Part shown: piece by piece, positions 1 through 64,000 of the stretch
How positions within the stretch are numbered: the stretch's first letter is position 1
Layout of the letters: each line of letters begins with the position of its first letter
Assembly (NCBI GenBank): GCA_963674965.2
Contig: CAXXFL010000005.1
Location: 810,211 to 874,210, forward strand
Direction of reading: 5' to 3'
Length of the DNA stretch: 64,000 nucleotides
Origin: a bacterium
GTDB lineage: Bacteria; RBG-13-61-14; DATKZS01
Position numbers and translations under genes: made by a program
The notes under the pieces: generated by a model
Databases searched by the model: none
What the model was told of the DNA's origin: nothing
What the model saw: only the letters and a program-made list of their open reading frames with translations

Positions 1-747
1 CTGGAAAGGCGTCCACCAAACCCACGGCTCCACCTGGTGCGGTATGGACTGGGTGGACAGTTTCCCGGCGGCCATTTTTTTAAGCTTGGCCGGATCGGGT
101 ATTTTAAGGGCGTCGCCGAGGGGCACGTCCGAGATGTACATTACGGATGTCCCGCCGAACTCGCTCTCTCCCCAGATATGGTCGATGTACTTGCCGGGGT
201 CCTTCTTGATCCTGTCCCTGGCCTCCTTGATGAGGTCGTCGCGGTCTCCGAAGATGGTGGCGCCCGTCGGGCAGGCCGCCACGCAGGAGGGGCGGTTGTC
301 CCGCTCGCTGGCCCGGCACTCCTCGTTCATCTTGCACTTGACCACGTAGGGCACGGGCTTGTCCCACTCGTAGCGGGGGACCATGAAGGGACACGCCAGC
401 ATGCAGTAGCGGCACCCGATGCACTTGTCGGCGTCGTAAACGACCGGCCCGTCCTCGCGCTTGTCGAACGCTCCGACCAGGCAGGCGGCCTTGCAGGCGG
501 GATCGATGCAATGCATGCACTGCCGGCGCACGTTCCTTATTTCCCCGGCGCTTTTGCCGGCTATCTTGACGATCGAGGTGAGCCTCCTGCCGCTCAGTCC
601 GTCCTTCGCCTTGTAATGGGCGGGGACGTCCCTGGGCAGCTTGTTAGCCTGAACGCACGCCTCGACGCATCTCTCACATCCAATGCACTTGGTCACGTCG
701 GTGAGGATGCCCTTCATTTTTCCGTTGCCGGAATGGCCCGAGCTCAT
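1..747 (-). CDS. HybA/HmcB/FdnH-like four-cluster 4Fe-4S electron-transfer protein (runs off the left edge)
   Basis: Translated by hand (not in ORF track): MSSGHSGNGKMKGILTDVTKCIGCERCVEAC...RQCMHCIDPACKAACLVGA...KCIGCRYCMLACPF...KCKMNEEC...PSCVAACPTGA...HIWGESEFGGTSVMY; AAGGAGG RBS upstream. Confidence 0.85.
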   Translation of the reverse strand, partial: MSSGHSGNGKMKGILTDVTKCIGCERCVEACVQANKLPRDVPAHYKAKDGLSGRRLTSIVKIAGKSAGEIRNVRRQCMHCIDPACKAACLVGAFDKREDGPVVYDADKCIGCRYCMLACPFMVPRYEWDKPVPYVVKCKMNEECRASERDNRPSCVAACPTGATIFGDRDDLIKEARDRIKKDPGKYIDHIWGESEFGGTSVMYISDVPLGDALKIPDPAKLKKMAAGKLSTQSIPHQVEPWVWWTPFQ

Positions 748-794
748 TAAAAGCCCTCCTTATATCCACCGCTGAGGATCGTCTCGGCGGCCTT

Positions 795-2312
795 TTATCG
801 TTTGACGTGGCAATCGTCGCAATCGGTCGGACCGGCCAGCCTCTCGTGACAGACGATGCACGAGTCGTGCACCACGTCGCCCAGGCTGGGTATGCCCGTC
901 CTCCATTCCTCGACCGGGTTCGTTTCCTTTTCCGATACGTGGCACTCGCCGCACTTGAGGGGAACGTCGGTCCCCTCGGGGCAGTCGAGGCCGCCGCATT
1001 TAAGGACCCGTTTGCCGTCCTTTTTCCAGGTATTGTGATGGCACTCCCGGCAGGAGAAGGCCATGTCCTGGGCGTGGAACCGGTGCGACCAGTTGGCCTC
1101 GCCCTTGGAGGTCTGGTGCATGAACTGGCCAAAGCTCCTGTCCGGGGCGTGACACCCCTCGCACTCGGTGGGACCGTCTTTTTCCTTCTCGTGGCAGCCG
1201 ATGCATCCGGTGGCCTCTCCGCCCTGGTTCCAGTGCATGGCGTCGGCCAGGGACGGCACGTCCTCGAACTGAAGATCGTCCCGCCCGTGACAGGCGCGGC
1301 AGGCCAGGTAAGGCTCGTTCTCCACGCCGCCGTGCTTGTGGTGGCAGACATTGCAGTCGCGCTCGGAGGGCGCGGCGTGACGCTCGTGGCTCCAGACCAC
1401 GGTCCCGGCCGTTCCGCCGGGGAGCATGGACGGGTTCGAGCGGTGGCACTCTCCGCAGGTTATGGGCATGCCCTTGCCCGCGTCGGGATGATCGGCGTGG
1501 TGGCAATCGAGGCAACGCTCGTGCAGGGCCTCCTCGACGCTGGGCGCGCCCTCCTTGACGGCCATGCCGGTATGGCAGTCCACGCACCTTTCGGCGCCCA
1601 GCTCGGGGTTGTACTCGGTATGACAGGTGAAGCAACGCTTGTGCGCCAGTTCCTCGTGGTCCTCGATGCCCGTGCGCATGGAAAGGGACATTACCTCGGC
1701 CGGCTGGTGGCAGGAGTCGCAGGCCCGGTACTCGCTCTCGAGCACGGGCTTTTCCTCGGTCCCCTTGTCCTTGTGGTGGCAGTACTCGCAGTCCAGCTCC
1801 ATGTAGCGGGAGTGCTCGCGGTGGTCCCACTCGACCTTGCCCATACGGCCGGTGAAGCGCTGCATATGGCAGTCGCGGCAACCCACGGGTCCCTGGTTCT
1901 TGACCACGTGGCAGCCCATGCACTTCGAGTGATAGGCGGTCATCGAGTCGCTCGCCGCGGGTCCCACGCCCTCCTCTTTTTTCATCATTTCCTTGAGGCG
2001 GACGTCGGCCAGCACCACGGAGTCGGCGCTGCTTTTCAGATGGTGACAGTCCTTGCACGGCTTGGGCGTGGTGGCCCCGGCTTTTTCCGCCGCGTCCATG
2101 GCGGACTTGTGGTGGCAGTCGGTGCACTTGACGTCCTTCATCCGGGCGTGAAGCTCATGATTCCAGATCACGTCGCCGATCCTGGCCGGCAGGGTATGGT
2201 CCGGCTCGCCGCTGGGGCGAAGGAGCATGCCTCCCGCGCCGGTCCCGATGAGCACCAATATGGCGGCCAACAGATACTCGACTTTGATTTGTTTACCTTT
2301 CACTGCTATCAT
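795..2312 (-). CDS. Multiheme class III (c3-type) cytochrome c, 18 CxxCH motifs, N-terminal hydrophobic segment
   Basis: 18 CxxCH counted; four W[NDS]HxxH distal-ligand motifs mark four c3-like domains. Confidence 0.92.
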   Translation of the reverse strand: MIAVKGKQIKVEYLLAAILVLIGTGAGGMLLRPSGEPDHTLPARIGDVIWNHELHARMKDVKCTDCHHKSAMDAAEKAGATTPKPCKDCHHLKSSADSVVLADVRLKEMMKKEEGVGPAASDSMTAYHSKCMGCHVVKNQGPVGCRDCHMQRFTGRMGKVEWDHREHSRYMELDCEYCHHKDKGTEEKPVLESEYRACDSCHQPAEVMSLSMRTGIEDHEELAHKRCFTCHTEYNPELGAERCVDCHTGMAVKEGAPSVEEALHERCLDCHHADHPDAGKGMPITCGECHRSNPSMLPGGTAGTVVWSHERHAAPSERDCNVCHHKHGGVENEPYLACRACHGRDDLQFEDVPSLADAMHWNQGGEATGCIGCHEKEKDGPTECEGCHAPDRSFGQFMHQTSKGEANWSHRFHAQDMAFSCRECHHNTWKKDGKRVLKCGGLDCPEGTDVPLKCGECHVSEKETNPVEEWRTGIPSLGDVVHDSCIVCHERLAGPTDCDDCHVKR

Positions 2313-2414
2313 CCCTTTTCACGCGGGACGCCATATCCCGCGTCCGATTTGCGCCGGCGGCCTTTGCCGCTATCTTATTTTTTACGGCGGTCTTTTCCGC
2401 CCTGGTGTTTCAAA

Positions 2415-2891
2415 ATGTCCCGTTTCGGCATAATCATAAAAACTTCCGACGGCCGCGCCGTCGTCCGGACCTCGCGCCGGGGCGTTTGCGAGTCCTGTTC
2501 CGAGCGCGAGACCTGCACCTTCGAGACGGCGCTCGGTAAGGACGTCCCCGAGGAGGTCGAGGTTTTAAACCCGATCAACGCCTCGACCGGAGACGCGGTC
2601 GAGTTCGACCTGCCCGGCCATTCCGAGCTTAAGGTCTCCCTCCTCATCTGGGCCGTGCCCCTCGCCGGGCTTATTCTCGGCGGAGCGGCCGGCGCGCTGG
2701 CGGGCGACGCGCTGGGCGTCGACCCCAACCTGACCACCCTGGCCGGAGTGGCCGTCGGCCTCGCCGCCGGAATGCTTCCGGTCATCCTCATGGACCGCGC
2801 GGCCGCGAGCGACCCCAAATATACTCCCCGCGTAATCCGGGTCGTGCCCGTCTCCACCTGCCCGACCTCGGTCAGGGAAGACGCCCCCTGA
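2415..2891 (+). CDS. rseC: RseC/MucC family membrane protein
   Basis: MSRFGIIIK...CESCSERETC Cys motif, GDAVEF, two TM helices, PRVIRV tail; adjacent to rnf. Confidence 0.8.
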   Translation: MSRFGIIIKTSDGRAVVRTSRRGVCESCSERETCTFETALGKDVPEEVEVLNPINASTGDAVEFDLPGHSELKVSLLIWAVPLAGLILGGAAGALAGDALGVDPNLTTLAGVAVGLAAGMLPVILMDRAAASDPKYTPRVIRVVPVSTCPTSVREDAP

Positions 2892-5111
2892 TCAGGGCGA
2901 GTTACGCAAAAGTTCCTCCAGCTTCTCGAGGCCCGACTTGTCGGTACCCTCGAGTATCTTTTTATGCTTGTCCTTCTCGGCGTCCGAGTAAAAACAGATC
3001 GTGCCGCAGCGCATGCACCGGTTGGCCTCCGCCTCGATAAGGTCCTGGGTAAGGTTCAGGTCGACCTCGTCGAAGCTCTTGATCCTCTCCTTGGCCGGAA
3101 GCTCGGGCTGAGGCTGCTTCGGGAGCTTGGCCACGCCGAACACCGGCTCCTCGCCCGAGTCGGGGTTTCGCGTGGGCTTGTAGGACACGCCCTTGGGAAA
3201 GCGCATGTCCTTGCCCTCGAGATAAAGATGGATGCTCCGCGCCGCCTGCCTGCCCGTGCCGATGGCCTCGACCACCAGGCCCGGACCGGTCCAGATGTCG
3301 CCCGCCGTAAAGATGTGGGGCACGGTCGATTGAAGCGTTTCCTCGTCGGCCACGATGGTGGCCCACCTGGTCAGTTCGAGGCCCCGCTCCTTCATGTCAT
3401 CGCTCAGCCAGTCGGTGCGGGGCCGCTGGCCGATGGCGGCGATGACCACGTCCACGTCCATCAGGGTCTCGGACCCCTCCTTGGGAACGGGCCGGCGACG
3501 TCCCGAGGCGTCGGGCTCTCCCAGTTCCATCTGGATGTACTCGATCTGTTTTAACTTGCCGTCCTCGCCGGCGATCAGCCTGGTGGGGGCCGCCAGGAAG
3601 TGGTACTGCACTCCCTCGTGCTCGGCCGCCACTATCTCGACGTCGTTGGCGGGCATTTCCTTCCTGGTGCGGCGGTAAAGGAGGATGACCTCGGCCGCGT
3701 TCATGCGCAGGGAGCTGCGGCAGGCGTCCATGGCGGTGTTGCCGCCGCCCACCACCACCACGCGCTTGCCCGCCAGGTCCACCTTGATCCCCAGCTCTCT
3801 TTTCTGGAGGAACTCGGTGCCCTTCCAGACGCCCTCCATGTCCTCGCCCTCGACGCGGAGGGACGAGTTGTCCCACGCTCCCATGGCCAGGAGGATGGCG
3901 TCGAACTCCTTCTCGAGCTCGGCTATCTTGATGTCCGTTCCCAGGTTGACGTTGTATTTCGCCTCGACGCCCAGGTCGAGAATCTCCTGGATTTCCCAGT
4001 CGAGTATCTTCTTGGGCAGCCGGTACTCGGGGATGCCGTAGCGGAGCATGCCGCCGTAGGCCGGCTTGTTGTCGAAGATGGTGACGGCGTGACCCATCCT
4101 GCGCAGGAAGTAAGCCGCCGTCAGGCCGCAGGGACCGCCGCCGATGACGGCCACCTTCTTGCCCGTGTCGGGCAGGCACGAGGGCTTCTTGCGCTCGGGC
4201 AGGGCCCTTTCCCAGTCGGCCACGAAACGCTTGATATAGTTATGATGGACCGGCTCGTCCTCGATGGCGACCCTCCTGCATCCGGCCTCGCAGGGGGCCG
4301 GGCACACGCGGCCGCACACCAGGGGCAGGGGGTTCCTTTCCTTGATGATATTAACCGCCTCCTCGTATTTGCCCTCGGCCGCGAACTCGACGTAGGCCGG
4401 GATGTCGATCTGGGCCGGGCAGAGCTGCTTGCAGGGGGCCAGGCACTCGTCGCTCGTATTGAAATGGAGGAGTCTCTGTGAGGTCGAGTACAGATGGATG
4501 ACGTCCATGGGACAAATCTTTTCGCAGGTCCCGCAGCCCACGCACTTGGAGGCGTCCACCTCGGGCGTTCCCTCGGGCCCCATCTTCAGGGCGCCGAAGG
4601 GGCAGGCCTCGACGCAGGAGCCAAGGCCCAGGCAGCCGTGCTTGCACCAGATGTCCCCGCCCCATACCTCGGCCATGGCCCGGCAGTCCATTACGCCGTC
4701 GTAGTAATATTTCTTGACCGCCCGATAGCCGCCGTTGCAGTAGTGGTCGGCGATTTTAGGCTCGACGAACCCGACCTCGCCGCCCATGACCTTTGCCACC
4801 TTGGCCGCCACGTCGGGGCCGCCGGCAATGCAGGCGTTCACGGGCGCGTCACCGGCCACGATGGCCTCGGCGCAGGCCGAGCACCCGGTGAAGCCGCAGC
4901 CGCCGCAGTTGGCGCCCGGCAGGGAGTCCTCGACCTGGACCACGCGGGGGTCGACCTCGACGTGGAATATTCGGGAGGCCGCCGCCAGGACTATGGCCGC
5001 CACGCCGCCCACCGCCAGCATCAGCAGCATGGGCAAAAGGGTCAGCATGGTCGGGTTGCCAGAATAACTCGCGTAAATGTCCTGCATTATTTTCGCGATA
5101 GAGTCCATCAC
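2892..5111 (-). CDS. rnfB: RnfB fused to a GltD/NfnB-like FAD/NAD(P)H oxidoreductase
   Basis: N-terminal TM, LPGANCGGCGFTGC, ferredoxin motifs, then CPAQIDIP/NPLPLVCGRVCPAPCE, GGGPCG, GGGNTAMD, YRRT, EANRCMRCG. Confidence 0.88.
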   Translation of the reverse strand: MMDSIAKIMQDIYASYSGNPTMLTLLPMLLMLAVGGVAAIVLAAASRIFHVEVDPRVVQVEDSLPGANCGGCGFTGCSACAEAIVAGDAPVNACIAGGPDVAAKVAKVMGGEVGFVEPKIADHYCNGGYRAVKKYYYDGVMDCRAMAEVWGGDIWCKHGCLGLGSCVEACPFGALKMGPEGTPEVDASKCVGCGTCEKICPMDVIHLYSTSQRLLHFNTSDECLAPCKQLCPAQIDIPAYVEFAAEGKYEEAVNIIKERNPLPLVCGRVCPAPCEAGCRRVAIEDEPVHHNYIKRFVADWERALPERKKPSCLPDTGKKVAVIGGGPCGLTAAYFLRRMGHAVTIFDNKPAYGGMLRYGIPEYRLPKKILDWEIQEILDLGVEAKYNVNLGTDIKIAELEKEFDAILLAMGAWDNSSLRVEGEDMEGVWKGTEFLQKRELGIKVDLAGKRVVVVGGGNTAMDACRSSLRMNAAEVILLYRRTRKEMPANDVEIVAAEHEGVQYHFLAAPTRLIAGEDGKLKQIEYIQMELGEPDASGRRRPVPKEGSETLMDVDVVIAAIGQRPRTDWLSDDMKERGLELTRWATIVADEETLQSTVPHIFTAGDIWTGPGLVVEAIGTGRQAARSIHLYLEGKDMRFPKGVSYKPTRNPDSGEEPVFGVAKLPKQPQPELPAKERIKSFDEVDLNLTQDLIEAEANRCMRCGTICFYSDAEKDKHKKILEGTDKSGLEKLEELLRNSP

Positions 5112-5162
5112 CCACCTCTTTTAATGACAAGTAAAACCATTTAGTACGGCCTCATCCAAAAA

Positions 5163-5774
5163 TCAGATCATGCCCTTGAAGGCGAAAAAGCTAAGGGCCA
5201 GAAGGCCGGCCGTGACAAGGCCGATCCCCGTTCCATCCAACACCTTGGGTATCCGGGATATCTCGAACTTCTCCCGGATGCCGGCGAAAAGAATCAGCGC
5301 CAGCCCGAAGCCGCAGGCCGCGGCGGCGGAGTAAACCAGGGCCACGATCAGCTCGTGGCCGGCCCAGACCTTGGTGTACTCCTTGAAATTTTTTATGTTC
5401 AGGAGCGTGACGCCCATGACGGCGCAGTTGGTCGTTATCAGGGGCAGGAAGATACCGAGCGACTTGTAAAGGGCCGGTATGGATTTTCTCAGGAACATCT
5501 CGACGAACTGGACCAGGGTGGCTATAACCAGGATGAAGGCCAGTGTCTGAATATACTCGAGCTTAAGGGGCTTAAGGAACATGAAGTAGGCCAGCCAGGT
5601 GAAAAGGGCGGCCAGGGTCAGGACGAAGACGACGGCCCCCGCCATTCCCACGGCCGTGTCCATTTTCTTGGACACGCCCAAAAAGGGGCAGTTGCCGAGG
5701 AACTGGGCCAGCAGTATGTTGTTGATAAAGATGGCCGCCACAACCAGGGCGATCATATCCGTGAAGACTTCCAT
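5163..5774 (-). CDS. rnfA: Rnf complex subunit A
   Basis: FLGNCPFLGVSKK, LGIFLPLITTNCAVMG. Confidence 0.95.
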   Translation of the reverse strand: MEVFTDMIALVVAAIFINNILLAQFLGNCPFLGVSKKMDTAVGMAGAVVFVLTLAALFTWLAYFMFLKPLKLEYIQTLAFILVIATLVQFVEMFLRKSIPALYKSLGIFLPLITTNCAVMGVTLLNIKNFKEYTKVWAGHELIVALVYSAAAACGFGLALILFAGIREKFEISRIPKVLDGTGIGLVTAGLLALSFFAFKGMI

Positions 5775-5786
5775 GTTCTTTTCCCC

Positions 5787-6395
5787 TTACTTGTTGCCCA
5801 GCTTGCCGAGCACGTTCATCACGCCGAGCATAAGGCCAAGGGCCATGAAGGCGCCGGGGGCCTGCTGGAGGATGGCGAAGGGCTCGAAATTAAGGCCCAT
5901 GGCCTCGAAAAGCTTCCACCCGAAAATCTCGCCGGCGCCGAAAATTTCCCTGAGTCCGCCCAGCACGGTAAGGGACATGGTAAAGCCGAGTCCCATTCCC
6001 AGCCCGTCGGCCATGGAGGCGATGACTCCGTTCTTTTTGGCGAAGGCCTCTGCCCTTCCCAGTATGATGCAGTTGACCACGATCAGGGGAATGAATATTC
6101 CCAGGCTCTCGTAAAGAGGATACACGAAGGCCTTGGTGAACATCTCGACGCAGACCACGAATGTGGCCACGATCACGATGTAACACGCGACCCTGACCTC
6201 GTCGGGTATGACCTTTCTGAGGGCGGAGATGAAGACGTTGGAGCAGACCAGGACGAAGGTCGCGGCCAGCCCCATGCCTATTCCGTTTTCCATGGACGTG
6301 GTTACGGCCAGGGTCGGGCATAGTCCCAGCACGAACCGGAAAGGAGGAATCTCCTTCCATAGTCCCTTGGTAAATTCCTGAGTGATGGTACTCAT
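5787..6395 (-). CDS. rnfE: Rnf complex subunit E
   Basis: LGLCPTLAVT, LGIFIPLIVVNCIILGRAEAFA. Confidence 0.95.
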   Translation of the reverse strand: MSTITQEFTKGLWKEIPPFRFVLGLCPTLAVTTSMENGIGMGLAATFVLVCSNVFISALRKVIPDEVRVACYIVIVATFVVCVEMFTKAFVYPLYESLGIFIPLIVVNCIILGRAEAFAKKNGVIASMADGLGMGLGFTMSLTVLGGLREIFGAGEIFGWKLFEAMGLNFEPFAILQQAPGAFMALGLMLGVMNVLGKLGNK

Positions 6396-6413
6396 ATTCC
6401 CAATCTCCCGCTC

Positions 6414-7034
6414 TTATTTAACGGCCTCTTCAAGCTCGTCCTTGTGTTGGTCATAGGTTGCCTTGGCTTTTCTGATGGCGTCGGCCACGGCCCCGCTGGA
6501 CTTGGTAGCCCCGCTCACCTGGTCGATGATCCCGCCGTTTTTCTTGATCTTGAAGACGGAGTCCTTGCTCATGCCGATGAACTGATGCTGGAAGGCGGGC
6601 TCAGTAACCCTGGCGCCCAGGCCCGGGGTCTCAGAGTGAGTGGTGATACCGATGCCGTCCAGGTTTCCCGACTGGATATTGAAGCCGACCATGACGCCGA
6701 TGTTGCCGCCGTAGCCGCCCTCCCCCTCGCGCTCGATCACGATGGTGTTTGGCTTGCCGTCTTTTTTCGTCACGAACATAAGAAGTTCCTGTTCCTCTCC
6801 GACGTCAATCATTTTATAGCTGGAGAGAAGCTCTTGCGTGACCTTTTCCTCGTCCGCCTCGCTCATCTTGCCGGAAACTCCCTCGATGATGCTTATCACG
6901 GCCGGGACCTTTTTAAACTTGAGCACGTTCTGCTCGCCCTTTTCCTTGGTGAGCCTGTTAAGTCCGCCGAGGGCGATTCCGCTGATGAGGCTTATTCCCA
7001 CCAGGACGACGATCATTTTGATCATGTTACCCAT
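6414..7034 (-). CDS. rnfG: Rnf complex subunit G (covalent FMN)
   Basis: N-terminal TM, GYGG, HSETPGLG, DQVSGATKSS flavinylation motif. Confidence 0.93.
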   Translation of the reverse strand: MGNMIKMIVVLVGISLISGIALGGLNRLTKEKGEQNVLKFKKVPAVISIIEGVSGKMSEADEEKVTQELLSSYKMIDVGEEQELLMFVTKKDGKPNTIVIEREGEGGYGGNIGVMVGFNIQSGNLDGIGITTHSETPGLGARVTEPAFQHQFIGMSKDSVFKIKKNGGIIDQVSGATKSSGAVADAIRKAKATYDQHKDELEEAVK

Positions 7035-8013
7035 TTTGGATCACCACCTCCGTAACCTTGGGCCTGATCCTGTCAAGCAAGGGGTTAAGGACGTTGGACA
7101 AAAGCACGGCGAAGGGTATGGCGTCGGGCCATTGTCCATAGGTCCGAATCAGCATTATAAGGAGTCCCATGCATATCCCGAAGAGCCAGGCGGGCAGATT
7201 GTTGGTGGGGGAGCTGGTCGAGTCCGTTGCCAGGAAGAAGGCCGCAATAATGACGTGTCCGGAAATAAATTGAGCGGCCATGATCTCGGCCAGAGACCCG
7301 CCGCCCAGTTTTTCCGGCGCCACCGACCCGAAGATCAGCGAGCCCAGGATTACGCCGCCGATCACGGCCGCTGGTATCTGCCACCTAATATGGCCGAGGG
7401 CGCAAAGTGCGATCCCGCCGGCGGCGGTGGTAAGGATCACGGCGAAGTGGGCCGAGGCGATGCTTTTCATTCCCACCGGATAGATATGGTGGGGCCATGA
7501 AAGAAGGAGTATAAGCCATCCCACCATGGCCGGATGGAACGGATAACTTCCGATGCCGCCGTAAAGCTGCTTGCCGATGAGTATGGCCAGGAACACGCCG
7601 ATGACCAGGGTCCACCAGGGCACCGAGACGGGCATGAACATGGCCACTAAAAGTCCCATCAGTGCCCCGTGTCCGTTCATGGCGTGATAGGGCTGGCGGA
7701 AGAGCACCTGGATCAGGTACTCGGCCGCGACCCCGACGCCCATGCCCATGGCCAGGACCCCGCCGGCCCCGATCGAGGCGAGGAGGCCGGGACTGATCCC
7801 GAACTCCCGAACGATGGACCCGAGAAGCCACTCGAGCCCCGTGGCCCGGCCGAGGACGTGCATTTCATCGGTCATGAACCCGTGGGCTATGACCCCGATG
7901 GCGGCCGCCGGAAGAAGCGCCAGAATGAAGGCGTAGTTCATCTGGGTGACGCTCGTCTTCGAGCGCCAGTGCGGCCCGGGACCCACGGTGAACAAAGTCT
8001 CTCTAGACTCCAT
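7027..8013 (-). CDS. rnfD: Rnf complex subunit D, short variant
   Basis: GPHWRS, GKQLYGGIGSYPFHPAMVG, FFLATDSTSSP, FAVLLSNVLNPLLD. Confidence 0.88.
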   Translation of the reverse strand: MESRETLFTVGPGPHWRSKTSVTQMNYAFILALLPAAAIGVIAHGFMTDEMHVLGRATGLEWLLGSIVREFGISPGLLASIGAGGVLAMGMGVGVAAEYLIQVLFRQPYHAMNGHGALMGLLVAMFMPVSVPWWTLVIGVFLAILIGKQLYGGIGSYPFHPAMVGWLILLLSWPHHIYPVGMKSIASAHFAVILTTAAGGIALCALGHIRWQIPAAVIGGVILGSLIFGSVAPEKLGGGSLAEIMAAQFISGHVIIAAFFLATDSTSSPTNNLPAWLFGICMGLLIMLIRTYGQWPDAIPFAVLLSNVLNPLLDRIRPKVTEVVIQNG

Positions 8014-8043
8014 TATCTACCCCCGCAAATTTATACCAAGCGC

Positions 8044-9414
8044 TCATCCGGCCGAGGCCTCGGAGACGGCCGGCTCGTTTTGTTCCTTGCAAGCCTCTTC
8101 CGCCTCTTCCCGCGCTTTCTTATCCTTGGCCTTTTGTTCGGCCTCGTTTCTAATCCTTGTTACTTCCCGCTTGGCGAGCCGGATCATCTGCACCAGCGGC
8201 CTCCTGGCCGTGCAGACCATGGCGCAAAGACCGCATTCGACGCAGTTCATGACTCCCAGGTCGTCGGCGGGCTCGAAGATCGAGAACTCCGAGTATCTTC
8301 CCAACAGGCTGGGCTGGAGGTTGACCGGGCACACCGACACGCAGGCGCCGCAGCTTACGCAGGGCTCGTCGCTCCAGGGTAATATGTTTTCCCGGGGAAT
8401 GAGCATGACCGCGTCCAGCCCGGCGTCCACCGGGGCCTCGAGCGAGTACTGGGCGATGCCCCGGAGGGGGCCGCCGGCCAATACCTTGTCGCCGTCCCTG
8501 GGCTTGAGTCCCATGAAGGCGAACAGGTCCTTTAGCTTGGCGCCGATGGGAGCGCGAAGGTTGGCCTTGGCCTCCCCTTTTGGCCCGATAAAGGTGACGA
8601 CCTTTTTATCCTGGACCTTGCCGTCCCGGATGGCGTCCAGGGCCGCCAGGGCCGTTCCCGCCGTGATAACGCGGACGCCCTTGCCGCCGCCGGCCCTAAG
8701 GGCCACCATGGGCTTCAAGGTCATGGGGTACTCGGGGGGCACGGAAAGGACCTTGACGCCCGTGCCGCCGGCCGACTTGCCCGTCTGGCCCGCGCTTTTG
8801 TCATGGGCCGCCACGTAAACGTCCTTGGCCCCGGCCATCTTGCCCAGGACCTTGGCCGCGATGAAAACGTCCTCGGACCTCCAGCGGAAAACCTCGGAGG
8901 TCGAGAAGACCTCGGGCTCGCGGTCAGAGGCAAGCACCACCAGGGTCTCGACCTCGACGTCCGCCTCGGGACCAATGATCTCGCCCAGGGGCCTGGGCGT
9001 ATAGGACTCGGTCAGTATGCCGGCCTCGGCCACCCTGGCCCAAAGTTCCCGGGCCGAGGCGGTTTCCGGGTCCATGGGCTTCCAGGCGACGGGTGAAGAA
9101 TCGGGATCGGGATCGACGGCCACCGAGTGGCCCACGTAATGGTTCCTGGCGTCGGGACCGGATATCACGCCCACTACCTTGCCCTTTACCGGGCAGACCA
9201 CGGCCTTTTTAACGCCGTCGCTTCCCAGGAACTGGCCGGGCTTGACCTGGTCCCCCTCCTTGACCAGGGCCTCGTAGGGGACCCCGGTCCCGCTGAAAAG
9301 CGGGAAGACGAGGCTCGAGGACGCGGCCGCGTCCTTGATGGCCAAGTGCTGGGATTTAAGTGGGAACTTCGGCCGCCTAAACCCGAAGAGCCTATCCGTA
9401 ATTTCGTCAAACAT
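8044..9414 (-). CDS. rnfC: Rnf complex subunit C, divergent
   Basis: VKEGDQVKPGQ barrel domain, SLBB region, GGPLRG, CVSCGACVSVCP and CVECGLCAMVC; first gene of rnfCDGEAB. Confidence 0.82.
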   Translation of the reverse strand: MFDEITDRLFGFRRPKFPLKSQHLAIKDAAASSSLVFPLFSGTGVPYEALVKEGDQVKPGQFLGSDGVKKAVVCPVKGKVVGVISGPDARNHYVGHSVAVDPDPDSSPVAWKPMDPETASARELWARVAEAGILTESYTPRPLGEIIGPEADVEVETLVVLASDREPEVFSTSEVFRWRSEDVFIAAKVLGKMAGAKDVYVAAHDKSAGQTGKSAGGTGVKVLSVPPEYPMTLKPMVALRAGGGKGVRVITAGTALAALDAIRDGKVQDKKVVTFIGPKGEAKANLRAPIGAKLKDLFAFMGLKPRDGDKVLAGGPLRGIAQYSLEAPVDAGLDAVMLIPRENILPWSDEPCVSCGACVSVCPVNLQPSLLGRYSEFSIFEPADDLGVMNCVECGLCAMVCTARRPLVQMIRLAKREVTRIRNEAEQKAKDKKAREEAEEACKEQNEPAVSEASAG

Positions 9415-9599
9415 GGACTTGCTCCGCTTTTAAGATAAGGGTCGCCTGATGAAAGTGGTCTCGAAATGTACCTGGATAAAAATTCCCGGCGCCCCTTAGT
9501 TACCGCCAGGGGATGCGCGCTAGGTTACTGCAAATGTTTCCCCTCGTTACGTTGCGTTAATTTTGGAAGAATTTATATGAACACCTAAAAGTCTGGTAT

Positions 9600-9627
9600 A
9601 TTTTACGCCTCTTTGCGGCTTTGTCAA
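9600..9627 (-). promoter_or_regulatory. Putative sigma70 promoter for the rnf operon
   Basis: TTGACA-16 nt-TAAAAT on the minus strand. Confidence 0.5.
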
Positions 9628-9718
9628 GCAAATCGGGAACAAAATGGAACAAAATATCCAAGCTTTCCCAATAAATAAGGATAGCTTCATTTTCCGGGGA
9701 ACCAAGCGCCAGTTAAGT

Positions 9719-9747
9719 TTGACAAAAATAGAGTATGAACGTAGCAT
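9719..9747 (+). promoter_or_regulatory. Putative sigma70 promoter for gspLMN
   Basis: TTGACA-17 nt-TAGCAT. Confidence 0.55.
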
Positions 9748-9781
9748 GGAACCGAACGCGAAAAGAGGATAACCCCTTTAT

Positions 9782-11311
9782 ATGGCGAGAGTGGTAATAG
9801 GTCTGGACGTTTCCGGCGCGGGCTGGAAGTACGCAGTGGCGGCGGGACCGTCAAAAGACAGGATCAGGGTCATCGAGTATGGCCGTTTCGATCCTCCACC
9901 CGTGGACTTCGACTACCTTTTCTCCGACGAGATGGACGAGATCGATCTCGAGGAAAAGGTCTCCGAGTGGGCCGAGGCCTTTTACGCCAAACTCGAGCCC
10001 TATCTTGGCTCGGACCCGGACGTGGTGGTGGGCATTCCCCGCGAGTTGGTGACCATCCGCTCTCTTGACGTTCCCTTTACCAAGGACTCCCGCATCGCCC
10101 AGGTCCTGCCTTACGAGGCCGAGGCCAGCCTGGCCTTGGACGCGGACGAGTTGGTCTTCGATTTCTACGCCCTCGGGTCCCGCGAGGAGGAAACCAGGGT
10201 GCTGGCCGCGGCGGTCGAGCGCGAGAAGATACACTCCCTGCTGACCCTTTTCAAGCTGGTGGGAATCGACCCCATGGTCGTGGCGCCCACTCCCCTTTCC
10301 CTCCATCACCTGGGTCGCGTGACCGGACCGGCCGCTAACGGGGTCCCCTCTCGGACCGGCTACCTTCAAATCGAGAACGGCGGCGTCTTCTTAACGGTAA
10401 CCGAGCAAGATAAAAGCGTTTTCACCGCCTCGTTCCACGCGAGCGAAGACGAGGGACCTTCAACCGGCGCCGGGACAAGCCTTCTCCAGAACATTGGACG
10501 GGCCATTCATTATCTCGAGGGTTTCAAAACGGTCGGCGCCGGATGCCCTCCTCCCTTGAAGAAACTTTTCGTGACCGGAGACCCCGCCAAGGTGGGGCCA
10601 ACCGTTTCCGAGTTGGAACAACGGCTGGGCCTCGAGGTCATGCCCTTTAAAATTGCGCCCGCCGCCGTGACGGAGGACACCCAGCTCAATCCGGATCGGG
10701 ACCTGGCCATGGCCACGTCACTGGCCCTTGCTCTCCAGGGGATGTCCACCGGCAAAAAGGCGGGGCTTAATTTCAGAAAGGGAGAGTTCTCCTTCCGCCA
10801 CGAGCGCAAGGCATTGATAAAAAAGGCTATATTCCCAGCCACCTTGCTGGTGACCCTTGTTTTATCCATTGTCTTCAGCGCCTCGGTTACGGGTTCGTCC
10901 TCAGACGAGAACTCGGCCGCTATCGTGGACCTTATGAAAAAGGAGTTCGCCGCCTATTTTCCCGGCGAGCCCATTGTCGATCCCACCGTCCAGATCAAAA
11001 ACAAGCTGGACGAGACCAAGGCCAAGAAAATCAAGTACGAGGACCTTTCCAACCCCTCGGCTCTTACCGTCATGGCCGCCTTGTCCAGCGCCGTTCCCGA
11101 CGACCTGGTTGTAACCATAACCAGTTTCGATTTCAAGGGCGACAAGCTGGTCCTGAAAGGAGAATGCGAGGAACTGGACATACCCAACAAGGTGGCCAAG
11201 GAACTCGAGAAGGTACCCATATTTAAAAAGGTGGACCTTGGCAATGTAACTTCCGGTAAAGAAAAGAAATTCACCATAGATATCGACCTGAGGGAGAAGG
11301 GACGGCCATGA
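9782..11311 (+). CDS. gspL: Type II secretion GspL (PilM/PilN-like) protein
   Basis: Actin-like N-domain (VIGLDV, VPF..QVLPYEAE), LNFRKGEF, TM, periplasmic ferredoxin-like C-domain. Confidence 0.78.
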   Translation: MARVVIGLDVSGAGWKYAVAAGPSKDRIRVIEYGRFDPPPVDFDYLFSDEMDEIDLEEKVSEWAEAFYAKLEPYLGSDPDVVVGIPRELVTIRSLDVPFTKDSRIAQVLPYEAEASLALDADELVFDFYALGSREEETRVLAAAVEREKIHSLLTLFKLVGIDPMVVAPTPLSLHHLGRVTGPAANGVPSRTGYLQIENGGVFLTVTEQDKSVFTASFHASEDEGPSTGAGTSLLQNIGRAIHYLEGFKTVGAGCPPPLKKLFVTGDPAKVGPTVSELEQRLGLEVMPFKIAPAAVTEDTQLNPDRDLAMATSLALALQGMSTGKKAGLNFRKGEFSFRHERKALIKKAIFPATLLVTLVLSIVFSASVTGSSSDENSAAIVDLMKKEFAAYFPGEPIVDPTVQIKNKLDETKAKKIKYEDLSNPSALTVMAALSSAVPDDLVVTITSFDFKGDKLVLKGECEELDIPNKVAKELEKVPIFKKVDLGNVTSGKEKKFTIDIDLREKGRP

Positions 11312-11838
11312 GCCTGGAAGCACGGGAAAAGAAATTCCTCGGCATCGGGGCTATCGCTTTTGTCTTGATAGTTGCCATCTGGCTTGTCACGGGCGGTGAT
11401 TCCGGGACCAGGGGCGGAGATTCGAAAAGGGTCGCTCAAAAACAGGAGACCTTTCATAAGGACCTGAAGGATTACCTCGAGATCAAGGACTCGGTCGAAA
11501 AGATCGATCAGAGGCTGTCCAAAACTCCGGAGAATTTCGATCTGGCAGGAGAGCTCAACGAGATATTCGACTCCCTGGGAATCAAAAACGCCATCAGGAG
11601 CCTCAACCCCACGGACGCCGGCGCCAACGACTTTTACTCGGCCTCCTACGTGGACATTAAAATAGACGAGATATCCCTTGACGACCTGGTCAGCCTGCTG
11701 GTTAAGATCGAGTCGTCCGACGCCTTTATCAAGGTGGACAAACTCACGGTCAGAAGAAGGTTCAAGGACAACGCCCTGGATATAAATATCAGGGTCGCCG
11801 CCTACTCGGCCAAGCTCGAAGAGGCCCCTCCCAAATGA
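11308..11838 (+). CDS. gspM: Type II secretion GspM-like protein
   Basis: REKKFL followed by TM, ISLDDLVSLLVKIE; ATGA overlap with gspL. Confidence 0.72.
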   Translation: MSLEAREKKFLGIGAIAFVLIVAIWLVTGGDSGTRGGDSKRVAQKQETFHKDLKDYLEIKDSVEKIDQRLSKTPENFDLAGELNEIFDSLGIKNAIRSLNPTDAGANDFYSASYVDIKIDEISLDDLVSLLVKIESSDAFIKVDKLTVRRRFKDNALDINIRVAAYSAKLEEAPPK

Positions 11839-12767
11839 ACGGCTGGAAAAGGATAGTGCTTGGCGGCCTCGGATACCTCCTCTTCTTCGTCGTCTCCCTG
11901 GTACTCTTCACCTTCTTAACCTTCGACCCCACCATGTTCGCGCCCCGCATCGAGCGGGCGGCCAAGGACGGCGGGATAACCCTTCAGATTCAAAAGATTT
12001 CCCTCAAGGGCCTCGGGGGCCTCGAGATGCGGGGAGTTAAAGTCTCCCCCGCGGCCAAGCCTCAGGAAGGCGAAGGGGAGGCGGCCGATCCACCGACTCC
12101 CATGGTCATCGACCGGCTCATTGTAAAGCCCAAGCTCACTACCCTGCCGGGCCTTTTAACGGCGGCCAGGGACAACAAGCCGCCCCGTATCGAGGCCGCC
12201 TTTTCCGCCCGGGTCGGGGAGGGCGAGATCGAATCGGGCTTTCTCTCCTTTTACGGGGAATCCCTTTCCGCGGAGGCCGAGGCCAAGTCTTTTCCCCTGG
12301 CTCGGGTCCCGCTCTCCGGGTTTGAAATCAAGGGCCTCAAGTTCTACGCCCCCACCTTGTCCGGCTCCATGGACGCCAAGGTGAAGCTGGAAATGGGAAA
12401 CCGGAAAAACCCCGACACCTGGAACGGGGACGTCCAGCTGGACCTGAAAAATCCGGGCATAAGCGAACTGAAAAACGCGATTATCGCTTTTCCCGGACCG
12501 AAAATGCAAAGCGGAAACCTCAAGGCGAAAATCGACAGGGGGTTGGTAACGGTCAGTTCCCTTAAACTGGTGGGCGACGACATGCCCATGAACTTTACCG
12601 GGACCATCAAGTTAAACCCCAATTTCGCCGCGTCCATGTCTGAAATTAACGGGACCATCGAGTTCAGCGAGTCCTTCAAATCCAGGCTGGACCCCACCTT
12701 CGCCCAAATGCTTCCGCCCAAGAAAATCGAGTATAAAGGACCCATCGGAAAACTGGCCGCCTGGTAA
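11835..12767 (+). CDS. gspN: Type II secretion GspN-like protein
   Basis: N-terminal TM (GYLLFFVVSLVLFTFLTF), beta-rich AsmA-like body; position after gspM. Confidence 0.68.
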   Translation: MNGWKRIVLGGLGYLLFFVVSLVLFTFLTFDPTMFAPRIERAAKDGGITLQIQKISLKGLGGLEMRGVKVSPAAKPQEGEGEAADPPTPMVIDRLIVKPKLTTLPGLLTAARDNKPPRIEAAFSARVGEGEIESGFLSFYGESLSAEAEAKSFPLARVPLSGFEIKGLKFYAPTLSGSMDAKVKLEMGNRKNPDTWNGDVQLDLKNPGISELKNAIIAFPGPKMQSGNLKAKIDRGLVTVSSLKLVGDDMPMNFTGTIKLNPNFAASMSEINGTIEFSESFKSRLDPTFAQMLPPKKIEYKGPIGKLAAW

Positions 12768-12868
12768 CGCCCGCTCGGATTCCATTAATTTTCGGCTATA
12801 AGAAACCGCCATACATTCCGGCATTTTAAAAAGGAACAATCGCGGACCATCGATTCAAAGAGCTTTCC

Positions 12869-12897
12869 TTGACATAAGGGGAGGCTTTAGTTACACT
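12869..12897 (+). promoter_or_regulatory. sigma70 promoter for tRNA-Arg
   Basis: TTGACA-17 nt-TACACT ending 11 nt before the tRNA. Confidence 0.65.
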
Positions 12898-12908
12898 CGA
12901 ATCATTCA

Positions 12909-12981
12909 GGGCGATTAGCTCAGTGGATAGAGCACTTGCCTCCGGAGCAAGGGGTCGCGGGTTCGACTCCCGCATCGCCCT
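12909..12981 (+). tRNA. tRNA-Arg (CCG), CCA not encoded
   Basis: GGGCGAT/ATCGCCC acceptor stem, GCTC/GAGC D arm, CTTGC-CTCCGGA-GCAAG anticodon arm, GCGGG-TTCGACT-CCCGC T arm. Confidence 0.95.
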
Positions 12982-12985
12982 TATA

Positions 12986-13054
12986 TATCAATGACTTACA
13001 AGCATCCCTTAAAGTTGACTATCAAGGACTGAATGGGGACAAAAAGGGGAACAA
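12986..13054 (+). promoter_or_regulatory. Relic integrase attachment region (IHF site plus arm-like repeats)
   Basis: TATCAATGACTTA fits WATCAANNNNTTR; near-copy TATCAAGGACTGA at 13020; GGGGACAAAAA/GGGGAACAA repeats. Confidence 0.5.
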
Positions 13055-13109
13055 CCCCCCGGAAACCATAAACTTGTCAAGCGGTGCCTAGTGGGCTGCC
13101 CCGGCGACG

Positions 13110-13910
13110 CTACTGAAACGCTTTTCCAAATTCATCTTGATCAAGAAAGTACCTCAGTTGAGCGCCTTGCATATTCCGAGCTCGATGAATATCAAACCTA
13201 TTCTCGTCGAACTCCGGCAGGTTCACGTCATTTTCGTCGAAAAACAAGCAATGGCTATACAACGTTCTAAGTTCAGCGTACCGTCTCGGCTCCCATCCCT
13301 TTTTATAGCCATACCAGTCGTCTATCAGCGCGCATTTCGTTCCACATGAATTGTCTCTCTCCAGTGTCACTTTCATTTCAAAATCAAAACAGAGATCGAA
13401 CATCGTAACCCTGCATCTTCCGCCACGTTCTCTCATGCATGGCATTTGGACAGCTACAATGTCTTCGCCACTGTCAAAATAAAGCTCAGAAAAACGATGG
13501 TTTGTAATAACATCAATAACATTATAATTGGGCGCCTCATTTTCGATTTTTTCTCGTATTTGCCGTTCGGCTTCGTCTATCATGGCCGCCATCATCGGAT
13601 CCTGGGAGGATATTTCCCTATTTATTATCCTGGATATGTTTTCATGCCTCAGGTGTTTGAAGATGATCCTCTTAAAAGGTTTCTCCTCCTCGGGACCCGC
13701 ATTTATCAAGCTTTCATGGGAGTAAAATATATCTATTACCCCATTATAATTTTCACCATTAATATCCAGATTCCATTCACTCGGATGGTAGATCTCCAAT
13801 GAGCCGGGTATAAGGCTTTTGTTTTCAATATATCCTATTAGAATGCGTATTGACGCGGCCACGATAACAGACAATACTAAAAAGATTGCGGCTATCGCCT
13901 TTTTCTTCAT
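13110..13910 (-). CDS. Hypothetical exported or membrane-anchored protein, low GC
   Basis: Open frame from MKKKAIAAIFLVLSVIVAA (TM/signal); AT-rich relative to flanks. Confidence 0.65.
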   Translation of the reverse strand: MKKKAIAAIFLVLSVIVAASIRILIGYIENKSLIPGSLEIYHPSEWNLDINGENYNGVIDIFYSHESLINAGPEEEKPFKRIIFKHLRHENISRIINREISSQDPMMAAMIDEAERQIREKIENEAPNYNVIDVITNHRFSELYFDSGEDIVAVQMPCMRERGGRCRVTMFDLCFDFEMKVTLERDNSCGTKCALIDDWYGYKKGWEPRRYAELRTLYSHCLFFDENDVNLPEFDENRFDIHRARNMQGAQLRYFLDQDEFGKAFQ

Positions 13911-14068
13911 GACAACGGGCCTTTTCGCCGGCTTTCCGGCAATGCATTTAATTTTCCTCAGGGCGCATAATCCTAAAAACGGCAGTTGGTAATTCCGCCA
14001 GGGCTTCAAAGATTATATAATATCAGTTGTGTAGGTCAAATTCTGCAATTTCAGGTTGGTATCTCCAT

Positions 14069-14107
14069 GAATTCTGGGGGAATTGTGGGGACAGAATTGT
14101 GGGGACA
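14069..14107 (+). repeat. Tandem repeat GAATT[C/G]TGGGG(ACA) x3
   Basis: GAATTCTGGGG GAATTGTGGGGACA GAATTGTGGGGACA read directly. Confidence 0.8.
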
Positions 14108-14202
14108 GCATCCTTATCTCGTTTGAACTGTGGACAATCGTATATGAGAACGACGGCGTAAAGCATGTCAGCTTGGAAGGCATTAATACGCGACCCTAAA
14201 CC

Positions 14203-15133
14203 TTACTGAACTTTAAAACTTTTTAGTCTGGTTTGCACGTATCGACATTAAGCAGCCTCCTTGAGGGGCGTAATTTCCTCTGGTTTGGGGTCGGAATGGA
14301 AAGCGGGAGAAATTCGCAAAGCCTTGTAGAAAGCGCGTCGGAGCCGACCGACGCTTGGGGGGCCGCTCGGGTCCCACCACGGTTCGGCCTCGATCTTTTC
14401 CGCCTCCGGGACGCAAAGGGCAAGCAGGCCCAAAAGGCCGTAGGCGACCAGGCAGAGGTTGGCGTGGCGCTTGATGGCCGTGAACGACCTCTGGCGATAG
14501 TCGCCGAAACCGCCCGCCGTCTTCACCTCCCGGAACAACTCCTCGATCTTCCAGCGGCCCGAATACGTTTCCAGCGCCCGCTCCGGCTTCATCTCGACGT
14601 CGGTGGTGAAAAACACGTTCATTTTTTTGCCGGAGCGCCGGGGGAAAATGATGACGAGTATCGGCTTGTCGCCGAGGGTGGCGCTGGGGACCATCACCCC
14701 GACGAAGGCCTCGATGGTAACGGTCTTGCCGTAAATCCTGGCCTTGATTTTTTCGCGCTTCGATCTTTTCAACCACAGTTGTTGGGGGCCGTACTTTTTG
14801 CCGCGCTTGGGAGGACGGCCCGGCCCCTCTTCCTTTTGGGGAGTTCGTAGAGCGCCGCGTTCGAGCGGAGGCGGCTGATCAGGACCACCTCCCTGTCCCC
14901 GACCTCGACGCTCGCCAACTTGGCCTTGGCGTAGAGGTTGTCCACTACCAGGACCAGTCTCCGAGCGGGCCAGGAGAACCTTTTTATCATCATGGCGGCC
15001 AATTCGATCTTGGTTTTGAACTCCCATCCCTTGGGGCAAAACTTTTCCTGGACGAAGAGCAGCGCCGAGAGGAGGACTGGTGAACGCTATTTTTACATGG
15101 TGGAACATGGCTAAAAAGTTCAAAGTTCAGTAA
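14203..15133 (-). mobile_element. Internally deleted IS701/IS4-like insertion sequence with terminal inverted repeats
   Basis: Left end TTACTGAACTTTAAAACTTTTTAG vs reverse complement of right end TTACTGAACTTTGAACTTTTTAG; encloses a DDE transposase fragment. Confidence 0.8.
14248..15080 (-). pseudogene. IS701-family transposase fragment (N-terminus deleted, frameshift near 14835)
   Basis: FKTKIELA, LVVDNLYA, ISRLRSNAALY in one frame; GRPPKRG and YSGRWKIEELFREVK in another. Confidence 0.8.
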
Positions 15134-15348
15134 CATAGTCTCCAGTATTATAAATCAAACTGGCTCAACTTTTCCAGAACCGACTGTAATTCCAACGAAA
15201 ACTCACCAAACTTTGGCCTTTTGCTAATACGATCGAAAAATAAGCCGCCTAGAATTTAACATAAAGTAGGCCCTCGCCTTATTTCTCGGGCCGATAAGGG
15301 GGGAAACTAAACTGAAAAAAAAAGGACCGGAAAAGCCAAGGATAAATT

Positions 15349-16683
15349 ATGAAAAATAAAAGGATAATACAAGGATTGAGAACTATCTCGTCCATCGCCT
15401 CGGGAAGGCCGCCGGGCCAGGTCGTAATCCAATATTCCGACGCATGCAACGCCTCGTGCCCCCAATGCGAGCTTCGCGCCTCCAACCTTTTTCCCCGCTC
15501 CCGCGTGCCTCTTGACGATATTAAACGAGCCATCGACCGAGCGGCAAAAACGGGAGTCCGGGCCCTCAGCGTCACGGGCGGCGAGCCATTTCTTTTCCGG
15601 CGCGAACTGATCGAGATATTGACCTACGCCCGCGAGGCCGGCATACCTTACACCCGCACCGGAACCAACGGCTTCCCGTTCAGGAACTCGGACGGCCCGG
15701 GCTGGGAGAAAAGGATCAGAAACCTGGCCCGGGAATTGGCCGAATCGGGTGTCTATACTTTATGGATCAGCGTGGACTCGGCCGACGCCGGGACGCACGA
15801 AAAGATGAGGGGACTGCCCGGCGTGATCCGGGGCATCGAGAAGGCCCTGCCGATTTTTCACGAGCACGGCGTATATCCCGCCGCCAACCTGGGAGTCAAC
15901 CGCAACGTGGGAGGCGAATGGAAGTCACTCGCGGATGGACGCCGGTGGCTCGGCGAGCGGGAAACCTACCTCATCTTCCGGAGGTCGTTTGCCGACTTTT
16001 ACAATTTCGTCATCGGCCTGGGCTTTACCATGGCCAACGCCTGTTATCCCATGAGCTCGGGAGGTTTTGCCGACGGCCTCGATTCCGTTTACGGGGCCTC
16101 GAGCGCCGACGAGGTGGTGAACTTCTCGGACAAGGAAAAGGCCTCGGTCTTCGCCGCCCTGTTCGACGTCATTCCCGCCTTCCGGGACAAGATCAGGATA
16201 TTCACTCCGCGCTGCTCGCTTTACTCCCTGATAAGGCGCCACTCGGGAAAGGAAGAGCCGGGCTACGCCTGCCGGGGAGGGATCGACTATTTCTTTATCA
16301 GCGCCGCGAGCGGCAACGTCTATCCCTGCGGTTTCCGAGGGACCGAGGACCTGGGAAAATTCTGGGAGATGAAACTGGATAAAAACGAAAAGCCCTCCTG
16401 CCGGCTCTGCGACTGGGAGTGCTTTCGGGACCCGTCCGAGCTATTAGGACCCATATTCGAGGCCAGGAACGACCCGGCCGTGCTTTTCCGGCGAGTGAAA
16501 AACGAGCCCGGCTTCATGAGGCTCTGGCTTTTGGACCTCGAGTATTACCGGGCCTGCTCGTTCTTCTCCGGAAGGGTAGCGCCCGATTATAAAAGGATGA
16601 CGAGGGTCGCGAAAAGACAAGTCCGATCGGTCCGCGACCCAGGCCGGCCCCGGGCGCTTGGCGCCGCCGAGGCCCCGGCTTAA
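15349..16683 (+). CDS. Radical SAM protein with C-terminal SPASM/twitch-like Cys region
   Basis: CNASCPQC, TGGEP, CRGG...GNVYPCG...CRLCDWEC. Confidence 0.9.
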   Translation: MKNKRIIQGLRTISSIASGRPPGQVVIQYSDACNASCPQCELRASNLFPRSRVPLDDIKRAIDRAAKTGVRALSVTGGEPFLFRRELIEILTYAREAGIPYTRTGTNGFPFRNSDGPGWEKRIRNLARELAESGVYTLWISVDSADAGTHEKMRGLPGVIRGIEKALPIFHEHGVYPAANLGVNRNVGGEWKSLADGRRWLGERETYLIFRRSFADFYNFVIGLGFTMANACYPMSSGGFADGLDSVYGASSADEVVNFSDKEKASVFAALFDVIPAFRDKIRIFTPRCSLYSLIRRHSGKEEPGYACRGGIDYFFISAASGNVYPCGFRGTEDLGKFWEMKLDKNEKPSCRLCDWECFRDPSELLGPIFEARNDPAVLFRRVKNEPGFMRLWLLDLEYYRACSFFSGRVAPDYKRMTRVAKRQVRSVRDPGRPRALGAAEAPA

Positions 16684-16747
16684 GGTCCGCGTAATATTGG
16701 CGGAGGCTCGCGCTCGAAGTTGGACAAGCCGCAAAGGAGATGAAATT

Positions 16748-19225
16748 ATGAAAATCGATCTTCATTTATACTCGAAACTTTCCAAAAGGCCCTCGATCTG
16801 GCTGCTAAAAAAAATAGGCTGCGCCGAAAGTTACGCCGAGCCGGCCGAGCTTTACCGGATAGCCAGGTCCCGGGGCATGGACGGCGTGACCATTACCGAC
16901 CATAACGCCATCGAGGGGGCCCTCGAGATAGCCCATCTTCCAGGCGCCTTCGTGAGCTGCGAGGTGACCACTTATTTTCCCGACGACAACTGCAAGCTCC
17001 ACGTCCTTGTTTACGGGATTTCGGAGGAGCAGTTCCGGGAGATCGACAAGCTTCGCGCCAACGTGTTCGAGTTGGTATCTTATCTAAGAGAAGAGGGAAT
17101 ATTTCACGCCCTGGCCCATCCCTTTTACGCGGTCAACGACCGCTTGACCGTCGAAAGGGTCGAGCAGTGCGTCCTGCTTTTTAAGTACTTCGAGCTGAAC
17201 GGGGACCAGGCCGCCGAGGTCAACGAGGCCATCAGGCGGCTTTTCTCGAGGATACCTATTTCCGAGATCGAGCGCATGAGTAACGTCCACGGCCTCGAGC
17301 CCGGTTTTGACGAGCCCTGGCGCAAGGTCTTCATCGGTGGTTCCGACGATCACAGCTCCCTTAACGTGGCCAACACCTTCAGCCAAGTGGAGAATGCCTC
17401 GTCGGTAAGCGAGTTTTTCCGCGGAATCGAGCGTGGAGAGGTATCGGTAGAATACTACAAACCGCCCGACCCGCTTTTGATGGCCCACAATATTTACGGC
17501 GTGGCTTACCAGTTTTACGGCCGGAAGTTCTCGCCCGGACGGATGAGGGAATACAGCCTGATACTGCGGTTCCTGGACGGGATGCTCCGGGCCGAGCCCC
17601 TCAAGGAGACGTCTTTTTTGAAGCGGGTTTACTTTAAGTTCAAGCGGCAGGTCAATCCTCCACCCGAGCCCCCGGGCAAGGCGACCCTTTCAGAGCTCAT
17701 CCAATACGAGGCCCAGAAGAAAATTTCCTCCGACCCCGAATTGTCCCGTCTCCTCGACGAGGGGGAATCCTCATCGAGCGAGACCCACAAGGAATGGTTC
17801 GGCTTCGTCAGCCAGGTCAGCGACCGGATTTCGGGAAGACTCGCCCGCGACTTCAGGGACAGGCTGTCGGGGGCCAATCCCCTCGAGATGTTCGGCGCCC
17901 TCGGGGGGGCCGGGGCCCTCTACGCCACCCTGGCGCCTTATTTCATTTCCTACTCCCTGTACAGCCGGGGAATACGGTTCGCCGAGACGGTGGAAAAAAG
18001 GTTTCACGGAGACGCCACCAAACGCGTCGAGCCCAAGGTGGTGGTCTTTACCGATACCTTCGACGAGATAAACGGAGTGGCCCGCACCTGGAACAAGAAC
18101 GTTCGTCTCGCCGCTCGCTCGGGCAAGAAGCTGACCGTGGTTACCTGCTCTTCAGCGGGAGGCCGGGAGGAGGCCGGACCGGGCGTTAAGTATTTCAAGC
18201 CCGTCGAGGTCTTCGAGACGCCCGAGTACCCCGAGCAAAAGCTTTTCATCCCTCCCTTCCTGGAGATGCTGAGGTATTGCTACGAAAACAACTTCACTCA
18301 CGTTCACGGGGCCACGCCCGGCCCGCTTGGACTGGCGGCCCTGGCGGCGGCCAGGCTTTTAAAGCTTCCCTTTTACACCACTTATCACACCTCCGTGCCC
18401 GAGTACGCGCTATATCTTACGGGCGACCGCTCGGTCGAGGACCTTTTGTGGAGGTTCATCGTATGGTTTTACGATCAGTCGGACCTTATATTCTCTCCTT
18501 CCCTGGCGACCTCGAGGGGGCTCGTCAGCCACGGCGTTCCCGAGTACAAGCTCCGACTCATGCCAAGAGGAGTGGACGCCGAGGCCTTCACCCCCGCGAG
18601 GCGCCGCGAGTACCCGGGCCTTCCAGCGGGCAAAAGACTCCTTTACGTGGGCAGGGTCTCGAGGGAGAAAAACCTCGAGCTTCTGGGCAAGGCCTTTAAG
18701 ATGCTCTCGGCCGCGGAAAAGGAAGCGCGCCTGGTGGTGGTGGGAGACGGACCTTACCTCAAGGAGATGAAGCGGGAAATGGAGGGATACCCCTGCTTCT
18801 TCACGGGCTATAAGGAGGGCGAGGAGTTGGCCTCGATCTACGCCTCATGCGACCTGTTCGTCTTTCCCAGCGCCACCGACACCTTCGGGAACGTGGTGCT
18901 CGAGGCCCAGGCCAGCGGCCTTCCCGTCATCGTCACGGACAAGGGCGGCCCCAAGGAGAACCTCCTGCCCGAGCGCACGGGCCTGGTGGTGGAGGCCAAC
19001 GACGCGGGAGCCCTGTTCCAGGCCTCGCGCCGACTGCTGGCCAGCCCCGAGCGGGCCGAAGAAATGGGCCGAAACGCCAGGCTTTACGCCGAGACCAGGT
19101 CATTCGACAAAGCCTTTAACCGCTACTGGGACCTCTATAAAACCAGCCCACCCAACGCCTTCCCAAAAAAGGATAGCCAAAGCGGCGACGAGAACGGCTC
19201 GGAGTCCTTGATCAAAACTGCCTGA
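16748..19225 (+). CDS. PHP-domain / GT4 glycosyltransferase fusion
   Basis: KIDLHLYS, ITDHN, LAHP, GGSDDHS; then FTDTFDEINGVA, YVGRVSREKN, DTFGNVVLEAQASG. Confidence 0.88.
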   Translation: MKIDLHLYSKLSKRPSIWLLKKIGCAESYAEPAELYRIARSRGMDGVTITDHNAIEGALEIAHLPGAFVSCEVTTYFPDDNCKLHVLVYGISEEQFREIDKLRANVFELVSYLREEGIFHALAHPFYAVNDRLTVERVEQCVLLFKYFELNGDQAAEVNEAIRRLFSRIPISEIERMSNVHGLEPGFDEPWRKVFIGGSDDHSSLNVANTFSQVENASSVSEFFRGIERGEVSVEYYKPPDPLLMAHNIYGVAYQFYGRKFSPGRMREYSLILRFLDGMLRAEPLKETSFLKRVYFKFKRQVNPPPEPPGKATLSELIQYEAQKKISSDPELSRLLDEGESSSSETHKEWFGFVSQVSDRISGRLARDFRDRLSGANPLEMFGALGGAGALYATLAPYFISYSLYSRGIRFAETVEKRFHGDATKRVEPKVVVFTDTFDEINGVARTWNKNVRLAARSGKKLTVVTCSSAGGREEAGPGVKYFKPVEVFETPEYPEQKLFIPPFLEMLRYCYENNFTHVHGATPGPLGLAALAAARLLKLPFYTTYHTSVPEYALYLTGDRSVEDLLWRFIVWFYDQSDLIFSPSLATSRGLVSHGVPEYKLRLMPRGVDAEAFTPARRREYPGLPAGKRLLYVGRVSREKNLELLGKAFKMLSAAEKEARLVVVGDGPYLKEMKREMEGYPCFFTGYKEGEELASIYASCDLFVFPSATDTFGNVVLEAQASGLPVIVTDKGGPKENLLPERTGLVVEANDAGALFQASRRLLASPERAEEMGRNARLYAETRSFDKAFNRYWDLYKTSPPNAFPKKDSQSGDENGSESLIKTA

Positions 19226-19405
19226 TTGGAGAGCGGCTCGAGCTCACGGGCAAGTCGCGTTCTCCGATGGCGTCGCGTCGCGCCGTTGTTCGCCTTGAGT
19301 ACGGTTTACAAAAAAGCCGCGGGCCGCGGCCTGACCCGATCCCGTCCCGGCTGGAGTGGATTGAGGCGCCGAGGCGCAATGTATGATTGAGGTTCAAACG
19401 CGAAA

Positions 19406-19427
19406 GGGACGCGGTTTTCCGCGTCCC
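19406..19427 (-). terminator. Intrinsic terminator-like hairpin after mglA
   Basis: GGGACGCGG-TTTT-CCGCGTCCC between convergent genes. Confidence 0.6.
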
Positions 19428-19446
19428 CATGGATAATCGGCTGAAG

Positions 19447-20034
19447 TTATTTCCCTTTTCTGAGTTCCTGGAGCACGAGTTTGGCCACGGCCTTGAGGGT
19501 GTCGAAGACCCCCTGTCCGGTCACGGCGCAGGCCTCGAACTCGGGCACGCCCATGGGGTTGAGTTCGCGCCGGAGCTCGTCCATGGGGGTGGCGTTGGGC
19601 AGGTCCCTTTTGTTGTACTGGACCACGTAGGGAATTTTCTTGAGGTCGTAGCCGTGTTCCTCGAGGTTGATGCCCAGGTTCTCGAGGCTTTCGATGTTGG
19701 CCTCCATCCTTTCCTCCTGGGAGTCAGCGACGAAGACGACCCCGTCCACGCCCTTGAGGATGAGTTTTCTGGAGGCGTCGTAGAAGACCTGACCGGGAAC
19801 GGTGTAAAGGTGGAAGCGGGTCTTGAAGCCCCGAATCTCGCCCAGGGAGAGGGGCAGGAAGTCGAAGAAGAGCGTCCTTTCCGTCTCGGTGGCGAGGGAG
19901 ATCATCTTCCCCTTGGCCTGCGGGTTGGTCTTGTCGTAAATGTATTGCAGGTTCGTGGTCTTACCGCAGAGCCCGGGACCGTAATACACGATCTTGCAAT
20001 TGATCTCGCGTGAAGAGTAGTTAATGAACGACAT
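19447..20034 (-). CDS. mglA: Gliding-motility small GTPase MglA
   Basis: [41 protein letters not shown]. Confidence 0.97.
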
Positions 20035-20067
20035 GTCTGGTTCTACTCCTTGATGAGCGGCGCTTTA

Positions 20068-20565
20068 TTATTCACTGAAGAGGTTGTCGATGTCATCGTC
20101 GGTAATCTCGGCGAACGGCGACGCCCCCGCCGCGGCTCCCGCGGCCTCGGCTTCCGCTTTCTTCATCAAGTTGTTAAAAATTACCGTCAGCTCGTCGCTG
20201 GCTTTCTTGACCCGGAGCCGTACCAGTCCAAGACTGGAGCGGGCGTCGAATATGACCACCAGGATGACCCTCATGCCCACTATCGAGATATGAAGGTTGT
20301 CCCGCTCCCCCTCATGGAAAAGGATCGAGAACTCCTTTTCGCCGAGAAGCTTGGCGAGACCGCCCGTGGCCGCGATGTTTCCGGCGGTCAAGGAAGCAAG
20401 GCTGGTCGTGTCGAGGTTCTCGGTCTCGCCGTGGGCCGCTATCAACTGCCCGTTTTTATCCACCAGGAAAACGACCTTGGCGTTGGCGTCCTTGACCAGT
20501 TTTTCCAGAACCTGACTGATCTGGTGGAACTCCTCTTCATACATCACCATACCGGGGCCTGGCAT
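20068..20565 (-). CDS. mglB: Roadblock/LC7 GAP MglB
   Basis: VMYEEEF, LVDKNGQLIA, SLASLTAGNIAATGGLA, FAEITDDDIDNLF. Confidence 0.96.
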   Translation of the reverse strand: MPGPGMVMYEEEFHQISQVLEKLVKDANAKVVFLVDKNGQLIAAHGETENLDTTSLASLTAGNIAATGGLAKLLGEKEFSILFHEGERDNLHISIVGMRVILVVIFDARSSLGLVRLRVKKASDELTVIFNNLMKKAEAEAAGAAAGASPFAEITDDDIDNLFSE

Positions 20566-20668
20566 CCTCGCGTCTCCTTATCTTTGCCTTTTTAATTTAC
20601 AAGAAATTATTCAGTTAACATAGCAAACTAGATGGACAAGTGCAAACCGCCGCCCACCCCTCGATCAA

Positions 20669-21613
20669 TCAGCCCTTCACGTTCACGCATTTTTTCCGGA
20701 GAAGCTCCCATTCACGGTCAACCTTTTCCTGGATGTCCTGCACCTGGTCCGGAGTAAGGTGGCGGAAACGCCCGTGACCCTTGAAATATTCCTCCACGGG
20801 CTTCCTGTTCTTAAAGTCCATGCTTAAATGATACTCCCTGTCGATCACCTCGTAAAGCGGGAAGATACCCGTCTGCGTCGCCAGCTTGCCGTACTCGATG
20901 GCCTTTTCCGCGGGAATGCGCCAGCCCGTCGGACAAACGGACATGACGTGCACGTAGGCCGGTCCAGGCGTCTCGACGGCCCTCTTGGCCTTTTTGTACA
21001 AGTCCAGCGGAAACGCGGAGTTGGCCGTGGCCACGTAGGGCACGTGGTGGGCGGCCGCTATCTCGGGCATGGGCTTTTTCCAGGTTTTCTGTCCGAAGCT
21101 TTCGCTGCCCGCGGGCGAGGTGGTGGTCGAGGCCCCGAAGGGGGTCGAGGACGACCTTTGAATGCCCGTGTTCATGTAGGCCTCGTTGTCCACGCAGAAA
21201 AAGGTCATGTCATGGCCGCGCTCGAGGGCGCCGGAAAGGGCCTGGAGACCGATGTCGGCCGTGCCCCCGTCTCCGGCCATGCCGATGACGTGAATTTTCT
21301 TTTGGGGAATGCGGCCTTTTTTCATGAGAATCTTGAGTCCGGCCTCCACTCCCGAGGCCACGGCCGCCGAGTTCTCGAAGGCCACGTGAATCCAGGGCAC
21401 CTTCCAAGAGGTGGTGGGAAGAGGAGAACTGATGATCTCCATGCAGCCCGTGCTCATGGCCATGATAGTGTCCGGACCCGTGGCCTTGAGGATTATGCGC
21501 ACGCTCAGCGCCTCGGCGCATCCCTGGCAGGCCCGGTGGCCGCTGGCAAGATACTCCTCCCTGGGAAGGGTTTTGGGATTAACCTTTTCCTTTTTCTCGG
21601 CTGTATCGTTCAT
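20669..21613 (-). CDS. porB: Pyruvate/2-oxoacid:ferredoxin oxidoreductase beta subunit
   Basis: GHRACQGC, GDGG TPP motif, DNEAYMNTGIQRS. Confidence 0.93.
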   Translation of the reverse strand: MNDTAEKKEKVNPKTLPREEYLASGHRACQGCAEALSVRIILKATGPDTIMAMSTGCMEIISSPLPTTSWKVPWIHVAFENSAAVASGVEAGLKILMKKGRIPQKKIHVIGMAGDGGTADIGLQALSGALERGHDMTFFCVDNEAYMNTGIQRSSSTPFGASTTTSPAGSESFGQKTWKKPMPEIAAAHHVPYVATANSAFPLDLYKKAKRAVETPGPAYVHVMSVCPTGWRIPAEKAIEYGKLATQTGIFPLYEVIDREYHLSMDFKNRKPVEEYFKGHGRFRHLTPDQVQDIQEKVDREWELLRKKCVNVKG

Positions 21614-22785
21614 TCGCGCACCCCGTAAATTTCATATTCGTCATCACGGCCGGAATCCACCTTCTCCCCGGCCAGTTTGGCCATCTCGATAAAGGCCTCC
21701 GGCTGCACGTCCCGGCCCGCGAGACCGACGATAAAGTCGACCACCTTGGGACGGTCGGCCATCGAGTAGAGTTGACTCCGTAGCTCCGAGGCCACGGGAC
21801 CGCCGAAACCGAAGCTCAGCGCCCGGTCAATCACGATAAGGACCTGGGCGCCCTCGACGGCCTTCTTGAACTCCTCCACCGGGAAGGGCCGCCAGAGCCG
21901 AATCTTGACCAGACCAACCTCCTGGCCCGCGCCGCGCATCTCGTCCACCGCCACGCTGGCCGTCTCGCCCATGCTGCCCATGGTTATGAAAAGGGTCTTG
22001 GCCCCCTCGGTCTTGTAGGTCTCGACGGCCTTGTACTCCCGGCCCGTCAGTTCCTTCCACTCCTCCCAGGCCTTGAGGCAGGCCGGCTTGGATTGAACCA
22101 GGGCGTCCTCCTGGGCCATCTTGGTCTCCGTGAAAAGCTCGGGCATGGCGAAGGCCCCCATGGTGACCGGCTTGTCCGGATGGAGGGTGTGGATGGGCCT
22201 GAACTGGGGAAGGTATTTTTCCACCGTCTTCTGGTCCACGAACTCGATGGGCTCGATAACGTGGGAAAGGATAAACCCGTCCATGTTCAGGATGGTGGGA
22301 AGCATTACCCCACGATCCTCAGCCACGCGGAAGCTCCAGAACACGTGGTCGTAGGCCTCCTGCCCGTTCTCGACGAAGACCTGGACCCAGCCGCAGTCCC
22401 TTATCATCATCACGTCCGAGTGGTCGTTCCAGATCGAGAGGGGCGATGAAAGCGACCTGTTAACCAGGGCCATCACCACGGGAAGACGCATGGCCGAGGC
22501 GATGAACACTATCTCGCTCATGAGGGCGAGTCCCTGCGAGGCCGTCGAGGTAAAAGTCCTGGCCCCCGCCGCCGAGGTGCCGCAGCAAACGCTCATGGCC
22601 GAGTGCTCGCTCTCGACGAGGATGAACTCCGCGGACAGGTGTCCGTCGGCCACCAGCTCGGAGAGGTGCTCGACGATGTGAGTCTGCGGCGTGATGGGGT
22701 AGGCCGCGATGCAGTCAACGTCGCACTGGCCCACCGCCTCGGCCACGGCTATGGATATCTCTATTCCTACTCTGCCCTGGCGCAT
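21610..22785 (-). CDS. porA: Pyruvate/2-oxoacid:ferredoxin oxidoreductase alpha subunit
   Basis: AYPITPQT, VESEHSA, TASQGL. Confidence 0.93.
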   Translation of the reverse strand: MRQGRVGIEISIAVAEAVGQCDVDCIAAYPITPQTHIVEHLSELVADGHLSAEFILVESEHSAMSVCCGTSAAGARTFTSTASQGLALMSEIVFIASAMRLPVVMALVNRSLSSPLSIWNDHSDVMMIRDCGWVQVFVENGQEAYDHVFWSFRVAEDRGVMLPTILNMDGFILSHVIEPIEFVDQKTVEKYLPQFRPIHTLHPDKPVTMGAFAMPELFTETKMAQEDALVQSKPACLKAWEEWKELTGREYKAVETYKTEGAKTLFITMGSMGETASVAVDEMRGAGQEVGLVKIRLWRPFPVEEFKKAVEGAQVLIVIDRALSFGFGGPVASELRSQLYSMADRPKVVDFIVGLAGRDVQPEAFIEMAKLAGEKVDSGRDDEYEIYGVRE

Positions 22786-22786
22786 G

Positions 22787-23077
22787 TCACTCCTCCTCCA
22801 CCATCTTGATCGCGTCCTTTGGACATATGTCCGCGCAGATGCCGCAGCCCTTGCAGTAATCCAGGTTGGCCACGTATACCTCGTCGTCCCGCTGGTAGAT
22901 GGCCGCGTCGGGGCAATACATCCAGCACTGGGCGCACTTGATGCACTTCTCCTCGTCCACGATGGGACGCTGGCTCCGCCACGAGCCCGTCAGGTACTCC
23001 GAGGCGTTGCCCGGCTCGAGAATGACGCAGCCCACCTCGAGTTCCCTCCAGCCTATTTTATCCATCGGCTTGGTCAT
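22787..23077 (-). CDS. porD: Pyruvate:ferredoxin oxidoreductase delta subunit
   Basis: TGSWR, CIKCAQCWMYCP, YCKGCGICADICP. Confidence 0.93.
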   Translation of the reverse strand: MTKPMDKIGWRELEVGCVILEPGNASEYLTGSWRSQRPIVDEEKCIKCAQCWMYCPDAAIYQRDDEVYVANLDYCKGCGICADICPKDAIKMVEEE

Positions 23078-23080
23078 GGG

Positions 23081-23629
23081 TCACTCCTTGATTTCCGTCT
23101 CGTCAAAGGCGCGCTTGACCGCGTTCCAGTTGATCGAGGCGATCTTTCCGAAGCGCTGGTTCAGCGGTTCCTCGAGGCTCTCGAGCTTGACTATGCCCGT
23201 GGCCTTGACCAGGGCCCCCATCATGGCCGTGTTGGTAATGGGCCTTTTCAGCTCGTCCCAGGCTATCCGGGTGGCGTCCACCAGGGCGATCCTGGCCTTG
23301 AGCCCGTAACGCTCCCGAAGGGCCATAACGTCCTCGTTGGAATTGATGATAAGAAGGCCGTTCTCCTTAAGCCCGCTGGTGGGGTCCACCACGTCAAGGA
23401 GCTTGGGATCGAGGACGATGGCCGCGTCCGGACGCTTGACCTGGGCCCGAAGCCGGATGCGCTCGCCGTCGACGCGACAGAAGGCCATCACGGGCGCTCC
23501 CCGCCTCTCCGGTCCAAAGGCCGGAAAAGCCTGGCTGAAGCGGCCCTCCTTAACCGCGGCCTGGGCGACCAGCTCGGCCGTCGTGACCGCGCCTTGTCCG
23601 CCCCTGCCGTGAAACCTGATTTCTAGCAT
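23081..23629 (-). CDS. porC: Pyruvate:ferredoxin oxidoreductase gamma subunit
   Basis: MLEIRFHGRGGQG, FGPERRGAP. Confidence 0.93.
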   Translation of the reverse strand: MLEIRFHGRGGQGAVTTAELVAQAAVKEGRFSQAFPAFGPERRGAPVMAFCRVDGERIRLRAQVKRPDAAIVLDPKLLDVVDPTSGLKENGLLIINSNEDVMALRERYGLKARIALVDATRIAWDELKRPITNTAMMGALVKATGIVKLESLEEPLNQRFGKIASINWNAVKRAFDETEIKE

Positions 23630-24112
23630 GTTACCGAGCCTCCCTGCTGATCTAAGACCGGAAAAGAAATCCAAGGCCCAGGGTCAAGATACATCCTTTT
23701 TACAGCCGAATACTCCGAAAAGAAGTGAGGAGGAAAAGCCCTCCTTAATGGCCGGCAAGGCCATGGGTCCCTAATCTCCGATCAACGCGGTAAAGATTTA
23801 TATCACAAGCTCATGGCTCGCGCAAACGGCGCGTTAACTTTTTTCCCGCTTTCGGAAGATAAAAATTTGCCAAGGCGCGGGGAAAAAAGCCCTTTCCCTT
23901 GAAACCGGGCGTAAAGAGTTTTAATATCCTATATGCCGCTGGAGGGAAAATAAAGCCGCGCCCCGTCCGGCGCCCAGGCGCCATCCGCAAAAAGAAATTT
24001 TAGGCCGCGTCCGGGTCCGGGCATTCCGAAAAGGAACAATCACGATCGACAATGGGGTCTTCATTTATTCTCTTGACGGCGCGTTAAATAATGCGTTCGA
24101 GCGAGGTGTAAA

Positions 24113-25063
24113 ATGAGCGAGTCAAGACGCGTTCCTCTTTTGATAGTGGGGGGCGGACCGGCGGGTTTGACGTCGGCCATTTACTCTTTGCGCTCGGGGA
24201 TCGAGTGCGAGGTTATCGAGCGGGCGGTCCCCGGCGGCCAGGTTTTCATAGCCGACAGGATAGAGAATTATCCGGGTTTTATCGATCCCATAGCGGGATC
24301 GGAGCTTAGCGACCGCATGAAGGCCCAGGCCGAGCGCTTCGGCGCCAGGATCATTCAGGACGAGGTGGTCAAGGTCGAGGTGGAAGGCGACCTGAAAAAG
24401 GTGACCCTTCAGCGCGGCGGCCAGGTCGCGTGCGACGCCCTGGTGGTGGCCACCGGCTCGAGGCCCAGACAGCTTGGCATTCCCGGCGAGATGGAGCTGT
24501 GGGGCCGGGGCGTCAGCTACTGCGCCACCTGCGACGGCAACTTCTTTCGAGGTCAGAAGCTGGCGGTCATAGGGGGGGGCGACAGCGCCTGTCAGGAGGC
24601 GTCCATGCTCTCCCACCTGGCGAGCGAGGTGTACATCATCCACCGGCGCGACCAGTTCCGGGCCCAGGAGTACATCGTGCAGTGCGCCATGAGCGAGCCC
24701 AACGTGAAGGTCTTATGGGACACCGTGGCCGAGCGCGTCGAGGGCAAGGACGAGGTCAAGGGCGTGAGTATCAGGAACGTCAAGACGGGGGAGGAATCCC
24801 TGATCGAGGTGCAGGGAGTTTTTATTTACGTGGGTCTTATTCCCCTGACCGATTTCCTTCAAGGCGTGGTCGAGCTGAGCGGCGAGGGCTACGTGGCGGC
24901 GGGGGAGGATACCATAACCTCGGTACCCGGCATATTCGCGGCCGGCGACTGCCGCGTCAAGCCGCTTCGCCAGGTGGCCACGGCCGTGGCCGACGGGGCC
25001 AACGCCATAAGGTCGATGGAGATGTACTTCATCGAGCGGGGAATCTCGAGCAGGTATGTCTGA
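24113..25063 (+). CDS. trxB: Thioredoxin reductase
   Basis: GGGPAG, GVSYCATCDG, GGGDSA, HRRD. Confidence 0.95.
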   Translation: MSESRRVPLLIVGGGPAGLTSAIYSLRSGIECEVIERAVPGGQVFIADRIENYPGFIDPIAGSELSDRMKAQAERFGARIIQDEVVKVEVEGDLKKVTLQRGGQVACDALVVATGSRPRQLGIPGEMELWGRGVSYCATCDGNFFRGQKLAVIGGGDSACQEASMLSHLASEVYIIHRRDQFRAQEYIVQCAMSEPNVKVLWDTVAERVEGKDEVKGVSIRNVKTGEESLIEVQGVFIYVGLIPLTDFLQGVVELSGEGYVAAGEDTITSVPGIFAAGDCRVKPLRQVATAVADGANAIRSMEMYFIERGISSRYV

Positions 25064-25967
25064 TCAAGACAATGTCGTCCCCGGCTGGATCGAGTTTCAG
25101 CTCGGCGGGTCCCTGGCGGCCCTCGAGCTTTTCGCGGATTTCATGGACGAGATGGGCGCGGGAGGCGCGGTGTTCTCCGAGGACCCCGCGGGAGAGGAAG
25201 GGTCCCAGATGGTGACGGCCTTTTTATCCTCGGCCAAGGCCGGTCCCCAGACGATGAACGCGGTCAAGGACAAGGCCGACGAGCTTGGACGTCGTTTTCC
25301 CCTCGGCTGGCGGGGCCTTTCCGTGACCAGGGTCGAGGACCGGGACTGGGCCGAGGAATGGAAAAAGGGACTCGAGCCCGAGCGCCTCGAGCCGGGGCTG
25401 TGGGTGGTTCCCAGCCACAAGGACGTTCCCAGGGAGGCCGAGTCGGAGAAGGTGCTCCGCATAGACCCGGGCATGGCCTTCGGCACCGGCGCCCATCACA
25501 CCACCAGGATGTGCGTCGAGTTGGTGGCCAGGGCGGCCATGGAGGGCGCGACCTCGATGCTGGACATTGGGACGGGCACGGGTATACTGGCCATGACGGG
25601 GATTTTATTCGGAGTTAAAAAGGCCTCGGCCGTGGATATAGACCCCACGGCGCTTAGGACGGCCAAAGAGAACGCCCTGGCCAACGGGCTTTCGGCGAGC
25701 ATCGAGTTCGGGAGCGGAATATCCGACGCTAATGAAACGGTACCCGGCGGTCCTTTCGACCTCGTCTCGGCCAACCTCTTCGCCGAGGCCCTGGCCGAGC
25801 TTATGCCCTTTATGGCCCGCCACCTCCGGCCCGGGGGCAAGCTGGTTTTATCGGGGATAATCAACGAGAGGGAAGAATTGGTTGACCGCTCGCTTGCAAA
25901 TTCGCGTCTAAAGGTAGTAAAAAGGCTTAAGGAGGAAGGATGGACGGCAATCCTGGCAGAACGATAA
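25056..25967 (+). CDS. prmA: Ribosomal protein L11 methyltransferase
   Basis: DPGMAFGTGAHHTT, LDIGTGTGIL. Confidence 0.93.
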   Translation: MSDQDNVVPGWIEFQLGGSLAALELFADFMDEMGAGGAVFSEDPAGEEGSQMVTAFLSSAKAGPQTMNAVKDKADELGRRFPLGWRGLSVTRVEDRDWAEEWKKGLEPERLEPGLWVVPSHKDVPREAESEKVLRIDPGMAFGTGAHHTTRMCVELVARAAMEGATSMLDIGTGTGILAMTGILFGVKKASAVDIDPTALRTAKENALANGLSASIEFGSGISDANETVPGGPFDLVSANLFAEALAELMPFMARHLRPGGKLVLSGIINEREELVDRSLANSRLKVVKRLKEEGWTAILAER

Positions 25968-26734
25968 AGAAAAAGCGGATCAAACATCGCTTTTTCGTTT
26001 ACCCCTCCCGCGTGGAGTTCAGTGGACGCGAGATTCCTCACGTGACCATCGACCATGACACGGCCCATCACATACGCAACGTGCTCAGGCTGCAGGCGGG
26101 CTCGATGGTTTCCATTTTCGACGGCAGCGGCCGCGAGTACGAGGCCGAGGTCACCCAAAGCAAGCCCTCCGGGGTCAAGGTCAAGGTAAGCAGGGTCACC
26201 TCCCCCGCGGTCGAGTCTCCAATAAAAATCAACCTGGCCCAGTCCCTCATCAAAGGAAACGGCTTCGACAAAATTCTGACCTCGTGCACCGAGCTTGGCT
26301 GCGCGCGCTTCACTCCTCTTTTCACCTCGCGGACCGCCGCCAGGCTGAGCAAGACGGCCGCGGCCGACAAGGTTAAAAGATGGGAAAAGATAGCCGCCGA
26401 GGCCGCGGCCCAGTGCGGAAGGGTCAAGGTACCGGTCGTGGACATGCCCCTGGATTTCGAGGATTTCCTCGAAAAGCGAGACGAGTCCAACGGGATCATC
26501 CTTTGGGAAAAAGGAGGCTCGGGACAACTGGCCCAAATAAGGGAGGAAACGCAAAAGAACCTGCCCTTCGTGCTTCTCGCAGGGCCGGAGGGGGGCTTCT
26601 CCCAGGCCGAGGTCAAAATGGCCATGGACGCGGGTTTCCACATCTGGGGACTGGGACCGAGAAAACTCCGGGCGGAAACGGCCGGGGCCACCGCCATCAG
26701 CGTTCTTCAATTTATTCTGGGAGATATGGGGTGA
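25940..26734 (+). CDS. rsmE: 16S rRNA m3U1498 methyltransferase (start uncertain)
   Basis: HIRNVLRL, EAAAQCGR, GPEGGFS, LGPRKLRAETA. Confidence 0.93.
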   Translation: MDGNPGRTIKKKRIKHRFFVYPSRVEFSGREIPHVTIDHDTAHHIRNVLRLQAGSMVSIFDGSGREYEAEVTQSKPSGVKVKVSRVTSPAVESPIKINLAQSLIKGNGFDKILTSCTELGCARFTPLFTSRTAARLSKTAAADKVKRWEKIAAEAAAQCGRVKVPVVDMPLDFEDFLEKRDESNGIILWEKGGSGQLAQIREETQKNLPFVLLAGPEGGFSQAEVKMAMDAGFHIWGLGPRKLRAETAGATAISVLQFILGDMG

Positions 26735-26803
26735 GCGACGGGGCTTGAACCCGCGACAACCGAGGCCACAACCCGGTGCTCTACCAACTGAGCTACGCCC
26801 ACC
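26727..26803 (-). tRNA. tRNA-His (GTG) with encoded G-1 and CCA
   Basis: Reverse complement GGTGGGCGTAGCTCAGTTGGTAGAGCACCGGGTTGTGGCCTCGGTTGTCGCGGGTTCAAGCCCCGTCGCTCACCCCA. Confidence 0.95.
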
Positions 26804-26869
26804 ACGGATAGAAAATAGGGACGAGCCATGGCCCGTCCTTTTTTTATTATAGCCGGCTTTTCGGCGGCG

Positions 26870-29608
26870 TCAATTCCGGGAAACCCCGCCCCGCCCAAAA
26901 GCCTTGGCCGCGAAGAGAAAGAGGATGAAAAGGACGCCGAACAGGTGGTTCCATATACCCACTCGAAATCCCGGCGGCTCGTAGGACAGTCGGTAGCCGT
27001 GTTCTCCCTTTTGAATTTCGACTCCCTTCAGAAGGTCGGCCACCTTGTAAATCTTTATCTCTTTCCCATCCCGAAACGCTCGCCAGCCGGGGAAATAAAG
27101 GTCCGATATTATGGCGAAGCCTTCACCCTCGGAAGAAGCGTGAAAGGTCAGCCCGTCGTGTTCGACCCGGACGCCTTGGACCAAGACCTCGGCCATATCT
27201 CCAGGCTTGGCTCCCGGGACTTTAAAGGTCCCGCTCGTCATGTCGTCAGCGTCCCGGCCGAAGTCCCCTGCGCGGGGCTTTTGATCCACGATCTTTTTGG
27301 CGCCGAACACCCTGGGCTGAAATGATGGGACCTCCCTTATCTGAAAATCCCCGTCATGGATGGGGTCCGGGTAAACTCCGGCGTTCTTGGGAGGAACGGT
27401 TGGAAGGCTCCAGACCCCGAAGTCGCAGGTCACGTCGTCGCGAGGTCCGGGCAAGGATGACAGGAGAAGGTCCCCGCCCCCGGGAGCAAGTTTAAGAGGT
27501 ATCCAGCGCTTGTCCCGGTCCGCTCGAATGAGCCGGGCAAAGGCGAGGGATTCTCGGCCGTCCTTTGTCCGGACGGCGCCCAGCATGACCCCGTCGGCCC
27601 CCTCGCAGGTGGACGCTCGCTCGATAACGCCCGCCTCCATGAAAATCTTCCCGCCCGCCGAGCAGGGCAAAGCCGCCTCGATGAGGGCGGGAGCGTGTTC
27701 GATGACTCCCTTTCTGGCGACCCCGCGAAGAGCAATCTCGGCGAAGGAGATCATGCCCGGAGCGCCCGTCAGCGCCCGTGTTTTTTGGGGGTCCAAATCC
27801 ATCGGCCTGGAGCCCGGCTCTCCGTACGAAAGAACGTAGCGGACGTTTAGAAGGCCAAGCAGGGAAGGATTGATTTTGTCGAAGTCGAGGTCGAAATAGA
27901 ACTTCCCGTCGGCGAGGAAATGGTTCATGGTTTCCTCTCCGGACTCGCATCCGTTGGCGCCCGCCATCATGAGGGCATATTCATCGACGTAGAGCGGGTT
28001 GTAATCTCGAAGGTCCATGAGTCCCCACAGTCCCGCCAGGTTGGGATGGAGCGCCCTCTGGTCCGCCCCCCAAATCCTGAAGGGACCATCGCCGCCTCGA
28101 GACTGGATGAGTTTGACCTCGGGAGAGGCCTCGAGCTTGAATGCCTCAGGCCCGAAAACGGGAACGGCTATGGCGAAGTACCCCGCCAGCTCGAGTCCCG
28201 TGACGAGTACAAGGGATGGGCCGAGAGCCATGGTCCATGACGCTCCCCTCTTTCTCGCCAAATAAACAAGCAAGGCAAATATAAAATAGCCGAAAAATAT
28301 GGCGGCAAGTCCGATCGCGGCAAGGGAAGTCGCCATTACCTGGCTTCGAAAAATAAAGGCGTGTACCCCGGTCCAGGCCAGGACGAAAAGAGCGATCTTG
28401 GCGCCAAGCCGCCTTTTTCCCGGAAGCTTTATGGCCAGGTCCAGACCCATGCCCGCCAGCATGCAGACAAAGAAGGCCACAAAAGGCTGAATGTAGCGGA
28501 AGTTCTGGAAATACCTTATCAAGGGAAAATCGAGAAGAAGGTTGAAAGGCGGCGCGGAGAAAAGCATTCCCGCCGTGACCAGGGCCCCGGCGGCGTGGAA
28601 AAGACCGTCCCTCGAGAGCCTTTTAGGAGCGCTGAGACCGACCAGGGCCAGGGTAAAAACCGGAACTCCCCAATAAGCCGGGACCAGGGTAAGCTGTTCC
28701 ATGTTCTCGAAGGACAAGGTCGGCGCGTTGAAAATCCAGTAGTCGAAAAGTGGCGTGACCAGGCCAATGGCCGAGGAAATGGGAACGTGCAGCCGACCCA
28801 GTCCCTCGGGATGAAAGTGCCAGGCCCGGGCGTAGAACTCCGCGAATTGCCACATGCCGCTGCAGGAGAGAAAAAAGGCGTACGCCGTTAGCGAGCCGAG
28901 AAGTAGAAGCCTTCCAAGCGCCCATTTAAGGCCTCGGCCTTTGTCCGACATTCCCGCCGACGCGAGATAAACGGCGTAGAACATGACGATAAAGCACATA
29001 AACGCCGTGGACTCAGGGCTGTTGTCCATCACGTGTCCCGTCAGAATGTAGCCGGCCGAGTTGGCCAGGGTGGCCTTCCTGAAAAGCCGCCGCTCGAGAA
29101 GAAGGAGCAAGGGAAAGAGGTTGAGAACGTTCACGTCCGGCAGGTTATGGAATTCCCGGAAAAAGCCGCATAGCATGAAGCCCACCGCGCCAAAAAGGGA
29201 GCCGAAAAAGGAAATCTTGCCGTCGCGAGCGAAGAGAAAAAATAACAGCCCGGCCAGAAAAAGCCTGGAAAGAAAATAAAGCTCCCAGCCCCAGTTCGAA
29301 TTTATAATATAGGCCATTATCCTGAGCGGATAATCCACCGTGCCGAAGGTGGGCGCCACGTGTGGCGCTCCAAGGCCGCGCGTGTGGTCCCAAAGGGGGA
29401 AACGACCCGACTGGAAAGCGTCGATGGCGAACTGGTCGCCGGTATAAAAGCTGTATACGGCAACGGGGTCCCAGATAACCTGCCGGGCCAGCCCCTGTCC
29501 GTGAACGTAATGGATAAAGGTGGCCAGGAAAAGAAAAAGCGCGAGCAACGCCGCCGCGGCCGCGGTTTCCCTGAGGCTCAGTCCTTCCTTGGTGGGCGAG
29601 GTGGGCAT
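26870..29608 (-). CDS. YfhO-like multi-pass membrane protein (putative GT-C glycosyltransferase)
   Basis: GRFPLWD..GLGAP, many TM helices, LLNVRYV, SDLYFPGWRA, LSYEPPGF. Confidence 0.78.
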   Translation of the reverse strand: MPTSPTKEGLSLRETAAAAALLALFLFLATFIHYVHGQGLARQVIWDPVAVYSFYTGDQFAIDAFQSGRFPLWDHTRGLGAPHVAPTFGTVDYPLRIMAYIINSNWGWELYFLSRLFLAGLLFFLFARDGKISFFGSLFGAVGFMLCGFFREFHNLPDVNVLNLFPLLLLLERRLFRKATLANSAGYILTGHVMDNSPESTAFMCFIVMFYAVYLASAGMSDKGRGLKWALGRLLLLGSLTAYAFFLSCSGMWQFAEFYARAWHFHPEGLGRLHVPISSAIGLVTPLFDYWIFNAPTLSFENMEQLTLVPAYWGVPVFTLALVGLSAPKRLSRDGLFHAAGALVTAGMLFSAPPFNLLLDFPLIRYFQNFRYIQPFVAFFVCMLAGMGLDLAIKLPGKRRLGAKIALFVLAWTGVHAFIFRSQVMATSLAAIGLAAIFFGYFIFALLVYLARKRGASWTMALGPSLVLVTGLELAGYFAIAVPVFGPEAFKLEASPEVKLIQSRGGDGPFRIWGADQRALHPNLAGLWGLMDLRDYNPLYVDEYALMMAGANGCESGEETMNHFLADGKFYFDLDFDKINPSLLGLLNVRYVLSYGEPGSRPMDLDPQKTRALTGAPGMISFAEIALRGVARKGVIEHAPALIEAALPCSAGGKIFMEAGVIERASTCEGADGVMLGAVRTKDGRESLAFARLIRADRDKRWIPLKLAPGGGDLLLSSLPGPRDDVTCDFGVWSLPTVPPKNAGVYPDPIHDGDFQIREVPSFQPRVFGAKKIVDQKPRAGDFGRDADDMTSGTFKVPGAKPGDMAEVLVQGVRVEHDGLTFHASSEGEGFAIISDLYFPGWRAFRDGKEIKIYKVADLLKGVEIQKGEHGYRLSYEPPGFRVGIWNHLFGVLFILFLFAAKAFGRGGVSRN

Positions 29609-29650
29609 ATCCTTAAACGACCGATTCCGCGCGGCTTTTGTTCCGGTGGG

Positions 29651-30499
29651 TCATTTCACGATTACCCCGGCCGATGAGAGGGCCTTCTCGAGCGCCGCCA
29701 GGGCGGGCGACTCCATCGGCAGCTCGGTAAGAGGACGTCCTTCCGCGTCGAACCGGGCCACCATTTCATCCTGGGGCAGGGTCCCGAGGATGGACGTTCC
29801 CGCCCTCTCCAATCTGTTCCTCGCGGCCTCGAGCGAGGATGAAGGCTTATTGAAAAGAACTCCCAACGGCTCGATCGAACAAACGCTTCTCAAGGCGTCA
29901 CCGATGGCCAGGGCCGCCTCAGCTCCTCGCAGGGAGGCGTCGGTCACGATAATGGGACAATCCACCCGCCGCGTCACCTGCCGCGTCACCTGCTCGATGC
30001 CCGCCTCCGCGTCTATCACGATGTAGTCGAAACCTTGAGACAACTCCTCGATGGCCGCCCGAAGAAGGGAGTTGACCGGGCAAAAGCATCCGGGACCCTC
30101 CGCCCTTCCCATGACCATGACCGCGTAATCGGGAAGCTCGAGAAGGGATTCCATGACCAGGTAGTCTATGGACATGGAAAGCCTTTCCTTGTCCGAGTCG
30201 CTTTGGGCCGAGCGCGCGCCCCGGATGACTTCGTCTCGAACCTCGCCGATGGTGCGGGGAGACCCGAGCCCGAGAGCGAAGACCAGGCCCATGGCCGGAT
30301 CGGCGTCGATAAGGAGCGTCTTGATACCGGCTTTTCCCGCCAGGATTCTGGCGGTCATGGCGCTGCACGCGGTCTTGCCCACGCCTCCCTTTCCGAGAAA
30401 GGCGATCACCCGGGCCCGGTCATGGCCGGCGCCGATTTCACTTTTCAGTTCCAAAATGTTGCCTTGCGACGAGAATTTCGCATGACGGTCGATTTTCAT
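29651..30499 (-). CDS. cooC: CooC/AcsF-like nickel-insertion ATPase (start uncertain)
   Basis: [30 protein letters not shown]. Confidence 0.82.
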
Positions 30500-30714
30500 T
30501 ATTCTTCCGGCCAAGCGCGTTGTCAATTAGGTCTTCATTACAAATTAAAAAACGTCTTGAAACCGATAGGCAATTCTGGCATCATAATGTGTTAAACGCC
30601 GAGCCGATCATAAAGATCGAAAATCGGAGATTGGTAAAACGGTTTTGCTTTAGGCATGAAAAATATTGGCTGGAAGCGAATAAATACAACAAGCAGGCAG
30701 AAAGGAGCGGGCAG

Positions 30715-31041
30715 ATGGGCGGTAATCTTATTGAATTCACTAACGATAATTTCGAGGCCGAGGCCCTTCAATCGGACAAGCCGGTACTGGTGGACTTTTG
30801 GGCCGAATGGTGCGGTCCGTGCCGCATGGTGGGACCCACGGTCGAGGAACTGGCCGAGGAGTACGCGGGCAAGGTCAAGGTGGGCAAACTCAACGTGGAC
30901 AACGCCCGTGAGGTTGCGGCGAAATACGGCATTCGCAGCATTCCCACCTTGATGATTTTCAAGGGTGGCCAGGTGGCCGACACGGTAATCGGGGCCCAGC
31001 CCAAGGATTCCCTGAAGGCGTTCCTGGATAAAAACCTTTAA
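30715..31041 (+). CDS. trxA: Thioredoxin
   Basis: [30 protein letters not shown]. Confidence 0.96.
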
Positions 31042-31209
31042 TATTTCTGAGGTTCACTGACATATTAGAGGAAACGGGCTATTGACCTTACGCGCCCGGC
31101 TGGGGACCAGCCAAGCCGGGCGCGGACTTTTTTCCCTTTCGTGTTATAATTTCCATTCTTTGGCGCCACAAGGCGCCGGCATTTTTTCTTGTACCAAATA
31201 GGAGGAGAT

Positions 31210-31632
31210 ATGGCTATCGAGCGCACTTTGGGGATTATCAAACCGGACGCGGTCGCCGCCGGGACCGCCGGAAAAATCCTCGCCATGTACCAGGAGGCCG
31301 GACTTAAGGTCGTGGCCATGAAGATGATTTACCAGACCAAGTCCCAGGCGGGCGGGTTTTATATCGTTCACAAGGAAAGGCCCTTTTACGGCGAGCTTTG
31401 CGATTTCATGAGCTCGGGTCCTTGCATCCCCGTCGTGCTGGAGGGCGAGAACGCCATCGAGGCCAACCGCAAGCTCATGGGCGCGACCAACTCGAAGGAG
31501 GCCGCGAAGGGGACCATCCGCAACCTCTACGGCACGAACCTCCAGAACAACGCCGTTCACGGCAGCGACGGCCCCGAAAGCGCGGCCTTCGAGATCGGCT
31601 ATTATTTCTCCGCTCTCGAGATAGTCGGCTGA
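31210..31632 (+). CDS. ndk: Nucleoside diphosphate kinase
   Basis: [19 protein letters not shown]. Confidence 0.97.
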
Positions 31633-31660
31633 AACGGGGGACTGGAAGGCCCCGTCCGTC

Positions 31661-32683
31661 ATGGCTTATGTCCTCGATCTTTCGCCCTCCCAGCTCGAGG
31701 CGTGGGTAAGGGAACGGGGATTCCCCAAATTCAGGACCGACCAGATACTCGACTGGATCTATAAGAAAAACGAGAACGACCCCCAGCGCATGTCCAACCT
31801 GCCGGCCGGGCTCCGGCAAGAGTTGGCGCTTAACATGGGGCCGCCTCCCGCGCGGGAAAAGGACCGAGCCTCCTCATCGGACGGAGCCGTGAAAATCCTG
31901 CACGAGCTTCGCGGCGGGGCCCTGGTCGAAAGCGTTTACATGCCCGAAAAAGACAGGGCGTCCCTTTGCGTTTCCACCCAGTCGGGATGCAGGATGGCCT
32001 GCCGCTTCTGCGCCACCGGCGCCGTAGGCTTCACCAGGGACCTTTCGCCCTCGGAGATCGTGGGCCAGGTCCTGGCCGCCAGGGCCATGGACCCGAGGAT
32101 AAACTCCATCGTTCTCATGGGCATGGGTGAGCCGCTGGACAACCTGGAAAACGTCTTAGCCGCGCTCGAGATACTCGCCGATCCCCGCGCCCTGTCCTTC
32201 CCCGCGAAATCCATAGTCGTGTCCACGGTCGGGCTGCCCGAGGGCATTACGGCGCTGGCCGACTCGGGCCTTGGCGTCGGCGTGGCCTTGTCCCTCCACT
32301 CCGCCCTGGCCCCGACCAGGGAATACCTCGTGCCCGCGGCGAAAAAACACGGCCTCAATGAAATCAAAAAGGCGCTGAAAGATTATCCCTTGCCGGGCAA
32401 AGAAAAGATCACCCTCGAGATCACCCTGATCGGCGGGGTGAACGACTCGGCCGATGAGGCCATGGCCGTCGCCAAATGGGCCCATGACCTGCCCGTCAGA
32501 ATCAACCTTATCCGCTTCAATCCTTCGCCTGATATAAATCTTCGGGCCCCATCCGAGGAGGCGGTGCTGGCCTATCAGGCCGCTCTCCGCGACAAGGGTT
32601 TCCTCGCCTTCATAAGACGCCCTCGAGGCCGGGACGTGATGGCCGCCTGCGGCCAGCTCCGGGCACGGGCCATGAAGGAATGA
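31661..32683 (+). CDS. rlmN: 23S rRNA/tRNA m2A methyltransferase RlmN
   Basis: CVSTQSGCRMACRFC, MGMGEPL, AACGQL. Confidence 0.93.
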   Translation: MAYVLDLSPSQLEAWVRERGFPKFRTDQILDWIYKKNENDPQRMSNLPAGLRQELALNMGPPPAREKDRASSSDGAVKILHELRGGALVESVYMPEKDRASLCVSTQSGCRMACRFCATGAVGFTRDLSPSEIVGQVLAARAMDPRINSIVLMGMGEPLDNLENVLAALEILADPRALSFPAKSIVVSTVGLPEGITALADSGLGVGVALSLHSALAPTREYLVPAAKKHGLNEIKKALKDYPLPGKEKITLEITLIGGVNDSADEAMAVAKWAHDLPVRINLIRFNPSPDINLRAPSEEAVLAYQAALRDKGFLAFIRRPRGRDVMAACGQLRARAMKE

Positions 32684-32853
32684 AAGTTCTCCTTTACTCT
32701 CCGCGTCGAAACAATTCCTTGACCCCGGATTGAAATCCCGAATTGAATGCTTACGTTTAAGTAAAGGCGTTCAAAGACCGCCTTGGCGTAATTAATAAAA
32801 TGGAGTTTGAGTTCGACTCCCGAGTTGAATCGAGCAAAGGGAGGTCGGGTAAG

Positions 32854-33942
32854 ATGCGATTAAAGTTATTGGTAACGATGGGAGTAATCATGGCTATAAT
32901 GTCCTGCGGAAATAACGCTGAGAAAAAAGACGCCAATTACGAGACGGCCGTTTTCGCCGGCGGCTGTTTCTGGTGCATGGAGTCTCCGTTCGAAAAGCTT
33001 GAGGGCGTCAAGGAGGTGGTCTCCGGCTACACGGGCGGTGACAAGGACAACCCCACTTACGAGGAAGTATGCTCGGGCCGGACCGGCCATTACGAGGCCA
33101 TCGAGGTCACCTACGATCCCAAGGTGATCGGCTATGAAAAACTGCTCGAGGTGTTCTGGCGGCAGATCGACCCCACCGACGGGGGAGGCCAGTTCGTGGA
33201 CAGGGGAAGCCAGTATAAGTCCGCCGTCTTTTACAAGGACGACGGGCAAAAAGCCAAGGCCGAGGCCTCCAAAAAAGCGCTTGACGAGTCGGGCCTGTTC
33301 TCGAAGCCGGTGGTGACCGAGATATTGCCGGCCAGGGAGTTTTTTCCCGCCGAGGATTACCATCAGGGCTATTACAAGAAAAGCCCCGTCCGCTACCGGA
33401 TGTACAGGTCCGGCTCCGGCCGGGACCTCTTCCTGGACAAGACCTGGAGCGGTCCTCAGTGCCCCCTCAAAATTCCACCGGCCGACAAACAAGCGGCCGA
33501 ATATAAAAAGCCGGGCGACGAGGAGCTCAAGAAAACCTTAACCCCCCTTCAGTACAAGGTGGCCCGCCAAAACGCGACGGAGACGCCCTTCCAAAACGAG
33601 TACTGGGACAATAAAAAACCCGGCATCTACGTGGACGTGGTCTCGGGCGAGCCTCTTTTCAGCTCGTCGGACAAGTTCGACTCGGGCACGGGCTGGCCCA
33701 GTTTTATAAAGCCCCTGGCCGCGGACAACGTGGTGGAAAAGGAAGATAAAAGCATGTTCATGGAGAGGACCGAGGTCAGAAGCAAGCACGGGGACTCCCA
33801 CCTGGGCCACGTTTTCGACGATGGTCCCGGCCCGACGGGCCAAAGGTACTGCATCAACTCGGCCTCCTTGCGGTTCATCCCCCTCGAGGACATGGAAAAG
33901 GAGGGTTACGGCCAGTACATAAAGTACGTCGAGAAAAAGTAG
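32854..33942 (+). CDS. msrAB: Methionine sulfoxide reductase MsrA-MsrB fusion with lipoprotein-like signal
   Basis: GGCFWC, AEDYHQ, GWPSF, HLGHVF, RYCINS; leader [18 protein letters not shown]. Confidence 0.93.
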
Positions 33943-34149
33943 TCACCTATTCGCCGCGGATCGATCTGGATAAAGGCCGGCTTTCAATTTAATTGATTGT
34001 TCCGCGTTATCTGTATTGTTTCTCAATATCGGCAATGGGTCATATGGACAAGTGGACCTTAATAATATAAACCGCGCGGCTACTCCAAGAACCTAATAGT
34101 TATTTGACACTTACAACCGCGCGGCAAACTGGGAATCGATATCCTCACG

Positions 34150-34165
34150 CGGCACGGTTGTTGCT
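34150..34165 (+). promoter_or_regulatory. sigma54 (-24/-12) promoter
   Basis: CGGCACGGTTGTTGCT fits YGGCAC-N5-TTGCW just upstream of the 34183 ORF. Confidence 0.65.
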
Positions 34166-34182
34166 CTTGAATTACGCGGAGG

Positions 34183-34683
34183 ATGGTCATGGATATTTTG
34201 AAAGTACTGGATCGGTTGCGTGATTTCGAGAACAAGATGCGCGACATGTACGACTGGTTCGCCGCGTGCTTCGAGGGAGAGGACCCCGAGGCGTCCATCT
34301 TTTTCAGGAAAATGGCCAAGGAGGAAAAATCCCATGCCGATATCGTTTCTTTCGAGATAAGCCTGGTGATGAAGGACAGGAGGTCGTACGCGGACATAGA
34401 ATACGACGTTTCCGAGATCGACAAGGTTTGCGAATGGGCCGACTCGATCATGGAGGTCCGGCCGGGACCGACCCTGCATGAGGCGCTCAATATCGCGGTC
34501 GAGTTCGAGCGCGACGCCCTCGAGCATCATTACCGCGCCGCCATGGAGCAATCCAATCCTCAGATGGAAAAGCTTATAAGGTCGCTTGGCAACAAGGACG
34601 TTCTCCACTACGAAAGGCTCATGGATTTCGTCAAAGCGCGGGGAGAGCGTCTTTGCAACCCGAGGATGGCCGCCTCGGGGTGA
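34183..34683 (+). CDS. Ferritin-like / rubrerythrin-family di-iron protein
   Basis: FENKMRDMY, MAKEEKSH, AVEFERDA..HY, KDVLHYERL helical repeats. Confidence 0.75.
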   Translation: MVMDILKVLDRLRDFENKMRDMYDWFAACFEGEDPEASIFFRKMAKEEKSHADIVSFEISLVMKDRRSYADIEYDVSEIDKVCEWADSIMEVRPGPTLHEALNIAVEFERDALEHHYRAAMEQSNPQMEKLIRSLGNKDVLHYERLMDFVKARGERLCNPRMAASG

Positions 34684-34755
34684 CAGCCTTGAGGCGGACC
34701 CGTCCGCTCGAGCCGGCGTCGGCCATTCCCCGTATTGTCACGATCAGCCTCGCCT

Positions 34756-35244
34756 TTATTCCGGGATATACTCCATGGCCACCTCCGGGCAGGTGAGGGG
34801 AGACTTGTATTTGGTGCAGTTGAGGCATCCCACAAGTATCTTCTGGTAGAGCTTTTCCTTGCTGGTTTCCTTGAACCCGAAGTTCTTGAAATATTCAGGG
34901 TAAAAGGTGAGCACCACCAGCCGGTCGGGCTCGTACAGGCTGAGAAGCTCGAGCATGTGTTTAAGAAGCGCGGCCCCTATGCCTTTTTTCTTTTCCGCGT
35001 CTTTCACGCTGAAGCTGATGATCTCGAGGCATCGGTCGGGGTGGTCGGGATTGACCAGGGGAAGGGCCTGCCAGGAGATGACGCCCTTGATGCCGCCGTC
35101 GTCATAAACGTGGAAGCGGTCGAAGTGCATCCAGATATCCTGGAACGACCGGGGCAGGACCTCGGTGGGGTTCTCCTTGATAGTCTCGTAGATCGCGTGG
35201 ACGTCGTCCAGGCGAGCGAGCCGTACTTTGGAAGGGTCGGCCAT
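34756..35244 (-). CDS. GNAT N-acetyltransferase, short ArgA-like
   Basis: VLPRSFQDI, KKGIG, LTFYPEYFKNFGF, CLNCTKY..TCPE. Confidence 0.75.
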   Translation of the reverse strand: MADPSKVRLARLDDVHAIYETIKENPTEVLPRSFQDIWMHFDRFHVYDDGGIKGVISWQALPLVNPDHPDRCLEIISFSVKDAEKKKGIGAALLKHMLELLSLYEPDRLVVLTFYPEYFKNFGFKETSKEKLYQKILVGCLNCTKYKSPLTCPEVAMEYIPE

Positions 35245-35256
35245 CTTCGCGTCTCC

Positions 35257-37632
35257 TTAGAGAGTGAACTCGATTTTTCCGCGGACGTTGGACTTGCCGG
35301 TGTTGCCAAGACCAAGGCCCAGGGTGCCGTCCTTATATCCCCTTAAGTTGGTCGCCGTCAAGTCGTGGCCGCTAAAACGCCTCGAGGCCAACTCCGCGCT
35401 CGATATTGCCTCTGCCCCGGCGCGGCCTTCTTTATAGTTCCTCGGGGTCCTGACCTTAGTGCCCATGACCCGGTAAAAGAGCCGCTCTCCCGACTCTTTC
35501 CTCAGCTCGTTAAGCCGCGTGTAGGCGGAGAAATACTCGAGACGGCCCGTCCGTCCCCGGCGGCTGACCTTTAACAGGCGGTAGCCGCAAGGGTACTCGG
35601 CCGTCGCGGGCGTCTGCATGGCCGAGGTATAGGCGTCGTCGGCCGCTCTTCCGGCGAAGACCTTCTTCGGGTACTGGTCGAAAAGGGTCCCGTGATGATG
35701 GCCGTAGCATACGAGCTTGACGCAGGAGTGGCGGGCGAATATGTCCTGGAGCGCCATTCGAGCCGCGCTCATCATGGGCGTGAAGTCAAACATTATTCTG
35801 CTCACGGCGTGCATGACCGGAGGCGTCTCCCGGATGGACCAGGGGCAGTGGTGAAGGCCGGCGATGACGGCCTTGCCTCTCGAGTCGGACAGGACGTCCT
35901 CCAGCCAGTCGAGCTGGTCCTGACCCATGCCGATGTGGTCGTAGGTGGTCATGACCGAGTCGAGGGCCACAATCCGGAGCCAGTCGGTCACGTCCTTGAA
36001 ATAGTGCATCCGTCCCCGGGGAGGACCGTAGCCGGAGTAGCACTCGGAAACCGCCTCGCGGTCGCTGGCCGACATGTCGGGCGCGAAGTCGCTCCAGTAC
36101 ATGTCATGGTTGCCGATAGCCACCATGCACCGCTCATTCAAGGGCGGCCCGAGAGAGTCCATGCCCGCCTTCAGTATCTCGGCCTCCTCGAGGCGGCCCT
36201 CGTCCGCCAGGTCGCCCGTCATGAGCACCGCGTCAACGGGAAGATTGAGATAATGCTTGTCCGACTCTTCATCGCGCGAGAACACGTCGGAAAAAAACTC
36301 GACCCGATGACGCCCGCTCGCGATCTGGTCCATCACGTCCTTGTAGAGCCTCTGGCTGTCCTCGCCCGAGAAGTGGCCCGCGTACCGGCCGAAGCCAGAG
36401 GATTCCTCGGTGCTGACATGAGGGTCCGACACCACCGCCAGGACGGCTGAGTCGCCATGGCCAAGCCAGGGCGCCATGCGCGGGTCCAAGACGGACTTGG
36501 CGGGCACGATCGATCTCGAGGCGGACGCGGCGAAAAATGTCCTGTCCTTTCCAGCCCCGGTTCGGCGGGCGGGAGCGGGAGGCAGGTCGCGGAAAAAGCT
36601 CTTCTCCACCATCTCGAGCATCCGGGTCTGGACGAAGCGGGACTCGATCTCGACCTGGCCGCCTCCATTAACCTTCAAGTCCAGCGTCCGGGCGCCGCAG
36701 GGGAAGCGGATGGGAGAGCAGGTGGTCACGGCCAGCGCGGAGGACCCCGGGATAAAGGCGGCCCGGTTGTCCATGTCCTTGCCGGTTAAGGCGAGCACGA
36801 CCTGGGGGTTGGCGCGAATGAGCCGCGTCACTTCATGCAAGTCCCTCGAGTCGAGCGTCAAGTCCTCGGGTCCCTCCCGAGGCAGGATCGAGGGATGCAT
36901 GACCAGGACCGTCGGGACCGAGCCGTTTCGAGCCAGGTCGTCCGCGAGCCACTCGAGCTGGGCCCGCCGCTCCCGCAGCCGCTCGGTCAGCTCGGCCACC
37001 AGGTATGTGGCCGACGAGTCCAGGTGAATGAAATGGAAGCCGCCCGCGTCGTGGGAATAGTATCCCTTCCCGCCGCCAAAGCCCGGGCCCGAAAGCTCCC
37101 TTAAAAAATCCTCCGGCCCCATCCCGCCCGCCATGGCGTCCCTTCCTCCAAGGGTGGGATAGAAAGGAATGCCAAGGCCCCTGGCCCAGGAGGCCGCCGT
37201 TCCAAGCTGGGCCGCGCCCTTGTGGCCCCGGCTGGAGCGGACCAGGTTTCCGCCGTGGAGAATCAACTCGGGGAGACCGCCCTCCGACTTCCGGATGATC
37301 CTGATAAGGTCGTCGGCTATCCGATAAGCCTCGCCGTAGAGGGCGCCATGGTTTTGGTAGCCCGAGCGGGAGGCGGTCAGGTCCTTGAACCTCTCGGACA
37401 GGCTAAGCTCGTACGATCCCCTATCCTCCGGCCCATCCGATCCGCCCTTGGTCTCGAGCCAGGGCCTTATGGGGTCCTCGTCCGTGAACATGGTGTCGAT
37501 AAAATGGGTGACCCTGACAAAGGCCGGCCGCAAGGATGCCCGGGTTCGGAAGGAAAGGGCAAAGCTTCCTCCCGCCGCCGCGGCCATGGCCCGGATAAAA
37601 CGTCTTCTGTCTCCTAGATTCGAGTGGATCAT
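35257..37632 (-). CDS. Tat-exported tandem calcineurin-like metallophosphoesterase
   Basis: DRRRFIR leader; C-domain SDPH, TGDLAD, GNHD, HH, GHHH. Confidence 0.8.
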   Translation of the reverse strand: MIHSNLGDRRRFIRAMAAAAGGSFALSFRTRASLRPAFVRVTHFIDTMFTDEDPIRPWLETKGGSDGPEDRGSYELSLSERFKDLTASRSGYQNHGALYGEAYRIADDLIRIIRKSEGGLPELILHGGNLVRSSRGHKGAAQLGTAASWARGLGIPFYPTLGGRDAMAGGMGPEDFLRELSGPGFGGGKGYYSHDAGGFHFIHLDSSATYLVAELTERLRERRAQLEWLADDLARNGSVPTVLVMHPSILPREGPEDLTLDSRDLHEVTRLIRANPQVVLALTGKDMDNRAAFIPGSSALAVTTCSPIRFPCGARTLDLKVNGGGQVEIESRFVQTRMLEMVEKSFFRDLPPAPARRTGAGKDRTFFAASASRSIVPAKSVLDPRMAPWLGHGDSAVLAVVSDPHVSTEESSGFGRYAGHFSGEDSQRLYKDVMDQIASGRHRVEFFSDVFSRDEESDKHYLNLPVDAVLMTGDLADEGRLEEAEILKAGMDSLGPPLNERCMVAIGNHDMYWSDFAPDMSASDREAVSECYSGYGPPRGRMHYFKDVTDWLRIVALDSVMTTYDHIGMGQDQLDWLEDVLSDSRGKAVIAGLHHCPWSIRETPPVMHAVSRIMFDFTPMMSAARMALQDIFARHSCVKLVCYGHHHGTLFDQYPKKVFAGRAADDAYTSAMQTPATAEYPCGYRLLKVSRRGRTGRLEYFSAYTRLNELRKESGERLFYRVMGTKVRTPRNYKEGRAGAEAISSAELASRRFSGHDLTATNLRGYKDGTLGLGLGNTGKSNVRGKIEFTL

Positions 37633-37821
37633 GATCTCCCCTGAAGCTTAAAGGATGATCCCTTATTGGGACACAACCTATTTTATATCATAACCGGCGG
37701 CGCCGCTCGAAAGGATACCCTAAGATCGATCAGGCCTCCGTGGGGGCTGGAGGTCTTTCGGTTTTCAAACGCCCCTGGCCATTTGACAGCCGGTGAAAGC
37801 GCGTGCCAGAATTTTCAGATT

Positions 37822-38817
37822 ATGGGCGGAAAGATATTGGTTACCGGCGCGACCGGCCTGCTTGGCGGGAACCTGGCCCGTCTCCTGGTGGAGGACGGAC
37901 GTGAGGTCCGGGCCCTTGTACGGGAGAACTCGAACGCCATAGCCCTCGAGGGGCTTGAGGTGGAAAAGTTTTACGGCGACGTCCGGGACATGGGGTCGGT
38001 GGAAAAAGCCGCGGCCGGCGTCGAGGAAGTGGTTCACTGCGCGGCCTCGGTGAGCCAGTGGCGGCCCAACCTGCCCTGGATGCGGGACGTCAACGTCAAG
38101 GGCACGGCCAACGTGCTCGAGGCGGCGCTGAGGGCCGGCGTAAAAAGGGCCGTCCACGTAAGCACGGTGGATACCCTGGGGCTTTCCTCCCTCGAGCGCC
38201 CGGCCGACGAGAGTTGGGAACACGAGAGCATGGCGGCCTTCCGTAACCCCTACGTTGACACCAAGTACGAGGCGGAAAAGGAAGCCCTTCGCGTCCACCG
38301 GGAGGGACTAGACCTGGTGATAGTAAAACCGACCTATATGATCGGGGAGTGGGACGTCAAGCCCAGCTCGGGCCAGATGATCGTCGAGGTGGCAAAAGGG
38401 CGGGCCCTGGGGTATCCTGGCGGAGGCAATAATTTCGTCGACGTCCTGGACGTGGCCCGGGGAATTACCCTGGCCATCGAGAAGGGGAAATCGGGCGAGT
38501 CCTATATCCTGGCCAACGGTGAGGGGAACCTGACCTACAAGGAGATGTTCACCCGCATAGCCGGGGTGGTGGGGGCCCGTCCTCCCATGTTCCCCATACC
38601 CTACGCCCTGGCCCTGGGCGCGGGATACCTTTTGGACGCGGCGGGAAGGGTCTTCGGGCTCGAGCCCGACGTCAACTCGGTGACGGCCAGGATGGGCTTC
38701 GCGGCTCATTACTTTACGCCGGCCAAGGCCGTAAAGGAACTGGCCATACCCCAGTCGCCCATCGAGCCGGCCATCGCCCGGGCTTACGACTGGTTCAAGA
38801 GGCATGGAAGGTTATAA
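37822..38817 (+). CDS. NAD-dependent epimerase/dehydratase (HpnA/dihydroflavonol-reductase-like SDR)
   Basis: ILVTGATGLLG, YVDTK, NFVDVLDVARG. Confidence 0.85.
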   Translation: MGGKILVTGATGLLGGNLARLLVEDGREVRALVRENSNAIALEGLEVEKFYGDVRDMGSVEKAAAGVEEVVHCAASVSQWRPNLPWMRDVNVKGTANVLEAALRAGVKRAVHVSTVDTLGLSSLERPADESWEHESMAAFRNPYVDTKYEAEKEALRVHREGLDLVIVKPTYMIGEWDVKPSSGQMIVEVAKGRALGYPGGGNNFVDVLDVARGITLAIEKGKSGESYILANGEGNLTYKEMFTRIAGVVGARPPMFPIPYALALGAGYLLDAAGRVFGLEPDVNSVTARMGFAAHYFTPAKAVKELAIPQSPIEPAIARAYDWFKRHGRL

Positions 38818-38865
38818 CCTTTTGGAGGATTGACCCCGCCTCGAGGCGGGAGGGGAGGATGCTAC

Positions 38866-39675
38866 ATGGTCAGGCGCCTGACTCCGGTTTTCATGGTCTT
38901 CGCGCTGGCCCTTTCAGGGTGCGGCGGCAGCAAAAAGGAAGTGGTCGAGACCCCGCCCTTCGAGCTTAACGAATGCCCGGTCGCTCGGCTGGAGATTAGT
39001 CCGTCGCGGGTTGACGATCCTTCCAACGTCATCGGCTCGGACCGGGAGACTTCCTTTTCCGCCTCGGCCTACGACCGGGAAGGGCGGCCCATCGAGCGGG
39101 ACTTGACGTGGAGCTTCGTTTATCCGGACGGGGACGACGGGACCAGGGGCGGCGCCGGCCACTCGATCATAGTGGAGAGCGGTGGCCGGGCGACTTTCAG
39201 GGCCGGGGGCCTGGCGGCGGGTACCTTCAACGTCATGGTCCAGGACCGGGGCTGCAACCTCTACACCGATGAGGAACCCCAATACGCCGAGGCCATCGCC
39301 AGGGTCAAGGTTTACAGCCGTCCCGGCGACCCGGCGGCCTGCGGCAAGATGCGGGTGACCTACGGTGACGAGCTCGACCGCATGGGGGACGAGCTGATAG
39401 CCAGCGCCAAGGTAACCCTTATCTCGGAGATATCCGCCCGGGAGAAGCTGCCCTCTTCCTACAAGGTGAGGTTCTTTTTCAAGGACGAGGCCTTTCCCAA
39501 GAAGCGTCCCCTTTACCGTGACGACTCGGTGGTTCGGATCGAGGGCATGCCCATGGGCTACAAATCCATTTTGCCCATATATCTTGTCCCGGGCCAGTAC
39601 GAGGTTCATTACGAACTTTTGGACGGCGACGACGTGGTCTGCGGCTCGCGCGCGGAGCGTTTCGAAACCAGGTAG
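38866..39675 (+). CDS. Hypothetical lipoprotein, beta-rich (Ig-like)
   Basis: Lipobox LALSGC; LEISP..FSASAYDREGR..LTWS resembles Big_2-type domains. Confidence 0.65.
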   Translation: MVRRLTPVFMVFALALSGCGGSKKEVVETPPFELNECPVARLEISPSRVDDPSNVIGSDRETSFSASAYDREGRPIERDLTWSFVYPDGDDGTRGGAGHSIIVESGGRATFRAGGLAAGTFNVMVQDRGCNLYTDEEPQYAEAIARVKVYSRPGDPAACGKMRVTYGDELDRMGDELIASAKVTLISEISAREKLPSSYKVRFFFKDEAFPKKRPLYRDDSVVRIEGMPMGYKSILPIYLVPGQYEVHYELLDGDDVVCGSRAERFETR

Positions 39676-39681
39676 GTTTAT

Positions 39682-40323
39682 ATGACGTTTATCAAGTGGA
39701 CAATCCCGGCGGCGTTGCTATGTCTTATTCCTTTTTTCACGGCCGGGGCCCAGACTCCCAGCCTGGGGTCATTTTATGGAGACAAGAACCTCTCTTACAT
39801 CGAGGTAAACGCCTCTCCCTTGATCCCACCGTTCCAGGGATACGGCGGCGACCTTTATTTCGGCTTCGACACTCTTTCCAAGCGCAGCCGCAAGGGCTCG
39901 ACCTATCAGTATTTCGTGGGCCTGGCCCTGGGCGGCGGCGGCTTCGGGTTCCAGGACGCCGAGTTCTCGGGAGGATACGGGGAGCGAGACGTGAGCGGCG
40001 GCTACATTGCCATGCGGATCGAGAATAAGCTTTTCTTTACCACCGAGGGCGACGTGAGACCCTACGTGGGCGCCAACTTGGGCGTTGGAAGGGGAGCCAT
40101 CAGCGGCTCCCACCTTGACGAGTATGACAGTTTGTCCAGCGAGATGATGGTTTACGCGGTGGGCGCGGAAGCGGGCGCTCATATAAGGCTGACGCCCAAG
40201 TATTTTTTAACCGTGGCGCTGGCGGGCAAGGCCGAGATGCTGGGTTACTCGAGCGATTATCAGGCGGTATATCCTATCTCTATCAACATTGGCGCGTGCC
40301 GCTGGAGGGGACGCCTCAAGTGA
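39682..40323 (+). CDS. Putative outer-membrane beta-barrel protein
   Basis: Signal peptide, alternating amphipathic strands, RPYVGANLGVG motif. Confidence 0.6.
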   Translation: MTFIKWTIPAALLCLIPFFTAGAQTPSLGSFYGDKNLSYIEVNASPLIPPFQGYGGDLYFGFDTLSKRSRKGSTYQYFVGLALGGGGFGFQDAEFSGGYGERDVSGGYIAMRIENKLFFTTEGDVRPYVGANLGVGRGAISGSHLDEYDSLSSEMMVYAVGAEAGAHIRLTPKYFLTVALAGKAEMLGYSSDYQAVYPISINIGACRWRGRLK

Positions 40324-40360
40324 TCGCGGACCTCTCGAGGTTCGAGCGGGGGAGATTAAA

Positions 40361-41017
40361 TTGGCCGACGAGAGACAATACCTGGTCGATTCTTTAAAGC
40401 CCGGCGAGTCGTGGCGCATATTCAGGATCATCGCCGAGATAGTTGAGGGGTTCGAGGACCTCTCGACTATATGCCCGGCGGTTTCGGTGTTCGGCTCGGC
40501 GCGGTCCAAGCCCGGCGATCCCGAGTATGAAAAGGCCTATAAAATAGGGCGGCTGCTGGCGGAGTCGGGCTACTCGGTGATAAGCGGCGGCGGGGGCGGA
40601 GTCATGGAGGCGGCCAACAAGGGGGCCATCGAGGGAAACGGAAGATCGGTGGGACTTAACATTGACCTGCCCATGGAACAAAAGCCCAACAAGTACCAGA
40701 ACCTGAGCCTTAACTTCCGCTACTTTTTCGTGCGCAAGGTCATGTTCATCAAATACGCCCAGGCCTACGTGGTGCTACCGGGCGGGTTCGGGACCCTGGA
40801 CGAGTTGAGCGAGGCTTTAACTCTCATCCAGACCCGCAAGATCAGGCCCTTTCCAGTGATACTGGTCGAGAGCGAATACTGGAAGCCGCTGGTGGAGTGG
40901 TTTAAAACGACCATGTTGAAGGCGGGCAAAATAAACCCGGGCGACCTTGATATCTTCCGCGTGATCGACGACCCGGTCGAGGTGGTACGGGAGATAAGAA
41001 GGACCGTCATTATTTAA
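40361..41017 (+). CDS. LOG family nucleotide phosphoribohydrolase
   Basis: VSVFGSAR, SGGGGGVMEAAN, YFFVRKVMF, PGGFGTLDE. Confidence 0.9.
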   Translation: MADERQYLVDSLKPGESWRIFRIIAEIVEGFEDLSTICPAVSVFGSARSKPGDPEYEKAYKIGRLLAESGYSVISGGGGGVMEAANKGAIEGNGRSVGLNIDLPMEQKPNKYQNLSLNFRYFFVRKVMFIKYAQAYVVLPGGFGTLDELSEALTLIQTRKIRPFPVILVESEYWKPLVEWFKTTMLKAGKINPGDLDIFRVIDDPVEVVREIRRTVII

Positions 41018-41202
41018 GGCCAAAGCAAAAAGAATAAAGTCAGGAAAAACCTGATCGCCGCTCGGGAAAACGGGGCGGCGCTTTTCGCTTTTTATCAGGG
41101 ACTTGACTGGAATCCCTACCGGTAATAAATTTAATAGGGAACAAATATACTCGGTTTTTGTCCAACAACGTGTTCCTTCAGCGATTTTATAAGGAGACGG
41201 AC

Positions 41203-42423
41203 ATGCCACGGAAAAAGAATTTAAGTGATACCCAGAAGTGGAGCATGCATACCTCGACGGTGCACTCGGGAGAACACGGCGTCAAATACGCCGACGCCCT
41301 CACCGTTCCCATCGTGCAGACCTCGACTTTCGTTTTTCACGGCAGCGAGAATATCAAGGGCTACACCAAGGCCAAGATGCGCAAAAAGCTCATCCGCTAC
41401 GAGTACGCCCGCTACGGCAATCCCACCCAGGAGGCGGCGGAAAAAAAGCTCTCCGTCCTCGAGGGCGCCCAGGACTGCATTCTTTTCGATTCCGGCATGA
41501 GCGCCATCACCACCACCTTGTGGGCGCTTCTCAACCAGGGCGACCATATCGTTTTGACCGACGACCTGTACGGGCAGACGCTCAAGTTCTGCACCCGCCA
41601 CCTCACCCGGTTCGGCATCGAGTATACCGTTACCAAGATGGGCGACTACGCGGGCCTTCGCAAATCGATCAAGAAAAACACCAAGATCATTTTTTCCGAG
41701 TCGCCCACCAACCCCTATTTAAACATCCTCGACATGGAGGAAATGCTCAAGATCAGGCAGACCTACAAGGGTCTCATGATTATCGACTCGACCTTCGCCA
41801 CGCCCTACAACCAGAGGCCGCTCGAGTTCGGCATGGACCTGGTCATTCACAGCGCCACCAAGTACCTGGCCGGGCATAACGACATCCTGGCCGGCGCGGT
41901 CCTGGGCAACTCCGACCTTATCAACGTCATCAGGGACTACCAGCACGCCACGGGATCGATCATCGATCCCCACGCCTGCTACCTCCTCGTCAGAGGCCTG
42001 AAAACGGCGGCCCTCCGGGTCGAGTACCAGAACGCCTCGGCCATGAAGGTGGCCCAGTTCCTCGAAAAACACCCCAAGATTAGAAAGGTCTTCTATCCCG
42101 GACTCGAGAGCCATCCCCACCACGAGATAGCCAAGGCCCAGATGAAGGGCTACGGAGGTGTTGTCAGCTTCTGGGTAAAGGGAGACCTGAAAAAGGTCAA
42201 CAAGTTCCTCGACGCCCTGCAATGGATTTACATCGCGCCCAGCCTGGGAGGGGTCGAGACCCTCATCACCCACCCGGCCACGGTTACCTACTACCGCAAC
42301 ACCAGGAAGGAAAGGTACAAGCTGGGCATAACCGACCAACTCGTCCGACTCGCCCTCGGTATCGAGGACCCCGAGGACATCATGGCCGACCTCGACCGGG
42401 CCCTCTGGGCCATGGACAAGTAA
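41203..42423 (+). CDS. metB: Cystathionine gamma-synthase / trans-sulfuration PLP enzyme
   Basis: YARYGNPT, ESPTNP, DSTFATP, HSATKYLAGHND, SLGGVE. Confidence 0.82.
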   Translation: MPRKKNLSDTQKWSMHTSTVHSGEHGVKYADALTVPIVQTSTFVFHGSENIKGYTKAKMRKKLIRYEYARYGNPTQEAAEKKLSVLEGAQDCILFDSGMSAITTTLWALLNQGDHIVLTDDLYGQTLKFCTRHLTRFGIEYTVTKMGDYAGLRKSIKKNTKIIFSESPTNPYLNILDMEEMLKIRQTYKGLMIIDSTFATPYNQRPLEFGMDLVIHSATKYLAGHNDILAGAVLGNSDLINVIRDYQHATGSIIDPHACYLLVRGLKTAALRVEYQNASAMKVAQFLEKHPKIRKVFYPGLESHPHHEIAKAQMKGYGGVVSFWVKGDLKKVNKFLDALQWIYIAPSLGGVETLITHPATVTYYRNTRKERYKLGITDQLVRLALGIEDPEDIMADLDRALWAMDK

Positions 42424-42537
42424 AAGGAAAAAGATGAGCGCAAAGGGCGGCGTCCGGGCGGCGCCCTTAAATTTTCAGGCCGGCCCGCGGCCAAGGCCAA
42501 AAAGCCTTCGCGTTTCCCTTGCGGCCTATTACTCGGC

Positions 42538-42566
42538 TTGATATTTGCGCGGCACGAAATTATACT
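42538..42566 (+). promoter_or_regulatory. sigma70 promoter, probably giving a leaderless mRNA
   Basis: TTGATA-17 nt-TATACT followed 6 nt later by GTG. Confidence 0.55.
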
Positions 42567-42572
42567 GCCCGC

Positions 42573-42740
42573 GTGAAGGCGAAAAAGAAAATGGGGCGGC
42601 CGCCGGCGCCGCCGGACAAGAAGTTCTCGCGGCGGGTCACCGTCTGGATGACCGAGGCCGAGCGCGAGCGGATCGGCCGGAAGGCCGAGAAACTGGGCGT
42701 GAGCCTGTCGGAATGCCTCATGAAGCCCTGGCGGGAATGA
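42573..42740 (+). CDS. Small ribbon-helix-helix DNA-binding protein
   Basis: KKKMGRP...RRVTVWMTEAERERIGRKAEKLGVSLSE: beta-strand plus two helices. Confidence 0.65.
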   Translation: MKAKKKMGRPPAPPDKKFSRRVTVWMTEAERERIGRKAEKLGVSLSECLMKPWRE

Positions 42741-42879
42741 CGAGAAAAGACGGCAAGGCCCCGGGGCCGCTTCCGAGCGCGAGCCGGAAAAGAGTGGTAG
42801 AATTTTATTGCGGGCCGCGTGGAGTTCCCGCGCGATCTTTTCAGCGAGCGTTTCAAAAAGACTGACTCCGAGGATGTGA

Positions 42880-43104
42880 ATGAAAGAGTACTTGAAAAAA
42901 AGAAAGTCCGAAAAGGTCGGCCTTACCAGGGCCGGTTTTCCCAAGGAAGTATACTTCGAGGCTATCGTCAAGGACGTGTCCGGCGAGGTGGCGATCCTTG
43001 AGGACGAAAAGGGCAAAGAGGTGGCCATACCCATCGACAAGATTCTTATGGTCGGTCCTCCCGAGAAAGAGGAGACCGCCGAGAACCGGGCCGGTTTCCT
43101 CTGA
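42880..43104 (+). CDS. Small beta-rich (Sm/LSm-like) hypothetical protein
   Basis: GAGG RBS; FEAIVKDVSGEVAILE..EVAIPIDKILMV; C-terminal RAGFL. Confidence 0.6.
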   Translation: MKEYLKKRKSEKVGLTRAGFPKEVYFEAIVKDVSGEVAILEDEKGKEVAIPIDKILMVGPPEKEETAENRAGFL

Positions 43105-43114
43105 GGAGACGATT

Positions 43115-43639
43115 ATGAGCGGGTCGGATCAAGGCGATAAAAAAATCCGGACCATCGACTGGGACGAATACTCGAGGCTTTGCCGCCTTCTCGCGAACAA
43201 GGCGCTCGAGCGCCACAAGGTGGACACGGTGGTGGGCATCGCTCACGGCGGCGTTATCGTGGGGGCCACGTTGGCCACCATCCTGGGCCGCGACTTCTTT
43301 CCCATCAAGTTCTCCAGGCGGGTCAACTCGAGGGTGGTCCGCAAAAAGTCCAAGCTCCTGGTGCCTCCCACCGCGGACCTGAAGGACAAGGTCGTCCTGT
43401 TAATCGACGACGTCACCAACACGGGCGAGACCATGAAGGCGGCCCTCGAGGCCATCAAGGCCCGCTCTCCCGCCGAGGTCCTGACCCTGTCCCTGGTGAG
43501 GAAGTCCGCCTATGAAACGGATTTCGTGGGCACCTATTTTCCCGGCCAGGTCATCTTGCCCTGGCAGATTGAGGACGACCCCAGAAACGGCGGCAAAGGA
43601 GCGAACGGTAACCGAGTCATCAAGGAGATATATGAATGA
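43115..43639 (+). CDS. Type I phosphoribosyltransferase
   Basis: VVGIAHGG, VLLIDDVTNTGET PRPP loop, ILPW. Confidence 0.85.
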   Translation: MSGSDQGDKKIRTIDWDEYSRLCRLLANKALERHKVDTVVGIAHGGVIVGATLATILGRDFFPIKFSRRVNSRVVRKKSKLLVPPTADLKDKVVLLIDDVTNTGETMKAALEAIKARSPAEVLTLSLVRKSAYETDFVGTYFPGQVILPWQIEDDPRNGGKGANGNRVIKEIYE

Positions 43640-44292
43640 TCCCCATCATCGGCGTCATCGGCCGCTCGGGATCGGGCAAGACCACCTTGACGGTTAAGGT
43701 AATCAAGGAACTCGTCGGCAGGGGCTACAAGGTGGGAGCCATCAAGCACACGCGCCATGAAATCGATATCGACCAGCCCGGCAAGGACTCGATGCTCATG
43801 AAGGAGGCCGGGGCCGCCGCGGTGGCCATCGCCTCCCCCGACCGGGTGGCCCTGCACCTGCCGACGGACGAGGAGTTCTCGCCCGAGGACGTGGTTGCCC
43901 GGCTTTTTCCCGAGGTGGACGTGGCCCTGGTCGAGGGCTTCGGGGACGCGCCCATCCCCAAGATCGGGATCATCAGGAAGGGCGTCTCCGACGAGCTGCC
44001 CACGGAAAAAGGCCTTATCGGCCTGGTCACGGACTCGGCCGCCAGGCGGGAAGTTCCCCTTTTCTCCTTTGACCAGGTCCCGCAAATAGCCGACCTCGTC
44101 GAGAGCTATATCCTGAAGAAACAAAACAAACGCGAAGCCTTTCTTTTCGTTAACGGAAAAAAGATATTTCTCAAGCCCTTTATCAAGGACCTCTTCCTCA
44201 AGGCCATCGCGGCCATGGTCGACTGCCTGAAAGGTACCGAGGGCGCCGGCAGGATACAGGTCATTATCGATAAGCCGGGGGGCGTCGAGTAA
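43636..44292 (+). CDS. mobB: Molybdopterin-guanine dinucleotide biosynthesis protein B
   Basis: GRSGSGKTT, IKHT, DQPGKDS, LVEGF. Confidence 0.9.
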   Translation: MIPIIGVIGRSGSGKTTLTVKVIKELVGRGYKVGAIKHTRHEIDIDQPGKDSMLMKEAGAAAVAIASPDRVALHLPTDEEFSPEDVVARLFPEVDVALVEGFGDAPIPKIGIIRKGVSDELPTEKGLIGLVTDSAARREVPLFSFDQVPQIADLVESYILKKQNKREAFLFVNGKKIFLKPFIKDLFLKAIAAMVDCLKGTEGAGRIQVIIDKPGGVE

Positions 44293-44481
44293 ATACAATC
44301 CTACTTTCCAAAGCGATACCCGCCGGGCGCGAATAATAGGAGCAAGGGCAAAAGTTTGACCGGGCGCCTTGCCGATATTATAATCACCCCCGAAGTTGGA
44401 GCGCGGCATTATATGGAACAACCTTATGGCCCGCGGCCTCAAATATTGAAAGTAAAAGATAAGGCAGGGGGAAAATCCACT

Positions 44482-45240
44482 ATGAGATTCCAGAAATTGT
44501 ATTTGTGTTTGGCTATGGTTCTTTTCGTTGCTTTCGCCATGACGGCATGTCCGGAAAAACCTAAGAAGGACGGCAAGGATGGCGGTGATGGCTCGGTCGC
44601 CAAAACCACGGCCGACGTGGAAAAAGGCGGCACGGCGGAGGTAAAACCCGCCGACGGCTCGACGACGGCCAAGGGGGCGACCGTGGAAAATGGTTCCACC
44701 GCTCCGGTCGCCCCGGCCAGGCCCGCGCCGGTTTCCGGCTCGACCGCGCCCGTTTCCTCGACTCCTCCCATCGCTTCCGACGTTTACTGGAAGGTCCATA
44801 TCGAGAGGCTGAAACTGACCCGGGACCTTTACGCCGCCATGCTCAAGGTTTACGAGGAAGAGGGCGGCGCCACCGATGGGGCCAGGGAAAAAATCAGCAA
44901 GCTGCAAATTGCCCATAAAGACAAGATGCAGGCTATTTTCGACGAGCACGGATTGACGGGTCGTGACTTCTATCCTCGAGGACCGGACCAGGCCAAGCGC
45001 GACGTCTTTGCCGAAAGGCAGAATTACCTGAAGGAACATCCCGATCTGAAAGCCGAGTTCGACCAGATCAACAAGGAAATGAGGGACCTTAGGAACGAGG
45101 TGAAAAAATACCGGGGCGATGAGAGGATGCACAGAAGAGGAATGAGAGGGGAAGGACCTGGCGAAAGAAGGCCAAGAGGACCGGGAGCGCCTGTGCCCAT
45201 GCCTCCCGAGATGAAAAAAGGATCGACCGCGACGCCCTGA
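44482..45240 (+). CDS. Hypothetical lipoprotein with low-complexity linker and helical domain
   Basis: MRFQK..FAMTAC lipobox; T/A/P-rich linker; helical C-domain. Confidence 0.7.
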   Translation: MRFQKLYLCLAMVLFVAFAMTACPEKPKKDGKDGGDGSVAKTTADVEKGGTAEVKPADGSTTAKGATVENGSTAPVAPARPAPVSGSTAPVSSTPPIASDVYWKVHIERLKLTRDLYAAMLKVYEEEGGATDGAREKISKLQIAHKDKMQAIFDEHGLTGRDFYPRGPDQAKRDVFAERQNYLKEHPDLKAEFDQINKEMRDLRNEVKKYRGDERMHRRGMRGEGPGERRPRGPGAPVPMPPEMKKGSTATP

Positions 45241-45306
45241 AGATAACTGACTTTAACATACATATCGCCAGGTTAGACCGTAAGGGTCCATGCCATGGGA
45301 AAAACC

Positions 45307-45347
45307 TTTTCATCCCGGCCGGGAAAATTGACCAGCCGGGATGAAAA
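45307..45347. repeat. 13-bp perfect inverted repeat
   Basis: TTTTCATCCCGGC-15 nt-GCCGGGATGAAAA. Confidence 0.7.
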
Positions 45348-45422
45348 TTTCGGAAAGGCGCCTTATAATCGTACTTTATCGGGAAACCGATACATGTATC
45401 GAGCAAATAAGGCGACGAAAAA

Positions 45423-46049
45423 ATGACCCGAAAAAGTTGGCGCTTCATATCCGGCTTGGCCGTATCGATTTTATTGTTTTGTCTTTCCCTGACGGCGGCG
45501 GCCCAGGACAACCCTGAGATGGACATGTCCGACGCCGACCCGGCCGAGGTGGAGGAAATTTTAAAGGGAGGATCCACCCAGGCGGGAGAAAGCGTTGCCC
45601 CGGCTGACGGTCCCGTCCAACCGGAACCGGGCGAGGAAAAAAAATCCCTTCCTCCCCCCGGCCCCCGCAAGCTTTCCATACAAAACGCCGAGGATTATTA
45701 CCAGCTTCTGCTCGAGCGCCAGGGCTTGACCATTTCCAGCCATCGGCGCGTGCTCGAGATACTCGAGTCCCACGGCGGCGATCAACTGGCGGCCATGAAG
45801 GACCTTAAAAATCACGACAAGGAAAGACTTCGGAAGTCGGACGAACTGTTCAAGAAATACGGGACCAGTCACGAGGAATACTATGGCTCGGTCAAGGGAT
45901 CGGACACGCTAAAGGAACGCTCCGCTTACCTGGATGAGCACCCCGAGATAAGAGACCAGCTCGCGGCGAACTCGAAGGAGATCAAGAGCCTGGAGAAGGC
46001 CGTCTGGTCCGCGTTAAGGCCTCTTTGGCGAGACGCTCCCGGCGGTTAA
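45423..46049 (+). CDS. Hypothetical secreted protein, paralog of the upstream lipoprotein's helical domain
   Basis: Sec signal ending TAAA-QD; aligns by eye with 44482-45240. Confidence 0.7.
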   Translation: MTRKSWRFISGLAVSILLFCLSLTAAAQDNPEMDMSDADPAEVEEILKGGSTQAGESVAPADGPVQPEPGEEKKSLPPPGPRKLSIQNAEDYYQLLLERQGLTISSHRRVLEILESHGGDQLAAMKDLKNHDKERLRKSDELFKKYGTSHEEYYGSVKGSDTLKERSAYLDEHPEIRDQLAANSKEIKSLEKAVWSALRPLWRDAPGG

Positions 46050-46286
46050 CTTTAGAAAATCCTAATCGTGGGGCCGAAGAATCCCAACGCTGGGCCGGCC
46101 ATTGGACAAGGTCTTTTGACCAGAGGAATTCCCCTATACACGCCGGTTTTTCGCGACGGGATATTTTCCCGATATTCTCAATGCTTGAAGCCGTATTCCC
46201 ATACCGGGAGGGGTTTACAATCGGTCGGCCCTGTGGTAGCGTAAATAGTTGGGCGGGACCGTTTTGGGATCGCCCGGGCTGAACTC

Positions 46287-46316
46287 CTTATCCGCAAGGA
46301 AGAGCTTGCGGATAAG
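46287..46316. repeat. 12-bp perfect inverted repeat upstream of the che cluster
   Basis: CTTATCCGCAAG-GAAGAG-CTTGCGGATAAG. Confidence 0.7.
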
Positions 46317-46366
46317 TGCGTTTCCAGTTACAAGAAAGCCGCGCCATGACATGGAGAAAATAAAGC

Positions 46367-48409
46367 ATGGGCCTGGTCGGAAACCTTGAGGACTTGGGCC
46401 TCGGAGACATTTTACAGATCGTAAGCCTTTCCCGTAAGTCGGGGCTTTTGAGTCTCAACTGGGGTGAGGTTGAAGGGAAAATTATCTTCAAGGACGGCCA
46501 GGTGGTCGCGGCTTCCTCGAGTTCGGACTCCCGCACCATATCGTCAGTGCTGGCCGAGCGCAAGGTGGCCTCGGCCGATCAGGTCGGCGCCATCGAGGAG
46601 TTGGCCAAGTCCTCGGCCGACGCCGCGTCCGCCCACGCCTCCCTCGCCGACAAGCTGGGACTTTCAGCCGCCAAAATCGAGGACGCAGTGCGGGACAAGA
46701 TCGAGAGCACGGTCTTCGACTTCTTCACCTGGCCCGAGGGTACCTTCAGTTTCGAGCTCCAGGAGATCGACGCCGAGATCGGAGGGTTGGGCTATCCCGA
46801 CAGCGTCTTCGTGCTCGAGATGGGACTAAGCCCTCAGTTCCTCGCCATGGAGGGGACCAGGCTCCAGGATGAAAGGAGAAGGGACGAGGCGCCCGTCGGT
46901 CCGCCCATAAGAGGGCCCTCCAGTTTCGAGCCTCCCCCCCGGCCATCCGCGCTGGAGGAGGAACCGATATTCAAAACGAGCGGGACCGCGCCGGCCGCGG
47001 CCGGGTCGTCCCCCCTTCCCGAGGCCGAGGAAGACTTCAGCTCGGTGGCCGAGGCCCTCCAGCGTTACAAGGACGAGCCGGCGTCTCCCTCCCCGGCGGA
47101 TGACGGAGACGAGAGTTCCCCGGTGGAATCGGCCTACGACGAAATCGACGCCTCGGGCGAGGTGGAGGAAGTCGTCCGCGGAACCGCCGCCGAGGATGAA
47201 TACGCCCCCGAGCCGCCGATCGAGCCCGAGGCGGCCGCCGAGCCGGCTCCTCCCCCCGAGGGGCCCGTCACCAGCCGGGAGCCGGCCGGTGGGGACCATT
47301 CGATCGAGCTGGTGGTGGTGGACGACGACCCGGTGCTTATCCGCCGCGTCGGGAGTCACCTTGTCCCCAAAGGTTACAAGGTCATCGGTTTCGACTCCGT
47401 GGCGGCGGCCGTCAAGCACGTTCAGGAAGAAGTCGACCTGGGAGAAAAACCGACGGTGGTGCTGGCCGACCTTATCATGCCCGACTCGAGGGGCGAGTCG
47501 ACCCTCGGCGGACTCGAGATGCTGGAACAAACCAGGAAGACGAACCCGGCCATATCCGTGTACGTCATGACCGACTATGAAAACAAGCCCGCCCGCGAAA
47601 AGGCCCGGGAACTGGGCGCTCGCTTCTTTTTCATGAAGCCCAAGTCCAGCCAGATCGAGGAGGACGAGGACACCCCCGAGCTTGTCAACTTCGTCCAGGT
47701 CCTCGACGACGCGCTGGGCACGGAACCGAAAAAGAAAGCGGCCGAGAAGGCCCCGGACAAGGCGGCCGAAAGCGGGATGATCAATCTCGGCGAGGAGCTC
47801 AGGAGGGAGTTCGGCGAGGAAGTCATTCCCGAGAAGGCTCAGCCGGCCGAGCAGGTAAGGCCCAGCCGGGGACTGTTCATGCTCAAGTCCATGATCAGCG
47901 AGCTTAACGATCCCCAGTCCAGCGGCCAGATAACCCTGATGATCCTGAGGTTCGCCGCCGAGATCATGAACCGGTCCGTAATATTCCTGGTGGCGAAAAA
48001 CCAGATAGCCGGCCTGGGCCAGTTCGGCATCGAGATTGACGGGATCGATCCTCAAAAACACGTGAGGAAAATACGCATCCCCCTCAAGGAGCCCTCGATC
48101 TTCCGGGAAGCCATTCAAAAGCGCCTGCCCCTCAAGAAAAGCCTGAAGAAAAACAAATGGCATGAATACCTGGTTAAAAGCCTCGGGGGGGTGTTGCCCA
48201 ACGAGGTCTTCGTGGCGCCCATCATCGCCGGCGGCAAGATAGCGGCTATACTCTATGGAGACAACGTGCCCGAGGACAAGGAAATAGGCGACACCGAAAG
48301 CCTGGAGATTTTCCTTGCCCAGGCGGGCCTGGCGATGGAAAAGGCGCTTTTGGAAAGAAAGCTCAGGGAGATGGGAAGCCCGCCCGAGGGACTGGCTGAA
48401 AACTCCTGA
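46367..48409 (+). CDS. DUF4388 (PatA_N)-receiver-GAF-like signalling protein
   Basis: GNLEDLGLGDILQIVSLSRKSG, FTWPEGTFSF; VVDDD..ADLIMP..MT..KP; AAILYGDN. Confidence 0.8.
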   Translation: MGLVGNLEDLGLGDILQIVSLSRKSGLLSLNWGEVEGKIIFKDGQVVAASSSSDSRTISSVLAERKVASADQVGAIEELAKSSADAASAHASLADKLGLSAAKIEDAVRDKIESTVFDFFTWPEGTFSFELQEIDAEIGGLGYPDSVFVLEMGLSPQFLAMEGTRLQDERRRDEAPVGPPIRGPSSFEPPPRPSALEEEPIFKTSGTAPAAAGSSPLPEAEEDFSSVAEALQRYKDEPASPSPADDGDESSPVESAYDEIDASGEVEEVVRGTAAEDEYAPEPPIEPEAAAEPAPPPEGPVTSREPAGGDHSIELVVVDDDPVLIRRVGSHLVPKGYKVIGFDSVAAAVKHVQEEVDLGEKPTVVLADLIMPDSRGESTLGGLEMLEQTRKTNPAISVYVMTDYENKPAREKARELGARFFFMKPKSSQIEEDEDTPELVNFVQVLDDALGTEPKKKAAEKAPDKAAESGMINLGEELRREFGEEVIPEKAQPAEQVRPSRGLFMLKSMISELNDPQSSGQITLMILRFAAEIMNRSVIFLVAKNQIAGLGQFGIEIDGIDPQKHVRKIRIPLKEPSIFREAIQKRLPLKKSLKKNKWHEYLVKSLGGVLPNEVFVAPIIAGGKIAAILYGDNVPEDKEIGDTESLEIFLAQAGLAMEKALLERKLREMGSPPEGLAENS

Positions 48410-48485
48410 GAATTGAGACGCAATTTTGTGGGTGAGGGCCGACTGGGCCCCTCCCGTTACGCGACAACAAAACGATGGAGGAAGG

Positions 48486-48872
48486 ATGGGACGAGCTGTC
48501 CTGATCGCCGAGGATTCCGCGGTGACCCGGGCCTTTTTGGTTTCGACCCTGGAGGAAATCGAGGACTTCGACATCGTGGAGGCGTCAACCGGCTTCGAGG
48601 CGCTGAAACAACTGCCGAGAAGGAAGTTCTCGCTGATCATTACCGACATCAACATGCCGGACATCAACGGGCTCGAGCTTATCAACTTCGTCAAGAATAA
48701 CCTGAGCTACCGGCAAATACCGTTGATAGTGGTCACCACCGAGGGCGCCGAAAAGGACCGCCAAAAGGGCATGGCCCTGGGCGCGGACGAATACCTCGTA
48801 AAACCGATCGATCCGGAGGAACTGCAGGAGGCCGTCTCCAAGCACCTGGGAGACGGAGGCAACCGAGGGTAA
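48486..48872 (+). CDS. cheY: CheY-like response regulator
   Basis: IAEDS, TDINMPDINGLE, VTTE, YLVKP. Confidence 0.9.
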   Translation: MGRAVLIAEDSAVTRAFLVSTLEEIEDFDIVEASTGFEALKQLPRRKFSLIITDINMPDINGLELINFVKNNLSYRQIPLIVVTTEGAEKDRQKGMALGADEYLVKPIDPEELQEAVSKHLGDGGNRG

Positions 48873-48879
48873 TAAAGGA

Positions 48880-51120
48880 ATGTCAAACGACGTCCCCATA
48901 GATGAGTTCCTGGGTGAGGCCGAGGACATCATCGATTCCCTTAACCGGGACCTCTTAAGCGTTCATAAGGCGGTTTCCGGGGCCAAGAGGGTCGACCCCT
49001 CTCTCGTGAACAATATCTTCCGAGCCGCCCACTCGCTTAAGGGGATTTCCGGGCTGTTCGGTTTTACCGACCTCACCAAGCTCGCCCATACCCTCGAGAA
49101 CATGCTCGACAGGCTGAGACTCGGAAAAATAGACCTTAACGAGGCCGTGCTCGACCTCCTCTTCGAGAGCGTCGATATGCTCAGGGCCATCGTGGCCGGA
49201 AAGGCCGAGGACGTCGATCCACCCTCCCTGGCCGAGATCGAGGACGTCACGGCAAGACTCGAGAGCGCCGAGAGTCAAAAAACCGACGGCGCGGCGGACG
49301 ACGTCCTTAAATGCGTGGGACAGGAAATCCTCGCCGTGCTCACCGAGTACGAGGAACACCGCCTCCAGGAAAATATCAAGGAGGGCATGAATATAATCAA
49401 GGTCAGGGCCGCCTTCGACCTGGCCACCTTCGACGAGGACCTGACCGACCTCCAGGCCGCGGCCAAGGAATTCGGCGAGATCATTACCACCCTCCCGAGC
49501 GCCGAGGAAAGCTCCGAGGATAAAATCACCTTCGACATCGTGGTGGGGACCGAATACTCGATCGAGAGCGTCGAGACCTCCCTCGCCGGAAGGCCCCTGA
49601 CGTATAAGCTCCTTAGGAAGGGGACCGTCAAGCCGCCGGCCCCTCCCCCTCCCAGTCCCGCGCCCAAGGCCAAGGACCCCGCTCCAGCGGCCAAGGCGGA
49701 GGAGAAAAAAAGCCCGGCCCCGAAAACGAAAAAAGAAGCCGATGACCCGGCGGACCCCGAGGCGGACCAGGGCCTTCGGGCCATCTCCCAGTCGGTGCGG
49801 GTGGACATTGGCAAGCTGGACAACCTGATGAACATCGTGGGCGAGCTGGTCATAGGCAAGAACATCATGACTCAGCTCATCGAGAGGCTACGCCTGGACA
49901 TGGGATTTTCCGAGCTGACCATCGAGCTTGTGAAAAACACCCGGACCATGGAAAGGAAACTCTTCGAGCTCCAGCAGGGGGTCCTCGAGGTCCGCATGGT
50001 CCGGATCGGACAGATATTCGACAAGCTCCATAGAAACGTGAGAAAACTATCCCGCGAGCTTGACAAGGCGGTCGATTTCGTGGTCGAGGGAGGGGACACG
50101 GAACTGGACAAACTGATCATCGAGGACCTGGCCGATCCCCTCATGCATATAATACGCAACTGCATGGACCACGGACTCGAGTCCAAGGCCGAGCGCGTCC
50201 AACTCGGGAAACCGGTAAAAGGACTGGTCCAGCTCAAGGCTTTCCAGAGAGGAAACCACGTTATCATAGAAATCTACGACGACGGCGGGGGAGTGGACTT
50301 CGAGAAAATCAGGGCCAAGGCCATCGAGCGCGGCATGATCGAGCCCACCGCCGAGCCCCGGCCGGAGGAGCTCATCGAGTGCATGTTCACCCCCGGTTTT
50401 TCCACCGCCGAGATCGTGTCCGAGATAAGCGGAAGGGGCGTCGGACTGGACGTGGTCAAGGCCAACATCGGGGCCCTCTCGGGGGCCATCGACGTCGAGA
50501 GCAGGCCCGGGGAGGGGACCAAGTTCATCATCACCTTGCCCATCACCCTGGCCATCATCCAGGCGCTGATCGTCGAGTCCAGCCGCGAGACCTTCGCCAT
50601 ACCGCTCAACTCGGTGCAGCAGGGACTCATGATAAAGCCCGAGGACATCGAGACCATCGAGGGACGAGAGGTGATCGAGCTGAGGGGAAAGACCCTTCCC
50701 CTGCTCCGCCTCGATAAGCTCTTCGGTCTTGGAAACGGAGCGAAGGCCGAAAACGGCGGGCTTGCAACAGGCGCGGCAAAAAAGGAAGAGGCGGCGGGTG
50801 ACTCGAGGCCGAAAGACGGTCCCCGCGCCGTCGAGATAGGTCCCATGGGACTGGCGCCCAAGAAGGGCGGGGAAACAAAGGACAAGGAGGGCGAAGAAAT
50901 CTACGTGGTCAAGGTGGGAATAGCCGACCGCGGACTGGGCATCATCGTGGACAAGCTTTGGGGCCGCCAGGACATCGTGATCAAGCCGGTGGGCGAGCTT
51001 CTCAAGGGGATCAAGGGCATCGCCGGGGCCACCGAGCTTGGCAACCAGCGGACCATCCTCGTCCTGGACGTCATGGACCTGATGGAGGAATCCTCCGTGT
51101 CCATGTTCAGCGTGAACTGA
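48880..51120 (+). CDS. cheA: Chemotaxis histidine kinase CheA
   Basis: IFRAAHSLKG, VRVDIGKLD, HIIRNCMDHG, DDGGG, PGFST, SGRGVGLDVV. Confidence 0.95.
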   Translation: MSNDVPIDEFLGEAEDIIDSLNRDLLSVHKAVSGAKRVDPSLVNNIFRAAHSLKGISGLFGFTDLTKLAHTLENMLDRLRLGKIDLNEAVLDLLFESVDMLRAIVAGKAEDVDPPSLAEIEDVTARLESAESQKTDGAADDVLKCVGQEILAVLTEYEEHRLQENIKEGMNIIKVRAAFDLATFDEDLTDLQAAAKEFGEIITTLPSAEESSEDKITFDIVVGTEYSIESVETSLAGRPLTYKLLRKGTVKPPAPPPPSPAPKAKDPAPAAKAEEKKSPAPKTKKEADDPADPEADQGLRAISQSVRVDIGKLDNLMNIVGELVIGKNIMTQLIERLRLDMGFSELTIELVKNTRTMERKLFELQQGVLEVRMVRIGQIFDKLHRNVRKLSRELDKAVDFVVEGGDTELDKLIIEDLADPLMHIIRNCMDHGLESKAERVQLGKPVKGLVQLKAFQRGNHVIIEIYDDGGGVDFEKIRAKAIERGMIEPTAEPRPEELIECMFTPGFSTAEIVSEISGRGVGLDVVKANIGALSGAIDVESRPGEGTKFIITLPITLAIIQALIVESSRETFAIPLNSVQQGLMIKPEDIETIEGREVIELRGKTLPLLRLDKLFGLGNGAKAENGGLATGAAKKEEAAGDSRPKDGPRAVEIGPMGLAPKKGGETKDKEGEEIYVVKVGIADRGLGIIVDKLWGRQDIVIKPVGELLKGIKGIAGATELGNQRTILVLDVMDLMEESSVSMFSVN

Positions 51121-51133
51121 AAAAGGGGGCGGC

Positions 51134-52000
51134 GTGTATCTCGATTTCTACGGCCTGGAAAGAAAGCCTTTCTCCAAGACGCCGGACCCGGCCATGCTCT
51201 ACTTCAGTCCCGAGCACGCCGAGGCCCTGGCGAGAATGGAGCAGGCCGTCGAGGACCGGGAGTTCATGATGCTGACGGGGGACGTGGGCTGCGGCAAGAC
51301 GACCCTGAGCCGCGCCCTTATCGACCGTCTGCCCGACTCGGTCAGGCCCGCCCTTATCATCAATCCGCGGCTGACGCCGAACCAGCTTCTTCGCGTCATC
51401 GCCTCGAGGCTGGGGGAGGACGAGCCGAAACATTTCAGGGTCGACCTGGTGGAGCAGATCAACGACCTTTTGCTCAACTGTCTCGAGAACGAGGTCCTGC
51501 CCCTGCTTATCATCGACGAGGCCCAGTCGATACCGAGCAGGGAAACCTTCGAGGAGATCAGGCTGCTCACCAACTTCCAGCTCGACGACCGCAACCTCAT
51601 GTCCATCATGCTGATAGGACAGCCCGAGTTGGACAAGAGGGTCAGACACTCGGCCTACGAGGCCCTGCGGCAAAGGATAGGGTTCAGGTATCACCTGGGC
51701 CCCCTCCGGCCCGAGTCGGTCAGGGAATACGTGGCCCACCGGCTAGAGGCCGTCGGCGGTCCTCCGGACCTCTTTACCGACGACGCCCTCGAGCTGGTGG
51801 CCGGCGTCACCGGGTCGATACCGAGATGGATCAACAACGTGTGCGGCGCGGCCCTGCTCGAGGGCTTTGGAAGAGAGGCCCGGAGCATCGACCGCCAGAT
51901 CGTAAGGGACGCCGCCGTCGATCTCGGACTTATAAGCGGGACCGGAAGGTCCCCGGAGGCGCTCGAGCTGGTCGAGGACTCGGCGGCATCCTCCACTTAG
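51134..52000 (+). CDS. ExeA/GspA-like AAA ATPase
   Basis: YLDFYGLERKPF, GDVGCGKT, IIDEAQ, LIGQPEL. Confidence 0.88.
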   Translation: MYLDFYGLERKPFSKTPDPAMLYFSPEHAEALARMEQAVEDREFMMLTGDVGCGKTTLSRALIDRLPDSVRPALIINPRLTPNQLLRVIASRLGEDEPKHFRVDLVEQINDLLLNCLENEVLPLLIIDEAQSIPSRETFEEIRLLTNFQLDDRNLMSIMLIGQPELDKRVRHSAYEALRQRIGFRYHLGPLRPESVREYVAHRLEAVGGPPDLFTDDALELVAGVTGSIPRWINNVCGAALLEGFGREARSIDRQIVRDAAVDLGLISGTGRSPEALELVEDSAASST

Positions 52001-52017
52001 GAGACGAAAAGGAGAAC

Positions 52018-52540
52018 ATGGACCTTCTCAAGGCCAGGGAGCGGGCGAAGAAAAAAGCCCGCGAGAAAGAGGAACTCGAGGCGGCGAAAAAAGCCGGCCG
52101 CGAAGAGGGGACCACCGCGCCTACAAAGGACGAGCCGCCGCCCGAGGCCGCGGCGGCGGCCAAGGAGTCGGCCGAGCCCGGTCCCGAGGCGATGGAGCGT
52201 CCCGCCGGCGAGGAGAAAAAACTCGAGCCCGCGCCTCTTGGGGGCGACGAGTCCGACGTCTTCGTTGACGACGCCTTTGGGGAGGACCTTCCCTACGTGG
52301 AGAGCGAGGAAGACGAGTCGGACGACCTTATGCTTGAAGTTACCTCCGGTTCCGCCTCGGACCTGGTCATCGACAACGAGGATGAGGAATCTTGGGAAGC
52401 CGAGCTGGAACAGATGAAAAAGGAGACGGAAAAGGAGCCGGCCAAAGAGGCGGCGCGGCCTTCGGCCCGTCCCGTTCCTCCCCGGACGGAATCGGCGCCG
52501 GAGGAGTTGGAGGAGGATGAGATCGAGGTCCAGGCCATCG
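52018..52540 (+). CDS. Truncated N-terminus of a probable CheW-domain protein
   Basis: AGGAG RBS, MDLLKARERAKK then acidic linker; the CheW identity is inferred from gene order only. Confidence 0.45.
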
Positions 52541-53067
52541 GCAGTCCGCGCGAGCGCACCGAACGGCGGGCCGCCCCGGCGGGGGTTTCCCAATGGACCC
52601 TTACGGTGCGATTTTCGCGAATCAGGGCATTGGCCCCCGTCTCCAGGTCCTGCAGGATGTCGTCTGCAAGTGCCGCACAATCCAGTTCGACGTCCGATCG
52701 CAGAACTCCCAGGTGAAACGCCGTGGTCGCAAGGCCGAAGCGGTCCTGGGCCAGGGCGGTCAACAGGTGCTGGGCGCTGTGTTGTTGCATGTGGTCGTAG
52801 CGTCGGGGCCAGTCCAGGGTTTACCGTCACCTCGCCGGCCACCGGCCGGTCCAGCAGGTGTACCAGAGCACCGTCCTCCCGGCGGTAGAGTTTGCGGACC
52901 GGCCGGTCGGCCACCCACCCGGTATCGGCCGGTTGGCCGCCACTCTCGGGGTAGAGCACGGTTCGGTCCAAAACGACCCGATAGCCGTCCGCGCCTTTGC
53001 GGCATTCTTTGACGGCGGCGGTCAGGGTTGTGCGATAGGCGTCCTCTTGGCAAACCAAACGGGTCAT
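52535..53067 (-). pseudogene. alaX: AlaX-like alanyl-tRNA editing protein, frameshifted near 52820 and truncated
   Basis: VLDRTVLYPESGGQPADTG in one frame; RRYDHMQQHSAQHLL..VRSRGLP in another; C-terminal CxxxH half absent. Confidence 0.8.
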
Positions 53068-54800
53068 CGGTTGCGGGCCCCCACTATAAAAAGATGGATA
53101 TGGCGAGGGTCCAGGTCTTTTTTGAGCACCCGGCCCAGTTCGGTTTCGATGTCGGCGAACAGCGCCTCCAGGCAGGGACCCAGGCGCCGGGTGAGCGCTT
53201 GCGCCCCCAGCCGGCTGCGGGTGCACAGCCATTGCAAGAAATTGGCCCGCATGTCCAGGGCCACCGTGCGGGGACGGTGGCGTCCCGACCAAAGGTGGCC
53301 GAAAAAATCTCCGAAGGCGTTCGGGGACAAGGCCTCCAGAGAGTCCGGCAGGCCCAAAAAATGGCGTGCCCAGAGGGTCAACAGAAGGTTTTTGTAGCTC
53401 AGACGGCCGTACAACTCGAAGCGGCTGAAATCGATCTGCAGGCGCGCCAGCAGGTGGTCCATGGCACGAATTTGCTCCCAGACGGCCTGGGCTTCCAGAA
53501 CCTCCGCCAAGGCCGCAAATTCACGATAAAGTGCCCCGCTGCGATAGTCGTCATAGTATCGGGGGGTTTTGATCAGCAGGCCGCCCAAAACCCCCAGCCA
53601 GTCCTGGCCCCAGAAACTCAAGGGCAGCCCGGCCGTTTGGGCCCAGCTGTGGCGGCGCCATTTCTGTACCCGCCATTTGAGTTCCAGCACCCGGCCGTAG
53701 CCGACCCTGAAGATGTGGGCCAGGTGATACCGGCGCAGCAGGGCCGCACCGTGACTGCGACCATCAGACCGGTCGTGGCCGATCAGCACTTCCAGGCCGA
53801 TGCTCAGATAGGCACAGGCTGTTTTGACCACCTGCCGGAGTTGTTCACGGCTGCGGACGGTCTCGTTTCGGGCGGCGATCAACTGGTTGCCCAAGGCGGC
53901 AAATTCGGACTGCAGAAATTCCATGTCAATATCGACGGACAGGGACTCAAGCGCCTGTACGAACAGGTGCTGGTCCTCTTGCAAGCCCGCCTGCAACAGC
54001 ACCACCGGGATTCCCGGAGCAGATTCGCTGTGGGTCTTGGGCGGCGCAGCCGTCCGGGGCCGGATATCCGCGGGGCGCAGGGGGCGATAAGCCTGAATGG
54101 CTTCGTCAAAGGGCAAAAATCCATGTTCGGCCATACGCACGCTACGCCAGCGAAACAGTTCCTCTTCGGTTTGGGCCGGCAGTACCCGGACGATTTCCAA
54201 CAGCAGGTTGCGGTAGCGTTCGGGATCCCACAGGGACAGACGCTCCAGGAAACGGTAGATCACGTCATGGCGGTACGGTTCGTTTTCGGGGTTGTCGGTC
54301 TCGGCGGTCAGGGGACGTATGCGGACATAGAAGACGTCATCGTGCGTAAAACAGTCGTCGCCGAAATCGGACGGATCCTGGTCGTGTTCGCGGACGAAAA
54401 CATCGATGGTCTTGAAAAGGTAGTATTCGATCGTATTGGTCCGAGTTTTTGCGAACCAGTCGACCAGTCGGCGGGGGTCTGCATTCAGGGCCGAATCGAT
54501 CCAGTCGGTCAGGCTGTCCAGCCGGATGCGGTCCCGGTTCCATATCTCCATGTCGAGAATGAAATCCCACTGGCGTCCGGAAGCCAGGGCCAGCAGCGGC
54601 AGCGCATCGTTGACTCCCAGGTCATGGATCAGAAAGTAAAGATCCTCTGCCGGAAAGCAGTGTACCAGGGGCAGGGGCTGGGGGGCTGCCAGGATGGCCT
54701 CCAGGGCCTGGTCGGCGGGAAGCGCCATGATGTCCCGGTGCTGCTGGTGCAGCCGCTGAATCTGGCGCGCCACCTGGGGGGAGAGCTGGTTTGAATTCAT
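53064..54800 (-). CDS. Conserved deltaproteobacterial helical protein (DUF6178-like)
   Basis: 578 aa; DLYFLIHDLG, FILDMEIW, EEELFRWRSVRMAEHGF, IFRVGY; family recalled, not searched. Confidence 0.6.
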   Translation of the reverse strand: MNSNQLSPQVARQIQRLHQQHRDIMALPADQALEAILAAPQPLPLVHCFPAEDLYFLIHDLGVNDALPLLALASGRQWDFILDMEIWNRDRIRLDSLTDWIDSALNADPRRLVDWFAKTRTNTIEYYLFKTIDVFVREHDQDPSDFGDDCFTHDDVFYVRIRPLTAETDNPENEPYRHDVIYRFLERLSLWDPERYRNLLLEIVRVLPAQTEEELFRWRSVRMAEHGFLPFDEAIQAYRPLRPADIRPRTAAPPKTHSESAPGIPVVLLQAGLQEDQHLFVQALESLSVDIDMEFLQSEFAALGNQLIAARNETVRSREQLRQVVKTACAYLSIGLEVLIGHDRSDGRSHGAALLRRYHLAHIFRVGYGRVLELKWRVQKWRRHSWAQTAGLPLSFWGQDWLGVLGGLLIKTPRYYDDYRSGALYREFAALAEVLEAQAVWEQIRAMDHLLARLQIDFSRFELYGRLSYKNLLLTLWARHFLGLPDSLEALSPNAFGDFFGHLWSGRHRPRTVALDMRANFLQWLCTRSRLGAQALTRRLGPCLEALFADIETELGRVLKKDLDPRHIHLFIVGARNR

Positions 54801-54940
54801 ACGGGACCACCTATCGGCCGATTTGGGATCGGCCTTGTCAGCCGTGGTTTTATTCGGGTATTGAGCGATCGCAACGGTAGTCCGAATCTAACCATGCCGC
54901 CGGGGTTTTGCAACCCAAAGCGCCAACCCGGCCAAGCCCG

Positions 54941-54972
54941 GTAGGCTGGGTCGAGCGAAGCGAAACCCAACA
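54941..54972 (+). repeat. GTAG-type REP element
   Basis: GTAGGCTGGGTCGAGCGAAGCGAAACCCAACA: GTAG head plus imperfect palindrome. Confidence 0.7.
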
Positions 54973-55022
54973 CAAAACGATCATAAAAAATAAAAAAATC
55001 GTGGTAATCGACAATGCGATAC

Positions 55023-56591
55023 CTAACGGCGGCCAATGGTCAGGCGGTTCACCCAGACGATCAGAAAGAGCACCGGAATGCCCACCACGGCCGTGCCGAT
55101 GAAAAAAGTCTCATATCCCAGGCTGTCTACCACGCCGCCCGAATATCCGGCCAGGATTTTCGGAAAAAGCGTCATGATGGAACTGAAGATCGCGTATTGC
55201 ATGGCCGTAAAAGCGATGCTGGTCAAACCGGAAAGGTAGGCCACAAAGGCTGCCGCGGCCAGGCCGGCGCTGGCGTTGTCGGCAACGATCACCATCAGCA
55301 GCAACCGTTCGCTGGGCGCCCTGGCGGCCATATAGGCAAACAGCAGATTGGTGGCGGCCGACAGCAGGGCGCCGGCAAACAGTGTTCGGATGACCCCGTA
55401 GCGAACCGACACCAGGCCGCCGATAAATCCGCCGCCGATGGTGGCCCACAACCCCCAGAATTTGGTGTAGGTGGCGATCTGGGTTTTCGTAAATCCCATA
55501 TCGAGATAAAAGATGTTGGCGATGACCCCCATGAGAATATCGGAGATGCGGTAGGTGCCGATAAGGGCCAGAATCAACACCGCCGTTTTACCGTATCGTC
55601 CCAGAAAATCGCGGACGGGATCGATGTAGGTATCCCTTACGTGCCGGTAGGGTACCACCCGGGCGGCGATCATCCCCCAGACCACCCCTGCGCCCATACA
55701 ACCACTGAAAACCAGTCGTGCGGATTCGGTCACAAATCCGGCCACACGATTCATCAGACCCAGGTTCTCCACCAGGACGGTCTTCAGGGCCTGTCCGCTA
55801 GCGGCGGAAACAAAAAAACCGGCCACAAACACACCGGCTGCCAGAACGAACAGGCCCAAAAACCGAAAATAATCCGTATTGTTTTTAAACGTAGCGCTGC
55901 CGGCGTTGTGCACCCGGGGTTCCCGAACAATCAGGGTGGTGACAATACCCACCAACATGGTGGCCGCCATGGTACGGTAGACCCGGGCCCAGACCGCGCA
56001 GTCATAATGTTCCCCGGACCACCAGTCGGCCAGCCACAGAGAACCGGCGCCGGCGACGATCATGCCGATGCGGTAGCCGGCGATATACATCGAGGACAAC
56101 AGCGACTGCATCTCCTGTTCGGCCGACTCGATGCGAAAGGCATCGATGACGATATCCTGGGTTGCAGATGAAAAGCCGATCAGGAGCGCTCCCACGGCGG
56201 TCATGGCCAGGGCCTGTTGGGGGTCGAAGGCCGATGTCCAGAGCATGGCGCCCACCAGGGCCAGTTGGGATGCCAGCAGCCAGCTCCGGCGGCGACCCAT
56301 GCGGGTCGTAAGGTAAGGAAACGGCAGGCGGTCGATCAGCGGGGCCCACACGAATTTGAAGGCGTAGCCCAATGCCGCCCAGCTGAAAAAGGTGACGCTG
56401 GAACGCTGGACCCCGGCCTCGCGCAGCCAAACCGAAAGGGTGCTGAAAATAAGCAGGATCGGCAATCCGGCCGAAAAGCCCAGAAAAAGCATGCTGACCG
56501 CCCGGGGATCGACAACTGCCGCCAGGGTCTGGTGCCAGCTTTTCTTGGGTGAGTGCTCGGGTTGGTCTCCGGTCATGGATTGTTCCGACAA
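55023..56591 (-). CDS. ampG: AmpG-family MFS muropeptide permease
   Basis: LGFSAGLP, KFVWAPLID, GRRRSW, SATQDIVIDAFRIE, FTAMQYA. Confidence 0.9.
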   Translation of the reverse strand: MSEQSMTGDQPEHSPKKSWHQTLAAVVDPRAVSMLFLGFSAGLPILLIFSTLSVWLREAGVQRSSVTFFSWAALGYAFKFVWAPLIDRLPFPYLTTRMGRRRSWLLASQLALVGAMLWTSAFDPQQALAMTAVGALLIGFSSATQDIVIDAFRIESAEQEMQSLLSSMYIAGYRIGMIVAGAGSLWLADWWSGEHYDCAVWARVYRTMAATMLVGIVTTLIVREPRVHNAGSATFKNNTDYFRFLGLFVLAAGVFVAGFFVSAASGQALKTVLVENLGLMNRVAGFVTESARLVFSGCMGAGVVWGMIAARVVPYRHVRDTYIDPVRDFLGRYGKTAVLILALIGTYRISDILMGVIANIFYLDMGFTKTQIATYTKFWGLWATIGGGFIGGLVSVRYGVIRTLFAGALLSAATNLLFAYMAARAPSERLLLMVIVADNASAGLAAAAFVAYLSGLTSIAFTAMQYAIFSSIMTLFPKILAGYSGGVVDSLGYETFFIGTAVVGIPVLFLIVWVNRLTIGRR

Positions 56592-56651
56592 AAAAGTTCC
56601 AGGAAAAACGACCCCAAGAGGCGGCTTATCAGTAGGTTAAGATGTTTTTTT

Positions 56652-56777
56652 TTACAATTGGAAAAAGGGAACCAGGATCCAGGGAATAGACACAAACGCC
56701 ATTGATATTATCAGTGGGATGCCATTTGCCTTCAACACCTCTTTCATCATACTTAATATACTCACCAACTCTTCCAT
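56652..56777 (-). CDS. Small 41-aa single-TM protein (not in ORF track)
   Basis: MEELVSILSMMKEVLKANGIPLIISMAFVSIPWILVPFFQL; AGGT just upstream. Confidence 0.4.
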   Translation of the reverse strand: MEELVSILSMMKEVLKANGIPLIISMAFVSIPWILVPFFQL

Positions 56778-56875
56778 GGCTACCTGCATGCATAGGGTGG
56801 TTTATATTTATAATGACATTGTCCCCCCTGTTTTTCACAAAGCATTGTTTGCAAGCAATCGGAGTGTGATCCGTT

Positions 56876-58840
56876 TTAATTTTGGCGTTGTGCCAGCAGG
56901 TCAGGCGCAACAACGGGTCCATGGGCTTGCCTCAGGGCCGTTAGGTTTTCACGTTGCGCCCCCAGGATGTCGAACAGGCGGTCCGGGATGCCGCTCTCTT
57001 TTCCGTAGGCAGCAAGCTGCAGTTCGATTCTGCCGACAATGTGGTCGATGTACAGCGAAAACTGTTTGTTGTAAAGTTCATGGGGATACGGCTTGTGTAT
57101 GATGTCCGAAAAGAGCGTTGCGAGATCGTCGTAGCAGGGTAAAAGGCCGACGGGCGTCTTGATGGTGGAGACTTTCCGGTGGGCGCAACGCGCCAGCCAG
57201 CCCAGCCAGACCTTGACGTCGCGCTTTTCGCCCAACAGTTTGTTCGAGGAGCCTCCCCGGGCGGCGTGGGTCAGAAAATAGTTGAGCCCGGCCATCAGCG
57301 GTTTGTTCTCGGGGGTGATGCGCGGATTGCCAAAAAATTGGAACTGGGCCGCCATGTAGTCCCCCAGTGACCCGGGTATGAAAGGCGCATTGGCCCAGGG
57401 CGCCCGTTTGACACCGGTGGCACCCACTTCGGCGGCTGTGGCCGCCGAGACGATGCAGGCCCCGATGACCACGCCCTGGTCGGTATCCCAGGTGGCCCAC
57501 ACCGGCGGCATGGTGTCGGCGTCGCGGCCGGAATACGTGATCACCCGGGTGAGCACTCCGGCCGGATTTTCGGCTTCGTCCGAATAGTTGGACAGGGCCC
57601 TGGAGGCCAGGGTAACCCGGGCGTTGGGATGGGATATGGGTACCGGCCGGCCCTCGGCGTCCAGCATGCCCTGCTCCCAGGGGCCCTGGAAATTGTTTCC
57701 TTTGACGGGGGGCGGCTCGCCGTTGCCGGTCCAATGGGGTATGCCCGCGGCGTCCACCAGGACATTGGACCAGATCACCTCGGTGCCCGGCTTGCGAAGG
57801 TTTTCCATCAGCTTGGGGTCGCCCTCGCTGTTGACATCCTGGACGATCCCGAAAATACCGTTCTCGGGGTTGATCGAGCGGATGCTGCCGTCGTCGGCGA
57901 TCCACATCTGGGCCAGGTCGTCGCCCACGAAGCGATTGCCGGCCATGGCGGTGGTGGTTTTACCGCACCCGCTGGGGGCCGCCCCGGTGAACCAGGTGAC
58001 GCCCCCCCCTGGATTTTCGATGCCGGTGATGAACATGTGCTCGGCCAGCTCCCGGCCGTTGCCTTCGTACACCGCCTTGTCGACCGCGAATCGGTGATTG
58101 CCCTTTTTCAACAGGAGGGTGTTGCCCGCATAGGTGCAGTACATGCTGTAGGTAGTGCGGTCGCGGCGGTCCATGAATACCCGGGCATTGGGCAGGTCCT
58201 GAGGGCGGTTGGGGCCCTGGCTGTGGATGTTGGCGAAAAAATGGCCCAGGCGTTCGACCTCGGCGTCAAAGGCGTCGAAGGCATGGCGGTACAGAATGTC
58301 GGCGCTGTGCATGACATAGGCCGAACTGGTGATTTCCAGGGCCGGGTTGGACCCCAGGGCGCCCACCGGTCCGCGCATGAAAAATCCAACCAGCATGGTT
58401 TTGCCCTGCATGATGGCGCTCATTTTCTGGCGGACTTCGACAATGGCTTGGGGGCGCAGCATTTTTTTGGCCAGGCTGCTGACCGCTTCGTCCGGGTCCA
58501 CGATGTAGTAAGTGCGGTCGATGATGCGCCCCTGTTCGTCTTTTAGATCGAAGTGAATGGTATGGTTGTCCATGGCCAGGGAAGCCTCTTCGCCGTTTTG
58601 CAGGCAAAGGTCGCGGATATACTGCCGGTCGTTGGCCGTACCGGTGTGGATGAAAACCGACCGGGGGCCGCACATAGCAATGGCATTGGCGATCTTGATC
58701 AGCACCCGGGGGTGTTGAATACGCCGGATTCTGGCAAGCTGGTCCCCATCCAGGGTCCGTTCGAACAGCTGTTGGGCGGCTTCCATAGAATCGATGCCAC
58801 CGATGGTTTGGGCGATGTCCTGGCCCTTTTTGATTTCCAT
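56876..58840 (-). CDS. pckG: GTP-dependent phosphoenolpyruvate carboxykinase
   Basis: YAGNTLLLKK, LAEHM, APSGCGKT, VGDDLA, INPENG, HPNAR. Confidence 0.92.
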   Translation of the reverse strand: MEIKKGQDIAQTIGGIDSMEAAQQLFERTLDGDQLARIRRIQHPRVLIKIANAIAMCGPRSVFIHTGTANDRQYIRDLCLQNGEEASLAMDNHTIHFDLKDEQGRIIDRTYYIVDPDEAVSSLAKKMLRPQAIVEVRQKMSAIMQGKTMLVGFFMRGPVGALGSNPALEITSSAYVMHSADILYRHAFDAFDAEVERLGHFFANIHSQGPNRPQDLPNARVFMDRRDRTTYSMYCTYAGNTLLLKKGNHRFAVDKAVYEGNGRELAEHMFITGIENPGGGVTWFTGAAPSGCGKTTTAMAGNRFVGDDLAQMWIADDGSIRSINPENGIFGIVQDVNSEGDPKLMENLRKPGTEVIWSNVLVDAAGIPHWTGNGEPPPVKGNNFQGPWEQGMLDAEGRPVPISHPNARVTLASRALSNYSDEAENPAGVLTRVITYSGRDADTMPPVWATWDTDQGVVIGACIVSAATAAEVGATGVKRAPWANAPFIPGSLGDYMAAQFQFFGNPRITPENKPLMAGLNYFLTHAARGGSSNKLLGEKRDVKVWLGWLARCAHRKVSTIKTPVGLLPCYDDLATLFSDIIHKPYPHELYNKQFSLYIDHIVGRIELQLAAYGKESGIPDRLFDILGAQRENLTALRQAHGPVVAPDLLAQRQN

Positions 58841-59032
58841 AGTTTTTTCTCCTGTGGGTTTTACTATGCCCGGATGCCCCCATCTTAACGGTGTCAGGCG
58901 TTGGCCCGCTACCGATGGCAGGTTATGGAAGGTATTCGCGCGGTCATTGCGGCCACGGTTCTTTGCAATGGCCGTATTGGGGGGGGGGGACGGATCGAGT
59001 CCGGCCGGCCCCGGCGGTCGGGACGTTGGGTC

Positions 59033-59609
59033 TCAATCAGCGCCGACGATGATATCCTCCAGTGAACGTTTGGGAACGTGATGGACACTCTCTTCATCGC
59101 GCCAGTAGCGGATATCGCCTTCGGGACCAACGGTTTCGAGGGCGATGCGCTCCCGGGGGCGACCCAGGGCAATCACCAGCAGGATGTCCAGGTGAGCGGG
59201 GATGTTCAGGCCTGCGCGCAGGCGTTCGCGTTTGATGGCACCGAATATGCATCCGGCCAAGCCTGCTTCCCGGGCGCCCAGCAGAATGCTTTGGCTGGCG
59301 ATGCCATGGTCGCACCAGAAATTTTTACTGATACGCGTGTCGCCCAGGATAACGATATAACCGGCCGGCCGCTCACCCTCGGCCGGGCCGTGCCATTCCT
59401 TGAGATAGCCGGCCCAGGCCAGGCACTCGAAGATGGCGGCGTTTTTTTTCGGCCTGGCAGGCCAGGATATACTTCAGCGGCTGAAGGTTGGCAGCCGAAG
59501 CCGACAGGCGGGCCAGGTTGACCAAGGCCTCTAGGGTTGCCACTTCGATGGCCTGGTCCTGGTGAAATCGCCGGCAGCTGCGGTTTTGGCGTATCATATC
59601 CAGCAGCAT
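59033..59609 (-). CDS. Nitroreductase family protein, one frameshift in an A8 run near 59445
   Basis: RQNRSCRRF, SASAANLQP; continues WAGYL..DHGIASQSILLGA..GRP..VPKRSLE in another frame. Confidence 0.82.
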
Positions 59610-59610
59610 C

Positions 59611-60258
59611 TCATTCCTCCGTACCTTTGAATTTTTCCTGGATCGGCATGTGCTGATCGATCCATTGCAACACCTTGTCGAATTCGGACCGCACCTCTGC
59701 CAAAGCCAGTCCGCGATGGCTGACACGGCCTTTTTCCTGGCGGGTCAGCTGGGCGAAGGTCTTTTGCAGGGGCGGATAAAAAAAGATGGGATCGTAGCCG
59801 AAACCGTTGCATCCGGACGGTTCCCGGGCAATCAGGCCTTCACAGCGGCCCTCGTAGGTCAGGGCCGGTCCGCCGGGGACGGCGATGGAGATGACGCACT
59901 CGAAGGCCGCCCGGCGGTCGGTTTTTCCTGTCAGGGTCTCGAGCAGGCGGGTGCAGCGCTGTTCGTCGGTGGCCGTTTCACCGCCATAACGGGCCGAGTG
60001 CACCCCCGGGGCGCCGTCCAGGGCGGATACCAGCAGGCCGGAATCGTCGGCCAGGGCCGGCAGGCCCAGGTAACGGGCGGTCAGGCTGGCCTTTTTATAG
60101 GCGTTGTCGTCGAAGGTCTGGCCGTCTTCCTCGATGGGCGGCAGAGGGCCGAAGTCATCCAGATTCTTGACCCGGATGGGAAATCCTTTTAACAATTCCC
60201 GGATTTCGAGGGTTTTGCCCGGATTACGGGTGGCGACCACCAGGGCGATCCAATCCAT
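59611..60258 (-). CDS. rdgB: XTP/dITP diphosphatase (HAM1)
   Basis: ATRNPGK, ADDSGL, PGVHSARY, GFGYDP, SHRG. Confidence 0.95.
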   Translation of the reverse strand: MDWIALVVATRNPGKTLEIRELLKGFPIRVKNLDDFGPLPPIEEDGQTFDDNAYKKASLTARYLGLPALADDSGLLVSALDGAPGVHSARYGGETATDEQRCTRLLETLTGKTDRRAAFECVISIAVPGGPALTYEGRCEGLIAREPSGCNGFGYDPIFFYPPLQKTFAQLTRQEKGRVSHRGLALAEVRSEFDKVLQWIDQHMPIQEKFKGTEE

Positions 60259-60575
60259 TTATGCGCTCCTGTGCAATAAGCTCCAGCATGGCGCTGTCGG
60301 CCGTGGGGATGAATCGGGGTGCCATCCTGCGGCCCAGGCGGCATGACGTGAAAATCATTGCTATAGAGCAAGGGCTCTGCTTTGTAAAGCACTTTTCAAT
60401 GACGGCCGGCGTTCAGAAAATACTTTACAGTGCAGTGGTCACTGGTATATTCATAAACTTTTATTGTACTGCCGGTGAGCAAGGCGGCAGGGGGGTAAGG
60501 GGAGCGTTGTTTACCTGGCAAACCCCGACAAAGAGTAATTTTTTTAAGAATCCAACAAAACCTAGGAATTCGACC

Positions 60576-62429
60576 ATGCACAAGCTTCTGACCGACCAGC
60601 CGGGACACAAGATGCTGCTGCTGGGCAACGAAGCCATTGCCCGGGGGGCCATCGAGGCCGGTGTGGCGGTGGCCACCACCTATCCGGGGACGCCGTCTTC
60701 GGAAATTTCCCTCAATTTTTTTCAAATCGCGCGCGAATGCGACCTCTATTTCGAATACAGCACCAACGAGAAAGTGGCTCTGGAAGTGGCCGCAGCGGCG
60801 GCCAATTGCGGTCTGCGCTGTATGTGCGTGATGAAACACGTGGGCCTGAACGTGGCCGCCGATGTGCTCATGACCCTGGCCTATGTGGGCGTCAAGGGCG
60901 GTCTGGTGATCGTCAGCGCCGATGACCCCAGCCTGTTTTCCAGCCAGAACGAACAGGACAACCGCTACTACGCCAAGCTTGCGGGCCTGCCCATGTTGGA
61001 GCCGTCGTCGGTGGCCGAAGCCGGGCAGATGGTGCCTTTTGCCTTTGACCTGTCCGAAAAATTGCAGGAGCCGGTGATTTTACGCACCACCACGCGTATC
61101 AATCACTCCACCGCGGCCGTGGCACTGGGTGCCATCCGGGAGCGTCGTACCCAGGCGGATTTTGTCAAAGATCCCTTCAATTACGTCTGTGTGCCGGCCG
61201 TAGCGCGCAAACTGCACGTGAAACTGCTCGACAACCTGCAAAGCGCCCAGGGTCTGGCCGAGGACTGTGAACTCAATTTTGTCCGCGGTGGGGGAGATTT
61301 GGCAGTGGTCTGCAGCGGTGTCAGCTACAACTACGTGCGCGACGCTATCGCGGATCTGGGTTTGGCCGATCGGGTCAAGGTCCTGCGCCTGGGGTTCACC
61401 CATCCGTTGCCGGCGGCCCTGATTCGTTCGTTTCTGGCGGATTGCCGGCGGGTTCTGGTGGTCGAAGAGGGCGAACCCTACCTGGAAGAGGGCATCAAGG
61501 CCTTGGCCCAGGAGGCCGGCCTGACCTTGCCCATCGGTGGCAAGGGCCCCGGGTTGTTCTCCCGGCTCTACGAGTTCGACCCGGCCATGGTGCGGGAAGT
61601 CGTGGCCCGTTTTTTCGAAACGGCCTATGAACCGCCCCAGCGGCTGGATTTGAACGATTTGCCCGAGATTCCCCAGCGACCGCCCACCTTGTGTGCGGGC
61701 TGTTCGCACCGGGGTACCTATTATGTGGTCAAACGCGCGGCCGAGGGGCTGGATGCCATCTATCCGTCGGACATCGGTTGTTATACCCTGGGATTTTTGC
61801 CGCCGCTGTCCATGGCCGATTACGTCGTCTGTATGGGCGCTTCGGTGGGCAGTGCCTGCGGCTTTGCCCAGGCCACCGACCGGCGGGTGATCGCCTTTAT
61901 CGGCGATTCCACCTTCTTTCATTCCGGCCTGTCGGGCCTGATCAATGCCGTCCACAACAACCACGATTTGACTCTGGTGATTCTGGACAACAGCACCACC
62001 GCCATGACCGGTCATCAGCCCCATCCGGGGGTGGATATGCAGCAGCTCGAGCTTGCGGGTTACGCCCAGGTTTCCATCGAAGCCGTGGTAAGGGCCGTGG
62101 GCGTACCCCACGTGACCGTGATCCAGCCGTTCAAAGTCAAGAAGAGCATCGCCGCGGTCCGGGAGGCCATCGAATTCAAGGGCGTTGCGGTGGTCATCGC
62201 CCGGGAAATGTGCGCCCTGTATGCCAAAGGTTTGAAGCTGGACCGCCGGCGTCCCTTTCGGGTGACCGACAAATGCAAAAACCACCGTGACTGTCTCAAC
62301 CAGCTGGGCTGTCCCGCCTTTTATCTGCGGGACGACCGCGTGCATATCGATGCCGACATCTGCATGGGGTGCGCCGTATGCGCCCAAATCTGCCCGGAAA
62401 ACGCGATTCTGCCGGTCAAGGCGGAGTAA
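60576..62429 (+). CDS. iorA: Indolepyruvate:ferredoxin oxidoreductase alpha subunit
   Basis: LGNEAIARG, YPGTPSSE, NEKVA, RPPTLCAGCSHR, IGDSTFFHSG, C-terminal ferredoxin. Confidence 0.95.
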   Translation: MHKLLTDQPGHKMLLLGNEAIARGAIEAGVAVATTYPGTPSSEISLNFFQIARECDLYFEYSTNEKVALEVAAAAANCGLRCMCVMKHVGLNVAADVLMTLAYVGVKGGLVIVSADDPSLFSSQNEQDNRYYAKLAGLPMLEPSSVAEAGQMVPFAFDLSEKLQEPVILRTTTRINHSTAAVALGAIRERRTQADFVKDPFNYVCVPAVARKLHVKLLDNLQSAQGLAEDCELNFVRGGGDLAVVCSGVSYNYVRDAIADLGLADRVKVLRLGFTHPLPAALIRSFLADCRRVLVVEEGEPYLEEGIKALAQEAGLTLPIGGKGPGLFSRLYEFDPAMVREVVARFFETAYEPPQRLDLNDLPEIPQRPPTLCAGCSHRGTYYVVKRAAEGLDAIYPSDIGCYTLGFLPPLSMADYVVCMGASVGSACGFAQATDRRVIAFIGDSTFFHSGLSGLINAVHNNHDLTLVILDNSTTAMTGHQPHPGVDMQQLELAGYAQVSIEAVVRAVGVPHVTVIQPFKVKKSIAAVREAIEFKGVAVVIAREMCALYAKGLKLDRRRPFRVTDKCKNHRDCLNQLGCPAFYLRDDRVHIDADICMGCAVCAQICPENAILPVKAE

Positions 62430-62447
62430 GATCAGGATAGGACAACG

Positions 62448-63047
62448 ATGAAAAGCACGAGATTGATCATTGTAGCGGTGGGCGGCCAGGGAAATCTGCT
62501 GGCCTCCCGGGTGTTGGGCGAAGCGGCGCTTACGGCCGGCGTGCCCGTGCGCATGAGCGAAATCCACGGCATGGCCCAGCGGGGTGGGGTGGTGGAATCG
62601 GCCCTGGTGTTCGGTGATGCCTGCAGCACCATCATTTCCGACGGCGAGGCCGATGTGCTGGTGGGTTTCGAACCGGCCGAAACCCTGCGGGCTCTCAACA
62701 AGTGCCATCCCGACACCGTGGTGATTACCAATATGGCGCCGCTGTCGCCGTTTACGGTGACCATCGGCCGCGGCAGCTATCCCCGGCTGAGCCGAATCAA
62801 GGCCCTGCTGGCTGCCAAGACCGACCAGGTGATTGCCTTCGACGCCGCCATCCTGGCCAAAAACGCCGGCAATGTCATGGCGGTCAACATGGTGCTCCTG
62901 GGGGCCTTGTTGCATACCCAAACCCTGCCCTTGCCCCGGGAAGCGGTTCGAAACGCTATCCGTACGCGTACCAAGGCCGACTTCGTGGCGCTCAACCTCA
63001 AAGCCTTCGACATGGGATTTGCCGCCGCCGCCTCAACCCCCGCTTGA
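62448..63047 (+). CDS. iorB: Indolepyruvate:ferredoxin oxidoreductase beta subunit
   Basis: VGGQG, SEIHGMAQRGG, NMVLLGAL. Confidence 0.95.
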   Translation: MKSTRLIIVAVGGQGNLLASRVLGEAALTAGVPVRMSEIHGMAQRGGVVESALVFGDACSTIISDGEADVLVGFEPAETLRALNKCHPDTVVITNMAPLSPFTVTIGRGSYPRLSRIKALLAAKTDQVIAFDAAILAKNAGNVMAVNMVLLGALLHTQTLPLPREAVRNAIRTRTKADFVALNLKAFDMGFAAAASTPA

Positions 63048-63085
63048 CTCGGATTGTCGATCGGCAAAATAGTGCGCAGGTTTGC

Positions 63086-64000
63086 ATGGACATCAAACAC
63101 CGTCTCTATTTCATCCTGGTCGCAATTTTTTTGGTGGTGATGGGCGGCAGCACCGGATACTACCTTATCCCTGGGGGGTGAACCCAAATTTTTGGATTGC
63201 GTCTACATGACGGTGGTATCGTTGACCACCGTGGGGTACGGGGAGGTCATCGAAGTCACCGGCAACGTGAGTGCCCAGGTTTTCACCATGTTTCTGATCA
63301 CCTTTGGCATGGGCATCATCCTGTACGGCATCAGCACCCTGACGGCCCTGATCATCGAAGGCGAAATTTCGGGGATTTTGAGGAAAAAACAAATGGAAAA
63401 GCGAATCGCCAAATTGCGGGGCCATTATATCGTCTGCGGCGGCGGCGAAACCGGCTGTCCGGTGCTGGTGGAACTGCTCAAAAACCGGGAACAGGTGGTT
63501 CTGATCGAACAGAATGAAGAAACCCTCGCACGCTGCAAAGAGGCCGGGGTTGTGCTGTACATCCAGGGCGATGCCACCGATGATGACAACCTGGTGGCGG
63601 CCGGGATTCAACACGCCAAGGGCGTTATCGTCTCGTTGCCCTCGGACAAAGACAATCTGTTTGTGACCATGACGGCCCGCATGCTCAATCGCAAAACCCG
63701 TATTATCAGCCGTATGACTCACCCCAAACTGGAGCCCAAGCTGCGCCAAGCGGCGCCGACGCGGTGGTGTCACCCAATATCATCGGTGCCTTGCGTATGG
63801 CTTCGGAAATGATCCGCCCCACCGTGGTCGATTTTTTGGACAGTATGCTGCGCAGCAGTCAGGGCAATTTGCGGATCAACCAGATCTGCGTTTCTGAAAA
63901 TTCTACGATGATCGGAAAAAACATCACCCAGTGCGGTTTAAACGAACAGTTCGGTCTGCTGGTGTTGGGAGCCCGGTATCCGGATCAGGCAATTCGATTC
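63086..64000 (+). CDS. 2-TM potassium channel with RCK (TrkA-N/C) domains; frameshifts near 63170 and 63755; runs off the right edge
   Basis: TM1 MDIKHRLYFILVAIF; TTVGYG filter; HYIVCGGGETG; third frame VVSPNIIGALRMASEMIRP. Confidence 0.85.

Follow-up and report, generated by a model that had tools for sequence, protein, structure and literature searches.

What can an Rnf complex do when its RnfC seems to have lost the nucleotide site and its RnfB carries a flavoenzyme module of its own? This question is raised by a cluster in a 64,000-nt stretch of bacterial DNA (the window, to which all positions refer), where six rnf genes in the order rnfCDGEAB are encoded on the minus strand at their previously assigned coordinates, with intergenic gaps of -8 to 51 nt and without stops or frameshifts:

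8044..9414, minus strand: rnfC variant, 456 aa, RnfC fold, both 4Fe-4S motifs kept, NADH/FMN site absent
8989..9024, minus strand: RnfC residues 131-142, AGILTESYTPRP, replacing the AGIVG(M/L)GGAxFP FMN/NADH loop
8914..8937, minus strand: RnfC residues 160-167, VLASDREP, replacing NxAECEP; DREP is kept across the clade
8209..8361, minus strand: RnfC ferredoxin-like domain with both CxxCxxCxxxC motifs (residues 352-363 and 391-402)
7027..8013, minus strand: rnfD variant, 328 aa
7765..7869, minus strand: RnfD residues 49-83, a clade-specific 35-residue insertion after TM1, modelled at low confidence as two short helices
7420..7491, minus strand: RnfD residues 175-198, with an 18-residue linker in place of the canonical 55-79-residue periplasmic linker that carries the flavinylated Thr
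6414..7034, minus strand: rnfG, 206 aa, FMN_bind domain, SGAT flavinylation motif at nt 6504-6515
5787..6395, minus strand: rnfE, 202 aa, canonical, Cys26 and Cys109 aligning with [2Fe-2S] ligands
5163..5774, minus strand: rnfA, 203 aa, canonical, Cys29 and Cys117 present
4467..5111, minus strand: rnfB N-terminal part, residues 1-215, TM helix, PF04060 Fe-S domain and 2x[4Fe-4S] domain
2892..4466, minus strand: rnfB C-terminal part, residues 216-739, NfnB/GltD-like, Fer4_20 with FAD and NAD(P)H Rossmann folds

A preliminary description had characterised all subunits at the level of motifs, and alignments to solved Rnf subunits bear this out. In the case of RnfC, it had noted both the missing NADH/FMN motifs and the retained 4Fe-4S motifs. 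Aligned to the solved RnfCs 7zc6_C, 9eri_C and 8ahx_C, residues 131-142 (AGILTESYTPRP) lie opposite EAGIVGMGGATFP (TESYTPRP versus GMGGATFP) and residues 160-167 (VLASDREP) opposite VNAAECEP (LASDREP versus NAAECEP). In Pfam, Complex1_51K reached 16.5 bits only, below its cut-off of 31.2, and SLBB gave no match at E<=0.01; TIGR01945 scored 188 against a cut-off of 246. The replacement motifs are not due to chance, because they are kept in 57 homologues of 36-56% identity. The NADH/FMN site of RnfC is lost. Seven of the eight cluster cysteines are invariant in 31 sequences, the eighth being Cys in 26 of the 31, and the motifs DREP and TDSxxPRPL are conserved. The AF2 model (pLDDT 91) retains the RnfC fold, with TM scores of 0.78-0.83 to solved RnfC; NqrA models also match the protein (E 1.7e-14), and NqrA structures reach TM 0.67-0.74. 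Among the homologues, RnfC-RnfD fusions occur.

The absence of the flavinylation loop from RnfD, likewise described before, was confirmed. Between the conserved RnfD blocks the window protein has 18 residues, compared to 55-79 in five canonical loci. The flavinylation site is lost: nothing in the protein corresponds to the T-A-T-P-L type motif, whose Thr is Thr153 in C. tetanomorphum and T156 in A. woodii. The linker has 18 residues in all ten clade members, but 49-63 in 66 other non-canonical loci, where the flavinylation column holds Thr in 3/66 and Ser in 6/66. D264, the equivalent of the riboflavin ligand D249, and H160 are both kept in 10/10 clade members. Contrary to the earlier statement, the protein is not short overall: at 328 aa, the 35-residue insertion after TM1 makes up for the deletion.

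RnfG, RnfE and RnfA are intact, as previously claimed. In RnfG, the SGAT at residues 174-177 falls on the GAT that is flavinylated in 7zc6_G and 8ahx_G, and flavinylation of the protein is feasible since the genome encodes one ApbE. The cysteines of RnfE (LCPT, VNCI) and RnfA (NCPF, TNCA) match those of A. woodii, against which the two proteins score 218 and 201 bits.

RnfB is a single 739-aa ORF, RnfB-like over residues 25-232 and NfnA/StnC/NfnB/GltD-like over residues 213-708, the tail being homologous to NfnA/StnC up to residue 708. Its C-terminal motifs are VIGGGPCG, VVGGGNTAMD and YRRTRKEMPA. Among solved proteins, residues 213-708 score highest against NfnA of NfnABC (434 and 429 bits), StnC (378) and NfnB (332 and 321), with which the protein has a YRRTxxEMPA stretch in common. 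RnfB is fused to an NADP(H)-type flavoenzyme module. The fusion proposed earlier stands; the preference for NADPH over NADH is suggested by homology and stays at that level.

To place the cluster, we surveyed 83 loci, found with patterns taken from the variant itself, so that proportions among them are not prevalences. Among the 80 loci with the motif region, both RnfC motifs are missing in 75 and present in five. RnfB was located in 58 of 78 non-canonical loci, with the GltD-like part fused in 57 and split in one; in all five canonical loci RnfB is short and RnfD retains the Thr. Across this set the RnfB fusion co-occurs with a motif-less RnfC; the 18-residue RnfD linker is found in the window's clade alone. 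This clade (the window, 4/4 family relatives and nine MAG loci labelled as several phyla) is separate and long-branched, with an SH-aLRT of 100 in an unrooted tree. The cluster belongs to the large-RnfB, cytochrome-associated Rnf branch, i.e. the "Tol2-type" or "Rnf2" of Desulfobacteraceae, and within it to a deep sub-branch in which RnfD is remodelled and the neighbouring genes are conserved. The RnfB fusion and the RnfC without NADH domains are already in print as "Desulfobacula toluolica Tol2-type" or "Rnf2" (PMC5109826, PMC11887813); the earlier caveat that similar clusters may be catalogued in sulfate reducers was correct. These sources describe an RnfB of ~700 aa with NAD-binding sites and an RnfC without NADH-ubiquinone oxidoreductase or SLBB domains (PMC5109826), in a type that is widespread and expressed and for which a function has only been proposed (PMC5109826, PMC11887813). 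We did not find in print such a cluster as the only Rnf of its genome, the separate, strongly supported clade, its 18-residue RnfD linker plus 35-residue insertion, or the genes for rseC, a 16-18-haem cytochrome and HmcB-like and HmcC-like proteins that follow the cluster. Contrary to the designation as a "second" Rnf, it is the sole Rnf/Nqr-type cluster of a source genome that is 97.6% complete. The genes beyond rnfB are:

2415..2891, plus strand: rseC-like gene (RseC_MucC), convergent with rnfB and abutting it
795..2312, minus strand: HmcA-like multihaem cytochrome c, 505 aa, 18 CxxCH motifs, N-terminal hydrophobic segment
1..747, minus strand: HmcB/HybA-like 4Fe-4S protein, 308 aa in full, extending past the window start
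L093:12176-14035, outside the window, next after the HmcB-like gene: HmcC/HybB-like NrfD protein with a fused 6-haem domain, 619 aa

The 16-18-haem cytochrome lies downstream in the window, in 4/4 family relatives and in all six clade MAG loci with enough flank; the HmcC-like gene is next in 5/5 MAG contigs searched and in both relatives with enough contig. This conserved synteny supports the periplasmic or quinone partner suggested earlier. The rseC and cytochrome/HmcBC-like genes are the only conserved neighbours of the clade's clusters, and no candidate acceptor gene is conserved beside them. Just upstream of rnfC, an ORF with 3-13 haems (mostly 4, 8 or 10) is present in 61 of 69 other non-canonical loci (three of the remaining eight have no upstream sequence) and in 0/5 canonical loci. 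Five large-RnfB loci of one clade (L042, L062, L068, L073 and L086) have no cytochrome gene in their flanks, and no signal peptide can be recognised in the HmcB-like protein. Gene neighbourhood, moreover, does not prove interaction; these points count against a cytochrome-linked wire.

We propose, at about an even chance, that the complex works as an ion-coupled wire, joining NAD(P)H in the cytoplasm to periplasmic cytochromes or quinone, with RnfD-RnfC serving a cytoplasmic partner. NAD(P)H, probably NADPH, would exchange hydride with the FAD in the NfnB/GltD-like module of RnfB, from where electrons would run along the RnfB Fe-S chain to the [2Fe-2S] cluster of the canonical RnfA/RnfE pair, the ion-coupled step, and on to the FMN that RnfG binds covalently in the periplasm. 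This FMN would exchange electrons mainly with the multihaem cytochrome, because RnfD is without the covalent-FMN site that normally takes the RnfG electrons; HmcB/HmcC-like proteins could then connect to the menaquinone pool, in a reversible flow. RnfD, with a partly kept non-covalent flavin site, and RnfC, with 2x[4Fe-4S] and no FMN or NADH, would form a redox-capable branch to the cytoplasmic partner. The operon cytochrome has been proposed in a periplasmic cytochrome-to-NAD(P)H/Fd role (PMC4287179), ion translocation is attributed to RnfA/E and not to RnfD (PMC11889175), and attempts to show an Fd:NAD+-driven gradient in vesicles of D. alaskensis G20 were unsuccessful (PMC4841214). On the other hand, the dhcA (operon cytochrome) mutant of G20 had no fitness effect where rnf is essential (PMC4215793), although the G20 complex may differ in type. 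Also, if RnfG were the exit for all electrons, there would be no need for the strong conservation of RnfC and RnfD or for the retained RnfC clusters.

An NAD(P)H:X oxidoreductase, in which electrons follow the semicircular route usual for Rnf, we regard as unlikely and still a serious competitor. Electrons would pass from the RnfB flavin module via FMN-RnfG and the non-covalent flavin of the remodelled RnfD to the RnfC 4Fe-4S clusters and on to a cytoplasmic acceptor with a potential above that of NAD(P)H, e.g. a DsrC-/Qmo-linked protein, a flavodoxin or a thioredoxin-like protein. On this reading the cytochrome module would be an accessory side exit or unrelated. The conserved cysteines, motifs and fold of RnfC, the invariant D264 and H160 of RnfD, the RnfC-RnfD fusions, the neutral dhcA mutant and the DsrAB encoded in the genome fit this path. 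However, in canonical Rnf the sole bridge from FMN-RnfG to riboflavin is FMN-RnfD (<5 A plus 7.7 A; PMC9588780), the linker covering the riboflavin pocket is wholly deleted here, and the conserved neighbours include no acceptor gene.

Distinctly less probable is a ferredoxin:NAD(P)+ oxidoreductase as in the Desulfobacteraceae literature, reducing NAD(P)+ on RnfB, with ferredoxin docking on exposed RnfC clusters or on the RnfB ferredoxin-like domain. Rnf2 is drawn as a link of the NADH and ferredoxin pools (PMC11887813), D. alaskensis needs rnf where ferredoxin balance matters (PMC4215793), and stand-alone NfnB homologues are monofunctional Fd:NADP+ oxidoreductases (PMC12221290). But if RnfA/E coupling is conserved, as the scores to A. 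woodii suggest, ions are exported when electrons flow outward from RnfB. If NAD(P)H then binds to RnfB and ferredoxin to RnfC, ion export would be coupled to the uphill reaction (as can be deduced from PMC11889175), whereas ferredoxin on RnfB beside the flavin would leave the membrane part out of the path. The failed G20 gradient assays speak against it too, and the near-universal cytochrome gene is left unexplained.

We think it improbable that the complex is a convergent Nqr-like NAD(P)H:menaquinone reductase with quinone reduced at the RnfD/RnfC interface. As in Na+-NQR, an NAD(P)H module occupies the RnfB position and the RnfC homologue is without a nucleotide site; NADH enters at NqrF, NqrA is free of cofactors and NqrB binds the quinone (PMC11889175, PMC12174285), and the matches of RnfC to NqrA agree with this. 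Yet NqrB retains the covalent FMN lost in the window RnfD, the two 4Fe-4S clusters kept by RnfC have no counterpart in NqrA, and a nearby gene encodes an NrfD-type protein as a separate quinone-interacting component. That RnfD-RnfC is a degenerate remnant with a structural role only, as the loss of three cofactor sites (FMN and NADH on RnfC, covalent FMN on RnfD) might indicate, is hardly credible given strong conservation over loci labelled as several phyla, invariant cluster cysteines, conserved clade-specific motifs and intact reading frames. Of the earlier alternatives for the D-C branch, "degenerate or repurposed", the latter fits: the branch is conserved, because the RnfC cysteines, replacement motifs and fold and RnfD D264 are kept, as also seen in the RnfC-RnfD fusions.

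With canonical Rnf (Na+/H+-translocating ferredoxin:NAD+ oxidoreductase; 7ZC6, 9ERI, 8AHX) the window cluster has six homologous subunits in common, a near-canonical RnfA/RnfE core with [2Fe-2S] cysteines, the RnfG flavinylation motif, the RnfC fold with two 4Fe-4S motifs and, as in clostridia, an rseC neighbour (PMC9124969). It differs in its RnfC without FMN/NADH site, its RnfD without covalent-FMN site, an NfnB/GltD-like FAD/NAD(P)H module in place of the distal polyferredoxin part of RnfB, and its association with cytochromes. The resemblance to Na+-NQR is limited by an NqrF unrelated to the GltD-like module and by the lack of cytochromes there. The downstream genes match the HmcA, HmcB and HmcC models, in the same order as in Hmc/Nhc-type periplasmic cytochrome:quinone complexes of sulfate reducers, but all score below the equivalog cut-offs (114/400, 227/420 and 200/550), HmcDEF genes are missing after them, the HmcC-like protein carries the fused 6-haem domain, and the cytochrome has 18 CxxCH motifs, not 16. 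In Methanosarcina acetivorans, Rnf is also encoded with a multihaem cytochrome c, MmcA, which passes electrons to a membrane carrier instead of NAD+; there, in contrast to the lost RnfC/RnfD sites and the NAD(P)H module of the window cluster, RnfB, C, D and G reportedly retain their known cofactor sites, and ferredoxin is the donor (bioRxiv 10.1101/2022.07.20.500911).

The closest system is Rnf2/Tol2-type, which has in common with the window the rnfCDGEAB order, a ~700-aa RnfB with a nucleotide-binding flavoenzyme module, and an RnfC that has Fe-S clusters and no Complex1_51K/SLBB; a nearby multihaem cytochrome c gene is common to both as well, and most members also lack the flavinylated Thr of RnfD. 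The window cluster is set apart by its separate long branch, by its RnfD (18 versus 49-63 linker residues, the insertion after TM1, and His for the riboflavin-ligand Asn), by the conserved DREP motif of its RnfC, and by having no small cytochrome gene upstream of rnfC but the 16-18-haem cytochrome, HmcB-like and HmcC-like genes downstream, behind the convergent rseC. Its genome encodes one Rnf, whereas D. multivorans has both Rnf1 and Rnf2.

The six genes of the rnfCDGEAB cluster lie together on the minus strand of the window (2892-9414), with intergenic gaps of -8 to 51 nt:

9414-8044, minus strand: rnfC, 456 aa
8013-7027, minus strand: rnfD, 328 aa
7034-6414, minus strand: rnfG, 206 aa
6395-5787, minus strand: rnfE, 202 aa
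5774-5163, minus strand: rnfA, 203 aa
5111-2892, minus strand: rnfB, 739 aa

All six subunit assignments were backed by Pfam and NCBIfam profiles. RnfE, RnfA, RnfG and the N-terminal part of RnfB scored above their TIGR cut-offs; RnfC (TIGR01945, 188 bits vs. 246) and RnfD (TIGR01946, 174 bits vs. 207) scored below. In the region upstream of rnfC (9782-12767, plus strand, and 13110-14009, minus strand), we found a GspL/PilN-like type II secretion/pilus assembly gene on the opposite strand, followed by two ORFs without a Pfam match. The 299-aa ORF at 13110-14009, which has no Pfam match, is situated in a stretch of low GC content (0.44 vs. about 0.6). The genome itself encodes one ApbE as well as DsrAB (DsrA, 596.7 bits). 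The nearest match to its DsrA (87%) stems from a MAG labelled 'bacterium', the next ones (71-74%) from unclassified or Anaerolineales-labelled MAGs. Between 'same class' and 'same domain' the kinship table has no entries, a gap that points to sparse sampling of the lineage.

Alignment of RnfC with its solved counterparts from C. tetanomorphum, A. woodii and A. vinelandii placed residues 131-142 (AGILTESYTPRP) opposite AGIVGMGGATFP, and residues 160-167 (VLASDREP) opposite VNAAECEP. Both motifs of the NuoF-type FMN/NADH site (GxGGAxFP and ECEP) are hence replaced in this protein. The Complex1_51K profile (PF01512) reaches 16.5 bits at a cut-off of 31.2, and no SLBB domain was detected in RnfC by Pfam search. 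Both CxxCxxCxxxC motifs are retained. A word-indexed search revealed, besides the window's own protein, 57 homologues at 36-56% identity, which all derive from metagenomes or MAGs and with few exceptions lack PF01512 and PF10531; below these, identity falls to the 27-32% of canonical RnfCs. The replaced stretches are themselves conserved among the relatives, reading AG(I/V)xTDSxxPRPL and LAADREP. In an alignment of 31 clade RnfCs, seven of the eight cluster cysteines were invariant, and the eighth was Cys in 26 sequences, with Ser in the other 5. In the window's protein this variable position is Cys355, which comes second among the cysteines of the first 4Fe-4S motif; in the five sequences with Ser, the cluster could be Ser-ligated or of the 3Fe-4S type. 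We also searched 1.84 billion cluster representatives exhaustively with HMMER, which yielded 280 matches at E<=1e-30, and among the best 150 of these 280 the canonical motifs were present in 40 and missing in 110. The AF2 model of RnfC (pLDDT 91) gave TM scores of 0.78-0.83 to solved RnfC and of 0.67-0.74 to NqrA. Given the conservation of the motifs and of the cluster cysteines, we rejected a pseudogene or gene decay. Single proteins of ~760-785 aa in which RnfC and RnfD are fused occur among the metagenomic relatives (P0030, P0036, P0043, P0088, P0107 and, in one of the surveyed MAG loci, L017:8001-10286).

In RnfD, the alignment to the solved proteins breaks at the periplasmic linker that bears the flavinylated Thr (Thr153 in C. 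tetanomorphum, T156 in A. woodii; PMC9588780, PMC11889175). According to a multiple alignment, this linker has 18 residues in the window vs. 55-79 in five canonical loci, and the Thr site for covalent flavinylation is lost with the deleted part. The protein still measures 328 aa because 35 residues have been inserted after TM1. The 18-residue linker, the 35-residue insertion and an exchange of the riboflavin-ligand Asn for His, with the ligand Asp retained, are common to all ten members of the window's clade, i.e. the window and nine MAG loci (L010-L018); the riboflavin ligands were taken from PMC11889175. As the AF2 model of RnfD had a mean pLDDT of 69 and was based on only 10 sequences, we used from it only the helicity of the insertion.

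RnfG, RnfA and RnfE retain their cofactor motifs. In RnfG, SGAT (174-177) falls on the GAT that is flavinylated in solved RnfGs, and the Cys pairs of RnfA and RnfE for the [2Fe-2S] centre match the A. woodii positions; the two proteins closely resemble their A. woodii counterparts (201 and 218 bits, respectively). RnfB is RnfB-like in residues 25-232. Its part 213-708, with Pyr_redox_2 and Fer4_20 domains, matches NfnA of NfnABC (434/429 bits), StnC (378), NfnB (332/321) and GltD (246), and a YRRTxxEMPA stretch is common to this part and those solved relatives. The subunit features noted in the preliminary description for RnfC, RnfD, RnfG, RnfA/E and RnfB thus all proved real when aligned to solved proteins. 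It read the D-C branch as degenerate or repurposed; 'repurposed' fits, but 'degenerate' did not hold, since the replacement motifs and cluster cysteines are conserved in relatives and the RnfC fold is kept in the model; and of its short RnfD without a flavinylation loop, only the missing loop stood up, the overall length being made good by the insertion.

The pattern was surveyed in 83 loci from scans of one genome per species, with ORFs read from stop to stop; the search patterns were drawn from the variant, so that the sample is biased towards its relatives. The RnfC motif region was present in 80 loci, of which 5 have both canonical motifs and 75 neither. All five canonical loci (L037, L067, L075, L080 and L089) combine a short RnfB with the RnfD Thr and have no multihaem gene nearby. 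RnfB was found in 58 of the 78 non-canonical loci. In 57 of these it forms one protein with the GltD-like part; in the remaining one it is split (L027:12146-14275), an RnfB-like ORF of 231 aa adjoining a GltD-like ORF of 478 aa, which may reflect either a frameshift or a form without the fusion. In five loci (L039, L040, L054, L065 and L069), no rnfB follows rnfA within 2.2-5.3 kb of downstream sequence, and the remaining 15 end before rnfB could be seen. These five are cytochrome c-rnfCDGEA clusters, whose rnfB may be located elsewhere or be absent. A convergent rseC directly follows rnfA in L040 and L054; yceG, smr and RNase II genes follow it in L065 and L069, which both kept Thr at the RnfD flavinylation column.

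Outside the window's clade, an ORF with 3-13 haem motifs (mostly 4, 8 or 10) directly precedes rnfC in 61 of 69 loci, three of the 69 having no upstream sequence. No cytochrome ORF was found in the flanks of the other five (L042, L062, L068, L073 and L086), which form one tree clade and whose RnfC has its motif region interrupted by a long insertion. One of them, L073, is from a cultured bacterium, Desulfacinum infernum DSM 9756, and another, L062, keeps the Thr in RnfD. Since it has a cultured member, this large-RnfB clade without a multihaem gene in its flanks might be used as a natural control when the cytochrome hypothesis is tested. In the 66 loci outside the clade that include RnfD, the flavinylation column holds Tyr 22 times, Glu 17, Ala 12, Ser 6, Thr 3 and other residues 6 times, at linker lengths of 49-63 residues. 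Four traits occur together in most surveyed loci: the NAD(P)H module on RnfB, an RnfC devoid of its nucleotide site, an RnfD devoid of its flavin site, and a multihaem cytochrome gene.

The window's clade takes this pattern further, with the RnfD linker deleted and a fixed linkage to an HmcABC-like module. Its features, which include a DREP motif in RnfC, are absent from the other surveyed loci. The MAGs of L010-L018 are labelled Phycisphaerales, Planctomycetaceae, Sandaracinaceae, Acidobacteriota, Gemmatimonadetes, 'Proteobacteria', 'Deltaproteobacteria TL4' and 'bacterium'. In an unrooted tree of concatenated RnfD, RnfG, RnfE and RnfA, the clade forms its own branch among the large-RnfB lineages (SH-aLRT 100), with the window as sister to the other eight loci; L018, its rnfE and rnfA cut at a contig end, was left out. 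The tree has no outgroup, as the canonical rows were lost to the 70% coverage filter, and is compatible with a position of the clade nested in Rnf2 as well as sister to it.

There is no cytochrome gene upstream of rnfC in this clade. Downstream follow rseC (usually convergent), a 16-18-haem HmcA-like cytochrome (18 haems in the window), an HmcB/HybA-like Fe-S protein and an HmcC/HybB-like NrfD protein that carries a fused 6-haem domain. The downstream cytochrome was found in the window and in 6/6 MAG loci with at least 2.7 kb of downstream sequence, the NrfD gene in the extended sequence beyond the window and in 5/5 MAG contigs searched. Four other genomes of the window's family all encode the same RnfD type at 53-59% identity; their gene order is the same as far as the contigs reach (complete in two, cut by contig ends in two). 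Just beyond the window's start, the longer stretch around the window (L093) has genes for an ankyrin-repeat protein (402 aa) and an rve-family integrase downstream of the HmcC-like gene (L093:8884-11777), so that the conserved block ends after the latter. In the HmcB/HybA-like protein (1-747, minus strand; full gene L093:14032-14958), residue 21 already opens the first cluster motif; we found neither an N-terminal signal peptide nor an in-frame ATG, GTG or TTG upstream. At its C-terminus the protein has a TM helix with KRRSH behind it; from this, the positive-inside rule predicts a periplasmic Fe-S domain.

In canonical Rnf, electrons pass from the RnfB clusters via the [2Fe-2S] centre at RnfA/E, FMN-G, FMN-D, riboflavin, the RnfC clusters and FMN-C to NAD+. 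FMN-G and FMN-D are less than 5 A apart, FMN-D and riboflavin 7.7 A (PMC9588780), and Kumar et al. assigned ion translocation to RnfA/E (PMC11889175). For the variant, we propose that the flavin module of RnfB is the point of entry or exit for NAD(P)H and that the RnfA/E step and FMN-G remain intact. FMN-D, the usual acceptor from FMN-G, could not be attached, and FMN-G would exchange electrons with periplasmic cytochromes; in the window's clade, this exchange may continue via the HmcB/HmcC-like proteins to the quinone pool. We consider exchange between FMN-G and a cytochrome the most economical reading, because NAD(P)H would react at RnfB, FMN-D appears lost and a cytochrome is almost always co-encoded. 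The operon cytochrome has been proposed to connect NAD(P)H/Fd with the pool of periplasmic cytochromes (PMC4287179, citing Pereira 2011). Two points speak against exchange with a cytochrome: in D. alaskensis, dhcA was dispensable under conditions in which rnf was essential (PMC4215793), and the RnfD-RnfC branch, conserved with intact clusters, must serve some purpose. For this reason, a further exit on the cytoplasmic side, via RnfD and RnfC, is retained, either as the chief rival or as a branch operating alongside the cytochrome route. We disfavour a simple Fd:NAD(P)+ activity in which ferredoxin docks on RnfC, since ion export would then be paired with the uphill direction. Starting from the exchange between FMN-G and a cytochrome, one may ask if the window's clade encodes a self-contained respiratory segment of a new design. 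In it, the Rnf core would have abandoned the return of electrons by a flavin in RnfD, and electrons would run from NADPH over the ion-pumping RnfA/E centre, the FMN of RnfG and the 18-haem cytochrome to an HmcBC-like quinone reductase, with the remodelled periplasmic face of RnfD, altered by the linker deletion and the helical insertion, docking the cytochrome. We regard this as a tentative and rather doubtful extension; if true, it would add a third type of coupling between NAD(P)H:quinone transfer and ion translocation to those of complex I and Na+-NQR.

A large share of carbon oxidation in marine sediments is due to Desulfobacteraceae. Rnf2 belongs to the core genome of this family, and its formation was abundant and constitutive in the six strains studied (PMC11887813). 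For the Tol2-type Rnf, PMC5109826 describes an RnfB of ~700 aa with NAD+-binding sites and states the need for another acceptor/donor, "which has to be identified". Rnf1 as well as Rnf2 are formed by D. multivorans. The caution in the preliminary description that such clusters may already be catalogued in sulfate reducers was well placed, as shown by these Tol2-type/Rnf2 accounts (PMC5109826, PMC11887813). Its 'second Rnf' has to be given up, as TIGR01945 and PF03116 searches of the window's genome recovered this cluster alone, with a single PF03116 gene and no other Rnf or Nqr. The RnfB fusion and an RnfC without NADH site are already known, and our searches returned nothing on the RnfB-GltD fusion or the RnfC loss beyond the papers cited. 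No statement on loss of RnfD flavinylation or on a linker deletion in Rnf2 was found in the literature searched; the supplement of PMC11887813 (fig. S18), which covers the Rnf2 domains, may contain a remark on RnfD. Loss of the RnfD site, the clade's RnfD deletion and insertion and its fixed HmcABC-like neighbourhood were not found in that literature, a point on which supplements may bear.

Metabolic models still show Rnf2 as a ferredoxin:NAD+ pump. Based on the co-occurrence of the four traits, the clade's RnfD deletion and the HmcABC-like linkage, all read from sequence, we argue that this textbook reaction is wrong for the whole large-RnfB branch. The comparative pattern provides a concrete and testable alternative, in which electrons would move between NAD(P)H on one side and periplasmic cytochrome and quinone on the other, and a natural parallel to the Rnf-to-Nqr transition. 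The main value of the finding lies in comparative evidence on the actual role of Rnf2-type complexes.

With canonical Rnf, the window's cluster shares the six subunits encoded together, the RnfG motif and the RnfA/RnfE Cys pairs; it differs in lacking the NuoF-type site in RnfC and the linker with the flavinylated Thr in RnfD. Na+-NQR has NqrF (FAD/2Fe-2S), a cofactor-less NqrA and covalent FMN on NqrB. In contrast to this system, the cluster contains no NqrF gene, RnfC retains its Fe-S motifs and RnfD is devoid of the flavinylation site. As to the Hmc complex, the window's A-, B- and C-like proteins all score below the equivalog cut-offs, and the next gene downstream encodes the ankyrin-repeat protein rather than HmcD/E/F. 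The cluster resembles the Rnf2/Tol2-type in its RnfB of 739 aa, which joins nucleotide-binding sites to the Fe-S domains (cf. PMC5109826), and in an RnfC likewise without Complex1_51K and SLBB domains. It departs from the surveyed Rnf2-type loci in that its cytochrome gene is located downstream and not directly upstream of rnfC, the upstream position being a trait derived from our survey and not one stated as defining in the papers.
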